DNA of 63,338 nt, filler included, from Vannella sp. (lineage: Eukaryota): the NCBI GenBank assembly GCA_023345925.1. It is 8 parts of 8 records of this genome, joined end to end, with 100 filler letters (N's around TTAATTAATTAA, not from the genome) between each part and the next. Parts side by side here need not be neighbours in the genome. Positions count along the whole stretch, not along the records: positions 45,250 to 52,764 come from JAJQQN010001372.1; 7 more parts are not named here. One strand, 5' to 3'. How positions within the stretch are numbered: the first letter of the stretch is position 1; every line of letters begins with the position of its first letter. Of this stretch, positions 1 to 63,338 are shown in pieces. The position numbers and the translations under genes were made by a program. A model generated the notes under the pieces. That model did not search any database. It saw only the letters and a program-made list of their open reading frames with translations, and had not been told where the DNA came from.

Positions 1-176
1 GGCGAACGACGGGATACTGGGGCTCTGCATGCCCGATCAGCAGCGCGCATGACGCCCTCCTCACACTTACTCGTTATAGCAAGCTCGTTCTGGACCTCAC
101 CAACAGTGCTATTGGGACTCAATCCATCCAACACAGCCAGGGTCTTGCCCGAACGGGAAGCAACCGTCACCTTCAT
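1..176 (-). CDS. TECR: Trans-2,3-enoyl-CoA reductase (very-long-chain enoyl-CoA reductase), N-terminal part, truncated by window edge
   Basis: Spliced translation MKVTVASRSGKTLAVLDGLSPNSTVGEVQNELAIT|KPQYPVVR resembles the ubiquitin-like N-terminus of plant ECR/TSC13 (MKVTVVSRSG...); one GTAAGT..CAG intron. Confidence 0.7.
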   Translation of the reverse strand, partial: MKVTVASRSGKTLAVLDGLSPNSTVGEVQNELAITSKCEEGVMRAADRACRAPVSRRS

Positions 177-530
177 GACCGAACCGGAATGACAATGATT
201 CGCTCCCTTTTCCGCGTAGCCCCCCTAGCTACACCCTTGGTGGGGCAAAGACATGGTCAAGAGGAGTGTAATCCTCCTCGCAGAAGGAAAGATCCTTTGG
301 AGGAGGAAGAGAGGAGAAAACGATTGACCACGGCAGGACGGAGCTGGTTTGATCCTTGTGCGATGAACGCCAGCTCTTACCGAGCCTTATCATTCTCTAT
401 TCCCACCGGTCTTGTCTCTTCCAGCTGAGGCTGCACCTCTTGGAGGTTCTGGCTCTCTGTCGGTCTGGCCGTTTTCAAGGTTTAGGGTTTCCATTCTTCT
501 TCGGAAGAATTCATTTGTGAGGGGGAAGGA

Positions 531-3521
<2,991 letters not shown>

Positions 3522-3598
3522 ATGGTGAACCAAATAAAACTGACCAGTCAAGTCATGAGCGAAAGGGGGCAGCATGCGCTCTTGAAGGAAGTTCTCAT

Positions 3599-6464
3599 TT
3601 ACAGGCTTTCAGAAATGGGCACAATTTGACCGCGCAAGTCCTTGATTTGCTCTTCGAGACGGGCAATTTCGTCTCCCATAATCTCCATGTCTGATTGGAG
3701 TTGCAGATTCTTCATGAGAGTGTCTTCGAGGACTCGGGACATCTTTGTGTTGATCTCAGCTTGCAGATCTGCTTCGGTATCTTGACCGCCCCCAAAGAAT
3801 CGGCCAATCAAACTACTGTCCTTCTCCTGAAGCTAAGAGTGAGCCAAGGTATCAAGATGATTAAAGGCAAGGCTTACTCTGGCAGCTCGTAACTTGCGTT
3901 GGGCATCCATCGAAGCGGTCGATCGACCTTCCAAAGTGATGTTGGCTAGTTGATGGGAAATCACTTGGTTCTTCTTCTCTACCTCTTGGCGGTACTTTTG
4001 TACCGTTCCCCGCAGTTTCTTAATCTGGGGGCGAGTGAGAAAATGCTATTGGCTCTTCTAGTGTACTGACATGTTCCTCCAATTGGAAGTTTCGTTGTTG
4101 TAGCTCTCCCACTTTCGAAGCAATCGCTGCAATATCTTGAGGTACGCTGACAGGAGTGAGATCTACCTTAGCTTCGACAACTTTACGGGCTGGTGCAGGG
4201 CTCCCTGGTTCATCTTGTTCCGGGGAGGCAACTGGTGGTGGAGGAGCTTCACGAGCCTTTTGTACCCGAGTTTGGAGATCTCTGATGAGGCGTTGAGACT
4301 TCTTAAGCTCAATACTGTTTTGCATTTTTGAATCAATTAGATCCTGCTCTAACTGCTGGATGCGAGCCTGTGCTGCCAGGAGAATGGTTTGAGATTCTTC
4401 TAGTTGATGAGAAGTGAGATTCGCCTTCTCTTCGAAGGTTTTGTGCAGGGAGGACTCTTCTTTAAGCGCGTTCTCTAACGTGGCAACTCTCTGAGTCAGT
4501 TCTGCGAGTTGAGAGGAAGAGGTGTCTTTGGTTTGGCGAAGGAGATCTGTTTTCTTCTGTAAAGCATCTAATTTGGCACTGACTTGGTCGTGACTCGATT
4601 GGAGAGTGGACTGAGCTTCCTGATGCTGAAGGCGAGTAGCCTCTAAGGCGCTGCGATGTTGGTTGACAATCTCTTCTTTGCTGATGGCCATCGAATTGAG
4701 CTCGGACACTTTCTTCTCATAACGTTCGCTCATTTCATTGAGAGTTTTTCGGAGGGTTTCGAACTCCTCGTTGATTTGGGAAGCGCGAGAGCGTTCTTCG
4801 CTGGCGTTCTTTTCTCTGTCTTCAATCTCCATCCGGAGTGCGTTAATGTTCTCTCTCAGCTCCTGAATCTGTTTAGACTTTAGAGCCACCAACTCTTGGA
4901 AGTCTGTAACCTGTTTCGAGTTGCTTTCTAGTTCTTTCTGGATTTCCACTTTGCTTTTCTCTACTTCGCTCACTTTGCTTTGGAGACTCATTACCTCACT
5001 CTTTAGAGCTGCTACCTGCTCTTTGCTTCCTTCTAATTGCTTTTGCAGCTTTTGGGTGGCCTTCTTCACCTCCTCGTTTTGCTTGGCCCCCTTTTCTGAG
5101 CGCACAGCTTCTGCATCGGCGGTAGCAAGAGTCGCTCGGTCACGAAGAGTATCCATTTCCATTTCTTTCTCACCAAGACGGGCGATAATAGCCAATCTAT
5201 CTGTCTGAGCCAAAGCCAATTCCTCTTTCGTATCAGAATGCTGTTTTTGGAGCATTACCATCCGCTCCTCAGTCACCTTTCCTTGGGATTCTGCGGCTTC
5301 CCTTGACACTTGGGACAATGCTGCTTTCTCCAAAGCGGCGGCTAACTGCTCACTAAGACGGCTCCCTTGCTCATCAATATCTTGTTGAAGCTGTGCAATT
5401 TGGGCTGCTAGGTCAGCTTTCTCACTAGCCAGAGTTTCCACTTGCTGCTGAAGGTCTTCCCTCTCTGCGGGAGCCTCCAATGTGAGATCTGTTGCTGATG
5501 AAGCCGACGAGAAGGCTTCGTTCTGTGCCTGGAGAAGGTTGAGGGCTTCCTGGGCCCGTTCTTGGGCTTCTTCTGCATCTTTGCGTTGCCGTATAACAAC
5601 GGCCAGCTCCTCAGCATGCTTCTGTTGAAGTTCGACTACCAACGAAATCTCTTCTTCCGCGTTCAGCTGCCTAGCAGGACTCGCCTTCATCTTTTGAAGA
5701 TCTGAAAGCTTCATCTCCTGAAGCTCTCGCTCTCTCTCCTCCAAGAGAGCGCGTAATCGATCCATCTCGGAATCGGTGGTACTCTCCAGACGTTCTCCGT
5801 CGGATGGAGAGTCTTTTGGACCCAGCTGTTCATTATCCACCTTCTTTTGGTCTTCCTTTGTCACAACCTGCACCTCCAAGCCTGCAGGCTTGGAGCTCTC
5901 TGATTCCGCCCGTAATTGGGACTCAAGGGTAGAAGATCGTGCCTGTTCGGAAGAGAGGGCTTCCTTTGTTGTATGCAGCAGTTCTTCAAGCTCTGGGACG
6001 CGTAGCAGCTGCTCTTGCAAAGAGGATTCGCGCAAAGTGGCCTCCTCGAGGCTCTTTTTAAGCTCTCCGACCAGCGCCTGGAGCTCTAAGGAAGGGGAAG
6101 GAGCAGGTTCCGTTGGTGTGAGTGATGTGATCAGGTTGTTCTTTGCCTTGATGGTCTCTTGAAGGGCTTCAGTCTCTTCGTAGAGGGAACGGATGTTTCC
6201 CTTTAAGGCTTCTGTTTGGGCCGCAAACTCCTCCTTGAGCTGAGAGACTGATCTTCTAAGGTTATCGTTGTCTTGTTGGAGGGCTTCCGTCTGTTTGGAG
6301 CTCCCAGAGAACCAGGAAGAGCTTCCGCTTGGCGCACTCTTTTGTGACTCGGCCAGCGCCTGTCTGAGCTTCTGCATCGCCGCTTCCGCATCGTATGCTT
6401 GCTGTTTGTACTCTAAAAGAGTCCCCTGGAGCTTCTGAAACTCCTCCAGGGAGATGCCAGACAT
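3599..6464 (-). CDS. GRIP1-associated protein 1 (GRASP-1)-like long coiled-coil protein
   Basis: N-term ISLEEFQKLQGTLLE and C-term EINTKMSRVLEDTLMKNLQL..MEIMGDEIARL resemble the GRIPAP1 termini; last exons 3599-4020 are spliced. Confidence 0.7.
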
Positions 6465-6530
6465 GGCGGAGCCCCAAACAATGCCAGCTAGTTATTTAAC
6501 TTCGAACCATTTTTTGGAGTTTCCGCTCGT

Positions 6531-6625
6531 ATTGGTTGGAGTGACATTCACGAGGTACTGGAATCCTCGCTTGTGATTGGCCGAATCGGATTGCTTCTCT
6601 TTTGCTGTTTCGGAAGTCACGTGAC
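6531..6625. promoter_or_regulatory. Bidirectional promoter with two inverted CCAAT boxes and a palindromic E-box GTCACGTGAC
   Basis: ATTGG at 6531 and 6576; CGGAAGTCACGTGAC at 6611-6625, between divergent ATGs at 6464 and 6657. Confidence 0.45.
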
Positions 6626-6656
6626 CGGTTCATTTGCTGTTGCCACTCCAACGACT

Positions 6657-7417
6657 ATGGCCTTTGTCCTTCCTCCTCTTCCCTGGGCTGCTGATGCGCT
6701 TGCCCCCCACATTTCTAAGGAGGTAGGATAGCTAACCGTCGAGTGGCGACAACGTTGGAGGGTAACTGACTGGTTTGTGCTTCTTTCTCAGACGGTGGAG
6801 TTCCACTATGGCAAACACCACGCTGGGTATGTCGCCAAGCTCAACGCTGCGGCAGAGAAGGATGCTTCTCTAGCACAGACCTCTCTGGACGACCTCGTCC
6901 TCAAGGCCAGTGGCGTTACCTTCAACTTGGCCGCTCAAATCTGGAACCACACCTTCTATTGGAACTGCCTGAGCCCCAACGGTGGTGGCGAGCCCAAGGG
7001 CAAGATTGCTGAGTTGATTAACCGCGACTTTGGCTCTTTCGCGGCCTTCAAGACTCAGTTCAGCGACGTTGCTGGTGGCCACTTTGGCTCCGGTTGGGCC
7101 TGGCTGGTCCAAAACGAGTCCGATAAGCTTGAAGTTGTTGGAACTCACGACGCCGCCAATCCTCTTCGCGGTACGCTTCACATCATCCCCCATCGCCCTC
7201 TTCTCTCTTCCCCTCCCCTTCTGACCACAAGCATAGACGGGAAGAAGCCCCTTCTGACTTGTGATGTGTGGGAGCACGCTTACTACATTGACTACCGCAG
7301 CAATCGCCCCGACTACATCAATGGTGCGCTAGCTAGCTCCTCTCCCTTCCCCCACTCATTCTCTCTTTAGCCTTCTGGAACGTCGTCAACTGGGACTTCG
7401 TAGAGAAGCAGTTGTAA
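6657..7417 (+). CDS. sodB: Iron superoxide dismutase
   Basis: MAFVLPPLPW..., HYGKHHAGYV, AAQIWNHTFYW (Fe-type signature), DVWEHAYYIDY; introns 6723-6791, 7171-7236, 7324-7370. Confidence 0.95.
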
Positions 7418-7548
7418 GCATCTGCGCCTGCTCGATTCGGGTGACCCTGCGATCTTTGCTTTCCTCATTCTCGAGTTACAGCAGCAACAGGGCAAAGCTT
7501 TGAAGAGGGCCAGCCAATGAACGAAGACTTCTAACTCAGACGGCTTCT

Positions 7549-10224
7549 TTATCTAGTTTTGGGAGCGCTGCTGACGATGAACTGCAACCCGGACAGCTTC
7601 CGTTGCTGCACCAAGGCCACGAAGGCAGCAAACAGCTCAGTGTACTGTGCGACCGTCTTGAGGCAACGTTGAAAGTCCCTTTGTGAGGAGACTTGAAACA
7701 GCTCAAGCGATGGCTCCAGACGGCTGGTGACGAGCTGCTGGGAGGTGTGCAAGTGGTTGTAAAGGGCGTTTTGGAATGTCCTCAAGTCCAAGGCTACTTT
7801 GCACATCTTCAAGATGAGGCTCATCACCTCTCTCCCTGGCCCCTCCTCGAGGAAAGAGCCTCGCTCGATAGACAAGAGGTAGTCGTCATGCGCCTCTTGG
7901 ATGCGGTCCTGGTGCCTCGTTTAGAGGTTCCACGCGAGAGAGAAAGAGATCACTTACTAGGTTAGAGGCGGAATGGACTCGTCTCTGGAGAGTCTGCCAA
8001 GCCCCGCGGATGACATCATTCATAACGTAGAATTGGAGGTCACTGATGAAGCGTAGCATATGGTTGTGAGCGACATGGAAGGAGAAGAGCTCTTTTGGCT
8101 TGAGAGACTGGCAAGGGAGCGCCGTGAGAAGGAATCAGAAGGAGAGAGGAAGAGAGAAACCCACTTTCAGTGGATGCGCTTGGCGCATCTGCACCAGCGC
8201 GTACTCCGTTCTTTTCAGCTGCCAAAGAAACGCTGAGATTGACGAATAGCGCTCCAAGGCAGCCGGGGTGAAGATCGAGTCCAAAGGCGCCTCCACTACA
8301 TAGGTCAATCGGAGAGTGTCCCAGCCCACTCCCTGCCCTTCCTATCACTCCTTAGTCCTCATGGGATCCTCCACCGCTCAGTGGAGCATACCATCCTTAT
8401 TTGGACGCGCCTGAGGATGTCTTTGCTCTCTTTGTGGGCGGTGCACAGTAATGCACTTTCCAATTGAGATCGGATGCGGTGCAGAAGGATCTGTTCCGAG
8501 GGCTGGGAGAGCTCTAATCTAAGTATTTGAAGTCAGAATCACCTCTGCATGGATGAAATAGAACGCACTCCACTTCATCCAGGAGGGAGCGAGCAAAGTC
8601 TCCGCGCTCGAAGAAAAGAAAGTTCTTCAAAGCTTGAGCGTGTTGGAGGAGATGGAAGTGATTCAGCATCACATCAACGGCGCGCATATTGTGCTTCCTC
8701 TCCCCATGCTCCACCAGACGCTCCAAAAGTCCGGATTCCAAAGACCCATCGACCGGATAGGCATTTGCTCCCCCCTCGTCATCCGCCATGTCCTGCTCAT
8801 CGCACGAGCAGCGCAGAAACTCAATTGACTTTCCGACTCGGAGAATGCGATGGACAAGGTCAGAGGACAAGAAGGAAGGAACCATCTCCTGTCGCAGAGA
8901 AAAGGAATCATTGGAATGGTTCCACAGCGGATTGCTTTGCTCTTTGGCCACAAAGAACTCTTCAAAGTGATCTTCGATCTCTCCGTGAGTGATCCAGTTC
9001 TTCAGGATCTCAAAGAAGGGCTTTTGGGAGGCTTTTAAAAGGTGCATTGCGAATTGGTGGACTCCATTCCCTCTCCTTTAGTTCACTTTCTCCCACTGGG
9101 AGAGCAATCTCACCTTCTGGGTTTCCGTGGTGGGTTAGTTTGTGTAGAATAGTGAGGATTTGACCCCCAGAAGCGTCGCATCGCTCTACTTCTCGGAGGA
9201 AAAGGACGAGGAAGCTGAACCGTCGCGTGAATGGCAAACTCCAAACGAGCAGCCATCGTAAGCTGATCTGGGATGGGTCTATGTCTGCCAATGCGGCGTA
9301 GAAGGAGGTCATTTGAGAACGGACTTGAGCCAAGGCACCTTGCATTACCAACCCACATTCCCCTCCGAACTGTTCCATTCCCCGCTCCAACTGCACGTGG
9401 AGGGTACCCAGGTGGACTATCTTGTCTGCAATCTCCACTTGTGAAGAAGGGATAGCCGCTCGTAACCCCTCTCGTACTCGCATTCCTTCTCGCAGTTCTG
9501 TTTGGACTTGGCAGTGCTGTTGAGCGAGGCTCTCTTCCATCTGCTGAATGGTGAGCCTTTCCTGAAGAAGACTAGCTTCTTCAGGAGTGTTCTCTTGCTC
9601 GGAATCTCCCTCTGGGTCCTCTAAAGGATCAAACGGCGGGAGCGGGGCGAAAGGCGCTGTTGTGAAGGTCTCAAAGGTCTCCCAGCCCATCAGGGAGTTC
9701 TGGATGCCTTGCATGGCTTGAAGACAAGCTGATATCACCTCATTCTCTCCAATGCACGTTGGTGGAACCTCAGAGAGCTCTTCGCTCATTATCTCGTCCA
9801 TTTCGGTGCTTCTAGACGTGCTTCCTGGATGGACAGGCTTCGGAGAGTCACTGGGGAAGAAGGAGCTCTTCCGCTTTCGCTTCAGAGAGCTTGGAAGTGC
9901 CTCTGGTTGCCCTGGGCGATCATTTGCAAGGTCCTGAAGGACAAGAAGGGCGCTCTCCGTACACACAACAGAAGATGCCTTTCTGATGTCATCCAAGAGG
10001 GGATGAGTCCGAGTAAGGCTCCCTTGGGAGGACGTTAGGCTCGAAAGGAGGATAAAATAGATCGTACCGCTTGCTCCTGCTCTACTTTCTGATGAGATGC
10101 TTCCCAAGAGAGCTTTACACTCAGTGTGCAACTGTTTCCGGTGCCGCTGGGATGAAAGCGGACCCGCAAAAGCAGAAATGAGTCGAGCAAGAGCATCCGC
10201 CTGCTGATGCTCGGGTGTGTGCAT
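7549..10224 (-). CDS. Gamma-tubulin complex component (GCP3/Spc98-like), multi-exon
   Basis: WITHGEIEDHFEEFFV, RILRVGKSIEFLR, ALKNFLFFERGDF, GWDTLRLTYVVEAPLDSIF...FLWQLKRTEYAL (GRIP domains). Confidence 0.8.
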
Positions 10225-10300
10225 GAGAATGGTCGCAGAGACTACATCAAGAGCTTTAATCCGTTCATTACGTATCAAGAGGGTCTTCTGAAGTGCTGAA

Positions 10301-11067
10301 TCAGTCGTACAAGGCTTCTTCTGTGAACAAGGACGAGTCCTCCACGAAAACTGCGGAAAGGTGAGACCAGGAAGCCGAGAACGAGTCCTCGTACCTTCCT
10401 TATCTTCAAATAGAGACGAATCCTCCAAGAATAGCTGTCTCCCTGTCCTCCCTGATGCTACAGAACGATCTACACGACTCGCGAGCCTCTCTTTGTCGAA
10501 CTGGCGCTTCCACTGGAGGAAGTTATCCGGTGTCAAGACAGTCCCTAGCCTCTTTGTCTGGTACCAAGGTTGTGATCAGCCTTTGCGGTTCCGGTGATCG
10601 AGTGAGACGTACCGTAGCGGCTGCCTCTTCTGCTGAGGGGTTGATGCGGCGGTCTTCTTCAGCCTGTTGTGTGAAAACCATCCATTCCTGGACGTAAGAG
10701 GCGAGGGTGAAGATCATTTGAGTGTCCAAGTTCTCTTCTGCAAGCCGCAGAAGATCTTCCACGAGAGTCTCGCATTCTTCCTCGGTAACGCCACAAATAG
10801 ACTCTAATGAGATGCCAGGAGCGACACTGGGATACTCTGCCGTGTACTGAATCACCATCTTCACTGTCACTACACGGCCCAGCGCGTAAGTCTCTTCCCC
10901 CAGCCCAAATGAACAAGAAGCTCACTGTCTGTGGTGTCCTCGTCGATCACACCCTCTGGGTTGAGGATGATCGAGAAGGAGCAAGGTGGATCACTCGAGA
11001 GCAACTCAAAGTCATCCATATAGATTGCCTCCAGAGCCTCCAACTCCATTTGCTGCTCCTCTTCCAT
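10301..11067 (-). CDS. RWDD1: RWD domain-containing protein 1 (Gir2-like)
   Basis: MEEEQQMELEALEAIY, YPSVAP, MIFTL, TPDNFLQWKRQF, TGRQLF; 3 introns; stop at 10301. Confidence 0.85.
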
Positions 11068-11103
11068 CACTCGCCTCAAAAGTGATTTGGAAGGATTGGC
11101 CCC

Positions 11104-11203
11104 NNNNNNNNNNNNNNNNNNNNNNNNNNNNNNNNNNNNNNNNNNNNTTAATTAATTAANNNNNNNNNNNNNNNNNNNNNNNNNNNNNNNNNNNNNNNNN
11201 NNN
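11104..11203. other. Artificial contig linker (N44-TTAATTAATTAA-N44); identical linkers at 20496-20595, 29804-29903, 35451-35550, 45150-45249, 52765-52864, 60973-61072
   Basis: Identical 100-nt spacers carrying a six-frame stop 12-mer. Confidence 0.98.
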
Positions 11204-11228
11204 TTTTGATGTCCAAAATAGGCAAAAA

Positions 11229-11300
11229 TCCTTGATAGTATAGTGGTCAGTATTCCCGCCTGTCACGCGGGCGACCCGGGTTCAATTCCCGGTCAAGGAG
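11229..11300 (+). tRNA. tRNA-Asp(GTC)
   Basis: Acceptor stem TCCTTGA/TCAAGGA, anticodon arm CCCGC-CTGTCAC-GCGGG, T loop GGTTCAATTCC, followed by Pol III terminator TTTTT at 11302-11306. Confidence 0.97.
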
Positions 11301-11317
11301 ATTTTTGGCCATATTGC

Positions 11318-11734
11318 ATGTCAGCGTTTTCAGGAGACGTCCGTTTTGCTGCCTTAGGAAGTCTTCCACAATGGGCGGATCAGCTTGATAACGGCAGAGA
11401 CGCAATCAAGCGTACTTACGTCTTTGCAGGTACGAACCTTTGGTGCTTGCTGCCAAGAAGGCTGACAGAACCGCGCAGATTTCAAAGCCGCCTTTGCTTT
11501 CATGACCAAAACTGCGGAGTACTGTGATCCTGTGCGTTGATTGGGGTGAGAAGGCAGTGAGAAAACTCTTCTCACCTTCCAGAGTAGAAAGACCATCACC
11601 CCGAGTGGTTCAACGTCTACAACCGAGTAGAAGTGACCTTGGCAACCCACACTGCCAATGGAGTGACAGAGTTGGATGTTGATCTTGCGACAGCCATGGA
11701 CAAGTTCGCTCGAGAGTGTAACGTGAAGGAGTAG
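11318..11734 (+). CDS. PCBD: Pterin-4-alpha-carbinolamine dehydratase
   Basis: Spliced: [58 protein letters not shown]; 2 introns. Confidence 0.92.
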
Positions 11735-11816
11735 GTTGGAGTCGCGCGCCACGTGCTCTTTGGAGCGGTGTGGTGCAGATTTATCAATGAATGAGCGATG
11801 ATATGATACAGCAGCT

Positions 11817-14646
11817 TCACTTGGACTGGCGAAGGATGGAAGGCTGTTTAGCGGACAGCGAGTTGTTGGCCAAAGAGCTAATCGCCTCCGCTGTCGCCTC
11901 GTTAGAACAGGTTGCCGAGTGCTGTGGGGAAGAAGACACTTACCCAAGTGTTGGTTAGTTTCTGGATGCCCCAGTGAAGCTTGAGGATCTGCAGAACGGC
12001 GCCTCTTGATGGGAGGAGATTGGGAGGTAATCTCTGATGCTCCCTTCTCAGGCTCCGCGAACAGACGCTTACGGGCAGGCTTATGGCGAGCTGTGCGATC
12101 TTCGTTGTGATCTCTGAGCTCCTTTGTAGGGCTCTTCCCCACACAAAACGTGCGCTCTTTCTCTTTGTCCTGCGAATGTTGGGACAAAGGCGAACTCACG
12201 GTCGTGACCTTGACAGGAGAGTCAATGCTGAACTGCATTCCAGACAAAGGCGACTTGCTAGGATGCTCTTGATAGCGCATCAAGAAGCTCTCCATCACCG
12301 TGATGAAAACCGAGTTGTAGAACTCAATAATGTCCTTCTGCGAGTGCTCATTCATGTACACCCGCTTCCAGACAGTACTAGTGGCATGCGGTTGTGTCCG
12401 GTAATGATGAAGAATGCGTCGAAAAGTCACTGATTCGATCTTCAAAACGCGCGCGATTCCATAAATGGAGCAAATCATGAGTTGGTCGATGTGACGGTTG
12501 CACAGGAGATGGTGCTGGAAGGTCACTTGGTAAATGAGCGACGCCACAACACTCTCCAAGTGTGGAGTCATTTTGAGGTCTTGGACAAGCCTGCGAGTGC
12601 GGTTGACCATCAGCTCGAGGACTTTGCGGTAAATCATCTCCAAGGACAAGGACTTGGTCTGGGGCGCTGATTTGATGGGAGAGTAAAGTTGGGAGCGCGG
12701 TGCGTTGGATGAGGTCCTGGGAGTGGCTGGAGAGCGGCCTTGGGAGATTCTGTCCATCAGAGTTGAGGACAGGTGTTCTTGTTGATACTTCCCTCCTCGT
12801 CGGAGGAGCTCAAACAACGGTGAAGAGGCGTTCCAGATGTAAGATTCAAGCAGGTGGTGGTCTACCCGCTTCATATGTTGCTGCAATAGCAAAGGCATTC
12901 CCCTCTCATAACGGAGGACATTGTCAATGATCTTCGAAAGCTCAAAGGCTGTCACATGGGCTCCAATGCCAGCAGGAAACATGGAAGAAGTCACTTCGTA
13001 CACACAACAAACTATTTCAGAGCAACACGCAATGAGGCTGATGTGGAAGACCTCGTGATGAAGAAGAGTGCCAAAGTCCTGCTTCTGCAGACGCAACTCT
13101 TCTTCTGATAGCATTGTCTCCAACAGCCGGTAGTATAACCGCTGAACGAGAGACTGCTGGACTTGGGAGAGATTCGTCTTGGTGAGGAGCTTGAATCGGT
13201 CTTGAATAGAGCTGGAGGGATTGAGTTGGCAAGCTTCAAAGTAGCGAATGATGTCTTTGGAGAGAACTACCTCTTCGGAGGGAGGTAAGATCCCTTCGAG
13301 CCAGAGTACTGCTCCAGCGCGTGCTTCCTCTGTGGAGTTGATTTGTAGAAGAGGGGACTTGGTGTCCGAGCTGTTGTCCTCTTTTGTGAGATCTCGGTGT
13401 GACTTGGACCGCTTTGCGCCGGGTTTGTTGGGAGAACGAGGGTCTAACATGCTTTGACTCTCAGAGCTTTCAGAAAGGCCTATTCGGTAGGTTCCTCGGT
13501 AGTCCAGGTGGAATGGACCATCGTATTGCTCATAGTCCTGTACGAGTGCTCGCATGTTCACGTCCAAATTCTCACTTTGAGCGTTCCACTCCCAAGGCGA
13601 GGCCTGGTGGGGAGCCAGGAATGTGATCTGAGATCCAAAAGTCAATAACGCAACGCATCCCGGCCGGCAAGAGTAAGCGACTAACCGAATGGATATGAGG
13701 AAGGAATCTGTCATTAGCAAACAATTCCAAAGTGGAATAGTCCAACGATTCAGTCTCCAAACAAAGCTCCTTCAAAATAAGGAAGAAACGGGACTTCTTG
13801 GTTTCCTCCATATTCTCGCTCGCTGGCTCTGACTCTGCTGCGTTATGAGCTTAACCTTCTTCCTTGAAACCTGTTCCACCTTACCAAGTCCATCTATCGC
13901 CAGGCGGGGGTGCGTAGTAAAGAAGAATGCCATGACCGCCGTGAAGAGACAAAGAAGGGCGGGAAAGTCGTGCTGGCGGTGCGAGAAGTGGTTCCGGCAA
14001 TGAGCAAAGAACAACCAAGCAAAGCGATTAGCTCTATCATCAGCAAAGGACTTCTCGTCCGCAGCAATGAACTTGGCGGAGAGGCTTTCAAACTTCTCTC
14101 TGAACATGAGAAAGTGGATGATGTCTCGATACATCGCGAAGAGAGCGTCTGTGACTCTTGTAGGTAGTTCCAAAGGTCGTGCGAATGAGTCTAGGCTCTT
14201 CAGAATCTGCCCCAAGCTGCCCGAGCTGATGTTAGTGACTGGGTCCGGGTGTTGGGCACAAGACATCAATGCCAGAGAGGTCTAGGGCCCTGACGTACCT
14301 GCAGTTAAAGGTACTAAGGATCTCTCTTAATGAAAGGGGAACAAAGGTGGCTCCTTCATCGTGCTGGAGCAGCTGTGCGATGATAAGAGCGCTCACACAG
14401 CTCTCATCAGGGTCCAAAGCCTACCAATGGAACAATGAGCAAGCGAATAGCCTGGGGATAGCATTCAAGGGGCCCTACCTCAGCTTCCAGATGATTAAAC
14501 CGCAGAACAAGGAGCTCCTGAGCTCGTTCCCCCGAGAAGGAGCCAGCCGACTCCATTCTAGCGACATCCTCCTCGAACTTGTCACCTCCTCGTATGTTCC
14601 TCTCGAAGAACTGCTCAAAGAGAGGTGCTAGACCGGCAGAAGTCAT
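11817..14646 (-). CDS. Retinoblastoma-related pocket protein
   Basis: Pocket A (LYYRLLETMLSEE, FHISLIACCSEIV) and pocket B (RHIDQLMICSIYGIARV, DIIEFYNSVF), multiple SP/TP CDK sites; multi-exon; start codon approximate. Confidence 0.9.
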
Positions 14647-14685
14647 CACCAGGAGCCGACAAGCAGAGAAAATGGCCGACTCTAC

Positions 14686-14714
14686 TTTCCCGCTCTTTTC
14701 TCTCTTTTCCCGCC
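14686..14714 (+). promoter_or_regulatory. Two E2F-type sites (TTTCCCGC) upstream of the Rb gene
   Basis: TTTCCCGC at 14686-14693 and 14706-14713, 40-67 nt from the Rb start. Confidence 0.6.
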
Positions 14715-14794
14715 CATTTTCCTTCCAACATTTACCCCGAACCAGATGAATGACTGGGATTTTTTCGTCATTTTGAGAGGGCCTTGGCGTGGGA

Positions 14795-17755
14795 ATGGTC
14801 TGGTTGGACCCAACAAGGCGCTTTGTTGTCTTGGGAGACACATTGGCTTGGTTGTCGATACAAGAGAAGGAAGGATTCGTTTTACAACAGTATCAGCCTC
14901 ATTTGGACCCGCAGCAGGTCTTCTGTCCGCTTGATGAGCAGCGCTTTCGCGTTTTGTTGGGGGTCGGGGACGTGGACTTGCTTGTTGCACAAGCAGTGGA
15001 CCTCTCGGAGATCATTTGTCATTGGGAATGGCTGGAGGAGTTTGTAATGCCTCACATGCTCATGCTGGAGGACTCTCCAGAAGAGCTGCATCAGTTTGTG
15101 ATCTTGAAGCTCACTTCTGTTGCAAAGATCACTGCCAATGACGCTCGAAGGGGTTCGGCACTTGTGAAAGACACTTCTCCAGACAACTTTCATTCAGAGT
15201 CGTTCCCTACTCACTGCCTGATTGCTTGTAGGAGCGCACATTGCCATTCCTTCTGTGCGACTGACCAGGGATCCAGCTTATGCATGCAGCTATTGGAGAG
15301 ATCTTGTCTCCAAAGGGGTTCTATTCTTAAGCGATCGTCACTGCTACTTCTACTGCGCTAGGGACGAGCAATCGGTGGAGATTCCTTTGATTTCTATCAC
15401 TAATGTGACTCTCTGTCATCATGGGATGATCGCCAACTCTTTAGAAGTCTCAGTTATGAGTGGCACTCAAGTGAGTGCTTCAATGGAAGCCAAAAAGAGA
15501 TTAATTGGAATGGGTAGTATCTGTTTTCGGGATTGTCTGATGTGGAAGAGGCCCTTTCTCTTATTCACTGCCTTTGTGAGCTTTCTATATCGTCTACTCT
15601 CGAGAGCGTTGAGACAGATATGCAGGAACTCAATCAAGAGCAAGAGCTGAGATGTGACCAAGACTGTGGCAAAGTTCCTCGGCGGTTAGAGACTCAATCC
15701 TCTTGGTCTTCATTCTCCAAGAGACTCAACGTTCCTCCTAACGAGCTCAACAAAGAGAATCTCCTGACTTGTGTCAAAAATCAGCGTTTCCAGAAACTCT
15801 TTCGGCTTCCTCGCAGCGAAGAACTCCTTTGTCGTCAGTACTCTAATCCGAGACAGGAATGTTCTGATATCTATTCTACTAGAGACTGGATGTAATATGG
15901 AGGGCTGGGGAGCTGGATGGATGCGAGATAGAGCAGGAGATGTATTCTTGTCCCCTCATTTCATCACATTCCTTTCCAAAGGCAATGAGTCTATTGTACG
16001 AAAGGATCATTATCCTTCAAGCTACTAACGAGAGGGTACCAGAAAGCATCCATTTCGTCCTCGGTTATTACAGCTATCGAACAAAGATCTCCGGACAAGT
16101 TGCTGATAACCGCTGACAATCGAAAAGTGAGGCCCTTTTCCCACATTCTCCTCCTCTTTCTGATTGTCCGTTAGTTCAAGTTCTCTGGTATCCCGTTGGA
16201 ATCGGAGATGGCTCAAGCTATTCTAAGTCAGTGGAATGATAAGTGGAAGCAAAGCGTGCAGGATGTTTCCCAGATGCGGGATTCCATTTCTGTCCAAGCT
16301 CGCGTTTCTCGAGAGAAGTTGAACTTCTTTCGTGACCACGTGAGTGAGCTCAGTGAGAAACAAGTCAGCCAATGGGAAGATTATACCCGAATCCACGGAT
16401 TAGGCCCAGCGCACATTCAAACCCCAGAACTTCGAGATTTGGTTCGAGCCGGCGTTCCTCGCCGATTCAGGGGTGAGAGGCTGTGGCTTAGAATCTCCAT
16501 CTAATGGAGCCTAACTCTTTACCGTAGGGAAGTTTTGGTCTCTGCTCTCGGGAGCTCAGAGCAAGAAGCGATTATGTCCTCTAGAGTATCGCAACATCGC
16601 CAAAGAAAGCACCGGAGAATGCACTCTGGCAACGGAAGAAATTGAGCGGGTACAAGCAAAACTGCTGCTCATGAATGCGACTCTAATTATGTTGAATTAG
16701 GATCTTAACAGGACCTTTCCTGAGCACCCTTTTTACCAAAAAGACACCGGACAGAACCTTCTCAGGCGCATTCTAACTTCTTACTCCTTCCGCAATCCCG
16801 GCATTGGTTACTGCCAGTCCATGGTCAGTCAACCTATTCGTGGTGTCCAAGCGAATCTGACCAAGACTAGAATATTGTATGTGCTACTCAGATGCTCTTT
16901 ATGCAAGAGGAGGAGGCGTATTGGATGGTAGCCACTGTTTGCGAAGATCTCTTACCGGATTATTATGTCCCTTCAATGATTGGCTGTACAACAGACCAAG
17001 CAGTCTTTGAGAGTCTTCTTCTTGAACGCATTCCTGATCTCCACGCGCATTTTATAGAGTTGAGTATACCTCTGACTCTCATAACCATTCCTTGGTTGCT
17101 TTGTATCTTTATTGGCTTCCTCTCTTGGCATGCCACCCTCCGTGTTCTGGATTGCTTCTTTTATGAAGGGCGCCATGTTCTCTTCCAAATCGGATTGAGC
17201 ATCTTCCAGATCTACCGAGAACAAGTTCTTTTAATGGATGACCCCGTTGATGTGATTGAAGTCCTGAAAAACTCGGATGTCAACTGTGAACAACTCTTTC
17301 ACATTGCCTTTTCTGAGTTTAAGGACATTGACGACCATTTTATCTCTGCCCGATTCCAGCAACTGCGACCGAAAGCAGTTCTAGAACTTATGGAGAAGCT
17401 GGAAAAGAGGAAGCAAACAGTAACATTGCAGATTCCTCGTTCTGGGAAACTTCGAGTTCGCAGAGTTGGTTCATGTGACCCTCTATGGAGCGAGTCAGAG
17501 GCTTCATCAATGGTGTCCGACTCTTCTCCTCTGACGTTCAAGCATGTCAAGGCGAACCACTCTTTGCCAACTTCTCCAGAAGTCTTGGCAAGGAAATTAA
17601 ACAAGGCGAAGAAGAAGGTGGGCAAGCTCTATCGGGAAGCTGACATGGCCTTCTCTTTCAGATCATCTAGCCACCTCCCAATTAAGTTCTCATCTGCTTT
17701 CCACCCTCAAGAAGAGGACCAGACAGACGAATCTCCCTTATTTAGCCCACGCTGA
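14795..17755 (+). CDS. GRAM + Rab-GAP TBC protein (TBC1D8/9-like), multi-exon
   Basis: GRAM motifs ([24 protein letters not shown]), TBC motifs ([39 protein letters not shown]). Confidence 0.88.
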
Positions 17756-17860
17756 GTTCACTTGTACATTGAAAGTCTTTCTTTTGTTTGCCAGACCCAG
17801 TTGGTATCTGATTTAGGTGGAACAATCAAGTCAGTTTGAAAATCGACCAAGTTGTGGCTT

Positions 17861-19027
17861 TCAAGTGTCCAAGTTATCAGCGGAAGAGGTTTCCCCTTCG
17901 TCTTCGGGATTCGGATTACTTTGCCAACTCCAAGAAGAAGCTTGATTTGAAGGTGATAAAGAGCTGATGCAACTTTTGGGCGTTGAGAGTGAGTTAGATG
18001 TCGAGTCGTCGTCCATCACAGAGAAGGACCTCACTTTCGGAGGCGCGACAAAGTTATTACGTAAATCAAGTGAAGGAATCGCATCCAAGAAAGCTGGAGA
18101 AATGCAGGAAAGCGGATTGTCGACAACGTTGAGTATCTGAAGCCGGGGAAGATTCAACAAAAAAGGCGGTAAAGCGCACAACAGGTTAGACGAAAAGTCT
18201 AATTCATGAATGGTCTTCATCCCCTCCAAGAAAGCAGGCAAATGAGTGATCAAATTGCGAGAAAAGTTGATTCTCTCGACAACTGACAACATTGTGAGTT
18301 GCTCTGGCAAGACAGAGATCTCACATTGCATTAGATTGAGCTCTTTGAGGTATCTGGGAATCCAAAAAGACTGGAATATGAAGTCAGGGACCTTCCGAAG
18401 GGTCTCTCCGTTGATTGAGATTGTTTCGAGTCCGGGGGAGGCTGGATCGAGCTTAATTTTGAGGCGGATGTCGCCGGTAACCTTATCAGGGTGGTGTATG
18501 TGTGTCATAGATAGGTCACAGATGACACTGTCTTGGATATACGAGTTGCTGATGGGGATCTCCACCATCCCGATGAGCGAGTCTTGGCTCAGCTTGTGAG
18601 CTGCCCAGCATTCCACTTGGAGAAAGTTGATCGTTGTTAGATCCTTCACGTTACTGTACATCATTGTGAGATGTCAACCCGAGTGGAGGCGAAGGAGAGG
18701 CGTACAAAAAGAAGTTTTCGTTCCAAAAGGCCTGTCGCTCTTCATTGATGGAGGTTGTGGCGGTCTTGGCTTTGTCTGTAAGTCCCTTCTGAGAGTTTAT
18801 CTTTCGCCCTTGACTCTCCTTCCGGGAGCGAGCATCAACAGAGTACGGAACAACCAGTCCAAGGAGGATAAACACATCCCGGTCCTTTCCTCCCACCCGA
18901 GCTGACACCACTCCACCCTCCCGTTACCACACCACCCTCCAATCTCCTCACCCAACCTACCACTAACACTCAACAACCCATCTTTCCTCGCACAACGGTT
19001 CTTCACCGTCACAAACGATAACGACAT
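17861..19027 (-). CDS. C2-domain + leucine-rich-repeat protein
   Basis: C2 motifs (AFWNENF, LQVECW, SLIGMVEIPI) followed by LxxLxLxxN repeats; 2 introns. Confidence 0.7.
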
Positions 19028-19135
19028 GCCAGAAAATGACCCAAAACTGCACAAAAGATGTCAAATTTACTGAATTTAATGATTATCTCGTTGGTTTGGT
19101 GATTCAATTCAATTCTGGACCATTTATTTGATGGG

Positions 19136-19706
19136 ATGAAGGTGGAGGAGCAACTGGGCTTGTTGGCGGAGCTGTCTCCTGGCTTGAAGCTGGATGAGGG
19201 GATTACGGTAGAAGATGTTGTACTCCTTTGAGCGCGAGGATCTGGAGCAGACTCCTTTTGAGTTGCTTCTCTTCTGCTTGGGAACGGAAGTGGAAAGAGA
19301 GCCTTGGGGTCGGGCCTTCTGTTCCCACGTCTGGAACTTTGATAGAGAGTGCATATCGTCAACAGGAGACTATCAGCGAATCGTGAAGCGCCTTTGTGTG
19401 CTCTCTGGCGATCCCCACTACCTCAAGGACATCGAAGATGACGTGAATCTCAACAACGAAGAGGCTTGGGTCTCCTATCTACTACCTGATGGGAAGCAGA
19501 GGAAGTGGAAACTAGAAGTAGACGATGACTGGGCGGACTTCTTGGGTCTTTCGTACGTCATGGACGACCTCCAGCGGGATGGCAATCTCTTCTATTCAAA
19601 AGACAATGGCCAAGCCATGCTGCTCTTCTACCTGAGTCCCAATGCTGCTTCTGAACTGAACAGACTAGCAAATGACGCTCTCCAACCCGTGCTTGATGGA
19701 GAGTGA
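19136..19706 (+). pseudogene. Intronless bacterial-type hypothetical protein with an apparent frameshift near 19215 (or an N-truncated CDS 19215-19706)
   Basis: Upstream frame MKVEEQLGLLAELSPGLKLDEGITVED (from 19136) stops at 19231 but runs naturally into MLYSFERE... in another frame. Confidence 0.5.
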
Positions 19707-19736
19707 AGACTCGATAAGTCACTATACTGTTCTTTT

Positions 19737-20464
19737 CTATTCAATTCCGGTTTGCCAGGAGAGAGAAGAGAGGGAAGAGAGATGTTCGTCTAGGTACAGT
19801 GAGATGACTCGCTTGTGATTGATCCACTCTACTCGTTCTAAGCGAAAGGCGCTGTAGCAAGACAGCAGAACTTCCTTTTCTTCTGAGTGAAAGCGTGACA
19901 GCTTCTCTGTGATGCTACAAGCATATTGGCAACCAAAAGGAACCTTAATGACCATCGTAGCAGACTTTGCGTAAGCTTTTGAGGGGTCCACACTGGTTGA
20001 CGTGAAGCTGGGAATGAAAAAGCAGTTCAGCTGCTCCATCTGCGCCACTTCTGTGTCACTCAGGTCCACACCACGATAGAGAAGACCGTCATCTAGCAAA
20101 GGCTGCTTGAAAATAGCGCTTCTGAGCTGGGGAATGTACGTGGCATACTGTGACAAGCCGTCAGAGTCAGAGGCGAGGCAAAGGTTGACTTTGGCGTAGT
20201 GCTTCGTGGTGTGATTTGTGTACTCATTGAGGATGCTTATTGGGTCCTTGCAAGGCTCGACTCTATCACAGAAGTGGCGATAGTTCTTCTGCTTGGAATC
20301 CGTGACGAGGAAGCTCACTTCGTCACCTTCTGACACCGCCAACGAGCTCCCGACCAACCCATCTCCTCCCAATAGGTCGATAACATCCCGGTTCATGGAG
20401 ACCTGACAAACATTACCACGCAGCTAACGAGAGGAACGAGGAAACGCACCCGCATCATCATCAT
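19737..20464 (-). CDS. Mono-ADP-ribosyltransferase, R-S-E (ARTC/C3-like) clade
   Basis: Motifs LYRG, FTSTS, EKEVLL; probable short first exon MMMMR followed by a GT-AG intron. Confidence 0.85.
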
Positions 20465-20595
20465 CTCCCAGAGGGAGAGCGAAGGGAAATGCCCANNNNN
20501 NNNNNNNNNNNNNNNNNNNNNNNNNNNNNNNNNNNNNNNTTAATTAATTAANNNNNNNNNNNNNNNNNNNNNNNNNNNNNNNNNNNNNNNNNNNN

Positions 20596-22444
20596 GGCCA
20601 GAGTTATTGTGATTCGATCTGCGTTTGGACCGTAAAACTGGACCGGTCCCGGACTGACATAATCCTCTCCTAATGCACATTCATCTCTCTGTTCTATCCA
20701 AGCTTTGAAGGGAAGTCCAACAAGATCAACATCACTACGCCTATTCATTGTGTCAGTACGACAAGCCCCTGCAAGAGCCTCCTCACCTCAGAGTTGGTTT
20801 GATCACTCCAGAACGGCGTTCAAGATTCATCATCCGGACAAGGGGGAAGCCGCATGGCTTCCACTGGGACACTGGAAGATGCAAATCGCTCACTGCTGCC
20901 ATACTTCCGGTGGCTTTCTGCTGAAGGAGAATGCAGGCTGTCTTTCCCAAGGCCGATCCATAATTACAGTCAAAGTTGGTGGGAAGGGCACAACGGCCTT
21001 CATAGCCAAAGAAGTGGCCCACTGCTTTGAACTTGCCACTATAGAGCCGCTTCTCCTTGCGCTGATCTAGCTCCAGAGTCACGAGTTCGATTAACAAACG
21101 CTCTGTTTGGATCTGAGAGACTGGCAAGTTCCCATGAGGGTCACGCTCTAAGAGGAGCTGCTGCTGAATTCGATGAGGAAGACCGTCAAAAGTGACTTGA
21201 GAGAAGCCGGAAAGGAGCCCGCGGACCTCTTCAGGATGAGTCTCTTGGCCCAACAGGAAGTTTAACTCCTCAATGAGATATCCCATCTCAGCAATGAACT
21301 CCAATAACGAGTCAGGAACCAAAATCACCCCAAATCCCATTCCCTTCCGTGCTCTCTCGACGATAAGGTCGGCAATGGCCTGGACTATCTGTGGCAATGT
21401 CCATTGCTTCGCAGCAATCTCCTCTACAGGACCCATTTGAGTGTCCTAGCACCTACAAACAACCAGCATACGTACCACCAATGATAGCCATGTTAGGACG
21501 CGTGGCCAGAGCGACTTCCAAGGCAATATGAGAGGAAGAACGGCCCATCAACCGTATAAAGTGGTAATACTTGCCACTGGAGCGAGCGTCGGCCATGATG
21601 TTACCCACGAGCTCAGAGTATACCTTCGTAGCTGTGTCAAACCCAAGGCTGCACTGCACATGGTCGTTCTTCAAGTCCCCATCGATGGTTTTGGGGCAGC
21701 CGACCACGCTGATGCCATGAGGGTGAAAGTACTCTGCCAGAGCCGCTGCGTCCGTATTGGAGTCCGAATCTCCAATCACTACCAAGCCAGTGAGCTCCAG
21801 CGACTTGCAAGCGTCCAAGCAAAGCTGCAAGTCCTCCTTCTCAATGGAGTCGCGCCCAGTTGCTGTCTCAGACCATTAGGAGCTGAACTGTCGATATGAG
21901 GGGCTTCTTTCTTACATATGACTTCAAAGCCACCCTGGTTACGGTGCTTGGCAAGGCGCTGGGCCGTTATCTCCACAAAGTCGCAATGGATAAGCCCTTT
22001 GGGTCCTCCTGTGAGAGGTTAGGGTCTCCTTGAGCCAATAGGGAGACGTATGACATACCAATGAATCCGTACAGTGTGTTCTTCTCGTTAATTGAGAGAA
22101 GATGCTGGTGGAGCCCACAAATGACGTTGTGGCCGCCGGGCGCGGGACCTCCTGAGAGCACAACACCGATCTAAGCCTTGCATTAGTGACAATAGTGAAG
22201 GATGGTATCTTATGCACACCTTCATTGGGTTAAGGCTGCGCTGGCGGCCTTGGGAACTGCGAACAAGACTTGGTTGTACGCCAGACAACTTGGGAAACTC
22301 CTTCGCCAGCTCTCCTATCAAGACAGGGACACTCTGCACATCCAAATGAAAGTGATGAGATCCATCTAAGAGGACATCCGGGGCAACAGGCAAGAACTCC
22401 AGCCGTTCCCTCTGCAAAGCGCCAACTCCCACAGAAGAGGACAT
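20596..22444 (-). CDS. Pyrophosphate-dependent phosphofructokinase (PFP long clade), 3' end at contig edge
   Basis: [51 protein letters not shown]; multi-exon. Confidence 0.93.
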
Positions 22445-22475
22445 GAGAATGGTTAGACAATCGAAAGAGGTTGCT

Positions 22476-23607
22476 TTAATCATATTGTTCCAATCCACCG
22501 AGAACCGCTCTCTTCCTGTGGAGGAGCGTCGTGTGAGCGGGACTTTGTGTGAGAATGGCGTCCTTACCGTCCGTAGAAGGTGTTTTGTTGCTCAATGAGC
22601 CCCTCAATGGTCTTGTTATCGGGTGAGGGCTGTTGGCCTGCTCTAAGGTATGCTTTAATGGCGTCGTAGGTCGCTGTAAAGGTCTCATTGAAGTTGGCAT
22701 CAGTCACCAATGTCACGTAGCTTGGATCAGTGAGAGAATGACAAGGGGAGAGGACTGACGTACTCGTCGGTTACTTTCATCATGTCTTTGGCAGTCTTCA
22801 GTGCAGCCAGAGCGATCTGAGAAGGAGGGAAGAGGAACTCAACATCGGTTCGCTGAGCACCATCGAGCAGCTTGATAGCCAACGTCTTGACCTCATCAGG
22901 AACTACTAAACCCTTGCTCTATCATATCCAAGAGTATCAGACTCGCCCTCCAAGTTGCAAAGGAGCGCGCAACATACGCTGATCTCAATAACCAGACCAT
23001 TGAGAGAAGAGTGTGTTTTGAAGGTATAAAGATCGAATCCTAAGCTATTCAGAAGTGCGTACTCGGCTACAAGTACTCTGTCCAGGTCCACTTTCACTGT
23101 AGAGCAGAGAATGGCTGGCATGATGGGCGCTTCTTCGACCTTAGCCGCCAAGAGCACGCACGCCACCCTGTCTATGTAAGGCTTCGCGTACACTTGGTAA
23201 CAAGGGCTTACAATATGATCTGGGGATCCCGTAAGAGCATCGAGTTGGCGAGGAAGAAGCGTTGGAAGAAATGGATCGCTGTGACCTAATCAGAAGCCCC
23301 TTTGGAGTGAGGTGGCTTCTGGGATTCTCATTGGTTGGACTAACAGTGACTACTTTAGGGTACTTGAGCTTGTCCCCAAGGGTTTGTAACTTCCTAATGT
23401 AAAAGATTCGCAAAGTCCGCTCTTGCTCCAGCGTCAAGGCGCCTTCAGTGTCTCCCATCAAGAACTCAGAAGCCTCCTCCACCCATCAATCACCAAACCA
23501 CCACATCCCACCCTCCTCACCTCCTGAAAGGCGCCATCGCGCTTCCTCAACACACCATCCTCTTCCAAGACCCAATTCCTCTGTTGCGTCGACCCCGACC
23601 ACTGCAT
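22476..23607 (-). CDS. Cyclin H-like
   Basis: MQWSGSTQQRNW N-terminus, TAIHFFQRFFLANSM..DPQIILVACVLLAAKVEE, FLFPPSQIALAAL; multi-exon. Confidence 0.8.
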
Positions 23608-23669
23608 CCCACCAAAAAGTGACCAACCCATGAATATCTAAACGCCATCGGCTCCACCAACAGATGTCC

Positions 23670-23732
23670 TTTAGGGTTTAGGGTTTCTGGATCGGCAGCC
23701 AATCAGGAGGGCCGGAGCTTTCATCCAATCAG
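23670..23732. promoter_or_regulatory. Bidirectional promoter with (TTTAGGG)2 telo-box-like motif and two CCAATCAG boxes
   Basis: TTTAGGGTTTAGGG 23670-23683; CCAATCAG at 23699 and 23725. Confidence 0.45.
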
Positions 23733-23785
23733 GTGTCGAGCGGTTACCGCCCAACAGAAGAGGGATTGGGGAAGGCCATTTGTTG

Positions 23786-26700
23786 ATGGAATCGGGGGAG
23801 AGACTCTTTAGAGTTCGTAGCTCTTCCCAGGTTCAGCTGGAGGGAATGAAGGTGGCAGTGGCAGCTCTGAGTGCGTTGAGGCTGTCGAGTACGGCGGATG
23901 CGTGTGTGGACCGGACTTCGCTCATTCAACCGTTTGTTGCTGCTCCTCCCAAGCCTGTTAAGCCTACCCCAGAAACGAAGAGTAGTAGGGTACCGTGATC
24001 TGTTGGCTTTGTGCTCACGAAAGGATGCAGGAAGATCGACCTTTCGTTCGTTACTTCGAAGGGACACTAGCAGCATCCGAGACTCTCGGGATGGCTCGGA
24101 TGTCTTTATCAATGAGTTGCAGAAGAAGTCCTTGCCAGAGGTTCAGTTTGACCTGCTCAAGACTCAAATAGAGAGCTCCAATGCCTCTTGGTTGGTCGCC
24201 TTTATCGCTCACAACGGCGGGGGCCTTCTGCTTAGTCATCTGACAGAACAGAACTATCAGTAAGTCGCCTTTCTACCATTCATCTTGTCAAGAGCTCATC
24301 CAGTCCACTCAGGGACGAGGTCAAGGACAAGTTCATCCCGTGCTTGAGATGCTTCCATGGCCTAGTAAAGCGGTCAGAAGAGGCTAATCTGGGCAGTCTG
24401 ATGGAAAGTCAAGAGTTTAACAATATCGTCAACATCCTCGTGTGGACAAAGGACCTCTTCCTGCTCTCCTCCACATGCATGACGCTGTTGGACATTGCCC
24501 GCTCTCCTTACGGCCACCTGCACTTGATGGAGGCGCTTGCGCGAACACAAAAGCAACACAACTTCAAGCATACCACTCACCCCTTCCTCTGTGCTATGCG
24601 GTTGCTCCACACCCTCATGAGTGACACGAGAGCGGTTCGGATTTGCAGTGTGAGTTCCCTCGCCCTCTTACGCGCCCTCCTTCCACTCACAGAAGCTGCT
24701 CTGTAGGAGGTTGTTCTGACACTCATCAACACCTTCATTATGGGCTTTACAGACACGGAAGAACGCTTCTTTTGTGAGAATGAGCTTCTCGTGCAAGGGT
24801 TCCTTCCATTAGTGCTTGAGCTTCGCACCTTTGGGAACCTGCAGGGCCAGATTGATAACTTTGAGCAAACACTCACTCATGACCACAACATGATGGCCTA
24901 CAAGATCGGCGCTAAGACTTCTGTGAGCTTTCTGATGCGCCCTTCGTCCTCTCGCTCTAACCACTGTGCGTGCAGAGTCGTCAGCCTCAAACTGAATGCA
25001 AGAACCTATTTGTTGTGCGTCTACTATGCACGGCAGAGAAGGAGACTATCAAGCAAGCCTACGAACCGAAACAGACACTCCGCGAGCTTCTGGAGATTAT
25101 CGTGCTCAAGCAGGAGTACCTGGGCCATGAGACCTTTGAAACAGACCAGTATGGCTTCTTTGTACCCGGTGGGACACAGGAGGAGAACTTTGTACCAGTC
25201 CTGGGCAAGGTTTTGCTCCAGCCCGAGTACTCGGCCGAGTCCTACCGCTTCCAGGGGGAGGTTCCGATGGATCTACAGCTTCTGCCTTGGAATCTCACTG
25301 TCATTGACGATGAACACGGTGGCAAGGAGGTCCGTGTCATCGCAGATCCCAGCAAAACGGTCGATGCAATGATCAACGGTCTTCTGGGGACCACTTTGGA
25401 AGGAACCCCCGCCTGTGAGGTGTTCCGCCACGCCTCAGACGCAGTCTATCGCAGTGATGTCGAGTACGGACTCTTCTCTCATGAGATGAAGTGCTGGTTA
25501 GCCTCAGAGAGTGCTTTGGTCTGCTATCGAGACCTCTTGGGGTCCCGTGGCCGCTTTCGCCTGAAAAGCATGGAGTTCGACTTCCCCCCTCCCTTCTCCC
25601 CGGTTTCGAGCGAACCCCCGATCTCCCCCCGATCTCCACGGGGAGTTCCCTCGGCCTGCAAGCTGCTACTGGCGGCCAAAGTGCCTCCCATTGCTATCCG
25701 CTTCAAGGAGCGATCCTTCAATGTGGAAATAGCCTCCTCCCGCACTTCTGTGGAGAGTCTCCACTCCCTCGTCGTCTCCAAAGCCAACATTCCTCCTGAA
25801 CAGCAAACCAGATACTCTCTCTTCCTTGATGATGGCGAGGGTGTGGAAGATGAGCCTGCCAGAGGTCTTCTGCCACCGGAAGAGGTCATTGCAGACATCA
25901 TGGCTGCGAGTGGGCTGGAGTGTTTGACCCTCCGGCTGGGTATTTGCCCTCTCTGGCTGCAGGTCCTCATCTCTGATGACTCAATGCTCAGTCGTACGAG
26001 TCCGAGTTCATATAGAGTCCAAGTTCTCTTCAATCAGAGCATTCTGGAGACAATTGAGGCAGTTTGCAAGGCAACTGGACACACATCGATAGACCACCAG
26101 CTCAATACCAACCGTAAGTTACCTTTGGAGTGCCTTCACTTGCTCACTGTGGCCATAGTTGGGGAGAAACTCGCAGATACGAAGACTTTAGAGGCTTTGG
26201 GATACGTTGAGGGGTCAGAAGTCTTCCTTTCCTTGCGAACTCCCGATGTAGATGGTCAGTAGATCTCTATGGGGCACCCCTTCGTACGAAAGAAAGCTCA
26301 TTAGGGACTAGAATCGCTTAATGACATCAACATTTGGGATGAGGAATGCACAAAAGAGACTCTCCAAACGGAATCTGACCACGGCAATGTCTTAGTAGTC
26401 GCTGCAACTCTAAATCAACTCGTCCGAAAGGCCACAGACGAAGATGAATACGGTAAGTCGGTCTTCTTGAGTGGAAAGAAGCTCACAGGAGTGAAGATTC
26501 GAACTTTTTTGAAACCTTCGTGGCCACTTATCGCTCCTTTACTTCACCCAAGATGCTTTTGCAGAAGCTCATCCAACGATACTCTGTTCCTCCTTCCGTA
26601 CCGCAGCAGAAGAAGCAAGTTGTACAAATGCGCGTTGCTGTTGTGATGAAGCGTTGGGTCGCTTTATTCAGTGACCCAGAAGAGATTGAGCTGCTCGATA

Positions 26701-27755
26701 AGATCACTTCGTGGGTGGAAAGTGAATCCTCAGAGGGGAACAATATCATGGCTGGCATCAAAGGTGCCCTGGTCAAACGGAGGCGCTCGTCTTGCATTGT
26801 AGCTCAATTCTACTTCAAAGACAAACCTCCAGCTCCCCGCATTCCCAAAGAAAAGTCTCTCGCCTCTCTCTTCTTTGAAGAGCTCGATGCCCTGGAAATG
26901 GCACGCCAATTGACATTAGTGGAGTTTGATATTTTCTCCCGAATCAGAGTAAGAACGCTGCTTCCAAGTGAATTCCCGATTCTCACACAAAGTAGCCCAT
27001 CGAATTGTTTGCCCAGGCTTGGAGCAGGCCAAAGATGCATCATTTATGTCCCAATTTAATGGCTTTGATCAATCACTTTAACTTTGTGTCAAGAGCGGTG
27101 GCTTCCGTCATTGTCAAGGAGCGCCAAGTCCGGCTTCGAGCCAAGTTATACGAGAAATTCGTGGCCCTTGCTGAGGTAAGAGGATTGGCCAGTAGGGAGG
27201 ACAGGTCAAAGGCTCATGCAAATCTTCAGAGTCTCCGCTCAATCAATAGCTTCAACTTGTTAGTTGCAGTCGTCTCTGGCCTGAACAATTCTGGCATTGG
27301 GCGACTCAAGTGGACCAAAGAGCGCGTTTCTACGAAAGCCATCGAGTCTCTTGAGAGTTTGGAGACACTCACTTCCATGCAACAGTCTTACAAGAACTAT
27401 CGTCAAGCAATCACCGCTCTTGAGCCTCCCATGATTCCTTACATGTGAGCCACTCGCGCTCCTCCTGTTCCAAGTACTAACTCAAAGCAGGGGTGTCTAT
27501 CTGCAAGACTTGACCTTTATCGAGGACGGCAACCCGGACTACATCGATGATTTGATCAACTTCTCCAAACGCATTCTTGTGCGGAAGATTCTCGCTCAGA
27601 TTGCCACTTTCCAGCAGCAAGCTTACAACTTTGTGCGAGTGCCACTTCTTCAGACCTTCTTGGAGAACATGTCTCAGCTGGATGACGACAGCATTTACCA
27701 GTTTTCGCTCAAACATGAGCCCCGCAATGCCAAGCAGCGTTCCGAGATTGAGTGA
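23786..27755 (+). CDS. RasGEF (REM + CDC25) with N-terminal GBD/FH3-like and ubiquitin-like regions, multi-exon
   Basis: ATYRSFTSPKMLLQKLIQRY (REM), MARQLTLVEF, NSFNLLVAVVSGL, IPY..YLQDLTFIEDGN; FH3-like SWLVAFIAHNG, LINTFI..LQGQIDNFE. Confidence 0.85.
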
Positions 27756-27804
27756 GCAGAACAAGATAAAGGCAAAGGTGGTTCTATTGATCATGCCGAT
27801 GGCT

Positions 27805-29718
27805 TTAGTGCTTGAGAGTGCCCAGGATGGACTCTGGGGCGTATTTGGCAACAACATCAGGCTTGTGAAGCATGTTGAACTCTTCTGAAGCGTCCTTGCC
27901 TGCAAAGAGGAGGATGGCCTTCTTGCCTCCAGGGTGGTCGTGCATGAAGGTAGTCACGTCCAAGACCTCTCCGTTAACCACGAGCCAACAATCCTTTTCG
28001 TTGTTGTGCTTGGCAACTTCATCAAGGGTAATCTCTCGCTTGGCAACAGGCACCTCCGCAGGTGTCTCGGTGGCGGTAGCCTTCTCTGTAAAGGAAGGCG
28101 CATTGCTTGTGTGGGAAGTGGGGGCTTGGGCAATGTGCGATCCCTCTCCCCACGCGAAGTCCACGGAAACGCGGTTCTGCTCAGGAGAGATGCGAATAGT
28201 TGTGTTGACGCCTCCTTGGGAGATGGTTGTGGTAATGGCATCCCCAGTGAGGTGGCCAAGGACGTTCGCAAGACGACCTTCAGCTGCATCACGCTGGAAG
28301 TGAAGAGCGCGGCGCATCAGGAAGTTCGCAGCGTTGCGGCCAGAAACACGCCCGAACACCACACAGTCGAGAAGAGAGCTTCCTCCTAAGCGGTTAATGC
28401 CGTGTGTTCCTCCCATTGCCTCACCAGTGCACCAGAGGCCGGGGATGGGTTCGCCGTTCTCTCGCAGAACTTCGGAAGCAGCGGACACGTAGATGCCTCC
28501 CATGCAGTAGTGGATAACAGGAGTGACGATAGCAACGTTGTAGATGTCGTCCATGACGAAGGGGAAGTTGTGGAAGTACTTCTTGCCAAAGAGCTTGTCG
28601 TCTTGGTCCTTGCAAACTTGGTTGTACGTGTCGAAGGTCTGCTGGAGGGTGGCGCTGGAGATTCCCATGGCCTTGGCCAACTCGTGTCCGTTCTCGTAGT
28701 GTTGCATGAGGCCACGTCCAACGTAGTGCTTGCAATGCCACTCGATCTCCTTGGTGGCGGCGCCGTTCAACACCAGACGGAAGGGACCGTTTCCTTTGAA
28801 CATGCACTCACTCACGTAGTCTCGGCGACCCAATTCATTGCAGAAACGCTGGCCTCCAGCGTCAAGAAGGAGAGCTCCACATCCTCGAAGGGCCTCGGCA
28901 GCAAGGAACTTGACTTTGGCGTCCGGTTCTTCGGGGTTGACGAGTCCTGTTGGGTGCACTTGAACACGGTCCATGTCCTTCAGTCCTCCACCAACGGCCA
29001 CCGCCATCTTGATACCATCACCAGAGCAATGGTCCCCGTTGGTGGTGGGAAGGTGAACAATGTCGGGGCGGTACTTGGTCAGAAGAGAGTCCTTTGCAAA
29101 GTCAGCGCCATAACCACCAGTGGCAATGACGACAAGACCGCGCTCGGTGAAGGTTTGACCGTCCTTAGTGAACTCCACACCACTGACAGTGCCGTCAGCG
29201 TCCGTGAGGAGGCGCGTGGCAGCGGCTTTGGTGATAATCTTAGCACGAGTGGGTTGTTCCTCTTGAATCTTCTCGAGCTTCTCCATGAGAGCGTACGTGA
29301 TGGTCATACCAGGGAAGCGTTCCTTGCCTCGGTGGGTACGGGGGAAGGAGTGTCCTCCAAGACGTCCAAGAAGAGAAAGGTCCAGACCGAACTGTTCAAT
29401 GAGCCACTCCACAGCTGGAGCGCTCTCTCCTGTGAGGACCTCTGCGAGAGGGTAGGAAGGAGCGTCAGGGTTACCACCGTTAGCAGAGGCAATGGTGTCT
29501 CGAAGGAAGGATTCCTGACTGTCTTTGATGTCGTTAGCGATTTGGCTCTTCGTCAAGGCACCATTGATGCCGGACGTCGCCTTGGTAGAGTTGCCTCCCA
29601 TAAAGGAGCTCTTGTCCAACACGAGGACATTCGCTCCATGTTCAAGAACAGTGTGCGCAGCAGACAGACCAGCAAGACCACCACCAATGATAATCACCTG
29701 TGAGATAGGGGCAGACAT
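27805..29718 (-). CDS. Soluble fumarate reductase (Osm1/Frd1-type flavoprotein) with C-terminal cytochrome b5
   Basis: IIGGGLAG, GGNSTKATSGING, VQVHPTG, EALRG, HYCMGG, NRLGGSSL; cytochrome b5 HPGG; intronless. Confidence 0.95.
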   Translation of the reverse strand: MSAPISQVIIIGGGLAGLSAAHTVLEHGANVLVLDKSSFMGGNSTKATSGINGALTKSQIANDIKDSQESFLRDTIASANGGNPDAPSYPLAEVLTGESAPAVEWLIEQFGLDLSLLGRLGGHSFPRTHRGKERFPGMTITYALMEKLEKIQEEQPTRAKIITKAAATRLLTDADGTVSGVEFTKDGQTFTERGLVVIATGGYGADFAKDSLLTKYRPDIVHLPTTNGDHCSGDGIKMAVAVGGGLKDMDRVQVHPTGLVNPEEPDAKVKFLAAEALRGCGALLLDAGGQRFCNELGRRDYVSECMFKGNGPFRLVLNGAATKEIEWHCKHYVGRGLMQHYENGHELAKAMGISSATLQQTFDTYNQVCKDQDDKLFGKKYFHNFPFVMDDIYNVAIVTPVIHYCMGGIYVSAASEVLRENGEPIPGLWCTGEAMGGTHGINRLGGSSLLDCVVFGRVSGRNAANFLMRRALHFQRDAAEGRLANVLGHLTGDAITTTISQGGVNTTIRISPEQNRVSVDFAWGEGSHIAQAPTSHTSNAPSFTEKATATETPAEVPVAKREITLDEVAKHNNEKDCWLVVNGEVLDVTTFMHDHPGGKKAILLFAGKDASEEFNMLHKPDVVAKYAPESILGTLKH

Positions 29719-30052
29719 GTCACAAGGGCGAAAAAGAATGGACCTGCGGAAAGTAACCTCCCGCTAATTTCTGATTGGCTGGCGGAAAAGCTATTCATTT
29801 ACTNNNNNNNNNNNNNNNNNNNNNNNNNNNNNNNNNNNNNNNNNNNNTTAATTAATTAANNNNNNNNNNNNNNNNNNNNNNNNNNNNNNNNNNNNNNNNN
29901 NNNCACCATCCCCTCAAAACGATGGAAAAGTGGCCTTCTTAAAAACATATAAAATCATCATTTGCATTGGTGCTGGTCGAATTTAGAAGCACTTTTCGGA
30001 GGCCAGCAGGCGTGGGTCAGTGGGAAGGTGAATTCTCTTTGTGCGCGTTTCC

Positions 30053-31024
30053 TCATTTATCTTCTTCTTCATTGGAATGGCAGGATGGAGGGATAACGAT
30101 GGTCCCTGTGGGAAAGTGGCGGCAGTAGGAGAAGAGCAAATGCTTGTACGAGTCCGAATAGGTTCTGTGCGTGATTGGCTCCTCTTTATAGCTCTTAGCA
30201 TACACCGGTAGTTCCCACATTTCTGTGGGTTGGAGGCCAATCTGCGTATGTTGGGAAGGTAACGAGCAGATGTACATCTTCCGAAGGGCCTTGGAGGAAG
30301 GATTGTCGCGGACAATTACTATTTCCTCGCAAGTGAGTCCTCCTTCAGCAGCGTAGATGAGTTTCTCGAACTCTTCTGCGGGTTCTCCTGTCGGTAGAAT
30401 CGTGTAGAACGTCCCATCTGGCTTCAGAAGTCTCCTAACGGTCTCTATAAGATCAGAGAGGGTCAAACTGTGCAAGTGGCGAGCCAAGCGGCGGTTCTCC
30501 TTCATGTCAGACACGAAAGGATCGTCTTCTCTTGTCTTAAAGTAGGGAGAGGCGCACACAATCAGGTCGTACGAGCTATCCGGAGCTTGAAAGGATTGAA
30601 TGGGGGTGTGCGAGAGGCTTACTCGGCACCTCACGTCCTCAGGAAGGAGGGAGATGTTGATAGAGGTCTGCTTCACCGCAGTTTCGTCAATGTCAACCGC
30701 ATCAACCTCAGCCTGAGCGAACCTGAAGGCCTCGAAGATGGAGATGACTCCGCTGCCGCACCCAATGTCCAGTATGCGACGAACAGGCGGTGTAGAAGGA
30801 GGTTGGTGTAGCTCTACTACAAACGGAACTCCTGATCGGACTGCATCCGCAAGTCCTCGGTCTCCTTCTCGGTCCAAGGCAGCTAAACCTGCCAGGAGGA
30901 CCCCATCCGTTCCCACCTTCATTGCGCAGTGCTCTTGATAGATAGTGAAGCGTCGGAACTCAAAGAGGTCCTTCTTCCGCTTCCCCCCGCCCTGTGCTGC
31001 CATCAAATGACGAGTTTTCGTCAT
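30053..31024 (-). CDS. tRNA1(Val) adenine-N6-methyltransferase-like (YfiC/TrmN6 family)
   Basis: FEFRRFTIYQEHCAMKVGTDGVLL, ILDIGCGSG, RRLARH; intronless. Confidence 0.8.
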   Translation of the reverse strand: MTKTRHLMAAQGGGKRKKDLFEFRRFTIYQEHCAMKVGTDGVLLAGLAALDREGDRGLADAVRSGVPFVVELHQPPSTPPVRRILDIGCGSGVISIFEAFRFAQAEVDAVDIDETAVKQTSINISLLPEDVRCRVSLSHTPIQSFQAPDSSYDLIVCASPYFKTREDDPFVSDMKENRRLARHLHSLTLSDLIETVRRLLKPDGTFYTILPTGEPAEEFEKLIYAAEGGLTCEEIVIVRDNPSSKALRKMYICSLPSQHTQIGLQPTEMWELPVYAKSYKEEPITHRTYSDSYKHLLFSYCRHFPTGTIVIPPSCHSNEEEDK

Positions 31025-31049
31025 TCTTGGCGGGCGACGAGGGCGTTAC

Positions 31050-33630
31050 ATGTCGGGGAACATCCGGGTGGTCTGTCGGTTCCGTCCACAGAACTCCAAA
31101 GAGGTTAAGGCCAATGGTAGCGTGGTTGTGGACTTCCTTGATGAGCAGACAGTCCACTTAAAAGTGGGTACAACACTGCAGAGGTTCGTTTGCCGCTAAC
31201 TCTGTTGTGTAGGGCCAGGAGACGGACCACAAGTTCACCTTTGATCGTATCTTTGTTCCTAGTAACAGCCAGCAAGAGGTATACGAGGCTACCGCATTGG
31301 TAGTCATCAGCGACGTCTTTAATGGCTACAACGGCACCATCTTCGTCTACGGGCAGACTTCTAGTGGCAAGACACATACAATGATGGGCCCTGATGGTGG
31401 TAAAGGAATGGAGGACCCTGCTCTTAAGGGCATCATCCCTCGGATGGTTTCCACCATCTTCGAGCAAGTTGAGAACGCAGACGAGAACGTGGAGTTCCTT
31501 GTGACAGTCAGTTACATTGAGATCTATATGGAGAAGATCAGAGACCTTCTCAACCCCACTCAGGACAACCTCCCAGTCCGAGAGAACAAGGTGAGGACCT
31601 TCCTCCTCGTGCCATTAGCGGACCACTCATCCCCAAGCTCAGGCACGCGGCATATACGTAGAAGGTACCACAGAAGTGTCTGTCGCTACGGAAGAAGACG
31701 TTATGAACGTCATGCGAACGGGTCAGGGCAATCGGTCGGTCGGCTTCACCAATATGAACGCTGAAAGCTCGCGTTCCCACTCCCTCTTCGTAGTCAATGT
31801 GACCCAAAAAGACCTCCGAACTGGTGGCAAACGTAATGGCAAGCTCTACCTCGTTGATCTGGCTGGATCAGAGAAAGTGGGAAAGACTGGAGCCCAAGGG
31901 ACCACTCTGGAGGAGGCCAAGATGATTAACAAGTCTCTCTCTGCTTTGGGCAATGTTATCAATGCATTGACCGACGGAAAGTCCAAGCACGTCCCTTACC
32001 GTGACAGCAAACTGACCCGAGTCCTTCAAGAGTCGATTGGAGGCAACAGTCGGACCACATTGATTGTTAACTGCTCCCCAGATAGCTCTAACGAGTTAGA
32101 GACACTGTCGACCCTCAGGTTTGGGACACGGGCGAAGAGCATCAAGAACAAGGCGCAAGTGAATGAAGAGCGGTCCGTAGCGGAATGGAAAGCGATCTGT
32201 AACAAGCTTCAGCAAGAGATTATCCGTCTGCGTAAGTATATAGAAACACTGGAGCAAGAGCTGGGGATTGTGAAGCAGGGAGGAACGAGCGAACTCGCCG
32301 CGACGCTTCAGGCTCAAGTCACTCAAACTTCCTCCGGGCCCACTAATCCGGCACCTTCTGGCACAACAGGAGCACTCCATGAGCTTCATGAACAGATTAG
32401 AGAGCTGGAGAAGCAGGTTGGAGCGAAGGAGGAAGCTCTCAACACAGCCCAAGAAGCCAAATCGATTCTTATGGACCAATTGAGTGAGAAGCAATCGGAG
32501 TTCGATGCCTTCCAACAACAACTTGAAGAGGCAGAGAATAGGGCACAAGAGGCTGTTGCCATTGTCCTCGAATACGAAGAGGAACAGAAAACCCTCATTG
32601 CACAGGTCGCTCAGAAAGATTTTGAGATCGAAAGCCTCACTGCTTCCTCTCTTGAATCTGCTACTGTAAGAGGAGCTCAGCAGCTCGAGATTGAAAAGCT
32701 TGTAGCAGAGAAGGAGTTGCTTACGGAGCAATTGAATCGACTTGCAGATGGGAACAAAGCACGCCAAAGGTCACTCTCCTCCCAAAGCGCTCGCTCTCGG
32801 TCTTCATCACTCCGGCTTTCTCTTACAGGAAGCATTCCTCGTGATAGCGTCCTTTCGCACTCAGCAGAACCTTCCATTTCTCCACTGGCAAAGATGAATT
32901 CAGCTGAAGCCTCGCTTCCTCAGGATCACAGCAACAGCAGCTCTCTTTCTACTCCTTCTGAATTGGAAGGCGCAGTGATTCTCGACTGGAACAGGAGGAA
33001 TGATGCCGTAAGAGGTCTCCATTCCATTGGATTGCCACTCTAATCTCTTTGTTAGCTGCTACAAATGGAAGAAGAGTTCCAGATAGCTTTACAAGCGTTT
33101 GAACAACTCCAAGCGACAGATATATACACTCTTCATGAGAAGAACATGGTGCTGGAGCGACAGCTCGCAAAACTTCAAGAATCTCGACTTCAAAGCCTCT
33201 TGGAGGCAGAAAGGGTGACAATATCCCTATCTGTTTCAGAGCAAAAGCTTTCTTCCCGTGATTTGAGGGTCCAGCAGCTAGAGGAGCAACTAGCGTGAGT
33301 AGAATGCTCTGGAAAGACCCGTCAATTGACATTTTCCAAAGCTCTGAACAGAAGCTCCGGTTGGCTCAAGATAGTGCAGCAGCACAACAAATGGAGCAGC
33401 TTGCTCGTCAGTTAGAAGAAGTCAAACGGCATGCTGCCTCAAGTGGATTACCTCCACAACAAGGAGTGCGCACTCTTCGTGGCGGTGGAGGAAAGAAGAA
33501 GGGGGCTCCCATTGCAGTCGAGTCCCCCAAACCATCTGGGTGGTTTGGGTCCTTCTTCAAGTCCTCTCCAGCACCACGCAAACCGGAACAGGCGATGACC
33601 AGCGCCCCTTCAAGTATCTTTGACTTTTGA
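31050..33630 (+). CDS. Kinesin-1 heavy chain, multi-exon
   Basis: NIRVVCRFRP, YGQTSSGKT, NAESSRSHS, LVDLAGSE, HVPYRDSKLT; coiled-coil stalk; tail VRTLRGGG. Confidence 0.93.
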
Positions 33631-33644
33631 AAAAAGGCTCTTTG

Positions 33645-35381
33645 TTACTCGCTTGTGTCTGGAACACTTCTTGCTGCCCTCAAAGCCTCCTTCTTTCGCT
33701 TTCTTCGCTCACTCTTGGTTAGAATCGGTGCTTTTGGTTTGTCTGGAACAGCCTCTTTGTCCTCTTGCTCACTCTCCGGTTCGGGGCGGCTTCTTTTCTT
33801 CCCTACTAGATAGAAGGGGACCTCCTCTTGAGTATCAGGGTCTTCGCCGTCCGTTTTGTTTGGAGAGGTGATGGAAAGCGGGTTTCGTTTGCGATGGAAG
33901 CGAGCCACAAAAAACCCGTTTGTTTGGTCCTCTGCAGGGGATGCTCTGATGCAAAGAGGGCCTACTTTGTAAGTGCTAAGGCCACGATGTTTCCAGCTGG
34001 GTAAGACTTCGTGTAGCTCCCAGTCGTCTCCCATTTGCTCGAGAACATGCTCGACTACTTGTTCGTTCTCTTCTTCAAAGAGAGAGCATGTGGAATAGAC
34101 CACTCTTTCCGCATTGACAACTAAAGCCCTTTCAGATCTCAAAACTCCATCAAACGGGCCCATTCCTTACATGACATGGCATGGCACAGAATAGTTTTTT
34201 GGAATTTGGCAAGTTGTTCTTTGCGCTGAGTGGTAAAGCCGTTCATGTTGATGAGACTGTCTAACCGACTGACTATCCCAGATCCAGAGCAGGAAGGATC
34301 GACCATAAGATGAGTGATGTGACCCAATTGGGGATGATGGGCGGGGTCAATGTCAAGAAAAGACTGGTGGAGGACCCGCACGGGCGCTCCAGCTTTTTGC
34401 GTGAACTCTTTGAGAAGTAAGATACGTTTGTCGTCCTTGTCGACGGCAAAGAGCTGGTGCCCATGGGAATGGCGGCCCATCAGAGCTGCCGCATGAGTCG
34501 TTTTGTTACCTGGCGCTGCACAAGCATCAATCACGTTGCAGTGACGTTGTGGAGAGCTCTCAGTTATCCTTTCAGCAGGTTGACTGTCCTCAAGAAGGAC
34601 AAATGCAGAGAGACAAGACGCCTTGTCCTGCAAAACAAGTTTTCCTTCCGTAACCCAAAGGTCGTCATGCAGATCAGTCCCAAACGGGAAGACAAGGACT
34701 TCAGGAAGGTCTCTATCTTCCCAGAAGGCCTTCTGACCTAACAAAGAGGAGGGATCGGCTGGAGGAGAGCTCAAAAGGAAATTGGCATTGGTGAAGTGAT
34801 CCAGAGCTTCTTGGACTGTTACCTTGAGTGTGTTCACTCTCACGTACCTTGGGAGCTCTACAGATTGCTGAAGGATGGCTGGGAGTAGAATGATCGGCTC
34901 TGCGGGCAGAGGCGAAGCAGACCGACGCTGTTTCTGGCTGATAAGTCCGTTCAGGAAGGATACAAGCGATGTACGGAAGGGCAGTAGCTCTGTTACATCA
35001 GCGCCCATTCTCTTGTTGTTCTTCCAGTCCTGTGATCGCTTGTCGATCACATAATCGTACAAAAGTACTCGAAACAGCCCCTCCCGCTAACTCTACCGTG
35101 AGAAGCCTTCGCAAGACCAATCTAGAATGACTCTTACACCAGGGTACTTCTTCAGTAAGAACGGATGAGCACGAATCAGCTGATCCACAACGCAAGCATC
35201 TGTTTTTTGTCAATCAAAGCCAGAAAGGCGAACGGGAGGCCTCCTCACAGCGCAATGTCTGACAAACCAACGCATAAACCGCCTTCTTATCTCGAATAGA
35301 AGCGCCAAAGCAGAGCGAACGAATGCTCCCCGATCTCCTCTTCAATTGGTCGATCACCTGACCAGCTTGTTGGAAAGCCAT
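33645..35381 (-). CDS. NSUN5: 28S rRNA m5C methyltransferase NSUN5/Rcm1
   Basis: LPRYVRVNTLK, LQDKASC, DACAAPGNKT, VDPSCSGSG, VVYSTCS, TNGFFVARF. Confidence 0.9.
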
Positions 35382-35649
35382 CAACAGAGAAACTGACCTT
35401 CTTATTAAGCTAAAAATAGCAACATTATTCTATTATTACTTGCTCCACCANNNNNNNNNNNNNNNNNNNNNNNNNNNNNNNNNNNNNNNNNNNNTTAATT
35501 AATTAANNNNNNNNNNNNNNNNNNNNNNNNNNNNNNNNNNNNNNNNNNNNACTGCCACCACAGTCGCCCACAAACAAGCCACCAACAACAAAGCGAGAGC
35601 CGCGCGCGCCATCGGCGAGGAAAAAAGTGATTTCTTCTTCATTTTTCTC

Positions 35650-36586
35650 ATGTACCCCGCTTCTGGGTGGGACAGCGAGCCCATGGGTGTCAGTAGCATG
35701 CCTTCGCGTCCACTAGATGTATGGGAGGAGCTGGACGAGCTGTACCGCCGTGAGGGGAACTTGGAGAAGGTGAGGAAAGCTCGTTTGGCCCGTGGCAATG
35801 TTTGACAGGGCGGGGAAGATTCGAGAGCTTTGTAGCCATATCCGCCTGTTCCTGCTCGAGAATGCGAGGCCGGGAGAGAGCCTCTCTCTTCACTATGAGC
35901 AGTTAAAGTGCTTTGCGGGAGTTCTCATCACACAAGTCAACGCGATGGACGAGTTCTCCCTTATTCCAGGTGCTTCCGGTGCCTATCAAGGTCCAGCTAC
36001 ACCTACTACACCGACACGAAGGCCCTCCATCACAAGAGAACACCTGCAGGGCGCTTACCCTCCCCGTTCCCACCAACCTCACATGCCTTCGGACCTCAAT
36101 GGGAGCTCTTACCAGTTCTACGGGGGCAACGATCACACAAGAGTTCCCTCTACTATGGTTCGGCCTCCTTACACTAACATAGGAGCGCCCCCTGCTTCTA
36201 TGCGAAGCCAAGGAACCTTCGTAGGAACTGGACACTATGATATGAGCAGTTATGGCTACCCTGCAGTACCCACGGACATGGGAGGTGGGACCAAAACACC
36301 AATCGCAGCTCAAACGTACGCCAGCACCCGGCCACAAGCTCCAGCAGTGGAAGCCCCTCTTGTTCCCGCGAAGAGGGCGACAAAGATCGAGCAGACTGTA
36401 CGTGCCAGCCCTTTTGGTGTGACCTGTTCAACTCTAACTCTTTGTCAAGTATGGAGAAGTCATTTGGGGGCCTCAGGAGGAAGCAGCAAAGCCAAAGAGG
36501 CGCCCTAAGGTATGTCAGATCGACTCAGAGCTCCTGACAAGGTCTCACTCGTGGTATAGAAGCGCCAAAAGCCTAATGAAGAATGA
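35650..36586 (+). CDS. Uncharacterised P/S/T/Y-rich protein with basic C-terminal NLS-like motif
   Basis: Consistent 4-exon model ending KPKRRPKKRQKPNEE. Confidence 0.5.
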
Positions 36587-36661
36587 TAACACCTGTACAT
36601 ACCCTCATACACTCCTTTCATCCCCAAATTGGGCATTTCCTTTCCACCTCGATCTAGTCGC

Positions 36662-36970
36662 ATGCTTGCACGCACTTCAGGTTGCTTGGGCGGGCGCATC
36701 TTGGGCTTGAGACGCTTTCACACATCTCTCTTTACTCACTCGAGCGTTCCTCCACAGGCGCCTGTGCCGATCAGTAAGAGGACACTCAAGGCAGCGTTTT
36801 TCTTTGGAGTGGCTCTCAGCTACTTTGCCTGGCGGAAGTATGACGAAGATGAGAACTTTAGCATCATCCGCCCTCTGATAAACAAGGTCTTCGCCTCCAA
36901 AGAGGCTGAGCCAGAGTACTGGAAGGTGTCAAAAGGGTCTTCTCCGCCTTCTGGACGATCAGAAGCGTGA
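36662..36970 (+). CDS. Small predicted mitochondrial single-pass membrane protein
   Basis: Arg-rich presequence-like N-terminus (MLARTSG..LRRFHTS) and one hydrophobic segment. Confidence 0.45.
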   Translation: MLARTSGCLGGRILGLRRFHTSLFTHSSVPPQAPVPISKRTLKAAFFFGVALSYFAWRKYDEDENFSIIRPLINKVFASKEAEPEYWKVSKGSSPPSGRSEA

Positions 36971-37069
36971 GCAGGAGCCCAAGCCACGTGCCAACAACTA
37001 ATGAACCTTACTTTACTCCATGGTACTCCCCCTCACACCCGAAGAACGTTCATTCTCTGCCCACCCGCG

Positions 37070-37785
37070 ATGGGCACCACCTTCTCCGCGCCCAGCTCAG
37101 GCGAGCATCACTCCTTCGAGAATGCTTACGATGGAGATAACCTGGAGCAGCGATACATTGATGAGACGGAGCAGGAGGGCTTTGCAGCGCCTATGTCGAT
37201 GTCTGTAAGGCAGCGAACAGTCCAGGAACCTTTCTTACTCCTTTGCAGATCTCCTCCTCAGTCCAGCAAGCCTGGATGGGGACACCAAAGCCAGTACCTA
37301 GTAGCCTCTTCTCTTTGCTAAGCTCGACGAAGCGCCAAGCTAAGAAGGAGGAGAAGGAGGAGGAGGAGGAGGAGCAGAGATCTCATCCCACCGCTGAAGA
37401 GCTGGAGAGTGAACGAGAGCGGGCAAGGGAAGAGGCGAGAGAGCAACAGCAGAGAGCTATCGAAAAAGAGCGCAGCGATCGGAGAGCACAGCAACAGGCA
37501 GCGCTGGAAGAAGCCCAACTCGCCCAAAGTGCCCGGGAAGAGGTTCTGCGACAGTCCAACGCTGCGCTTACCAACCAGTGGGAAACAGAGAAGCGCGCCA
37601 CAGCAGACCTACACAGCCAAGCTACCCTCCTCCTGCAGCAACCCCTTCGGCCACAATCGACTTTGGGGCCTCTCCGAGAGTCATGTGAGAGTTGCCTCCG
37701 TCTAAACGGCGTCCTTGGCTGCCGAGAGGAGCTCAACATGATCCACCAACGCCAATGGCCCTCAACACTGGCCCCTTCCGTGTAA
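37070..37785 (+). CDS. MICOS Mic19/CHCHD3-like protein
   Basis: Myristoylation motif MGTTFS, charged coiled coil, C-terminal CLRLNGVLGCREEL; one intron. Confidence 0.5.
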
Positions 37786-37841
37786 GATGGTTCGATAAAG
37801 CACTCCCAAAGCCATTTCCTTTCCTCCCTTAGGCAGCGGGC

Positions 37842-40800
37842 ATGAGCAAGTTCTTTGGAGGCTCTGGGCAGGTCTATGGCACAGTATACCACGCTGGCTA
37901 TGAGGCAACATCACTGGATGAAGCAACGTTGGCAGGGGTGAGCGTTCTGAACGTCTGGCAGAAGTAAAGGCTGACTTTTGACTTCTACGTAGGTTGCTGA
38001 GCCTGCTAGTCTGTCTCCTTATGTTGAAACCTATTCTACCGACCACTTACAGTCTAAAGGAGAACTAGAGGGGCTAGCAGTAGCAGTTCCTCTTCTTTGT
38101 GCTCCTCCTGAAGCGCCCCCTTTGCCCAACTTGGCGCTTTCTGTCCCTTCTGCTCGCTCCTTCAAGGCTATCCGACCTATCATCGCCCCTCGATCTCCCA
38201 TTCAACAGGGAGGGGTCAAGGTAAGAGAAATTGCCCGTTCCGTGATGGAACGGAAGACACTCCTCGATCAAGCCTCTGCTCCCACCTCAGAACTGGCCCC
38301 TATCTTCTTTGCATTCACTCCTTTGCCCTGGCCAATGACTGCAAGTGGGGGTAGCACTGAAAGTCTCTTCTTACCGGCAGAGTCCGTTCCATCACAGTTA
38401 GTTTGCTCTCCATCCAGCTTTCCAGCGGGCTTTTCTCCACCACAAAACCTACCTAGTTGTAGTTTAACATACTCTCAATCGTCAGGAACTCCTGACCGAA
38501 GCGAAGGCTTCGAGAACTCCAAATCAATCACTAATCGGGAACTATCTTTCTCAGCTTCCCCAGCTTCCCCAGCTAACCCATCTTCCTATTTGGATGAGGA
38601 TGCATTTACTTGGGGTCCTGAAAAAGCCAGCCGTGAGCAGGAGCTGTCCCCATCGTTGGGAGAGTTTGGACACACCATCGGCCATTCAATGGACGAGGGA
38701 CATGGCTTCTCCATGCAACAATCAGATTTCTCAGCATGCCAGAAGGATGCCACTTTAAATTGCCTTCCGGGAGCTGACCAAGCCTCTGCGTACGGAGATG
38801 ATGCAGAATGGACTTCTCATTCCTTCCCAACAGACCCTTCTCTTCAAAGGGGTTACTCAACAGATGCAGAAGGTGCATTTCTTTTTCATGTCCAACCTTT
38901 ATCGCTATTATCGGAGGGAGTGCCTGAGAGTGTTCTTCAAGCCAACGCTTTTGAGAATGTTGAATTCTCTTTTGGAGAGTCCCCCGTTTCCAACAAAAAC
39001 TGTCCTTATGCGGACACAAGTAGTGCAGGAGTATGGAGTATTAATGAACCGTTGGAAGACTCAAAAGAGTACAAAAAACTGGAAGAGCGATTGGAAAAGG
39101 TCCATGACTTGGCCACCCTCAAACAGATGCTCCTTGACGCTGCCAAAGACGGCGATGAAATTTCTCTCCACTCATTAAACAGAGAGCTGAAACAAGAACA
39201 GCCTCTTCTCAATCGGCATCACCGTGACTGGAACAGCGAGTTTCAGACACTTCTTGAAACACCCGATTCCACCTCCAAGTTCCGCCGGCTGGCCCACCTC
39301 GCCCATGACTTTGTCTATGCAGCAACCACCTACGCGAAAATTATTATCTCTGAACAATGTCTGCCGAACAATCAACGAACAATCCCGCCAATCTCCGTGG
39401 GCGGAGTGGCGGGCGGGCAAAAGTACCTTTGCCAAAACATTATTTTCAAGTTTGCATTGGATGTGGAGATCGCCCCGGGGCTCTACATGTATGGTGGTGC
39501 CTATGTGGATCATGAATCTGCTATGAAAGCAGCTGCTCATGAACTGAAAGGACTCTGTCAGTATTATAGTACTTTGACTCCCCAACTTGCGTACCCTCTC
39601 CTTGCCTACATTGACTACAAAGGCTTCCGAGTCATTGCAATATCTGTATTACCCATCGGCAGAGACTCTCTTTGCTATGGATCTTCTGATTCTGGTGTCC
39701 ACGTTGTCGCGAAAGATTCACAATTGAACTCCTTAATGGAGCGGGCTGCATCAGTACTCAATCTCCAGCCTCACGTTGCTGGAACTGTGGCCGGGCAATG
39801 TGCCCGTCTGAGCAGTGCGGGCGATCTTGAAGCCCATTACGGGACTGACGGCCGATTCTACATCTTAGACTTTGCGAGAGCCTTTCCTCCGGAGTCTCCT
39901 CCCATCCTCAGCTCCGCTCGGCAGCCCAGAGCGGTCTACTACCGACTTCTAAGGCCGGAATTAGTTCGTAGCAACCAAACACCTCTTAGTCCCGATGCTT
40001 TCACCTCTTGGAGTCTTTTAGACCCCCAATTTAGGGAACACAACGGAGCAGTATTTCGGTGTACTTTAAGGCTCCTCAATACGGTTATTCCTGGGTTTGC
40101 AGGCTGCTTAGACGTGGATTGGCAGTCAATGGAAGACAAATTGATTCCCGAAGTCCACCGAGCGGGTATTAACGTGCGGCATCTGGGCCAAATACGATCT
40201 CACTGCGTTGTAGCACCAGCAAGATCTCTACTGTTGGTAGAAATGGTAGTGAGAGTGGTCAAAAATCGATTAAGGGATGAAATGCGGGCAGCCATGCGCC
40301 AGGCTCAAGGACTCTCTCAAGAAGCCTTCAAAGCCAGCGCTATTTCTACCTTCAATCTGGTTTTGGGCAAGGCTAGTCGACCAGCTATCCGCCAATTCTG
40401 GTCAACCATTCACAATCGAGTCACTTCCAAGTTCTTCCACGGAATCACCGGTATTTCCGGTCTCCATCAAAGTGAGACTGCTGAGTCTCTCCAACATCAA
40501 ATGGAAAGTGCGACATGCTTGCGGCGCCTCATGAAGAGACTCTTGGCTCTGTTAGGAGTTCGGATCACCGAGCAAGCAGCCCAGCAACTGGATGACGACC
40601 CCTTTGCGTTTGAATTCGTCGACGCTGATGTTGCTGAGGTCAGCGCTCAACCCCATTTCATGGATATTATAGACTACGCCGAAGCAATGGCTCTTGAGAG
40701 GATGGCACAGGATAAAGCGGCAGAGAGGGAGAAATTGCGTTTGCTTGAACTCAGTGCAAAGAAGTTCGAACGCGCTCTTCACTCGACCCCAGCCAATTAC

Positions 40801-43344
40801 ATGGCAGTCTACAACTGGGGAGAAGTCCTGTTCCAACAAGCCCGACATACAGAACATCTCCCTGCCCGAATATCACTTTTACACGAAGCTGCTGACAAAT
40901 TGAGTTCTGCATTGGCTATCAGTCCAGTCAAATTTGCTCTCCTTCATTTAGGGGAGATCTATCTGACCCTGGCCATGAACGACAAGCCAACTAGTGCCTT
41001 GAATAACTTCATCCTCGCAGCACAGATGTTCTTGCGCGCTGTGCAAGCTGATTCTGCTTTCATTGAACATCTCACAGGCTACTTGGATATGCTATTGAAG
41101 CCCCCTACAAGAGCTTATCAGCTTCGAGGGCTTCTAGAGATGTGCAAACGAATAGCAGTAGCTCTGCCAAATAATGTGGCGATTTTCCGTGCCTGGAGTG
41201 AAGCTATCCTAGATCTAGCACTGAACTTTTCCTCTTTCTCCCAAATACAGCTCACGGATGAAGTCAATAGCTTCGCCCACGCTGCTATTCGTGGTGTACA
41301 AGAGGATGAGGCATGCCTTGCTTTGATTGTGGACGTTATAGATCGAGTGAGCGACTTGGCGTTCCACCATAAGCAACTTTATCTCTTTGTAGCCAGCCTT
41401 TACCCAGCTATTCAACTTGGAACACAAGGGAATACTTCCCATTTGTTTTTGCAGTGGGGTTGGGCCCTTTGGGAGCATGCAAAAACCCTCGATTATCTTC
41501 AATATTCCGGTGCATTGGCCGCAGCAGCCGAAAAGTTCGAAATGGCCGTACAATTTGACGCTGATTGCCTCGATGAGCACCTAAGGAAGGCTGCGGAAGG
41601 GCAAGGAACCTTATTTTCGCAGTGGCTGGACTTACTGGAAGGTGCACCAAACGTTAGAACTCGTTTGTTCTCTTTCCTTCGCACAGATTCGCTCAGACTC
41701 CACTGGTCACTCAGTCTGACCAGCGCTAAAGAGCTGGCTGAGCACGCAGCAGGGGCTCTGACTAGTGTATCTTTTGTTCAAGTGCACCAAGCCAGTGCCA
41801 TTCTTGTGCTCTTGTCTCAGCACTGCCCAAATATCACTTCCATCTCCCTGCAACTTTGTGCTGTGGAGCTTTCCGCTGTCGAGAAGGTTTGCCAGCAACT
41901 CCCAAATCTTGAGTCATTCACTCTAATGGAGTTTCGTGCTACAGCTGACCTTCTTTTACCCCTTTCTACAATGCCCCACATTCACACTATTCGGTTCCAT
42001 GACGTTCGGGTGAAAGAACGAGCCCAATACCTCGCTAGACTCTCTGGGACACTCCAAAACTTGGATTTAAGTTACAGCACCATTACTGACGCTGAGTTCT
42101 CTTCTCTCAAGTGTCTCACTGGACTACGTGAGCTCACTCTTCGCTATTGCAAACACATCCAAAACAGCATTCCTGACTTGGTGCGCCAACTGAAGCATTT
42201 AAAGCACTTGGATGTGTCTGGAGCTTATCGTGATACAGACAGTATTACAGCCGCGGTACTCAAGTCAGGATGCCGTACTCTACGCTACTTGAATGTCTCT
42301 CATTGCAAGAAACTTACAGATAAGGGTCTGACCGATATCGCCGCCATCTTTGGGTGCAATCCGCTTTCCTCCCTTTCTTTCGCTGACTGTTGCCGTATCA
42401 CCGAAGCGGGATTGGCTACCTTGTCTATTGCAGAGGGACTCTCTCAACTGCGTCACTTGGACATGAGCCTCAACAACCACATCCAAGAGAGCAGCATTGC
42501 TGTCCTTTTCCAGCGCCTTGATGCTTCTCGCTTAGAATCCCTGAAGCTTGTGCGCTGTTCTGTCATGAATAGTACGCTCTCTAACCTCACCAGCAGTCAG
42601 AACGGCCCCTTCTCTCTTCGAGAGCTCTCCCTAAAGTCCACAAAAGTGACTGACCTCACTTGGGTGGCCGAGCATTGTCCTAGACTGGAAAAGATCGAAC
42701 TGGGAGAGTGTCCTATCCAAGGGCCCTCTCTCCTAGCCTTGGCCAGACATTGTCCAAACCTGATAGACATTGACTTGACCCGTTGCAACGGGATTACGGA
42801 AGTAGAACTGATAGATTACTTGAAGCTATCTCCCAACTTGGTGCACCTACGACTGAATTACTGTTTACCAGTGGGACTGGACTCTCTCTTGACCATTGCT
42901 GAAGGTTGCCTGGCCCTGGAGACTCTCGAGTTGGAAGACAATCTCCGTATCAATGACGCAACGGTCATGCATTTGCAGAATCTCCCTTCTTTGCGCCGAC
43001 TGAATCTCAGCCGGTGCAACAGGGTCAAGAGCAATTCAATCGTTCGATTGGCTCAGTCGAGCCCTCTTTTGCACCACTTGGATGTGAGTAACACCACTTT
43101 GGTGGACGGAAAGGGCGCTATACAAGTCGCCAAGTATGCGAAACAGCTCCATACTTTCTGTGCTCGCCAGACTCACAATGTCACCCAAGAGACGGTGGAT
43201 TGGATGACGCGTTACCGCCCCAACATCACTTTCGTGGTGGATCGGAGCTCCAGCATGGTCTCAGAACTTCGAGAGCACGTTCAATTCCAATCCAGAGCGC
43301 ATGTTCCTCTCGAGAGTCTTCCATTTAGAAGGAGTAACTGTTGA
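37842..43344 (+). CDS. CLU-domain + TPR + LRR protein
   Basis: CLU motifs (DFVYAATTYAKIIISE, GGVAGGQKY, IDYKGFRVIAISVLPI, GTDGRFYILDFAR, LLRPELV, HRAGINVRHLG), TPR-like helices, a long run of cysteine-containing LRRs; single intron 37938-37992. Confidence 0.85.
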
Positions 43345-43456
43345 CGAGCCGAACCGAGAGCATTTTCATGCGCATTCTCCTTGCCAAGATAAACAACTTG
43401 CGATGTTTCATCCCCCATCTGCATTTCCCCTTCATTTCACCCGTTCCCTTCAAGGC

Positions 43457-44661
43457 ATGTCGCGCATCGAAAGACTTCGCGTTCCTTTGGTTGAACTTCC
43501 AACGGGAGACTGGGTGCATTTGCAGGTCATTTTGATTGACTCACCGTCAGGAGGAGAGCAAGAGGATGACCCAAAGACCTTCTTGATCACTGGGAGTAAG
43601 AAGAGCGCTCTTCTGTCTGAGGGAGGTTTCTAACGTGTGCAGACATACACGGAGACGAAGTTACGGGACTGGTGGTAGTCCATCGTATCATAGACTGGCT
43701 TGAGAAGCATCCAGACGCTCTCCGCGGCAGGGTCATCCTCATTCCCTCTCTCAATCCGACCGGGCTCCTTTCACGCTCCCGTTTCCCCGCCTTTGATGAC
43801 CAGGACCCTAACCGCACATGGCCTGACAGTAAACCAGCACATCTCTGCCCTTCTGGTGAAGAGTCCACGACAGACGCTTGGCACGAAGTGCAAAAGCGCG
43901 TGGAGGGGCGGACTCGCCCCCAGAATAGCGCCTTCGAGGCGATTTGGGAGTACATTACTACCACAGTGAAACCAGACTACCACTTGGACTTACACACGTA
44001 CTCTACTCTGTCCATTCCTTTCATCTTCCTTGACCGTTTGATGTTTGACCGCGAGAAAGGGGACACAGAAGAGGCGGCACAGGCTCTGTGGAATACCACG
44101 CATGCCTTTGTTCAATCCATCGGCCTGACAGTGGTTATGGAACGCCCTGCTCACTTGTACATCAAACAGAAGCTCCACAGATCCACCAGCGGCACCACAT
44201 TCAACAAGCTCCGAATCCCCTCCTGCACCATCGAGCTGGGCCCGATGCATTGTGTGCCTCCAGCGTCTCTCTCTGCGGGGGTGTCTGCAGTCTTGAACGC
44301 GATGCGCTTCTCCGGCCATCTTTGCCTCCCAGAGAGTCTTGCTATCACAGAAGTGCCTGTGTTGCACTTTGATAAGCCCCACCGCTATCTCGTGTACCCG
44401 CTGTGTCCTGTAACAGGCATTGCTGACTTCCTTGTCCCCGCTGGAGGGAAATTCCAAGTGGGGGATGCTTTGGCAGTCATCCGTCGGATGGATGGGACGT
44501 TAGCGGGGACTGCCATTGCGGAAATGGACGGTTTCGTCATTGGCTGGGTCGATGGAGTCGCATTCCACAAGGACCAACCCATGTGCATGGTTGCAGTGGA
44601 AGATGGCAATGTTCCCTCAGTATGTGCCTGGCAAGATCTCCCGCCTTCCAGTTTACAGTGA
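43457..44661 (+). CDS. Succinylglutamate desuccinylase/aspartoacylase (M14-like) family protein
   Basis: ITG|NIHGDE restored across an intron, DPNRTWP, LDLHT, TIELG, C-terminal barrel-sandwich hybrid. Confidence 0.85.
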
Positions 44662-45249
44662 GACTAGCACATACACTTAATCTCATTAGATTAGTGAACA
44701 ATTCTAATGATAATAGATAAACCAATCAGCCTCTTGAGGGTCAAAAGTCCCTCCCCTTTTCATCAACCCACTCACATCCTCCAAAAACAGTTCCATCTTC
44801 GACCTCCTTCCATGCGGACTAGAAGGGCAGGATTTTTCCGCGGATACTACGTCACTAACATCTCCACCTCAGATTCCGTTTCAGCAATTGTGAGGAGCAC
44901 ACGGATCTGGATACCTATCCAGATCCGTACATGGCTATCTGGGAAAAGACGTGTCGAACTAGCAGAGCACCACTACGATAACATGAAGCGCAAACCAATC
45001 GCATGAAGGCCCAGGGCCTTCACTATCAAATCTCATCTAAAACCCCAATGCAATCACAATGACTCCACTGGCCAGCTGTCTGGGAGAATGATGCAATCTC
45101 ATGAAGATGAAGCCGCCTCCTTCCTCTACTCCGTCACTTGTTGGTTACGNNNNNNNNNNNNNNNNNNNNNNNNNNNNNNNNNNNNNNNNNNNNTTAATTA
45201 ATTAANNNNNNNNNNNNNNNNNNNNNNNNNNNNNNNNNNNNNNNNNNNN

Positions 45250-47064
45250 ACCTTTTCCATGTACTGTTCTTGACACTTGTATGGTAGGAAGGGGAGCGAT
45301 CACAGGATCGAGAACCCGCGCAGCGGCATCAACCTCGTCTAAGGGAGTCTGGAAATTGTGCTTTTTCATGTGACACACGGCTTTCTCTAAGGGCTTCTCG
45401 TCATTGATCCATCCAGTATCAACAGCAGTCATGAAGATGTTGGTTTTCCGGTAATCTTGTGCACTCGTCCGAGTCATCATATTGAGGGCTGCTTTGGCCA
45501 TATTCGTGTGCGGATGCGTGTCCGATTTGTATCGATAGAATTTACCTTCCATCGCACTGACATTGACGATGAACTTTGGAGTCTCCGGGTCGATTTCCAT
45601 CAATGGCTTGAGCTTGGCATTGATGATGGCTGGGGCCATTGCGTTGATGAGCATTACTTCAGCGAGCTCAGGGGTCGACACTTCATCTAGCTTGAGCATC
45701 CAACTATTTTTTTGTCGGAGATCCACTTGTTGCCCATTGACATCAGTTGCTTGGGTGGGGAACAAAGCGGTGCTAAAGTCACTGTCTTCCGGAATCAATT
45801 CCATCTGAGTCATTTCCGATGATGTTACAATCACCGGTGAAGATGTTGAAGGTGGCCTTTGGAGCTCTTGCTCAACCAGTACTGGCCTTCGCTTGACCTC
45901 AGATGACGAAACGGCAGGTGTCACGTGATCCGCAATAATCTCGTCATCATCAGTGACCTCCTCAATAATGGCGAAATTATTGGATGGCAAAATTGTTGCA
46001 GTTTGTTGGCGAAGAGCATCATGGAGGTCATAATTTTGTTGCAGTAATTGGCGGGTGCTGGCGGGGACGTCGGAGGGGGTGGCGGAAAGTCTCTCGTTGT
46101 CGAGCAGATGTTGGAAGAAGGCGGGTGGACGACGGATTGTTTGACAGGCGTTGTTGATGATGACATCCAGGCGAGTAAATCGCTCTCGGAGGAAGGCACA
46201 GAAGCTCTCCAGAGCTGCAACGTTGCGAAAGTCCAGTCCAAAGAGATGAAGGTTCCCAGACCACGTTGCAAAGTCTGATTCTCGTTCAAAGCGTTGCGCA
46301 GCATCGGCTGGGAAGCGCGTTGAACCGATCACTGTGGCTCCGCAACGTAGAAGTTTGAGGGCGCAGCGATAACCAATCTTCACACGCGCTCCTGTCACGA
46401 AGCAAACCTTCCCTGTCATATCCACTGTCTCTGTGCGCTTCCGGTAGTTCAATGAGGCGCACTCAGGGCACAGCTGGTCGTAGTAGAAGTGCAGTTGATG
46501 GTATTTGGCCTTACAGATGTAACAGATGATGCCTTTGTCCACTAGAACTGGGTCCTCACCGGCTTCTGGTCCTTCTTGAGGGTTGAACTCTCCCGCGGGG
46601 AGTTGAAGTTGGTCGCTCCCTGGGCCTAAAAGGAGAGTTGGAGTGTGTTCATGTCCCACTCCATCAAGAACACGGAGTACTTCCTCTTTGCCCTCCTCGT
46701 TGAGCTTCTCGAGGTGTTTCATGCGTTCTGCTCGAAGTTTGGTGGAGTTGATCCGCTTGGTATCTGTCTCATCGGTCTTGGGCTTCTTGCGAGTAGGAGC
46801 GGCAACCTCTTCCAGTTGCTGATCAACGCGAGCTTGAATAAGGGGCGCCAACACCTGGCGGAGCTGGCGTAAGAAGGGATGGGCGATCTGAGGATGATCC
46901 ACCGCGTGTTGTACCACACGAAGGCACGTTCCCAGCTCAGTGGAAGAGAACGGAAGCGATGCATCTTCCGTAGCAGATGAAGGCGATCCCTGTCCCACAC
47001 TGGAGGCGGCTTGGTCCAGCTCCTCGCGGAGGCGTTTCCTCTTCCGCTCCCTCAGCTTGCCCAT
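45250..47064 (-). CDS. SDR oxidoreductase with CxxC..CxxC zinc-binding insert, 3' end at contig edge
   Basis: CYICK..LCPEC, VTGARVKIGY, INNACQT, VNVSAMEG, HTNMAKAALNM. Confidence 0.85.
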
Positions 47065-47348
47065 GGACCCAAAATCAAATGAATTCCCTTTTTGCTTGCT
47101 CTCTCAACTTCCCTTTGCGATGATGGACTCTATTTTGCGGTTTGGCGAGGGAATGGAGAATCCAGGAGGGCTGGGATGGACTGGGTCTCTGATCAATAGA
47201 GAACGGCGGGCTTATGACCTGTTGGGTTCAGGTGGTTACTTTGATGGGAGTAACTGGAGACCAGTTCAGTTGGTGCTTTGCAAGCCAACGCCACGAAAGA
47301 ACGCAGTTTGGTGAAGAGCGGGCAAGTGAATCCTTTCGAATGAGAGAA

Positions 47349-48059
47349 CTAACGGAAAGGACTTGGTAGCAGTTGGAATGGAAGGTGTTTTGGCTGAGGA
47401 AAGGTCCTGTCGTAATGGACCTTTCCTTGTAAGCTGGCCACGAACTCCTGGAAATCACGCTCCTCCGCATCCTCTTCTTTTGTTGGTGCTGGAGAGTGGA
47501 TTGGATCTTCTGGAAGGTTCATGGCGGCTGATGAAAGGTTGCGCAGAGCAGAGGCTCCTCGGAACGTTTCAAGATAGTCAAAGGAAGGTTCTTTTTCTTT
47601 TGTTGATGATTGTTTGAAGATACCCTTTGAGATGCTTGGTTTTTGCACGGATAGGACTGTGCTCATGCGGGAGGGGGGCAATTTCTCTCGCAGGTTCTTA
47701 ACTCTGGCATTGAACGCGTTTGTCTCATTCTTTGACACGAGTGACTTGAAAGGAGCGTTAGGTGAGGCAAGTAGAAGCTTTCTTTTCTGCCTCAGATTGG
47801 CAATTTCGCGAGAGAGAGACGGATCTCTTGGCAGAAGCTCCTCGTAGGCTTCAATCATTGTGTCCAAAGATTTGACTTTCCGATGAGGCCATCGTTCCAC
47901 GCCATTCCTTCGACAGATCTTCTTTAAGACCGTAGCACATATACCCAGAGATACCGCAGCTTCATCGATAGGAAGGTTGTACAATGAAGAGACTTCCTGC
48001 ATCGAGATCACTTCCTCCTGGGCTGAATGGTTGGGACCCCCGATCAGGGTGGCGGGCAT
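47349..48059 (-). CDS. RWP-RK domain transcription factor
   Basis: YNLPIDEAAVSLGICATVLKKICRRNGVERWPHRKVKSL. Confidence 0.92.
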   Translation of the reverse strand: MPATLIGGPNHSAQEEVISMQEVSSLYNLPIDEAAVSLGICATVLKKICRRNGVERWPHRKVKSLDTMIEAYEELLPRDPSLSREIANLRQKRKLLLASPNAPFKSLVSKNETNAFNARVKNLREKLPPSRMSTVLSVQKPSISKGIFKQSSTKEKEPSFDYLETFRGASALRNLSSAAMNLPEDPIHSPAPTKEEDAEERDFQEFVASLQGKVHYDRTFPQPKHLPFQLLPSPFR

Positions 48060-48531
48060 GTTGAGGAAATGAGTGAATGAAGTTGAACGAAGGGTTGATT
48101 TCCAAGCAATTCCGGGAATCCATCAAGAATCAGAAAAAAACAGGAATCCATCAGCATTGGGCCTTTGTCGTCTTGTGTCTCATCTCCACCATCAGGCAGG
48201 CCTTGAATGCCCGCGCATCATGGAAGAGTGGCTCGACTGATTGGATATGGAAGCTCTCACCACACGCGGAACCCGTGTATACTGGACTCATAACCCGTTA
48301 AACCAATAGGGTTGGTGGCCACGTGATCTACAGATCTTTACATGGTGTGGTGAGGTTCCCATATCCAACACAACTGTCACATGCAATGTCTGCTGGACCA
48401 ACTTCCTCCATGGGAGTCTCCTTGGTCTCATACTGATTTATTCTGATGAGTGAACAAGGTAAAACCAACAGGGCATTGAGTTGAGCCGTGCTTGAAAGGC
48501 TCAGGCTGAGGAGATTTAAAGAAATGAATCA

Positions 48532-50133
48532 TTATTGGATGTAGAAGGCAACGGGCTCCTTGAGTTTTTTCCTCTCATTCCACATGACACGCTGCATATC
48601 TGGATCCTTCGCAAGACGAGCGAAAGCAGACATTGATCGTACTGAAGGAGCGGAAATGTATCCGGAATGGAGGGTTCCTCGCTTTCCTCCCGAAACCGAA
48701 GAAGAAGAAGAAGAACAGTCTTCTTGTTGGCGCATATGGCTAGTTGGGATCTCGAAATTGAAAAGGAACTCGCTCAATTCCACCCACGCTTCGTTAACTT
48801 GCTGTTTGGCTGCTGGAGAGTAGGTGACGATCCGATCTGGAACAAAAAGGTTTCCTGTTCTTTCGTAGTTGACCACCAACGCTTGCATTAGCTCCCACAA
48901 GATCATCCTATGAGGACTTTCCAAAAGGCTTCGCTCCAAAGCTGCAACAATAGGCTGCATTTGAATCTCGACAATGTCTTGAACAGTGTTCCCACTTAGA
49001 AGGAGCTTCACTGCGTGCTCTAAGGTAGCTACTGAGCCTCCCACTTGAGAGATAAGCAGAGTAGCATCTTTCTCACTGAGTGCGAGGTCGTTCATGTCAA
49101 GAAGCGCCAAAAGGCGCCTGTGGATGGCATCTTGAGATCTCTCTCCAAAAGAGACTTTTCTCACGTCGGGATCAGTCCTAGCGTCCATGTAAGGCTCCAA
49201 CCTAGCTAACAGAGATGGATCATTGGATTGGATGAGAACTTGGCACCAATCCCTCTCCAGTGACATCTCCCGAAGCCACTGAAGGAAGCGCCGCATCTCT
49301 GCTTGCTCTTGTACCTTCTCGATAGGATCAGAGATCGCATCAATGTAGTCTAATAGAGACTCAAAGTTGCTGATCCATACAAACTGCCTCGCACCTGGTC
49401 CTCTTTGCTCGATAAGCGTCGTCATCTCTTCCAAGACATCTACGAACTCTCCTCCTGCTGGGTTCGCTCGATTGCTAGTTACTTGAGCGAGACTTTCTGA
49501 TAGAAGTCTTTGTAGGCCTCCTTTGTGCACTTTCTCATCAGCGCCAGGTGCGCTGGCAGCAAAAAGGGGCGATCGATAGGAATTCGGTTGGATCGAGAAC
49601 TTGATTGCGCTGCTCTCGGCCAAGTAGCTGTTGACAAGGTTATGGCTGTTGAACTCTTTGGGGCCCATGGCTATCGCAAACGTGCCAGCATGCGAGAAGA
49701 CGGCCTCAAGCTCCATCCCTTCATTTAAGAGGGACGGAAATCTGTTGTTGATGACCAGAGGGACAACTGGGGAGGCAATTAACATCTCATCTTCTCCTTT
49801 TGACTCTTCTAGATGCTCAGACTGCTCTTTGGGTGCCACAACAAGGAGGGAGACAGGGTTGGGTTTGCCCAGAGCGGTGTACACCAAAGCCGCAAGTCCT
49901 CCACATATCAAACCAATCCCAATAGGAAACAGCAGCTTCTGCGGAGGGGCTGTGCTGGATCGAGGTGGTAGAGGCGGAGGAATAGGAGAGCTGGAAGAAG
50001 GCAATGTGGGGGGAGGAGAGTAACCCATCCTCCCTTCCACATTTGGCACAGTCCGACGAGCCCTTGTTGTCTCAACGAACGCCATGTTTCTTCCCCTGGC
50101 TGCCACATGGGAGAAGGTCCTCACCCGAAGCAT
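48532..50133 (-). CDS. Predicted mitochondrial membrane protein with a degenerate P-loop ATPase-like domain
   Basis: Presequence-like MLRVRTFSHVAAR, one TM helix, degenerate Walker A (AMGPKEFNS) and Walker B (VWISNFE); intronless. Confidence 0.45.
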   Translation of the reverse strand: MLRVRTFSHVAARGRNMAFVETTRARRTVPNVEGRMGYSPPPTLPSSSSPIPPPLPPRSSTAPPQKLLFPIGIGLICGGLAALVYTALGKPNPVSLLVVAPKEQSEHLEESKGEDEMLIASPVVPLVINNRFPSLLNEGMELEAVFSHAGTFAIAMGPKEFNSHNLVNSYLAESSAIKFSIQPNSYRSPLFAASAPGADEKVHKGGLQRLLSESLAQVTSNRANPAGGEFVDVLEEMTTLIEQRGPGARQFVWISNFESLLDYIDAISDPIEKVQEQAEMRRFLQWLREMSLERDWCQVLIQSNDPSLLARLEPYMDARTDPDVRKVSFGERSQDAIHRRLLALLDMNDLALSEKDATLLISQVGGSVATLEHAVKLLLSGNTVQDIVEIQMQPIVAALERSLLESPHRMILWELMQALVVNYERTGNLFVPDRIVTYSPAAKQQVNEAWVELSEFLFNFEIPTSHMRQQEDCSSSSSSVSGGKRGTLHSGYISAPSVRSMSAFARLAKDPDMQRVMWNERKKLKEPVAFYIQ

Positions 50134-50293
50134 GACCCAAACAAATGAATTTTCCCGCCATTTTCCAAATGTGCTGACCTTCTTTGGAAGTGAATGGGAG
50201 GATTCATCTGGCACTTGAAAAGACGAAAATCATGTCTAAAGCGCTCCTTCTTGAAACCAGCTCGAAAGGACATTCTTTGGTGACCCTTCATTG

Positions 50294-52748
50294 ATGGCCC
50301 AAGTCGAGTGGGACGGCGGTACCGGCTGGAAGTTGCCAGTGCTGCAGGCTATCTTGGATGAGGACCCCGAGAAGCTCAACCAGGTGAGCTCCTTTCCACA
50401 GTCCAGGAGGAAATCAAACCAAAGCGAAACGGCTCTTTTCTAGTATGTGAGTGAACGGAAGCACTTTTGGAGAGCTTCTCACTGTAAACACTTTGTTACT
50501 AGCATGTTAGTGTCTTTTCTACTTGTCAGACGGGGCTCAGTTGCAGGGAGGATGACATCTGAACGTTCGGACCTTCCTTTAGCAAGTAAGTGAAAGGAAA
50601 CCTTCTTTGAGCTCACAGCCATTACAGGAAGTAAGCGAACCCGTTCTCCTTGATAAGACAATGCATGGTCTCATCAAAAGGGCCTCTCGTTCAGTTTGTA
50701 AGGGAATCTCCAATCTTTTGGTGCGATGCTGACTCTTTTCTCGCAGAAGGTAAGCAGGAGGACTTATGATGCCTGATACAGTCTAGCATACTAACAAGGA
50801 CAACATTGGCCGTTAGTTTGGAGTGCGTTGCTGGGGAAGAAGACACTCCTGCAGGAGAACTGACAGTTATTTAGAGTGTAAGTTGCTCGCTACATTCAGG
50901 AAGAGGTGGAAGGCGGACATTCTTCTCCAAACCCTATATTTGGGAGAGCCCTCACCAGACTGCTTTAGAGTGTGAGTGGCCGATCGCGGAAAAGGATGAA
51001 GCATCACTTACTGAAGACGCAATGAAGTCTGTGAGTAGTTTCGCTGTTTGAAGAGGATTTAATCGTTGCGGTCAAAGAGAGTAAGAGGTCCAAGCTGTGG
51101 GATCATCAGAGGCCCTCATCTAATCTGAATTCAGCATGTAGGTTTTGCCCATCCGGAAACGTGCACGATACCAACCAAGTTCATTTACAGTGGGTAAGTC
51201 ATTCTCTAAAGTGAAGAAGATGCTCAACTCTCGAAGACATTCCTTGGATTGGCAGCTGCCACAGGGAACGCTGAATTCGTTAGATATTTGCTTTCTCGAC
51301 GAACCATCAACATTCATGAGGGAGTCCGTTCTTTTTTGGAGAAGGAATACACTCTGACTTGGGTCATTCTAATTTTTAGTGTGTGAGTTATGTTGCAACA
51401 ACTTTGGGTGAATGCAATACTTACCGGCCGCTTTTAGCAAGTAAGAAACAAATCCTGAGAGATTCCGTGGAGCACAGGCCTTACCAGGGGACCATTTAGG
51501 CTGTAAGTGATTATTAGAGTCATCTGGAAAGGAGAGGAATTAACTGGATCGCAAAGGTTGTAAGAAGGGATCCTCTCGAGATGAATCAGGCCTCAACGTT
51601 TGGGATTGATTAGCTTGTAAGTATTTGATTTCAGCAAGACCCCTCTGACCATGCCCTTCAGAGGGTGGGTAAATCATTTGGTGAACTTTGGGATCTTACT
51701 CACGAATGGCGTGGTAATCAGGATGTGAGTTCTTAAATTTTAAAAAGACTTAGCAGGGGCTAACAGCCACAATCACTGTAGGTGGTAAGTGAATGGAGGG
51801 GAGGCGCGAGTGCCAAGATATCAGAGCAAAGTAATCTCACTTCATTGGACTTGCAGGGAGTAAGTGGTTCTAAAGATGCAATGTGAAAATGTGCCTAATC
51901 AGCATCTCCCAGTCCGTAAGTTTCGAGGAAGGTGGATTTGAAGCTCTGCTGATTTATTCCTTCTGTAGGAGGTAAGGGGCACCTTATAACTTTGAATCAC
52001 TCCGCCAACGTCCTCAATTAGGCTGTACGTAAACCAAATACCAACCGAATGATCTGAATGGAATGGGAAATAGCTGGCATTTGACTTGAGCGCGAACCTC
52101 CAGATCAGGACGATGCTCAAAAATGCGGGTGGTAGGCCTCGTTTCTACCCACCCCGTGACTATGATTATTGCTTCAAGATCAAGATCGTTGGGGACAGCG
52201 GAACTGGCAAATCCTGTTTGATTCGTCGATTTGTGGATGATTACTTCAATTGGGAATATTTCCAAATTGATCAGGGCTTTCTCAGTAAGACTATCGTAGT
52301 TGGAGGTAAGTCCATTAAGCTTCAGATTTGGGATCACAAAGAAGAGCGCTTTCGCCTCGGCCCAAGCCCCTACAGCGGGGCACATGCAGTCATCCTTTTG
52401 TACGATGTTACAGATCCTGCTTCCTTTGCGAATCTCAAGCAGTGGCTCTTTGATGTTGAGAGAAACGCCAGTGAGAATGTGACCAAGCTGATCGTTGGAA
52501 ACAAGTGCGACCTGACCATTAAAAAGGTCATCCACTTGGACACTGCAAAGCAATTCGCTGCAGAGCGTGAGATTCCTTTCTTTGAAATCTCTGCCAGGAC
52601 TTCAGTCTATGTCGAGGAAGCATTCACTTTTCTGGTCACCAAGATTCTTGAGAGACTGACTGTACCAAACCAAATCAATCAGATTGATAGCCCTTTCAGG
52701 CTTCAAGTTGAGGGCAAGAAGCGCAAGAGCAAGTGCAAGTTACAGTAG
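50294..52748 (+). CDS. Ankyrin-repeat + Rab1-like GTPase-domain protein encoded by 28 exons, 25 of them microexons (309 aa if all are included)
   Basis: Exon 50294-50383 MAQVEWDGGTGWKLPVLQAILDEDPEKLNQ; microexons YHQEFK(FG)SSSRHW; exon 51237-51323 TFLGLAAATGNAEFVRYLLSRRTINIHEG (ankyrin); microexons CQAVLRDVGSEA; exon 52074-52748 LAFDLSANLQIRTML + Rab domain + CKLQ; all 27 introns GT-AG and phase 0. Confidence 0.88.
50384..51236 (+). other. Microexon array 1 (13 microexons, 14 introns)
   Basis: AG|exon|GT at 50444 TAT, 50503 CAT, 50583 CAA, 50628 GAA, 50695 TTT, 50747 AAG, 50817 TTTGGA, 50875 AGT, 50969 AGT, 51028 TCT, 51078 AGA, 51135 CAT, 51191 TGG. Confidence 0.88.
51324..52073 (+). other. 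Microexon array 2 (12 single-codon exons, 13 introns)
   Basis: AG|exon|GT at 51380 TGT, 51438 CAA, 51500 GCT, 51557 GTT, 51614 CTT, 51662 AGG, 51722 GAT, 51782 GTG, 51857 GGA, 51913 TCC, 51969 GAG, 52022 GCT. Confidence 0.9.
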
Positions 52749-53251
52749 ACGAGGGTTGATCCCANNNNNNNNNNNNNNNNNNNNNNNNNNNNNNNNNNNN
52801 NNNNNNNNTTAATTAATTAANNNNNNNNNNNNNNNNNNNNNNNNNNNNNNNNNNNNNNNNNNNNCTCGTGACTTCTCTCTAACTCCTCCTCAAGTCTCTC
52901 TGACGTGTTGAATATCCACTGCAGTGACCTGAAGACGGTGGATGGGGGCAATGCAACACGTATCTGGACTGTAACAAAGAGCTTGTATTCCATCAGGGAC
53001 GAATCCCATTTCAGAAGAAACGTACTGCTCTCGAATGGGAGAACGATGAGAGAATTCTCTGCCGCGCTAAACTGCGAATCCAGAAGGACGCCTTCCTTTA
53101 TGACAACACCTGGGTGTCCAACTGTCTTCTCAGGTTGCCAGGTTCCACGGAGAAAAGTCCACAAATCGCAATGAGAGTGAAAGAGTTCAAAATTTTCCTG
53201 GAATTACAAAAACTTACTCACGGATAGTTTACTCTTTCTTTGCCCCCAGGG

Positions 53252-54162
53252 ATGGAAGGTTGGAACAGGTGAGCCTTCTGTTTGTTCCTTGTTCTGCATC
53301 TCATCTCAGCAGGAACGTGTTACGACTTGGACCGTGGGGGAGATCCCGTGAACCAGGAGTTCGTCTTGAAGCACTCACCCGAGGACGATCTGGTGGATAC
53401 ACCCCGGGTGTTAGAGCAATGAAAGAGCGTGCACGTCGGTTACAGAAAGAGAACGCAGATCTCCGACGTCGCTTCTTGCTCTGCTGCCAACGCCCTCCCC
53501 CTGCTGAGCCACTTTCGGCGGAGCTCCCGTTGATGGAGAGGTACAACTTCTTGGTGCGAGAGAACTATCGATTGCGTAAAGAGATAACGAGACTGGAGGG
53601 CAAGGTCGGCACTCTCGAGCAGAAAGTTGCTGCACAAGCTGTCGATCTGGCTGCACAAGCTGTCGATCTGGCTGCAATCAAGAAGATAGTTACTGACCTC
53701 AAGCGGTCTCAAGACCGATTCCAAGCAATTCGCAGCGTTGCGGATATGATGAGAATGTTCTCTCAAAACTTCTTTGTCACACCGTATGGCTCATTCTTTG
53801 AACATTTCTCCGTGAGATGGAAGCAGATCAAAGAGGGAGATGATAGTGATGATGATGATACCACGGATGGAGAAATCCCTCCGGGGTTCGAACAAGAGGT
53901 GAAGCTTCTTTTGAAGAACTTCACCTCACTGGACGAGTCTTGGTCTTCCGATATAACACTGCTTATGGCGATGGAGTATGAGCGCAATCTGGCAAGCCAT
54001 GACGTTCAAATCCGCTCCGTCAAAGCTCAAAAAAAGTTTGTCGAGAACTTCAAGGTTGATGAACTTTGCCTTGAACACGAGGAACGAGAGGCTGTGTCCC
54101 GAGCACTGCAAAAACTCAAACAACTCCCTAATTTCAAACGACTTAAAGAACCATCATTCTGA
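53252..54162 (+). CDS. Uncharacterised coiled-coil protein
   Basis: Long ORF with heptad pattern; probable short first exon MEGWNR plus intron. Confidence 0.5.
53629..53676 (+). repeat. Perfect 21-bp tandem duplication (GCTGCACAAGCTGTCGATCTG x2, one heptad AAQAVDL)
   Basis: Direct inspection. Confidence 0.9.
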
Positions 54163-55300
54163 GCAACGAGAGTTTTGGCCAGTTCCTAATGATGGAAGCA
54201 GGAACGGCACCTCTGGATTTGCTCGGCCTTGTTGTGTGAAAAGCGTCTGCCCAACTGCCATAATCCTTCGTTTCGCCTTTTTGAAGCCATTCGTCTCCAT
54301 CTGGGTAAATCCAAGAGACTCTCAATCCATACGGTAATAAGTGTATCCTCCTCTCTGCAGCATCTGTCCATCCATACCGTTGAATTGGCGGTTTCCTTTG
54401 CTTCAAAGGAGGCTGATGAGAGCTTAACGCTTGTCGTCAAGGATAAAATTTCAGCTTTGGGGATTCGTTTGAGATGGAAGATGGCATTTCAATTCCTTAT
54501 GAAGAAGAATCATCAGTTGGTGAAGATACTTGACCTGTGAGTTGATATTGATCATGTAAGGGTCCCTATGGATGATTTTTTCCAACGCTTCCTTTGTTGT
54601 GATGCCACTGAACGAGGGCCCTAGCTTGAAGAGAAACGCATCTAGAAAGCTTGATTGGACCAAAAATAGTCGCCTTGATGGATCCTTTAGATAGCTCCAT
54701 AACGGATATCTGTTGCATTGGCACTCCACTGCATTCGGAAAGAAAGTGTCTATTTTTCAGTTGAAACTTCCTCTGCCTCTCTGGATCCAAATTCGGACTT
54801 ATTGAAGTCTTCGCCTAAGACAAGTACGATTGAAACGACTTAAGGAACGGAAAGCATCGATAGATGGAATGAATTCCAAAACTCCAATACGCTTTTTAAG
54901 AAGCCAATAACGTCCGTGCGCATGTCGTCAGTCCAGTCTTTTGTTGGGAAGGGGCGTACACAACAAGCTTTTCGCCGATTCCTAAGAGCACAATCAGGAA
55001 CAGGACACCAAGTACTCTGTGGACGACCCACGTCTTCCGCAACTCACCTTGGCTCTGTCTTTGAAGTCGGACCAGAAGTGCTGAATAGGGTGAGCCAGAG
55101 AGGTCACCTTGAGTGCTTTCTTTCACTCACGTATGCTCTCAAGCTCCTCTTCGAACAAAGCGTCAAAGTTGAGGAGAGCGAGATGATCGATGACTCGCCT
55201 GATGCACAGGTGTACCCCGTGCGGAAGCCTGCATCTTTCAGTGCCATTCGCGCCAAAGTGCGATGCAGTTCCCCCAAGGCCGACTCGTGAATGAAAAGGG

Positions 55301-55324
55301 TGGATGGATGGATGGATGGATGGA
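55301..55324 (+). repeat. (TGGA)6 microsatellite
   Basis: Direct inspection. Confidence 0.9.
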
Positions 55325-55565
55325 TTGTTTATGGCGCGCCGTGAAGCAAAGTGTGAAAGTAAGCAAGCATCTCACTCAATCGCGGTGTCAAGTTCGGGCA
55401 AGTATCATTGCCCCTTCGCAATACTATGGAAGTCTCATTGCTCCACACCACGACAGCTCCTTTAGTAGTTTGGTCGGTATGCATAAGGATTAGGCCCCCC
55501 AGGACGGAAAGAATAATAAATCTGTCTCGCCGGTCAGTGGCATTAATTAAAAATGCATTCATTGG

Positions 55566-56627
55566 ATGCCTTTCGGCTGTCACACGCTCCTCCTCTCCCT
55601 CGAAGGAGGCCTTTGGGCTTTTGGAAAGAACGGCAAGGGCCAACTCGGTCTTGGTCACAAGAGAGACGTAGCTCAACCAGAGGAGGTCCCATGGAATGGC
55701 CCTCTGCCAGTTCAGCTGGATTGGGGATACCAACACTCCATCATTCTGGATGAGGAGGGTGGAGTGTGGGACGCTGGCTTGTCACGATCAACGCCCTCTC
55801 CAAAGTTCCAGCGCTTGCTAGATCTGCCCTGTATCGTGATGATTGCAGCTGGAGTGTCTCATAGTGCTGCTATCGACATCGACGGCAGTCTTTGGGTCTG
55901 GACAAGCGAGACTGATCTCTCTTGGGCTAGTTCTCTTCCGCAACGAGTGCAAGGCCTTCCTCCAGTCCTCAAGGTGGCCTGTGGTGAGAAATTTTTCGTG
56001 GCCGAAGCTGAGGAAGGCCTCTGGGTCTTGGGTAGTAACTCCAAAGGGCAACTGGGTCTCGGGCACACTGACGACGCTCTCCTACCCACCCTCGTCCTGT
56101 TGGAGGAACGAGCTGAGGGACCACTCCGAGGCCTGGCAACCCTTTGCTCCGTAGTGATTCTCATCGACTCCCAAGGAGCAGTGTTCTCTGTTGGAAGCAA
56201 CTCCCGTGACCAACTAGGACGCTGTTCTGGAGACTTCTCGAAGCTACAGAGGATTAATGACCTCCCTCCAATGCTTGCAGCGTCCTGCGGATGGTGGCAC
56301 ACTCTCACTCTGGATGAGGACGGCGGCGTCTGGGGTTGGGGATGGGGTCTATACGGTCAATTAGGGACGGGATCCTCTTTGAATCTGCCTCAGCCTGCTT
56401 TGGTTCCGTTCTTGGAAGGGACAAGCGGTCTCGTAGCGGGCGGGCTTCATTCTTTGGCGTTCTCTCAGAAAGGCGGCCTGCTGGTCTTCGGATTCAACAG
56501 TAGCGGACAGCTGGGACTCCACCACACGAATGGTCAAATCACTCCCACTCCCCTGGTTTCTACTTTCGAGCCCGCTCTCCCTCATTGTTTCACTCGCAGC
56601 AGAAAGAAGAGTGCTAGCTTCCTTTAA
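55566..56627 (+). CDS. RCC1-repeat beta-propeller protein
   Basis: Repeated G.N..GQLGLG and AAG..HS/HT motifs; intronless. Confidence 0.88.
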   Translation: MPFGCHTLLLSLEGGLWAFGKNGKGQLGLGHKRDVAQPEEVPWNGPLPVQLDWGYQHSIILDEEGGVWDAGLSRSTPSPKFQRLLDLPCIVMIAAGVSHSAAIDIDGSLWVWTSETDLSWASSLPQRVQGLPPVLKVACGEKFFVAEAEEGLWVLGSNSKGQLGLGHTDDALLPTLVLLEERAEGPLRGLATLCSVVILIDSQGAVFSVGSNSRDQLGRCSGDFSKLQRINDLPPMLAASCGWWHTLTLDEDGGVWGWGWGLYGQLGTGSSLNLPQPALVPFLEGTSGLVAGGLHSLAFSQKGGLLVFGFNSSGQLGLHHTNGQITPTPLVSTFEPALPHCFTRSRKKSASFL

Positions 56628-56998
56628 CGCACTTTGCATTAATAAAGCTTGGCTGACTCTGCAATGCCATTCTCTTTGTTGCCAGACTTCCACTCGACAG
56701 CGAGATTCAGATACTCCCAGAGATTGGCTTTTTCTCATCCTCCTTATTCGTCCCACTTTCATCCCAAGGGATTCTGTTTCGACACAGCTTCAGCCCTCTC
56801 CTTGTCTCCAAGGATAAGCACTCCCAAAGCACACAACCTCCGCTTGGGATTTTAGTGCCGGATGGTCATTGCCGATCAACAAGGATTCAAGCTGTCACAG
56901 GCCTGCACCACTATTTAACTAACTTTAATTCCAGGAAATAATAAAGAGTGTTGCATTTCAGGCGATTCTGATCATTTTGAGTTCTCCACAGGCGGAAC

Positions 56999-57692
56999 AT
57001 GTCGTTGGCAACGAAAAGGCTTACTGCAGAGCGTAAACAGTGGAGAAAGGATCACCCTCACGTAGGCATCGGGTGTGCCCTTCGCTTATCACTCACCCGC
57101 CACTTTCACAGGCGTTCTTCGCTCGACCAGACAAACTTCCGACTGGGGGACTTGATATGCTCGTTTGGAAGTGCGGCATCCCTGGCAAGGCTGGTGTAAG
57201 CGCAGCTCCGCGTGAATGAAGTGAGCCAAAGATTACATGACTAACCATTCCCGCCAGACACTGTGGGAAGGCGGGATCTTCCCCCTTACGTGCACCTTCT
57301 CGGAGGAGTACCCAAGTAAACCCCCCAAATGTGAGTTCTAGCCTTCAGTAGCGGCCTTTGGTCGCAGAAGGGCTTCCCTGATCCTCCTCAGGCCAATTTC
57401 CCGCAGGCTTCTTCCACCCCAACATCTACCCCTCAGGCACTGTTTGCCTAAGTATCCTGAACGAAGACGATGGCTGGAAGCCCTCCATCACAATCAAACA
57501 GGTACGAGCTCTCCCCCTGAAGAAGATCCCCTCCAACACCCTTAACAGATCCTCGTCGGCGTCCAAGCTCTCCTCGACCAACCCAACGCTGCAGATCCCG
57601 CTCAAGCAGAGGCTTACACCATGTTCCTTCAAAACCGACCACTCTACAACAAGAAGATCAAAGAACAAGCTGCCAAGTTCACGGCAGCTTGA
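56999..57692 (+). CDS. UBC9: SUMO-conjugating enzyme Ubc9
   Basis: [45 protein letters not shown]; 4 introns. Confidence 0.95.
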
Positions 57693-57803
57693 GGATCCCT
57701 CCTTTGGTCCTACTCATCGTTTTGCTTGATAAAATGCCACGTGGGAGCCTCGTTAGCGGAGGAGGAGGGTTTTCAGTGTTTGGGAGGCCCCGCCGCGTGG
57801 CAG

Positions 57804-60800
57804 ATGGAGCGACCATGCAGTGTGGTTCTCTCCACCTTTGAGGACAACAGCAATGTACCGAAGATTCAGGATCTTAAGAAGAACTTGGAGTTTGGCGACG
57901 ATCTTCAGAAGATTGAGGCGCTGAAGCAAGCCATCTCGCTCATGTTGGCGGGGGAGAAGCTGCCACAGCTTCTGATGACCATCATCCGCTTTGTTTTGAC
58001 TACAAGGAACCACATTATCAAGAAGTTACTTCTTCTGTACTGGGAAGTCGTTGACATGGTCGGTCCTGACGGACAACTTCTGCCTGAGATGATTCTTGTT
58101 TGGTAGGTCCTCTTTCTTCGTCCTATCTGGCTGTATGCCTATCTCTCCTCCTACTGGTGTAGTGGCACCTATTTTATGTAATTTTGCCTGACTGGGTGCC
58201 CTTTGGGCCTGCAGCAACGCCCTTCGTACAGACTTGATTCACCCTAACGAGTACGTGCGTGGTTCAACCCTCCGTTTCATCTGCAAGGTGAAGGTGGCGG
58301 AGTTATTAGAGCCTTTGGTGCCTTCCATCACCAAGAACCTCGAGCACAGGTACCGTTAACTCGTTTGCCATCTAGCTCCGCTGACTCCCTGATCAGACAC
58401 TCTTATGTCCGCCGCAACGCAGTACTGGCTGTCCAAAGCGTCTTCCTGAAGATGCCACAGCTGTGCCCAGACGCACCTGAGCTGGTGTACGAGTTTTTGA
58501 AGACAGTGAGCCACCTACCGCGAAGAGGACTCCAAAAGGGTCGCAACTGACAAGCTGAATAGGAAGAGGACGCATCTTGCAAGAGGAACGGCATCTTGAT
58601 GCTCTTTGCCACTTCTCCAGAACGGGCCATCCGCTACTTGAACGAGAGCCTTGCCCTTATTCCTTCATGGGGTGAGGTCCTGCAGTGCGCTGCAGTTGAG
58701 GTGATCCGCCGACATACCCGCGAGGGAATCAATGACACCCAAAAGTCGCGTTATGTTCGAGCTGTGCTTGAGCTTCTCAAGGGACAGCAGCCTACCGTGC
58801 AGTACGAAGCAGCGTGTGCTCTCTTGGAGCTATCATCATCGCCCATCTGTGCAAAGGCAGCTGCATCTACCTTCATCGAGATCCTTTGCACGGTAAGCTG
58901 CTCACCAATCACGCGCACGTCTCTCACCCCCTACACAGCAAAGTGACAACAACATCAAGTTCGTCATCTTGGATAAGCTCGCCTCGATCAAAAAGCGCCA
59001 AGTGAAGGTGCTGCAGGAGCTTCTCATGGACATTCTCCGTGCTTTGGCGTGTCCCACCATCGATATCCGCCGAAAGACCCTCGATCTGGCGATGGAGTTG
59101 GTCAATCCACGCAACATTGATAGTGTCATTGCCCTCTTGCAAAAGGAAATCACCAAGACGCAGACAGAGGACATTGATCAAGGCGCAGAGTATCGCAAGA
59201 TTCTCATCAAAGCGATCCATAACTGCGCTCTCAAGTTCCCAGACGTTGCGAGCAAGGTTGTCCACGCCTTGATGGAGCATCTCGGTGATGGGGACGCTGC
59301 TTCTGCTGTGAGTGTCATCACTTTTGTGAGCGAGGTGGTTGTGACCTATCCCGATCAACGCGAAGAGATCATGCAAAGACTGTTGCGTTCTCTTGGTGAT
59401 ATCAAGAGCTCTGCAGTCCTTCGCATTGCCTTATGGCTCGTGGGAGAGTACGCAGAGTCCGTTCAGGATCTTGATCTTTCCTTCACAGAAATCAAGAAAC
59501 AGTTAGGCCGCATGCCCTTCTACACTCCAGTAGAGGGTGAAGCGGAGGCTGAGAACGTCGTCGTCCCTGATGCTCCGGCTAAACAGGCTCCCAAGGCTAA
59601 CCGCGTGCTTGCTGATGGAACTTATGCCACACAGTCAGCCTATGTCGAAGATTCAACGACCACCACGGCAACGAAAAAATCAGGAAGTGGCTCCTTCCTG
59701 CGAGACGAGATCTTGAAGGGAGAATTTGCCATTGCCTCCATTGCTATTCGCACGCTAACTAAGATTGCGCTGAAGCTAAAGGACTCTCAAGTCAAAGATA
59801 GCATCAAGAATGGTGTCACTGCAGAAGTGATTTACATCGCTGCATGTCTCTTGCAGTACCTCGACTTGCCAGAGCAGCACAAGGAGCCTGTGGCCGTCAG
59901 TTCTTCCCGGGAGGACACAGTCCAGCTGATCAACATTCTACTCGATCCCAATCCACTTGTAATGTGAGTGAAACCAAAGGATTTCTCAGCTTCATCGAAC
60001 TGTTGCTAATACTGTCCTATCAGAGAGTCCATGGTCAGGGAATCTCGAGCAGCACACAAGCAGCAACTGGCAGAGTACAATAGCTACATGAGCCTAGAGC
60101 CTGAGAAGAAGGCAGTTGATGTCCAGGCTGACGACAAACTGTCCATCCGCTTACTCCAAGGATCGAAGTTCGGACAGGTTGCTGTGGAAGATGACGCCAT
60201 GGAAGATCTGATGAAAGCTACGGGAGCTGCTGAACGAGACACAGAAGTTGGAGCGTTGAGCCGTGTTTATCAACTAACTGGCTTCTCTGATCCCCTCTAT
60301 GCAGAGTGCTATATCAACTCTCATAAGTACGACATTGTGTTGGAGGTTTTGGTCATCAACAGAACCAAGGAGACCCTTCAAAATGTGGGTTTGGAGCTCT
60401 CAACTGTGGGCGATCTTTCTATCACCAAGCGGGCCACCTTACAGACGCACACACTCGCTCCTCTTGGAAAGGTTTGGATTCGCACAGACGTGAAAGTTTC
60501 CTCCACGGAGACAGGCATGATTTATGGTAATCTGGTGTATGATGTTGCGGGTTCTGCTGTGTCAGACAAGAACTGTGTTGTGCTCAATAACATCCGCGTG
60601 GACATCATTGACTACATCGAGCCAGCCACCTGCTCTGACGCCCAATACCGTGCCATGTGGTACGAGTTTGAGTGGGAGAACAAAGTCCCAGTCAGTGCCA
60701 AGTTCGGGTCCGTGTTTGAGTTCTTGGAGGAGATTGTGCGCGCCACTAACATGAAGTGTCTTACTCCTGCTTCGGCCATGCAAGGCAACTGTCGATTCCT

Positions 60801-60969
60801 TGCTGCCAACCTTTACGCTCGGTCTGTATTCGGAGAGGACGCTTTGGCCAACATGAGCATCGAACAGCTTGAAACAGGAGAGATCTCTGGTTACATTCGC
60901 ATCCGCAGCAAGACTCAAGGCATCGCTCTCTCTTTGGGTGACAAGATTGCACAACGTTCTCAACCTTGA
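57804..60969 (+). CDS. COPB1: Coatomer subunit beta
   Basis: [71 protein letters not shown]. Confidence 0.96.
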
Positions 60970-61257
60970 GTTNNNNNNNNNNNNNNNNNNNNNNNNNNNN
61001 NNNNNNNNNNNNNNNNTTAATTAATTAANNNNNNNNNNNNNNNNNNNNNNNNNNNNNNNNNNNNNNNNNNNNAAATTAATGAACCCTCACTTCCCCTCGC
61101 CAACCCAATTCCCGTTTTCCAAAAAGATTCTCATTTTCGGTTCCCGGAAATAAATTCGAGGAAAAAAATTGGAAATATGTGGGAATCAATTCAAACGAAT
61201 CCCCAGTTCGTTTGTGAACAAAAGGGAACACAATTTGAGCTTGCAAGTTTAACTAGG

Positions 61258-61593
61258 ATGCCTTCAGAGTGCATCGTGTGTTGGACCACTTGCCCTGGTG
61301 AAGAAGAGGCTCGAAGATTGGCGGAGAAATTGGTTGGTGAAGGGCTGTGTGCATGTGTGAACATCATTCCAAGTGTGACTAGCGTGTATCGATGGGAAGG
61401 AAAGGTCAACTGCGACAAGGAGCACCTGCTGATGATCAAAACCACCAAACACCACCAAGAGGACCTCATTCGCGCTATCCAAGACAACCACCCTTACAAA
61501 GTCCCTGAGGCCATCACTGTTGACATTGAAGGAGGAAGCAGCGACTATCTGGCCTGGATTCAGCAGTCGCTCTCTAAAGACTCTCCCGTTTGA
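61258..61593 (+). CDS. cutA: CutA divalent-cation tolerance protein
   Basis: LCACVNIIP.VTSVYRWEG, HPYKVPE, YLAWI. Confidence 0.93.
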   Translation: MPSECIVCWTTCPGEEEARRLAEKLVGEGLCACVNIIPSVTSVYRWEGKVNCDKEHLLMIKTTKHHQEDLIRAIQDNHPYKVPEAITVDIEGGSSDYLAWIQQSLSKDSPV

Positions 61594-61657
61594 AGCTTTG
61601 CTGTTGGTTTGCTCACCATGAAGTACTTGGCTCTTTATTGCCTCTCCTAAGGGTTCC

Positions 61658-62164
61658 TTAAAGGGTTATCTTGAGGCTGGGCTTGCCCTTCTTGGCATCA
61701 GCAAGGAGGATGGGAAAGTCGTTGAGGGAGAGAGGATCCATCATCACCTTATCCTGGTAGGACAAGGTGCAAGAGAAGGGAACCTGGAACTCGTCAAATA
61801 GTCTCTTTTTGAGGTTGATGATAGTTTCGCCCGTCTTGCAGGTGACTTCATGCTCTTTCCCGTCCGGGAAGGAAAGTGTGATTGTGATGTCCTCGTGGAT
61901 ATCAGACTCTTCGTCATAAGATGCTCGTGGAGTCTTGGAGGTATCAAAGGATAGTTCTGCCATGGAAGGCTTCAGATCAACTGCCCAGTTTTGTTAGAAC
62001 ATCGCCCACCAACTGAAGCATGACCGTTTGCACGTGCAACGTGACAACCAAGGCCACTCACTCTTGATCTTAAGGCCCACTGCCTCGTCAGAGACCTCTT
62101 CGGACTCAGAGTACTCCTCGGACTCTTCAGACTCGTCAACAACCTTCACGTTTGGGTCCGACAT
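61658..62164 (-). CDS. Ubiquitin-like domain protein with acidic N-terminus
   Basis: Exon 1 MSDPNVKVVDESEE..., intron, then ITLSFPDGKEHEV..GETIINLK..MMDPLSLNDF. Confidence 0.6.
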
Positions 62165-62366
62165 GAAAGAAAAAGTGGTTCTATGGCGCTCCTCGAATTT
62201 TCCCTATCAACTCCCAGACTCATTGTTACGGTCCTTTAGACTGAGATGGGTCCGGGAGGAGTACTGAAGGGGTCAGAGGGCTTCTCGTTAACATTCCGCT
62301 GTGTGAGGACCAGACCCACATACATCAGCCATCTGTTCTCGATAAAAGGGTGTATTCCGATTAGAT

Positions 62367-63321
62367 CTAAGCAGAGGCAGCCTTCTTCTTTTGGGCAGAG
62401 GAGATCTTTTGACGGATCTTGTCCTTGCGCTGAGCGTAGGAAAGACGGGTCTTGTTGTATCGCTTGGGCTTGACACCTTCGGCAACGGAGGGAGTCTTCT
62501 TTTGGGCCTTGGGGTCAGCGCGGATGGCGGTGTGGACAGACTGGTACAGTTTCTCCAGATCTCCTCCGGTGATGCCAGCAGCCTGGAAACGACCGAATTG
62601 GCGCTTGAACTTCTCGGGGGAATCTTGAAGGGTATCCATGTACTCAGCAATGTTTCCACCGAAGAGGTACTTGCGGAGGATTTCGGGCTTGAACTCCTTG
62701 GTCTCAGCATCATATCCAGCAAGACGCTGGGTAGAGTGAGGGACATCGAGACCTCCGTCGCAGGCACCCTTCATGGTGGCGAAGACGCGAGCACCGGTGG
62801 TGGTGCGAGCAAGTCCAACATCGAGGAAAGCCTTGAAGGGGTTGCGGGCTTCGTCATCACGCTCTTGATCAGTGAAGACGTTATAGTCCTCTCCATCAAC
62901 GGAAGCCTTTCCGGTGTAAAGATCGGCCATTCCGAGGCTGGTGAGGTGTCGGCGGGCAAGAAGGAGACCAACGCAGTAAGCAGAGGCGTAGTTGGTAAGT
63001 CCGACCTTGAGGCCGTAGCGGGGGAGCTCGTGGGCATAGGCAGCGGTCATCACCTTGTCACCGAGGATGCCAGCAGAGACGATCTGGGCGATAACATCAC
63101 GGTTGGTGAAGCGGACAACAAGTCGGTACTTCTTGGAGTTGTACTTGTTCTTGTCCTGAGCGACAAGGCGCTTTCGGGCCTGGTAGTCGGTCTTTCCCTC
63201 TCGTCGTCGTCTGTACTTAGTTTGGTAGCGCTTGAAGTAAGCCTTGTTCTTGACAACCTTGACGAAACCCTGAAATATGATAAGAACACATCCATCCCCA
63301 TCAGAACGAACGACGTACCAT
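62367..63321 (-). CDS. RPL5: 60S ribosomal protein L5 (uL18)
   Basis: ATG|intron 63270-63318|GFVKVVKNKAYFKRYQTKYRRRREGKTDY, AYAHELPRYG, LDVGLARTTTGARVF. Confidence 0.97.
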
Positions 63322-63338
63322 GGAAGCGAAAATAAAAA

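What the first reader, a model, noticed from the sequence alone, without database searches (positions are those of the whole stretch)
50294..52748. Ankyrin-Rab gene with 25 microexons (24 single-codon): candidate splicing-based hypervariable receptor
Seen: about 1.7 kb with no credible ORF carries AG|NNN|GT (donors mostly GTRAG) roughly every 45-95 nt. This gives 24 exons of exactly 3 nt and one of 6 nt, separated by 27 GT-AG introns of 42-91 nt, many with branch-point-like motifs (CTAAC/CTGAC/CTCAC) like introns elsewhere in the window. All introns are phase 0, no microexon is a stop codon, and the three large exons join in frame into ankyrin repeats plus a Rab domain. Established: ankyrin inter-repeat/beta-hairpin loops contribute to the ligand-binding surface (positions randomised in DARPins), and splicing-generated diversity is known from Dscam and schistosome micro-exon genes, but with larger exons. 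Inference: any subset of codon-exons keeps the frame, so skipping could vary loop length and sequence one residue at a time (theoretical ceiling 2^25, about 3e7 splice patterns). That would be an antibody-like repertoire in a unicellular eukaryote. I know of no described gene with runs of consecutive one-codon exons like this.
Basis: partly seen in the sequence, partly recalled or inferred. Interest (0 to 1): 0.97.

Follow-up and report, generated by a model that had tools for sequence, protein, structure and literature searches.

The report
Amoeba gene with one-codon exons
A gene from what is likely an amoeba has the splice signals of 25 tiny exons, 24 of them one codon long, at two loops of a likely ankyrin binding module fused to a Rab1-like protein; skipping some of them would likely vary those loops, as reported for truffle immune receptors, but no RNA was available to test this.

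Summary
Window 50384-52073 has 20 AG-NNN-GT(A/G)AG sites against 0.38 expected, and 20 of its 21 strong donors lie exactly 3 nt after an AG. The 27 introns match the organism's other introns in length and donors, are enriched for branch-point motifs, and are unrelated to each other. The model gives a 309-aa protein: a small ankyrin module plus a Rab1-derived domain that has lost the switch I Thr and the DxxGQ motif and ends in a CaaX-like box. Seven homologous protein clusters share the last exon and have highly variable switch regions. The design is not without precedent: Tuber melanosporum NACHT-ankyrin genes diversify by alternative splicing of dozens of 3-bp exons, and Drosophila sowah has annotated 3-nt exons. 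New here are the lineage (probably a vannellid-related amoeba) and the architecture. Skipping is unproven: no RNA run was listed and no homologous DNA was found. Cluster 1 fits an ankyrin best when nearly all exons are kept. My odds: 55% functional partial skipping, 30% constitutive. Verdict: new variant of a known kind.

The parts
50294..50383 (+). Exon 1 (30 codons, from ATG); weak ankyrin N-cap-like segment that seems to end inside helix 2
   Evidence: In-frame stop upstream of the ATG. No Pfam or PDB hit. Ankyrin PSSM register p=0.06 for residues 9-30.
50384..51236 (+). Cluster 1: 14 introns and 13 micro-exons at 50444 (Tyr), 50503 (His), 50583 (Gln), 50628 (Glu), 50695 (Phe), 50747 (Lys), 50817-50822 (two codons), 50875 (Ser), 50969 (Ser), 51028 (Ser), 51078 (Arg), 51135 (His), 51191 (Trp); start positions given, each 3 nt unless stated
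51237..51323 (+). Exon 15 (29 codons): one ankyrin repeat core starting at consensus position 4
   Evidence: Pfam Ank E=0.017, below the curated cut-off, residues 5-26 on profile 8-28. 192 PDB sequences at E<=10, the 60 shown almost all ankyrin or DARPin proteins. PSSM shuffle p=0.0025.
51324..52073 (+). Cluster 2: 13 introns and 12 three-base micro-exons at 51380 (Cys), 51438 (Gln), 51500 (Ala), 51557 (Val), 51614 (Leu), 51662 (Arg), 51722 (Asp), 51782 (Val), 51857 (Gly), 51913 (Ser), 51969 (Glu), 52022 (Ala); these fall at the ankyrin beta-hairpin position
52074..52166 (+). Start of last exon: short helical segment (probable ankyrin C-cap) and a linker conserved in the homologues
   Evidence: Helix at residues 9-17 in the model, pLDDT about 70. 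Conserved in homologues. Ankyrin match not significant alone (p=0.77).
52167..52661 (+). Rab1-derived G domain: P-loop, NKCD and G5 kept; switch I Thr and DxxGQ lost
   Evidence: Pfam Ras E=2e-41. Best PDB sequence hit Rab-1A, E=1e-52. Fold match to Rab1A, target TM 0.90. Motif comparison.
52662..52748 (+). C-terminal tail with a basic patch and a single-Cys C-x-x-Q end, then the stop codon
   Evidence: Sequence. All 7 homologue clusters end in C-x-x-Q. Reading it as a farnesylation box is from my own knowledge.

Best explanation
This is an ankyrin-Rab1-like gene whose two loop-coding regions carry the splice signals of 25 frame-preserving micro-exons, and these are likely spliced with partial, variable skipping, so that one gene would make many versions of a small binding surface. 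Shown: the splice-signal array, an ankyrin repeat between the clusters, the Rab1 fold without its catalytic switch motifs, and variable switch regions across homologues. Inferred: (1) each unit is a real intron, removed one at a time, because a donor and an acceptor 3 nt apart are unlikely to be engaged together; (2) when a donor pairs with a later acceptor one or more codons drop out with no frameshift; (3) cluster 2 (hairpin) tolerates wide variation, while cluster 1 is mostly kept; (4) the C-x-x-Q tail anchors the protein to the cytosolic face of a membrane, and the GTPase-like domain acts as a scaffold or decoy, not as a normal Rab switch. The ligand is unknown; an intracellular non-self sensor or decoy is my best guess.
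For: Splice signals are kept at all 25 units although the introns share no detectable similarity (best pair score 19, against 18-24 in 20 shuffled sets; no tandem array). This points to selection on each unit. All 25 exon lengths are multiples of 3. The array lies only at two loop positions, while the 675-nt last exon has no intron. Ankyrin hairpins are enriched in binding contacts and in insertions (PMC4687027, passages). The same design in the same domain is reported as alternatively spliced in Tuber. In cluster 2, three to four codons restore the canonical 33-residue spacing; all twelve give 41 residues and the lowest length-class score (-5.0 against +3 to +5 for the best 2-5 codon subsets). 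Across 9 family rows the switch I and II regions are 22% and 31% identical, against 84% and 95% in 51 ordinary Rab rows, while the G4 and G5 regions are as conserved as in those rows.
Against: No transcript was seen. Single skips need introns of 99-150 nt, but 8 reference introns elsewhere in the window are 46-55 nt, and short-intron genomes skip exons rarely (own knowledge). Cluster 1 scores best with 13-14 residues included. A 41-residue repeat lies within the natural range of 24-48. The cluster 2 score differences are a few bits, come from a 24-repeat PSSM, and the best subsets are maxima of many tries. Drosophila sowah has 3-nt exons, which earlier notes describe as an old fixed layout in ankyrin loops, so such exons need not imply a repertoire. 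A tandem duplication of intron-plus-codon units would give uniform phase 0 without any skipping.
Confidence: 0.55

Rival explanations
1. Constitutive micro-exons: all 25 are normally included, giving one 309-aa protein with fixed loops. The array arose by old duplication of an intron-plus-codon unit and is kept because each codon is needed; skipping is only noise.
For: Cluster 1 fully included gives 14 residues, close to the roughly 16 that a canonical repeat needs, and has the best mean score. Every intron has a modal length and 21 of 27 have strong donors. The 41-residue second repeat is in the natural range. Fly sowah has annotated 3-, 3-, 6- and 12-nt exons.
Against: It leaves unexplained why 27 introns are kept in 255 nt of coding sequence in a genome with long intron-free ORFs. 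The only reported system on this scale (Tuber) is alternatively spliced.
Confidence: 0.3
2. Mutually exclusive choice (Dscam-like): one or very few codons are chosen per cluster.
For: Neighbouring splice sites are extremely close. One to four codons suffice for the cluster 2 hairpin.
Against: Each intron is 42 nt or longer with its own donor, acceptor and usually a branch motif, so neighbours need not exclude each other. One codon in cluster 1 would cut the first cap-like repeat about 15 residues short.
Confidence: 0.06
3. The array is not productively spliced: a decayed or regulatory region, with the Rab-like exon expressed alone or the gene controlled by intron retention.
For: No transcript was seen. 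None of the 7 homologue clusters has an upstream ankyrin in the same called ORF. Exon 1 and the C-cap are weak ankyrin matches.
Against: Splice signals are intact at 25 of 25 units despite fully diverged introns. The large exons have no stops. In two homologue clusters the residue just before the aligned exon start is Lys or Gln, which an AG-ending codon can encode, as expected for the same intron boundary (DNA not seen).
Confidence: 0.09

Closest known systems
Tuber melanosporum nank (NACHT-ankyrin NLR) genes, Iotti et al. 2012, PMID 22289772 (not held; seen only through passages of PMC4986451, PMC13449251 and PMC9815663)
   Same: Tens of 3-bp, codon-sized exons in a gene with an ankyrin recognition domain; proposed to diversify that domain.
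   Different: Here: probably an amoeba, about one full ankyrin repeat with caps, a C-terminal Rab1-derived domain and no NACHT domain. Alternative splicing is reported in Tuber and untested here. I could not see where the Tuber exons sit within the repeats.
Drosophila sowah micro-exons (PMC8042270, supplementary Table 4 rows)
   Same: Annotated 3-nt exons close together (12, 3, 3, 6 nt). Earlier unchecked notes place them in ankyrin loops.
   Different: Two 3-nt exons, not 24, with kilobase spacing between them, not about 55 nt. No Rab domain is described in those notes. Homology to this gene was not tested.
Schistosoma micro-exon genes, MEGs (PMC8293314, passages)
   Same: Short symmetric exons whose removal keeps the frame.
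   Different: MEGs are made mainly of exons up to 36 bp and encode host-exposed proteins. Here micro-exons give 78 of 930 coding bases, are one codon long, and sit in a folded, probably cytosolic protein.
Rab1/Ypt1 GTPases
   Same: Fold, P-loop, NKCD and G5; about 50% identity to Rab1A over the G domain.
   Different: Switch I Thr and DxxGQ are lost, switch regions vary across the family, the tail has a single-Cys C-x-x-Q end, and an ankyrin module is fused in front.

Membership tests
Tuber nank-type codon-micro-exon system | Tens of 3-bp exons | tested here: met
   24 three-base exon units predicted from splice signals
Tuber nank-type codon-micro-exon system | Micro-exons associated with an ankyrin domain | tested here: met
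   They flank an ankyrin repeat on both sides
Tuber nank-type codon-micro-exon system | Alternative splicing shown in transcripts | not testable with these tools
   No RNA run could be examined for this stretch
Tuber nank-type codon-micro-exon system | NACHT (NLR) architecture | tested here: not met
   The nucleotide-binding domain is Ras/Rab (E=2e-41); the NACHT hit is only the P-loop at E=0.15
Tuber nank-type codon-micro-exon system | Expanded paralogous family | tested here: inconclusive
   7 homologue clusters from unnamed records; no genome is held, so copy number is unknown
Ankyrin repeat protein | Helix-loop-helix repeat matching the consensus | tested here: met
   Middle exon only: Pfam E=0.017 (sub-threshold), PDB ankyrin hits, PSSM p=0.0025
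Ankyrin repeat protein | Two or more stacked repeats | tested here: inconclusive
   Exon 1 p=0.06, start of last exon p=0.77; no PDB hits; spliced protein not folded
Rab1 GTPase | Rab fold with G1, G4, G5 | tested here: met
Rab1 GTPase | Switch I Thr and switch II DxxGQ | tested here: not met
   Both replaced in the window protein; DxxGQ is absent from all 9 family rows
Rab1 GTPase | C-terminal double-cysteine motif | tested here: not met
   Single Cys, C-x-x-Q, in all 9 family rows; the three Rab rows printed beside them end in CC
Schistosome MEG | Coding sequence mainly from short symmetric exons | tested here: not met
   78 of 930 coding bases
Schistosome MEG | Secreted or host-exposed product | not tested
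   No signal-peptide predictor was run; the N-terminus is not hydrophobic by eye
Dscam-type mutually exclusive cluster | Duplicated alternative exons with docking/selector pairing | tested here: inconclusive
   No repeated intron element or long inverted repeat; RNA pairing not modelled
SOWAH | Homology to animal SOWAH ankyrin proteins | not tested
   No SOWAH sequence was fetched

The most novel reading that the evidence does not exclude
A free-living amoeba builds a somatic, codon-by-codon splice repertoire of a membrane-anchored ankyrin binder fused to a Rab1 decoy whose switch surface also diversifies between gene copies: an intracellular non-self recognition system that converged on the truffle NLR mechanism in an unrelated eukaryotic supergroup.
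Probability: 0.25. Interest if true: 0.92.

Novelty: new variant of a known kind. Interest (0 to 1): 0.72.

Why it matters
If skipping is real, codon-level splice diversification of ankyrin loops, which my searches found reported only for one truffle gene family, arose again in a distant unicellular lineage, on a new protein architecture. That would make it a recurrent way to build recognition diversity without DNA rearrangement. Even if constitutive, 24 one-codon exons between 42-91 nt introns are a compact test case (one 1.8-kb locus, a cDNA amplicon under 300 nt) for how the spliceosome handles sites 3 nt apart. Gene callers miss such genes: every homologue found is annotated as a plain Rab1-like fragment or is unnamed.

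Tried and rejected
No whole genome is held, so paralogues were not counted. The sequencing-run search listed no RNA holder; this is no evidence either way. The viral scan gave one Rab-like locus without an array; the prokaryote scan gave two weak hits, not examined further. A three-unit DNA pattern gave 31 viral loci; the 14 inspected were repeats or chance matches. No full-length spliced homologue was found among 312 and 7996 scored candidates (best 120 listed each) or the best 150; these searches are crowded by ordinary Rabs, so this is weak. An automatic intron finder gave 54 calls against 28-51 for fake donors, so it was rejected, and with it my idea that the micro-exon donors are unusually weak at the -1 base. 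A satellite or recent tandem repeat was rejected. A hidden ORF was rejected. The first fold (9 sequences) was unusable, pLDDT 47; the second (92 sequences) gave 86. Atlas searches added nothing. An ankyrin profile could not be built from the session's first data; one was then built from 24 repeats. Paper searches: searches gave 0 papers; one unrelated paper each; some searches gave the Tuber citations.

Full report
Observation. The pattern is in the sequence and far beyond chance. In 50384-52073 there are 20 AG-N3-GT(A/G)AG sites, against a mean of 0.38 and a maximum of 3 in 2000 dinucleotide shuffles. Of 21 GTRAG donors, 20 have an AG exactly 3 nt upstream, and the rest of the window shows no such preference. 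With weaker donors included, the region parses completely into 13 plus 12 micro-exons (24 of 3 nt, one of 6 nt) and 27 GT-AG introns of 42-91 nt. All 21 strong donors are used; 7 weaker donor-like sites are not. Branch-point-like motifs occur in 18 of 27 introns against 3.7 in shuffles. No frame stays open for more than 82 codons.

Are they real introns? Eight introns placed by eye in other genes of the window, where removal restores a plausible reading frame, are 46-55 nt long with GTAAG, GTACG, GTGAG or GTACC donors. The array's introns have a median of 54 nt and 21 of 27 GTAAG/GTGAG donors. Four of the 27 end in AAG, which none of the eight does. The 27 introns are no more alike than shuffled sequence and form no tandem array. 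Signals kept at every unit while the rest has diverged are best explained by selection for splicing at each unit. This is inference; no transcript was seen.

The protein. With all exons the gene encodes 309 residues. The middle large exon is an ankyrin repeat starting at consensus position 4 (PSSM shuffle p=0.0025). Exon 1 (p=0.06) and the first 20 residues of the last exon (p=0.77; a predicted helix) are only cap-like. The rest is a Rab1-like domain that keeps the P-loop, NKCD and G5 but has lost the switch I Thr and the DxxGQ motif. It ends in a basic patch and C-x-x-Q, which I read from my own knowledge as a farnesylation box.

Homologues. Seven protein clusters from unnamed records share the last exon's linker: P0001, P0002, P0003, P0004, P0202, P0226 and P0273. 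All called ORFs begin in or just before the cap-like segment, the longest member is 258 residues, and none has an upstream ankyrin. In P0551 and P0002 the residue just before the aligned exon start is Lys or Gln, which an AG-ending codon can encode. This hints at the same intron boundary, but I could not see their DNA. Across 9 family rows (two from one cluster) switch I and II are 22% and 31% identical, against 84% and 95% in 51 ordinary Rab rows; the G4 and G5 regions are 73% and 58% against 75% and 58%. So the usual effector-binding face has lost constraint or is diversifying, while the core is kept.

Organism. The window is a string of contigs joined by N runs; the gene's contig is 45250-52764. 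A ribosomal protein L5 on another contig is 80-86% identical to unnamed environmental proteins and about 65% to a cluster with a member labelled Vannella by its source. In a quick tree of 70 rows it falls in a 37-row group with that member (SH-aLRT 96), apart from Balamuthia, fungi and animals (the careful search did not finish, and named amoebae were few). A vannellid-related amoeba is likely, if the contigs belong to one organism.

Mechanism. Any subset of micro-exons keeps the frame; the distinct peptides number 4092 and 3964 for the two clusters, 1.6e7 together. The fold probably allows far fewer. Cluster 2 lies at the hairpin: three to four codons give the canonical 33-residue spacing, all twelve give 41 and the lowest class score, and the best subsets contain the Asp and Gly codons. 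These differences are a few bits and the maxima come from many tries; only a sample of the larger subsets was scored. Natural repeats span 24-48 residues, with insertions mostly at hairpins and binding contacts enriched there (PMC4687027, passages). Cluster 1 points the other way: mean fit is best with 13-14 residues. Single skips need 99-150 nt introns, about twice the modal length, though the gene's own 91-nt intron is close. I put functional partial skipping at 0.55 and constitutive inclusion at 0.30. The role is a guess: a membrane-anchored cytosolic binder, perhaps a decoy, since Rab1 is bound by several bacterial effectors (PDB titles) and amoebae host such bacteria (own knowledge).

Known systems. 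[quoted passage not shown] The primary paper is not held. Drosophila sowah has FlyBase-annotated exons of 12, 3, 3 and 6 nt (PMC8042270, supplementary Table 4 rows; the main-text passages do not name it). Schistosome MEGs use symmetric exons up to 36 bp (PMC8293314, passages). This gene looks built like the Tuber system but is not a member of it: it has no NACHT domain. It is Rab1-derived but fails two Rab1 features. My searches found no paper on such arrays in amoebae or protists; most subscription journals are not searched. Earlier notes of this scan report similar arrays in other protist genes. They are unchecked, none reports RNA support, and they suggest the layout is rarer in annotation than in nature.

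Verdict. A real and extreme gene structure, a new variant of a known kind, in a new lineage and on a new architecture. The diversification claim is plausible and untested. Interest 0.72.

Noticed in passing
window 11104-11203, 20496-20595, 29804-29903, 35451-35550, 45150-45249, 52765-52864, 60973-61072: Seven joints of 44 N, a 12-base spacer and 44 N: the window is concatenated contigs, so gene order across joints means nothing.
   Followed up: yes
window 52167-52745 and homologues P0001-P0004, P0202, P0226, P0273: A family of Rab1-derived proteins with degenerate, highly variable switch regions and a C-x-x-Q tail; some members also have altered P-loops. Those with a name are called plain Rab-1A.
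   Followed up: partly
window 48532-50229 (minus): Divergent neighbour about 200 bp upstream: a long ORF with a Pro/Ser-rich start and a hydrophobic segment, no convincing Pfam family.
   Followed up: no
window 47349-48122 (minus): RWP-RK domain protein (E=4e-22) on the same contig.
   Followed up: no
window 37993-43344 (minus): Uninterrupted 1783-codon ORF that looks by eye like a Clu-type domain followed by TPR-like and leucine-rich repeats (family names recalled, not tested).
   Followed up: no
window 2214-3521: ORF with an ArfGAP-like start (recalled) and two to three ordinary ankyrin repeats in one exon, with no micro-exon array; used as an ankyrin seed.
   Followed up: partly
P0272: A 1634-residue unnamed protein that seems to hold several tandem Rab-like domains.
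   Followed up: no
L049:1013-1615: Rab-like gene in a giant-virus bin contig, 38% identical to the last exon, with no micro-exon array.
   Followed up: partly
window 50444-52024: Third bases of the last codon of the 25 micro-exons are skewed by hand count: 13 T, 6 A, 5 G, 1 C. Loss of C before the donor G could explain it; not tested.
   Followed up: no

What the first reader, a model, noticed from the sequence alone, without database searches (positions are those of the whole stretch)
51324..52073. Array 2 offers 12 codons where the ankyrin hairpin needs about 5
The constant exon TFLGLAAATGNAEFVRYLLSRRTINIHEG aligns to ankyrin consensus positions 1-28 (one insertion). The next constant exon begins at the T-P-L-equivalent (LAFDLS). 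Only the D-x-x-G-x hairpin tip (about 5 aa) is missing, yet 12 one-codon exons (C,Q,A,V,L,R,D,V,G,S,E,A; 10 different residues) lie there. The surplus and chemical variety look like a palette to choose from, which is the best internal argument for alternative selection.
Basis: partly seen in the sequence, partly recalled or inferred. Interest (0 to 1): 0.85.

Follow-up and report, generated by a model that had tools for sequence, protein, structure and literature searches.

The report
Ankyrin loop spelled by one-codon exons
A gene of a likely amoeba carries twelve three-base units in a row, each between ordinary short introns, that are predicted to spell a binding loop of an ankyrin-Rab protein one amino acid at a time; the layout is real and rare, but the loop is more likely made long with occasional skipping than freely mixed, and no RNA was available to decide.

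Summary
Observation confirmed. Twelve AG-NNN-GT units (51380-52024) lie between 13 introns of 45-72 nt; 2000 shuffles gave chains of at most 4. A first array of 13 microexons lies upstream. All 27 introns sit in these two predicted ankyrin loops; the other 852 coding bases have none. The last exon encodes a fast-evolving Rab1-derived domain. Host is likely an amoebozoan.

The 'about 5 needed' arithmetic holds (surplus 7), and such insertions are rare in ankyrins, which supports skipping. The variety argument fails: 21% of ordinary 12-residue windows have 10 or more residue types, against 3% in duplicated metagenome arrays. Array 1 has no surplus and equally strong splice sites. These introns show no trace of duplication. 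No RNA run or full-length homologue was obtained, so selection is untested.

Best reading (0.5): mostly full inclusion, with frame-safe skipping as a minority. Palette: about 0.33.

Precedent: truffle nank genes (codon-sized exons, alternatively spliced) and fly sowah. This scan noted similar arrays earlier on other DNA. New variant of a known kind.

The parts
50294..50383 (+). Predicted first coding exon, 30 aa; by eye an N-terminal ankyrin cap (helix-turn-helix)
   Evidence: ATG and GTGAGC donor read; no Pfam or PDB match
50444..51193 (+). Array 1: 13 predicted microexons (12 of 3 nt, one of 6 nt at 50817-50822), 14 residues, between 14 introns of 42-91 nt
   Evidence: the 6-nt exon and the 91-nt intron are the least certain calls
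51237..51323 (+). Constant middle exon, 29 aa, one ankyrin repeat core
   Evidence: Pfam Ank E=0.017, below cut-off; PDB ankyrins; Atlas ankyrin clusters
51324..52073 (+). Array 2: 13 GT-AG introns (45-72 nt) around 12 predicted one-codon exons, all phase 0
51380..51382 (+). one-codon exon C
51438..51440 (+). one-codon exon Q
51500..51502 (+). one-codon exon A
51557..51559 (+). one-codon exon V (AAG acceptor)
51614..51616 (+). one-codon exon L
51662..51664 (+). one-codon exon R
51722..51724 (+). one-codon exon D
51782..51784 (+). one-codon exon V
51857..51859 (+). one-codon exon G
51913..51915 (+). one-codon exon S
51969..51971 (+). one-codon exon E
52022..52024 (+). one-codon exon A
52074..52748 (+). 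Last exon, 224 aa: predicted ankyrin C-cap (about 20 aa), linker, Rab1-derived G domain lacking the G3 motif, C-terminal CxxQ
   Evidence: Pfam Ras E=2e-41; alignments A1, A2; tree; model pLDDT 82.7, first 30 residues 64-69

Best explanation
The twelve three-base units between ordinary GT-AG introns are predicted exons that likely are mostly all kept, giving an ankyrin repeat of about 41 residues with a long hairpin loop, while frame-safe skipping likely adds a minority of shorter loop variants. Each intron would be recognised as a normal 45-72 nt intron and removed in turn (inferred). The product would be a 309-aa protein: a three-unit ankyrin module whose two loops are both spelled codon by codon, fused to a prenylated, probably catalytically impaired Rab1-like domain (inferred from motifs). 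The arrays likely arose long ago by serial duplication of an intron-plus-codon unit, which lengthens the loop one residue at a time and explains phase 0 throughout; the introns have since diverged to background. Shown: layout, splice signals, frame, confinement of introns to the two loops, loss of G3. Inferred: splicing, inclusion level, origin, function.
For: Array 1 must supply the end of a helix and a hairpin and gives a period of 31 when complete, so it has no surplus; deletions are very rare in ankyrin repeats (1.4%, PMC7314423 passages), which implies processive inclusion is possible in this gene (depends on my by-eye reading of exon 1). Donors are equally strong in both arrays (5.5 vs 5.6 of 6). 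Array introns have the host's ordinary size (COPB introns of 46, about 57, 60 and 112 nt). Residue variety is that of ordinary protein. Unit flanks are 0.25 identical over 66 pairs and the best local alignment between introns is no better than shuffled (58% of 200 nulls reach it), whereas 69 of 69 retained metagenome arrays are at 0.30 or more, median 0.57. Ankyrin repeats up to 48 residues exist, insertions mainly in hairpins (PMC4687027 passages). Fly sowah has annotated 3-, 3-, 6- and 12-nt exons (PMC8042270 Table S4).
Against: A 7-residue surplus is rare among ankyrins (PMC7314423). Full inclusion misplaces the Gly of G-x-T; 159 of 757 five-residue subsets place it correctly. The closest precedent, truffle nank, is reported as alternatively spliced (second-hand). 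68.9% of 411 fly microexons were alternatively spliced (PMC8042270 passage). Single-skip introns would be 102-132 nt and the host has a 112-nt intron, so skipping is feasible. 24 of 25 exons have stayed single codons although the introns are saturated, and all 27 introns lie in the two predicted binding loops; constitutive splicing gives no reason for that. No transcript or intron-free homologue was obtained.
Confidence: 0.5

Rival explanations
1. Palette: most transcripts keep only an ordered subset of about 3-8 of the 12 codons, giving up to 3964 distinct loop peptides on an ankyrin binding surface, as reported for truffle nank genes.
For: Surplus of 7 over consensus; every skip keeps the frame and none of the codons is a stop (weak: chance 0.23 for 24 codons); arrays confined to the hairpin loops, where ankyrin contacts are enriched (PMC4687027) and fungal NLR ankyrins show positive selection (PMC4986451 passages); the fused Rab clade is fast-evolving in its switch regions; arrays of 30-63 units in metagenomes cannot plausibly be ordinary loops; 3964 peptides counted.
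Against: Variety no higher than ordinary protein; D-x-x-G-x cannot be spelled; no weak sites and no shared intronic motif above chance; no duplication signature; array 1 has no surplus; in the fungal-type loci I read, the arrays follow the last ankyrin repeat or the GTPase domain as a tail rather than sitting in a folded loop.
Confidence: 0.33
2. Diversity is made between genes, not between transcripts: the arrays let paralogues gain, lose or change single loop residues, and each gene is spliced one way.
For: A clade of 7 diverged relatives exists (100/100), 38-56% identical over the last exon; none of the database proteins extends into the ankyrin part, as expected if an intron lies just upstream.
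Against: Units are too diverged for unequal crossing-over today; upstream DNA of the relatives could not be fetched, so their arrays are unseen; whether they share a genome is unknown.
Confidence: 0.12
3. The units are not spliced exons: chance, a decayed repeat or a pseudogene remnant.
For: No RNA evidence; no full-length homologue among the hits examined.
Against: Chain of 12 against at most 4 in 2000 shuffles; intact near-consensus sites at all 24 one-codon units while intron interiors are randomised; both flanking exons open and in phase.
Confidence: 0.05

Closest known systems
Tuber melanosporum nank (NACHT-ankyrin) genes, Iotti et al. 2012 (paper not held; seen only as cited in PMC4986451, PMC13449251, PMC3689799 passages)
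   Same: Tens of codon-sized exons in an ankyrin-containing gene; proposed role in varying a recognition protein.
   Different: No NACHT domain here but a Rab1-derived domain; host likely amoebozoan, not a fungus; two arrays inside predicted ankyrin loops; introns unrelated in sequence; alternative splicing not shown here. Where the nank arrays sit in their protein I could not read.
Drosophila sowah microexons (PMC8042270 Table S4, rows read)
   Same: Adjacent 3-nt exons in an ankyrin-family gene; earlier scan notes place them in the hairpins and call them mostly constitutive (not checked by me).
   Different: Two one-codon exons, not 24; long animal introns; no homology tested or implied.
Schistosoma mansoni micro-exon genes (review PMC4015677, passages)
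   Same: Runs of small exons with exon skipping proposed to vary a protein.
   Different: There microexons form up to 75% of the coding sequence of secreted proteins; here 78 of 930 nt, in a predicted cytosolic prenylated protein, and nearly all are exactly one codon.
Rab1/Ypt1 GTPases
   Same: Ras-family fold (Pfam E=2e-41; model), G1, G4 and G5-like motifs, about 45-53% identity.
   Different: Switch I and G3 (DTAGQ) are replaced, the end is CxxQ rather than CC, and an ankyrin module is fused in front.

Membership tests
Tuber nank (NACHT-ANK with codon-sized exons) | NACHT domain | tested here: not met
   Last exon is Ras family; NACHT only E=0.15 on the P-loop; exon 1 has no family
Tuber nank (NACHT-ANK with codon-sized exons) | Ankyrin repeats | tested here: met
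   One repeat by Pfam (below cut-off), PDB and Atlas; the two flanking units only by eye (blank)
Tuber nank (NACHT-ANK with codon-sized exons) | Tens of codon-sized exons | tested here: met
   24 units of 3 nt and one of 6 nt, at DNA level
Tuber nank (NACHT-ANK with codon-sized exons) | Alternative splicing of these exons in transcripts | not testable with these tools
   No RNA holder listed
Tuber nank (NACHT-ANK with codon-sized exons) | Expanded paralogue family in one genome | tested here: inconclusive
   Clade of 7 from unnamed sources; no genome held
Schistosoma micro-exon genes | Microexons form most of the coding sequence | tested here: not met
   78 of 930 coding nt
Schistosoma micro-exon genes | Signal peptide, secreted | not tested
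   No predictor run; by eye exon 1 has no hydrophobic leader and the protein ends in a prenylation-like motif
Rab1 GTPase | G1, G4, G5 motifs and Ras fold | tested here: met
Rab1 GTPase | G3 DTAGQ and conserved switch I | tested here: not met
   Absent in 7 of 7 clade members, present in the 13 ordinary Rabs aligned
Rab1 GTPase | C-terminal CC or CxC | tested here: not met
   CxxQ in 7 of 7 clade members

The most novel reading that the evidence does not exclude
An amoeba builds a natural DARPin library by splicing: it picks ordered subsets of single codons for the binding loops of an ankyrin module (up to 3964 peptides from array 2 alone) fused to a membrane-anchored, fast-evolving Rab1 look-alike, making a somatically varied intracellular sensor or decoy, for instance against bacterial effectors that attack Rab1 (that target link is recalled, not tested).
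Probability: 0.22. Interest if true: 0.85.

Novelty: new variant of a known kind. Interest (0 to 1): 0.58.

Why it matters
Either outcome is informative. If all twelve are kept, the spliceosome joins a dozen three-base exons in a row accurately, a clean test of intron definition at the lower limit of exon size. If subsets are chosen, a single-celled eukaryote outside fungi diversifies a folded binding surface residue by residue. One amplicon across 51323-52074 decides it, with array 1 as a built-in control. The metagenome scan also shows that such arrays are far more common than the literature I could search suggests, and gene callers miss them (all relatives are annotated from the last exon only).

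Tried and rejected
RNA: no RNA holder listed. No genome held. Family-specific search with residues 1-45 of the last exon: no candidate. Whole last exon: 111 hits among 312 candidates, 4 family members, none full length. Profile search of 1.84 billion representatives: the best 150 were mostly ordinary or multi-domain Rabs, adding 2 family members, none full length; a full-length member ranked lower would be missed. Viral contigs: 70 pattern matches, the longest chains being tandem repeats; no family member (L203 read, an ordinary Rab1; L202 not read). Phage and plasmid searches blank. The 29-aa ankyrin exon was too short for the locus search. A home-made ankyrin profile had only 2 repeats and was uninformative; the intron search for the UBC9-like gene printed nothing, so its intron sizes are by eye. 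Spliced products with 3-12 residues could not be folded; only the last exon was. No shared enhancer motif: best 5-mer in 7 of 27 introns, reached by 67 of 500 shuffles. My note that the consensus needs about 3 residues is withdrawn: the I-N-I-H = I-D-V-N register gives 5. A bacterial promoter scan was irrelevant. Paper search returned only unrelated papers. Rejected: tandem repeat, open reading frame on either strand, chemical variety as evidence.

Full report
Observation. The window is seven sequence segments joined by N runs; the gene lies in segment 45250-52764. Between 51324 and 52073 there are 12 three-base units at the stated places, each preceded by AG and followed by a donor matching GTRAGT at 5 or 6 of 6 positions, separated by 13 stretches of 45-72 nt. 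Shuffles give chains of at most 4 in 2000 trials, and no chain longer than 3 exists elsewhere in the window for exon sizes 1-9 nt on either strand. 20 of the 27 introns of both arrays have a loose branch-point-like motif (no control). The flanking donor and acceptor are both phase 0.

The gene. The model is exon 1 (50294-50383), array 1 (13 microexons, 14 residues), a 29-aa exon, array 2 (12 residues) and a 224-aa last exon: 930 coding nt and 27 introns, all in the two arrays. The middle exon is an ankyrin core. Exon 1 and the first 25 residues of the last exon look like N- and C-terminal caps by eye but are not recognised by Pfam or PDB searches; the model of the last exon gives a short helix at 5-7 and a helix at 9-17 at pLDDT 66-69. 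The rest is Ras family. With six database relatives it forms one long-branched clade among Rab1-like proteins (7 of 31 rows, 100/100). All 7 lack G3 and switch I, keep G4 and G5-like motifs and end in CxxQ, which suggests a prenylated, impaired GTPase (inference). None of the relatives extends into the ankyrin part.

Host. COPB, on another segment of the window, is 52-60% identical to named proteins. Of 10 top hits looked up, 4 carry species names, all Amoebozoa in EukProt (Cavostelium, Clastostelium, Clydonella, Soliformovum; their placement in Amoebozoa is my own knowledge). So the host is likely an amoebozoan, assuming the segments share one source. Its ordinary introns are 46-60 nt with one of 112 nt in COPB, so array introns are of normal size and a single-skip intron of 102-132 nt is within reach.

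Testing the surplus argument. In the register I-N-I-H = I-D-V-N, 5 residues are needed before the next T-equivalent; all 12 give a period of 41 instead of 34. Insertions occur in 9% of ankyrin repeats and those over 5 residues are rare (PMC7314423, passages), so the surplus is unusual. Yet structures show repeats of 24-48 residues with insertions mainly at the hairpins (PMC4687027, passages). None of the 757 five-residue subsets spells D-x-x-G-x, though 159 put Gly in the right place, which full inclusion does not. Array 1, fully included, gives a period of 31, no surplus, and has donors as strong as array 2. This internal control weakens the inference that one-codon exons here mean choice, but it rests on my reading of exon 1.

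Testing the variety argument. 847 of 4120 12-residue windows from eight ORFs of this window hold 10 or more residue types, mean 8.5. Variety is therefore ordinary.

Comparison with other arrays. They hold 96 distinct chains of 8 or more units; I dropped 27 with stops or fewer than 5 residue types as likely satellites, leaving 69, ten of them with 30-63 units. 13 of 129 loci match parts of one P-loop GTPase family and 4 of 129 match NACHT and ankyrin queries; fungal origin is my recalled impression. These arrays are tandem duplicates (flank identity median 0.57, minimum 0.30) with low variety (17 of 517 windows at 10 or more types), and in the loci read they form C-terminal tails. The window's array has flank identity 0.25, background level. 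The pattern favours duplicated arrays with strong sites, so the contrast is partly ascertainment. Still, this array is old, stable, and inside a folded domain.

Mechanism. I commit, at 0.5, to mostly full inclusion by intron definition with minority frame-safe skipping; the palette gets 0.33, gene-level diversification 0.12, artefact 0.05. For the palette speak the surplus, the Gly register, the confinement of all introns to predicted binding loops, the persistence of single-codon size in 24 of 25 exons, the fast-evolving partner domain, and the truffle precedent.

What is known. [quoted passage not shown] This gene works with the same unit but is not a nank: no NACHT. Fly sowah has 3-, 3-, 6-, 12- and 27-nt exons (PMC8042270 Table S4), and 68.9% of 411 fly microexons were alternatively spliced (passage). 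In plants most coding microexons are included in the major isoform (PMC8831610, passages). Schistosome micro-exon genes differ in scale and secretion (PMC4015677, passages). Searches (listings and abstract starts only) showed no paper on such arrays in amoebae; subscription journals and bioRxiv supplements are not covered. Earlier notes of this scan describe similar arrays on other DNA, including ankyrin hairpins of an uncultured eukaryote; these are leads, not support.

Verdict. Interest 0.58.

Noticed in passing
L122 (- strand, units at 3946-8180 of the reverse complement), also L074, L082-L085, L133, L136: A family of P-loop GTPase genes, probably fungal, carries tandem-duplicated one-codon arrays of up to 63 units after the GTPase domain; I saw no paper on this combination but did not search for it specifically.
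   Followed up: partly
L129 1739-7569; L080 2828-4542: Membrane-anchored ankyrin genes with about 80 and 26 one-codon units after the last repeat.
   Followed up: partly
L099, L104, L112: NACHT-ankyrin genes with one-codon arrays after the last ankyrin repeat, nank-like, with Pro/Arg-rich codons.
   Followed up: partly
window 52074-52748 and P0121-P0124, P0240, P0317, P0347: Fast-evolving Rab1-derived clade with variable switch regions, lost G3 and CxxQ ends; candidate pseudo-GTPases or decoys.
   Followed up: partly
window 50878-50968: The 91-nt intron of array 1 holds an AG-GAAGAG-GT unit only 22 nt from its donor; a hidden or decayed microexon is possible.
   Followed up: no
window 50233-50295: A 20-codon upstream ORF ends in a TGA overlapping the predicted start ATG.
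   Followed up: no
window 48532-50229 (-): Head-to-head neighbour, 565-aa ORF with no confident Pfam family, starting within about 200 nt of the ankyrin-Rab gene.
   Followed up: no
window 47349-48122 (-): RWP-RK transcription factor domain (E=4.6e-22).
   Followed up: no
window 37993-43344 (+): 1783-aa intron-free ORF joining CLU, TPR-like and LRR domains.
   Followed up: no

Follow-up and report, generated by a model that had tools for sequence, protein, structure and literature searches.

A predicted gene with two arrays of one-codon exons, an ankyrin repeat and a Rab1-derived domain in a probable amoebozoan

The locus and its predicted gene

The window (the whole stretch of DNA that was analysed, 63,338 nucleotides) is made up of short contigs joined by spacers, and the genes found in it are eukaryotic and intron-poor. 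The locus described here lies on the piece 45250-52764, where a gene of 28 likely exons and 27 introns, with 310 codons uninterrupted by a stop, was predicted from the sequence. Single codons account for 24 of the 28 likely exons. The predicted product consists of an ankyrin repeat followed by a Rab1-derived domain without the G2 and G3 motifs, and by eye its N-terminus (310-residue model) contains no hydrophobic stretch. The parts of the gene, with the evidence for each, are as follows.

50294..50383, plus strand: exon 1, which starts with the ATG, has 30 codons and may encode N-terminal cap helices (gene model; related copies)
50384..51236, plus strand: array 1, with 14 phase-0 introns of 42-91 nt, 13 microexons and 14 codons (gene model; identical pieces in DNA runs)
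51237..51323, plus strand: constant exon of 29 codons, a single ankyrin helix-turn-helix (PDB matches; a related copy)
51324..52073, plus strand: array 2, with 13 phase-0 introns and 12 one-codon exons (gene model; contig of run X2)
52074..52748, plus strand: last exon, with a short putative cap helix, the Rab1-derived domain and a Cys-x-x-Gln end (Pfam, PDB and tree)

In the predicted register array 2 takes the place of the five-residue hairpin that follows the ankyrin repeat. The two arrays together span 1.7 kb, and the microexons contribute 78 of the 930 coding bases (8%). All 27 introns are in phase 0, run from GT to AG and have a G at position +5; their lengths are 42-91 nt (median 54), and most of them contain a branch motif that resembles CTRAY or reads CTCAC. 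Keeping any one intron alone introduces an in-frame stop or a frameshift in 24 of the 27 cases. From these signals, it is very probable that this is a spliced gene whose introns are removed by the ordinary spliceosome.

Several other gene structures were considered and rejected. An upstream ATG at 50232 opens a frame that runs into a stop, and an acceptor at 51257 would break the ankyrin frame, while a related copy backs the acceptor ending at 51236. Nested introns and recursive splicing were also set aside, as none of the array-1 exons starts with GT.

The coatomer beta gene of the window was used to place the host. Its product is 81-82% identical to two proteins and 52-60% identical to the best named matches, and the seven EukProt rows chosen from the top of its match list all come from amoebozoan genera. 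The host is a probable amoebozoan, assuming that the contigs of the window share one organism.

Other features were observed in the window. An intron-free long open reading frame (48532-50229, minus strand) is arranged head to head with the gene at a distance of about 200 bases from the gene's ATG; it has no Pfam match and its exact sequence is absent from the protein collection. An RWP-RK transcription-factor domain is found on the same contig at 47349-48122 (minus strand). Elsewhere, the frame 19737-20423 (minus strand) matches an ADP-ribosyltransferase exoenzyme family at 1e-7 and adjoins a leucine-rich repeat (LRR) frame at 17861-18673 (minus strand), the two possibly being one gene, and 37993-43344 (plus strand) is an intron-free frame encoding 1783 residues, with matches to CLU, TPR-like and LRR families.

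The one-codon exons and their support in DNA

Array 1 is composed of twelve 3-nt exons and one 6-nt exon, which translate as YHQEFKFGSSSRHW. Its microexons, all from the gene model, are listed below.

50444..50446 (plus strand): microexon 1, TAT (Tyr)
50503..50505 (plus strand): microexon 2, CAT (His)
50583..50585 (plus strand): microexon 3, CAA (Gln)
50628..50630 (plus strand): microexon 4, GAA (Glu), outside the run pieces among those listed
50695..50697 (plus strand): microexon 5, TTT (Phe)
50747..50749 (plus strand): microexon 6, AAG (Lys)
50817..50822 (plus strand): microexon 7, the sole 6-nt exon (Phe-Gly), whose downstream donor is GTGCGT
50875..50877 (plus strand): microexon 8, AGT (Ser)
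50969..50971 (plus strand): microexon 9, AGT (Ser)
51028..51030 (plus strand): microexon 10, TCT (Ser), with an AAG acceptor
51078..51080 (plus strand): microexon 11, AGA (Arg), with an AAG acceptor
51135..51137 (plus strand): microexon 12, CAT (His)
51191..51193 (plus strand): microexon 13, TGG (Trp), in the position that precedes the initial Thr of the ankyrin repeat

A preliminary description of this DNA had proposed an array of thirteen microexons, and both the gene model and an excess of the underlying motif bear this out. The plus strand of the window holds 40 sites in which an acceptor and a donor are separated by three bases, and 24 of these fall within 50444-52022. The motif HAG-NNN-GTRAG occurs 10 times in array 1, compared with a mean of 0.16 and a maximum of 3 in 5000 dinucleotide shuffles, and over both arrays the 3-nt spacer was observed 20 times, the remainder of the window predicting 0.24. 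On the plus strand of the arrays there are no spacers of 1, 2 or 4-10 nt, and among spacers of 1-12 nt the enrichment is limited to 3 nt. Additionally, of the eleven GTRAG donors in array 1, ten follow an AG at a distance of exactly three bases, the remaining one being the donor that ends exon 1.

The two arrays match in the quality of their donors and acceptors (the donor reads GTRAGT in 6 of 13 cases in array 1 and 7 of 12 in array 2), and their splice sites are similar in strength to those of ordinary introns. The five introns of the coatomer beta gene are 46-112 nt long and carry the same signals as the array introns, with phases of 2, 2, 0, 0 and 2.

The residues encoded by array 1 were earlier noted to be rich in Tyr, Phe, Trp, His, Arg and Ser, and this holds: 10 of the 14 residues belong to this set, compared with 24% of 6513 window codons (p 3e-4, for a set chosen post hoc). 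Tyr, Phe, Trp and His alone make up 6 of the 14 residues of array 1, compared with 9% of window codons (p 9e-4, again for a set chosen post hoc), and none of the 12 in array 2. The last base of the 25 microexons in 50444-52024 is T in 13, A in 6, G in 5 and C in 1; third positions elsewhere are 26% T and 29% C, which gives a T excess at p ~0.005 and a C deficit at p ~0.002.

The introns show no likeness to one another, as had been stated before, with the best of 351 pairwise alignments scoring 19 and shuffled maxima of 18-28. Because the introns are unalike, array 1 is not the product of a recent tandem duplication, and the earlier exclusion of such an origin agrees with all 27 introns. It is likely that the arrays arose by tandem duplication at an older date.

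The runs that contain the stretch are six in number, from four studies, and all are DNA runs; X1-X3 are from one study and may be its source. Among the pieces listed, those identical to the window span 12 of the 13 array-1 microexons, and 6 of the 13 are present at depth 2 in runs X4 and X5, which belong to two further studies. A contig of run X2 (984 nt) equals 51007-51990 with zero differences. The single difference within array 1 is at the intron site 50776, in one contig at a depth of 3.4. No differences in microexon codons were found in the DNA runs compared, at thin cover, and at that cover there is no sign of population-level diversification of the microexons.

Since runs from other studies carry identical pieces, an assembly artefact can be dismissed. 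Scans of sequence collections do turn up tandem and CRISPR-like repeats that mimic the one-codon pattern, which would favour a chance pattern, a tandem repeat or an artefact, but here the codons differ and the introns are unalike, and we consider an explanation of this kind to have next to no chance of being correct.

The same runs also contain related copies, which were seen through the constant exons plus 30 flanking letters and which match only the two constant exons, with ~11-14 differences per 70-80 bases. There are at least three related copies of exon 1, either paralogues or copies from related organisms. An ATG in register with 50294 is present in two different copies, and three copies extend 5-7 bases into intron 1 before each diverges in its own way. 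One copy reads CAG at the acceptor (AAG at 51234-36 in the window) and stays in the ankyrin frame. At intron 15 two copies match the window for 9 and 13 bases, respectively, and a third retains the GT; one related piece in X1 has no donor after the ankyrin exon (51322) and reaches a stop five codons on. The constant exons are kept while the introns have diverged, and therefore the exon borders are supported. As a separate observation, a contig of X1 (753 nt) carries the ankyrin exon with 9 differences together with 28 bases of intron 4 (50589-50616) at 80% likeness. This joining of 50616 to 51264 may be due to chance or to a similar array in a related copy.

The ankyrin part and the Rab1-derived domain

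A search of the PDB with the exon 51237-51323 returned 192 sequences at E<=10, and the best 60 of these all carry names of ankyrin-repeat or designed repeat proteins. The match of the exon to Pfam Ank (E 0.017) is below the cut-off, and it scores +16.7 bits on a custom repeat profile built from 109 repeats of one ankyrin-rich bacterial genome, a narrow reference set. Exon 1 had been described as encoding ankyrin-like helices, a label that our searches do not back: it matched 0 PDB chains at E<=10 and 0 Pfam families, it scored -24 to -33 bits on the 109-repeat profile, whether alone or joined to array 1 (the joined form being scored there only), and in the ESM Atlas it gave only leads below 0.9. 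Ankyrin caps are often divergent, and by eye exon 1 fits a cap in which Asp-x-Glu-x-Leu occupies the turn and the second helix.

The length arithmetic of the preliminary description, in which full inclusion of array 1 nearly restores a 33-residue repeat, stands in part. With all microexons included, the stretch that begins with the Leu-Pro in exon 1 and reaches the Thr of the ankyrin exon counts 17 + 14 = 31 residues, where the stop of exon 1 at repeat position 17 is a register set by eye. The figure of 31 out of 33 residues is thus correct if exon 1 is a repeat; what does not stand is the recognition of exon 1 as ankyrin. The corresponding length with all of array 2 included is 41 residues, where five residues in its place would make 34. 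In the reference repeats, spacings of up to 50 residues (n=74) range from 29 to 49 with a mode of 33; 5 of the 74 are 32 or less and 6 are 40 or more. If exon 1 is a repeat, and under this unproven register, there is no surplus length in array 1, and array 2 has a surplus of ~6-8 residues.

It is also conceivable that array 1 varies as much as array 2 and encodes a free, aromatic-rich loop outside the ankyrin repeat in which any subset of microexons is tolerated. As exon 1 has no ankyrin profile match, the 33-residue limit may not apply to it; the aromatic excess is confined to array 1, and the splice sites are alike in both arrays. These points are set against the fit of exon 1 to an N-cap register by eye and against the position of the Trp, which full inclusion places directly before the opening Thr. 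A Trp in this position is a common arrangement in ankyrin repeats. We regard a free loop as improbable.

The last exon matches Pfam Ras at 2e-41, and its best PDB match is Rab1A (1e-52); its predicted fold is poor (pLDDT 40.6). In a tree, six relatives (P0001-P0004, P0315 and P0345) form a clade with the last-exon domain at 100/100, and this clade, in which two of the six relatives are long branches and some members are named Rab-1A in databases, sits with Rab1 at 98/97. The P-loop (G1, GxxxxGKS) is intact in the gene, and its Lys is altered in two of the six relatives. In the alignment the Thr of switch I (G2) is absent from the last-exon domain; the G3 motif DxxGQ retains the Asp and has lost the Gly and the Gln. 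G4 (NKCD) and G5 (SAR) are both kept. Pairwise identity within the clade is 16% in switch I, 21% in G3/switch II and 78% in G4, compared with 92-99% likeness across the same stretches among 14 Rab1 proteins. The C-terminus is Cys-x-x-Gln in all seven clade members and two Cys in all 14 Rab1 rows. By alignment and tree, the predicted domain is of Rab1 ancestry with loss of G2 and G3. Regulated GTP hydrolysis by this predicted domain is unlikely because the switch I Thr and the Gly and Gln of G3 are lost.

All six Rab relatives were called from a last exon only, which would be expected if arrays hide the upstream exons from gene callers. In two of them a Gln and a Lys, respectively, precede the cap helix directly, which at the protein level fits the codon of an acceptor.

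Searches for spliced relatives returned none, either with the Rab exon among proteins of 123-392 residues, with a profile (the best 150 matches being mostly ordinary or multi-domain Rabs), or with phmmer using the joined N-terminus against 388 stored proteins. A search with exon 1 in longer proteins gave 0 of 6 candidates. In a metagenome scan with at least 48 loci, none of those listed has an array or a family member; the viral collection yielded one generic Rab, and 0 of 55 matches in the prokaryote collection were family members. A scan for the array pattern found 13 viral loci with 0 genuine arrays, and in the prokaryote collection, among at least 121 loci, all but two were repeats or chance. 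The false matches were tandem or CRISPR-like repeats with one or few triplets in near-identical units. A further false match (L006, 2966-3420), an open reading frame of a giant-virus bin with Arg/Lys/Ser-rich repeats, resembles a DNA-packing basic protein. In the literature searched, which lay mostly outside subscription journals, one-codon exon arrays in amoebae were not found.

A separate observation from these scans is a set of three loci, L227 (G002:C69), L228 (G002:C114, 596-1839) and L229 (G002:C171, 16-1212), that hold 29, 38 and 37 single varied codons, respectively, between near-identical GTAAG...TTTAG units of ~30 nt; L159 and L177 were grouped with this observation. The three loci are 18-20% GC and come from a bin titled Mycoplasma sp., where they are probably contamination from a eukaryote with short introns. 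Their codons often specify Trp, Tyr, Asp, Glu or Arg, two of the arrays share the final five residues Cys-Pro-His-Lys-Gly, and one includes a TGA triplet. Their sequences suggest a young stage in the growth of one-codon arrays.

The failure to find a spliced relative, together with the last-exon calls of all database relatives, would fit a non-productive locus, where everything upstream is a relic that is decaying or goes unspliced and expression is confined to the Rab exon, starting at a Met of its own. Prokaryote gene callers would yield just such last-exon products, however, and the donors and acceptors are intact in 27 of 27 introns with no stop among the microexons. The start codon and the exon borders are also kept in related copies despite the diverged introns. 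A relic of this kind is very improbable.

Proposed mechanism and comparison with known systems

Our preferred reading, to which we give a probability of about 0.55 from the sequence, is that the gene encodes splicing-variable loops in a protein that combines ankyrin with a degenerate Rab1 domain. Arrays 1 and 2 would be one-codon, frame-keeping likely exons that vary the ankyrin binding loops. The spliceosome would remove the short introns one by one, and since all microexons are 3 or 6 nt and all introns are in phase 0, any subset of microexons could be skipped in frame, allowing array 1 to yield 4092 distinct peptides and array 2 to yield 3964, with up to ~16 million combinations of loops from both. 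The uniform phase 0 is no proof of skipping, because unit duplication with full inclusion also keeps the frame.

Array 1 would complete the first helix pair and form the first hairpin, and hairpins are the binding face of ankyrin proteins. The forms that fold would likely include most of array 1, because the 31 residues at full inclusion leave no spare length; 58 of the 4092 peptides have at least 12 residues. Array 2, with its ~6-8 spare residues, would be the likelier site of combinatorial skipping. Over time, intron-plus-codon units may have been duplicated, lost or exchanged between gene copies. Inclusion probably varies in at least one of the arrays, and for array 1 the balance tips slightly toward microexons that are mostly included. 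That array 1 may be largely constitutive, as the preliminary description suggested, is plausible but unproven, since exon 1 matched no ankyrin profile and the arrays do not differ in splice sites.

Alternatively, both arrays may be constitutive, with all 25 microexons always included, the layout a relic of unit duplication and variation arising at the DNA level only. Consistent with this, array 1 is short even when fully included, donor strength is that of ordinary introns, the 41 residues from a full array 2 would be tolerable given the reference spacings of 40 or more (6 of 74), and young arrays with near-identical introns exist. Against it, 27 introns per 930 coding bases would be costly if useless (the coatomer beta gene has 5 per ~2840), and the Tuber precedent is reported as extensively alternatively spliced in the available parts of the sources (PMC4986451, PMC13449251, PMC9815663). 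We consider constitutive inclusion unlikely, though the strongest of the alternatives. If the gene is spliced as predicted, 3-nt exons can be defined 12-13 times consecutively between introns of 42-91 nt, and the presence within 1.7 kb of one array short of residues and another with residues to spare makes the locus suitable for asking whether structure limits inclusion.

For the splicing-variable protein, the likely role would be non-self recognition at a membrane, by way of the Cys-x-x-Gln end; a pathogen-sensing role can be put forward only tentatively. Legionella, whose natural hosts are amoebae, directs proteins at Rab1 as a main target, according to the accessible part of one source (PMC12960579), and we hypothesize that the variable Rab domain acts as bait. 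It is a bold and rather unlikely proposal that the gene represents an amoebal family of membrane immune sensors, in which a splicing-built library of ankyrin hairpins is paired with a dead Rab1 bait for the proteins of intracellular bacteria. If true, one-codon arrays would, together with the truffle genes, be a recurrent, convergent means of somatic diversification of recognition proteins in microbial eukaryotes.

Three known systems and the Rab1 proteins themselves can be compared with this gene. In brown algae, the candidate immune receptors of the ROCO and NB-ARC-TPR types are described, in the part of the source available, as having one repeat per exon (PMC13449251). As far as that description goes, exon structure varies a repeat recognition surface in both cases, with whole repeats being shuffled there and single residues here. 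ROCO proteins also combine repeats with a small-GTPase-like domain. Relative to Rab1/Ypt1, the gene shares G1, G4 and G5 and its clade is adjacent to Rab1, but the switch I Thr and DxxGQ are gone, the switches are variable, the end is Cys-x-x-Gln in place of a double Cys, and a predicted ankyrin part lies ahead of the domain.

The MEGs of Schistosoma mansoni have symmetrical tiny exons whose skipping is frame-neutral, micro-exons make up to 75% of their coding sequence and their products are mostly secreted, as described in the accessible portion of PMC4015677. Symmetrical micro-exons are shared (27 of 27 introns in phase 0, microexons of 3 or 6 nt), whereas here the microexons are 78 of 930 bases (8%) and lie within a repeat protein that is predicted to be folded and to end in Cys-x-x-Gln.

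The closest layout is that of the NACHT-ankyrin (nank) genes of Tuber melanosporum, which are reported to contain dozens of alternatively spliced 3-bp mini-exons (Iotti et al. 2012, Fungal Biol 116:261; as related in the available parts of PMC4986451, PMC13449251 and PMC9815663). The same three sources, within those parts, describe the nank family as expanded and fast-changing and propose that the mini-exons diversify its recognition domain. In the literature searched, one-codon exon arrays are published for these truffle genes only. The present gene shares with them, as so described, the tens of 3-bp exons (24 of its 25 microexons are 3 nt) and the ankyrin, which here is one clear repeat, N-terminal in position and with a Pfam score below the cut-off. 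It differs in having no NACHT domain (its sole long exon is of the Ras family, and 310 residues leave no room), in its Rab1-derived partner domain and in its host, a probable amoebozoan rather than a fungus. Alternative splicing is described at the transcript level for nank, as far as those accounts go, and is predicted from DNA here. The gene would thus bring both a further supergroup and a further partner domain under the one-codon design. It also points to a family of amoebal recognition proteins that has gone unrecognised and that gene callers cut down to a lone Rab. Its layout is like that of Tuber nank, yet it is neither a nank member nor a MEG; what is new is the host, probably amoebozoan, and the fusion to a Rab1 offshoot with strongly varying switches.
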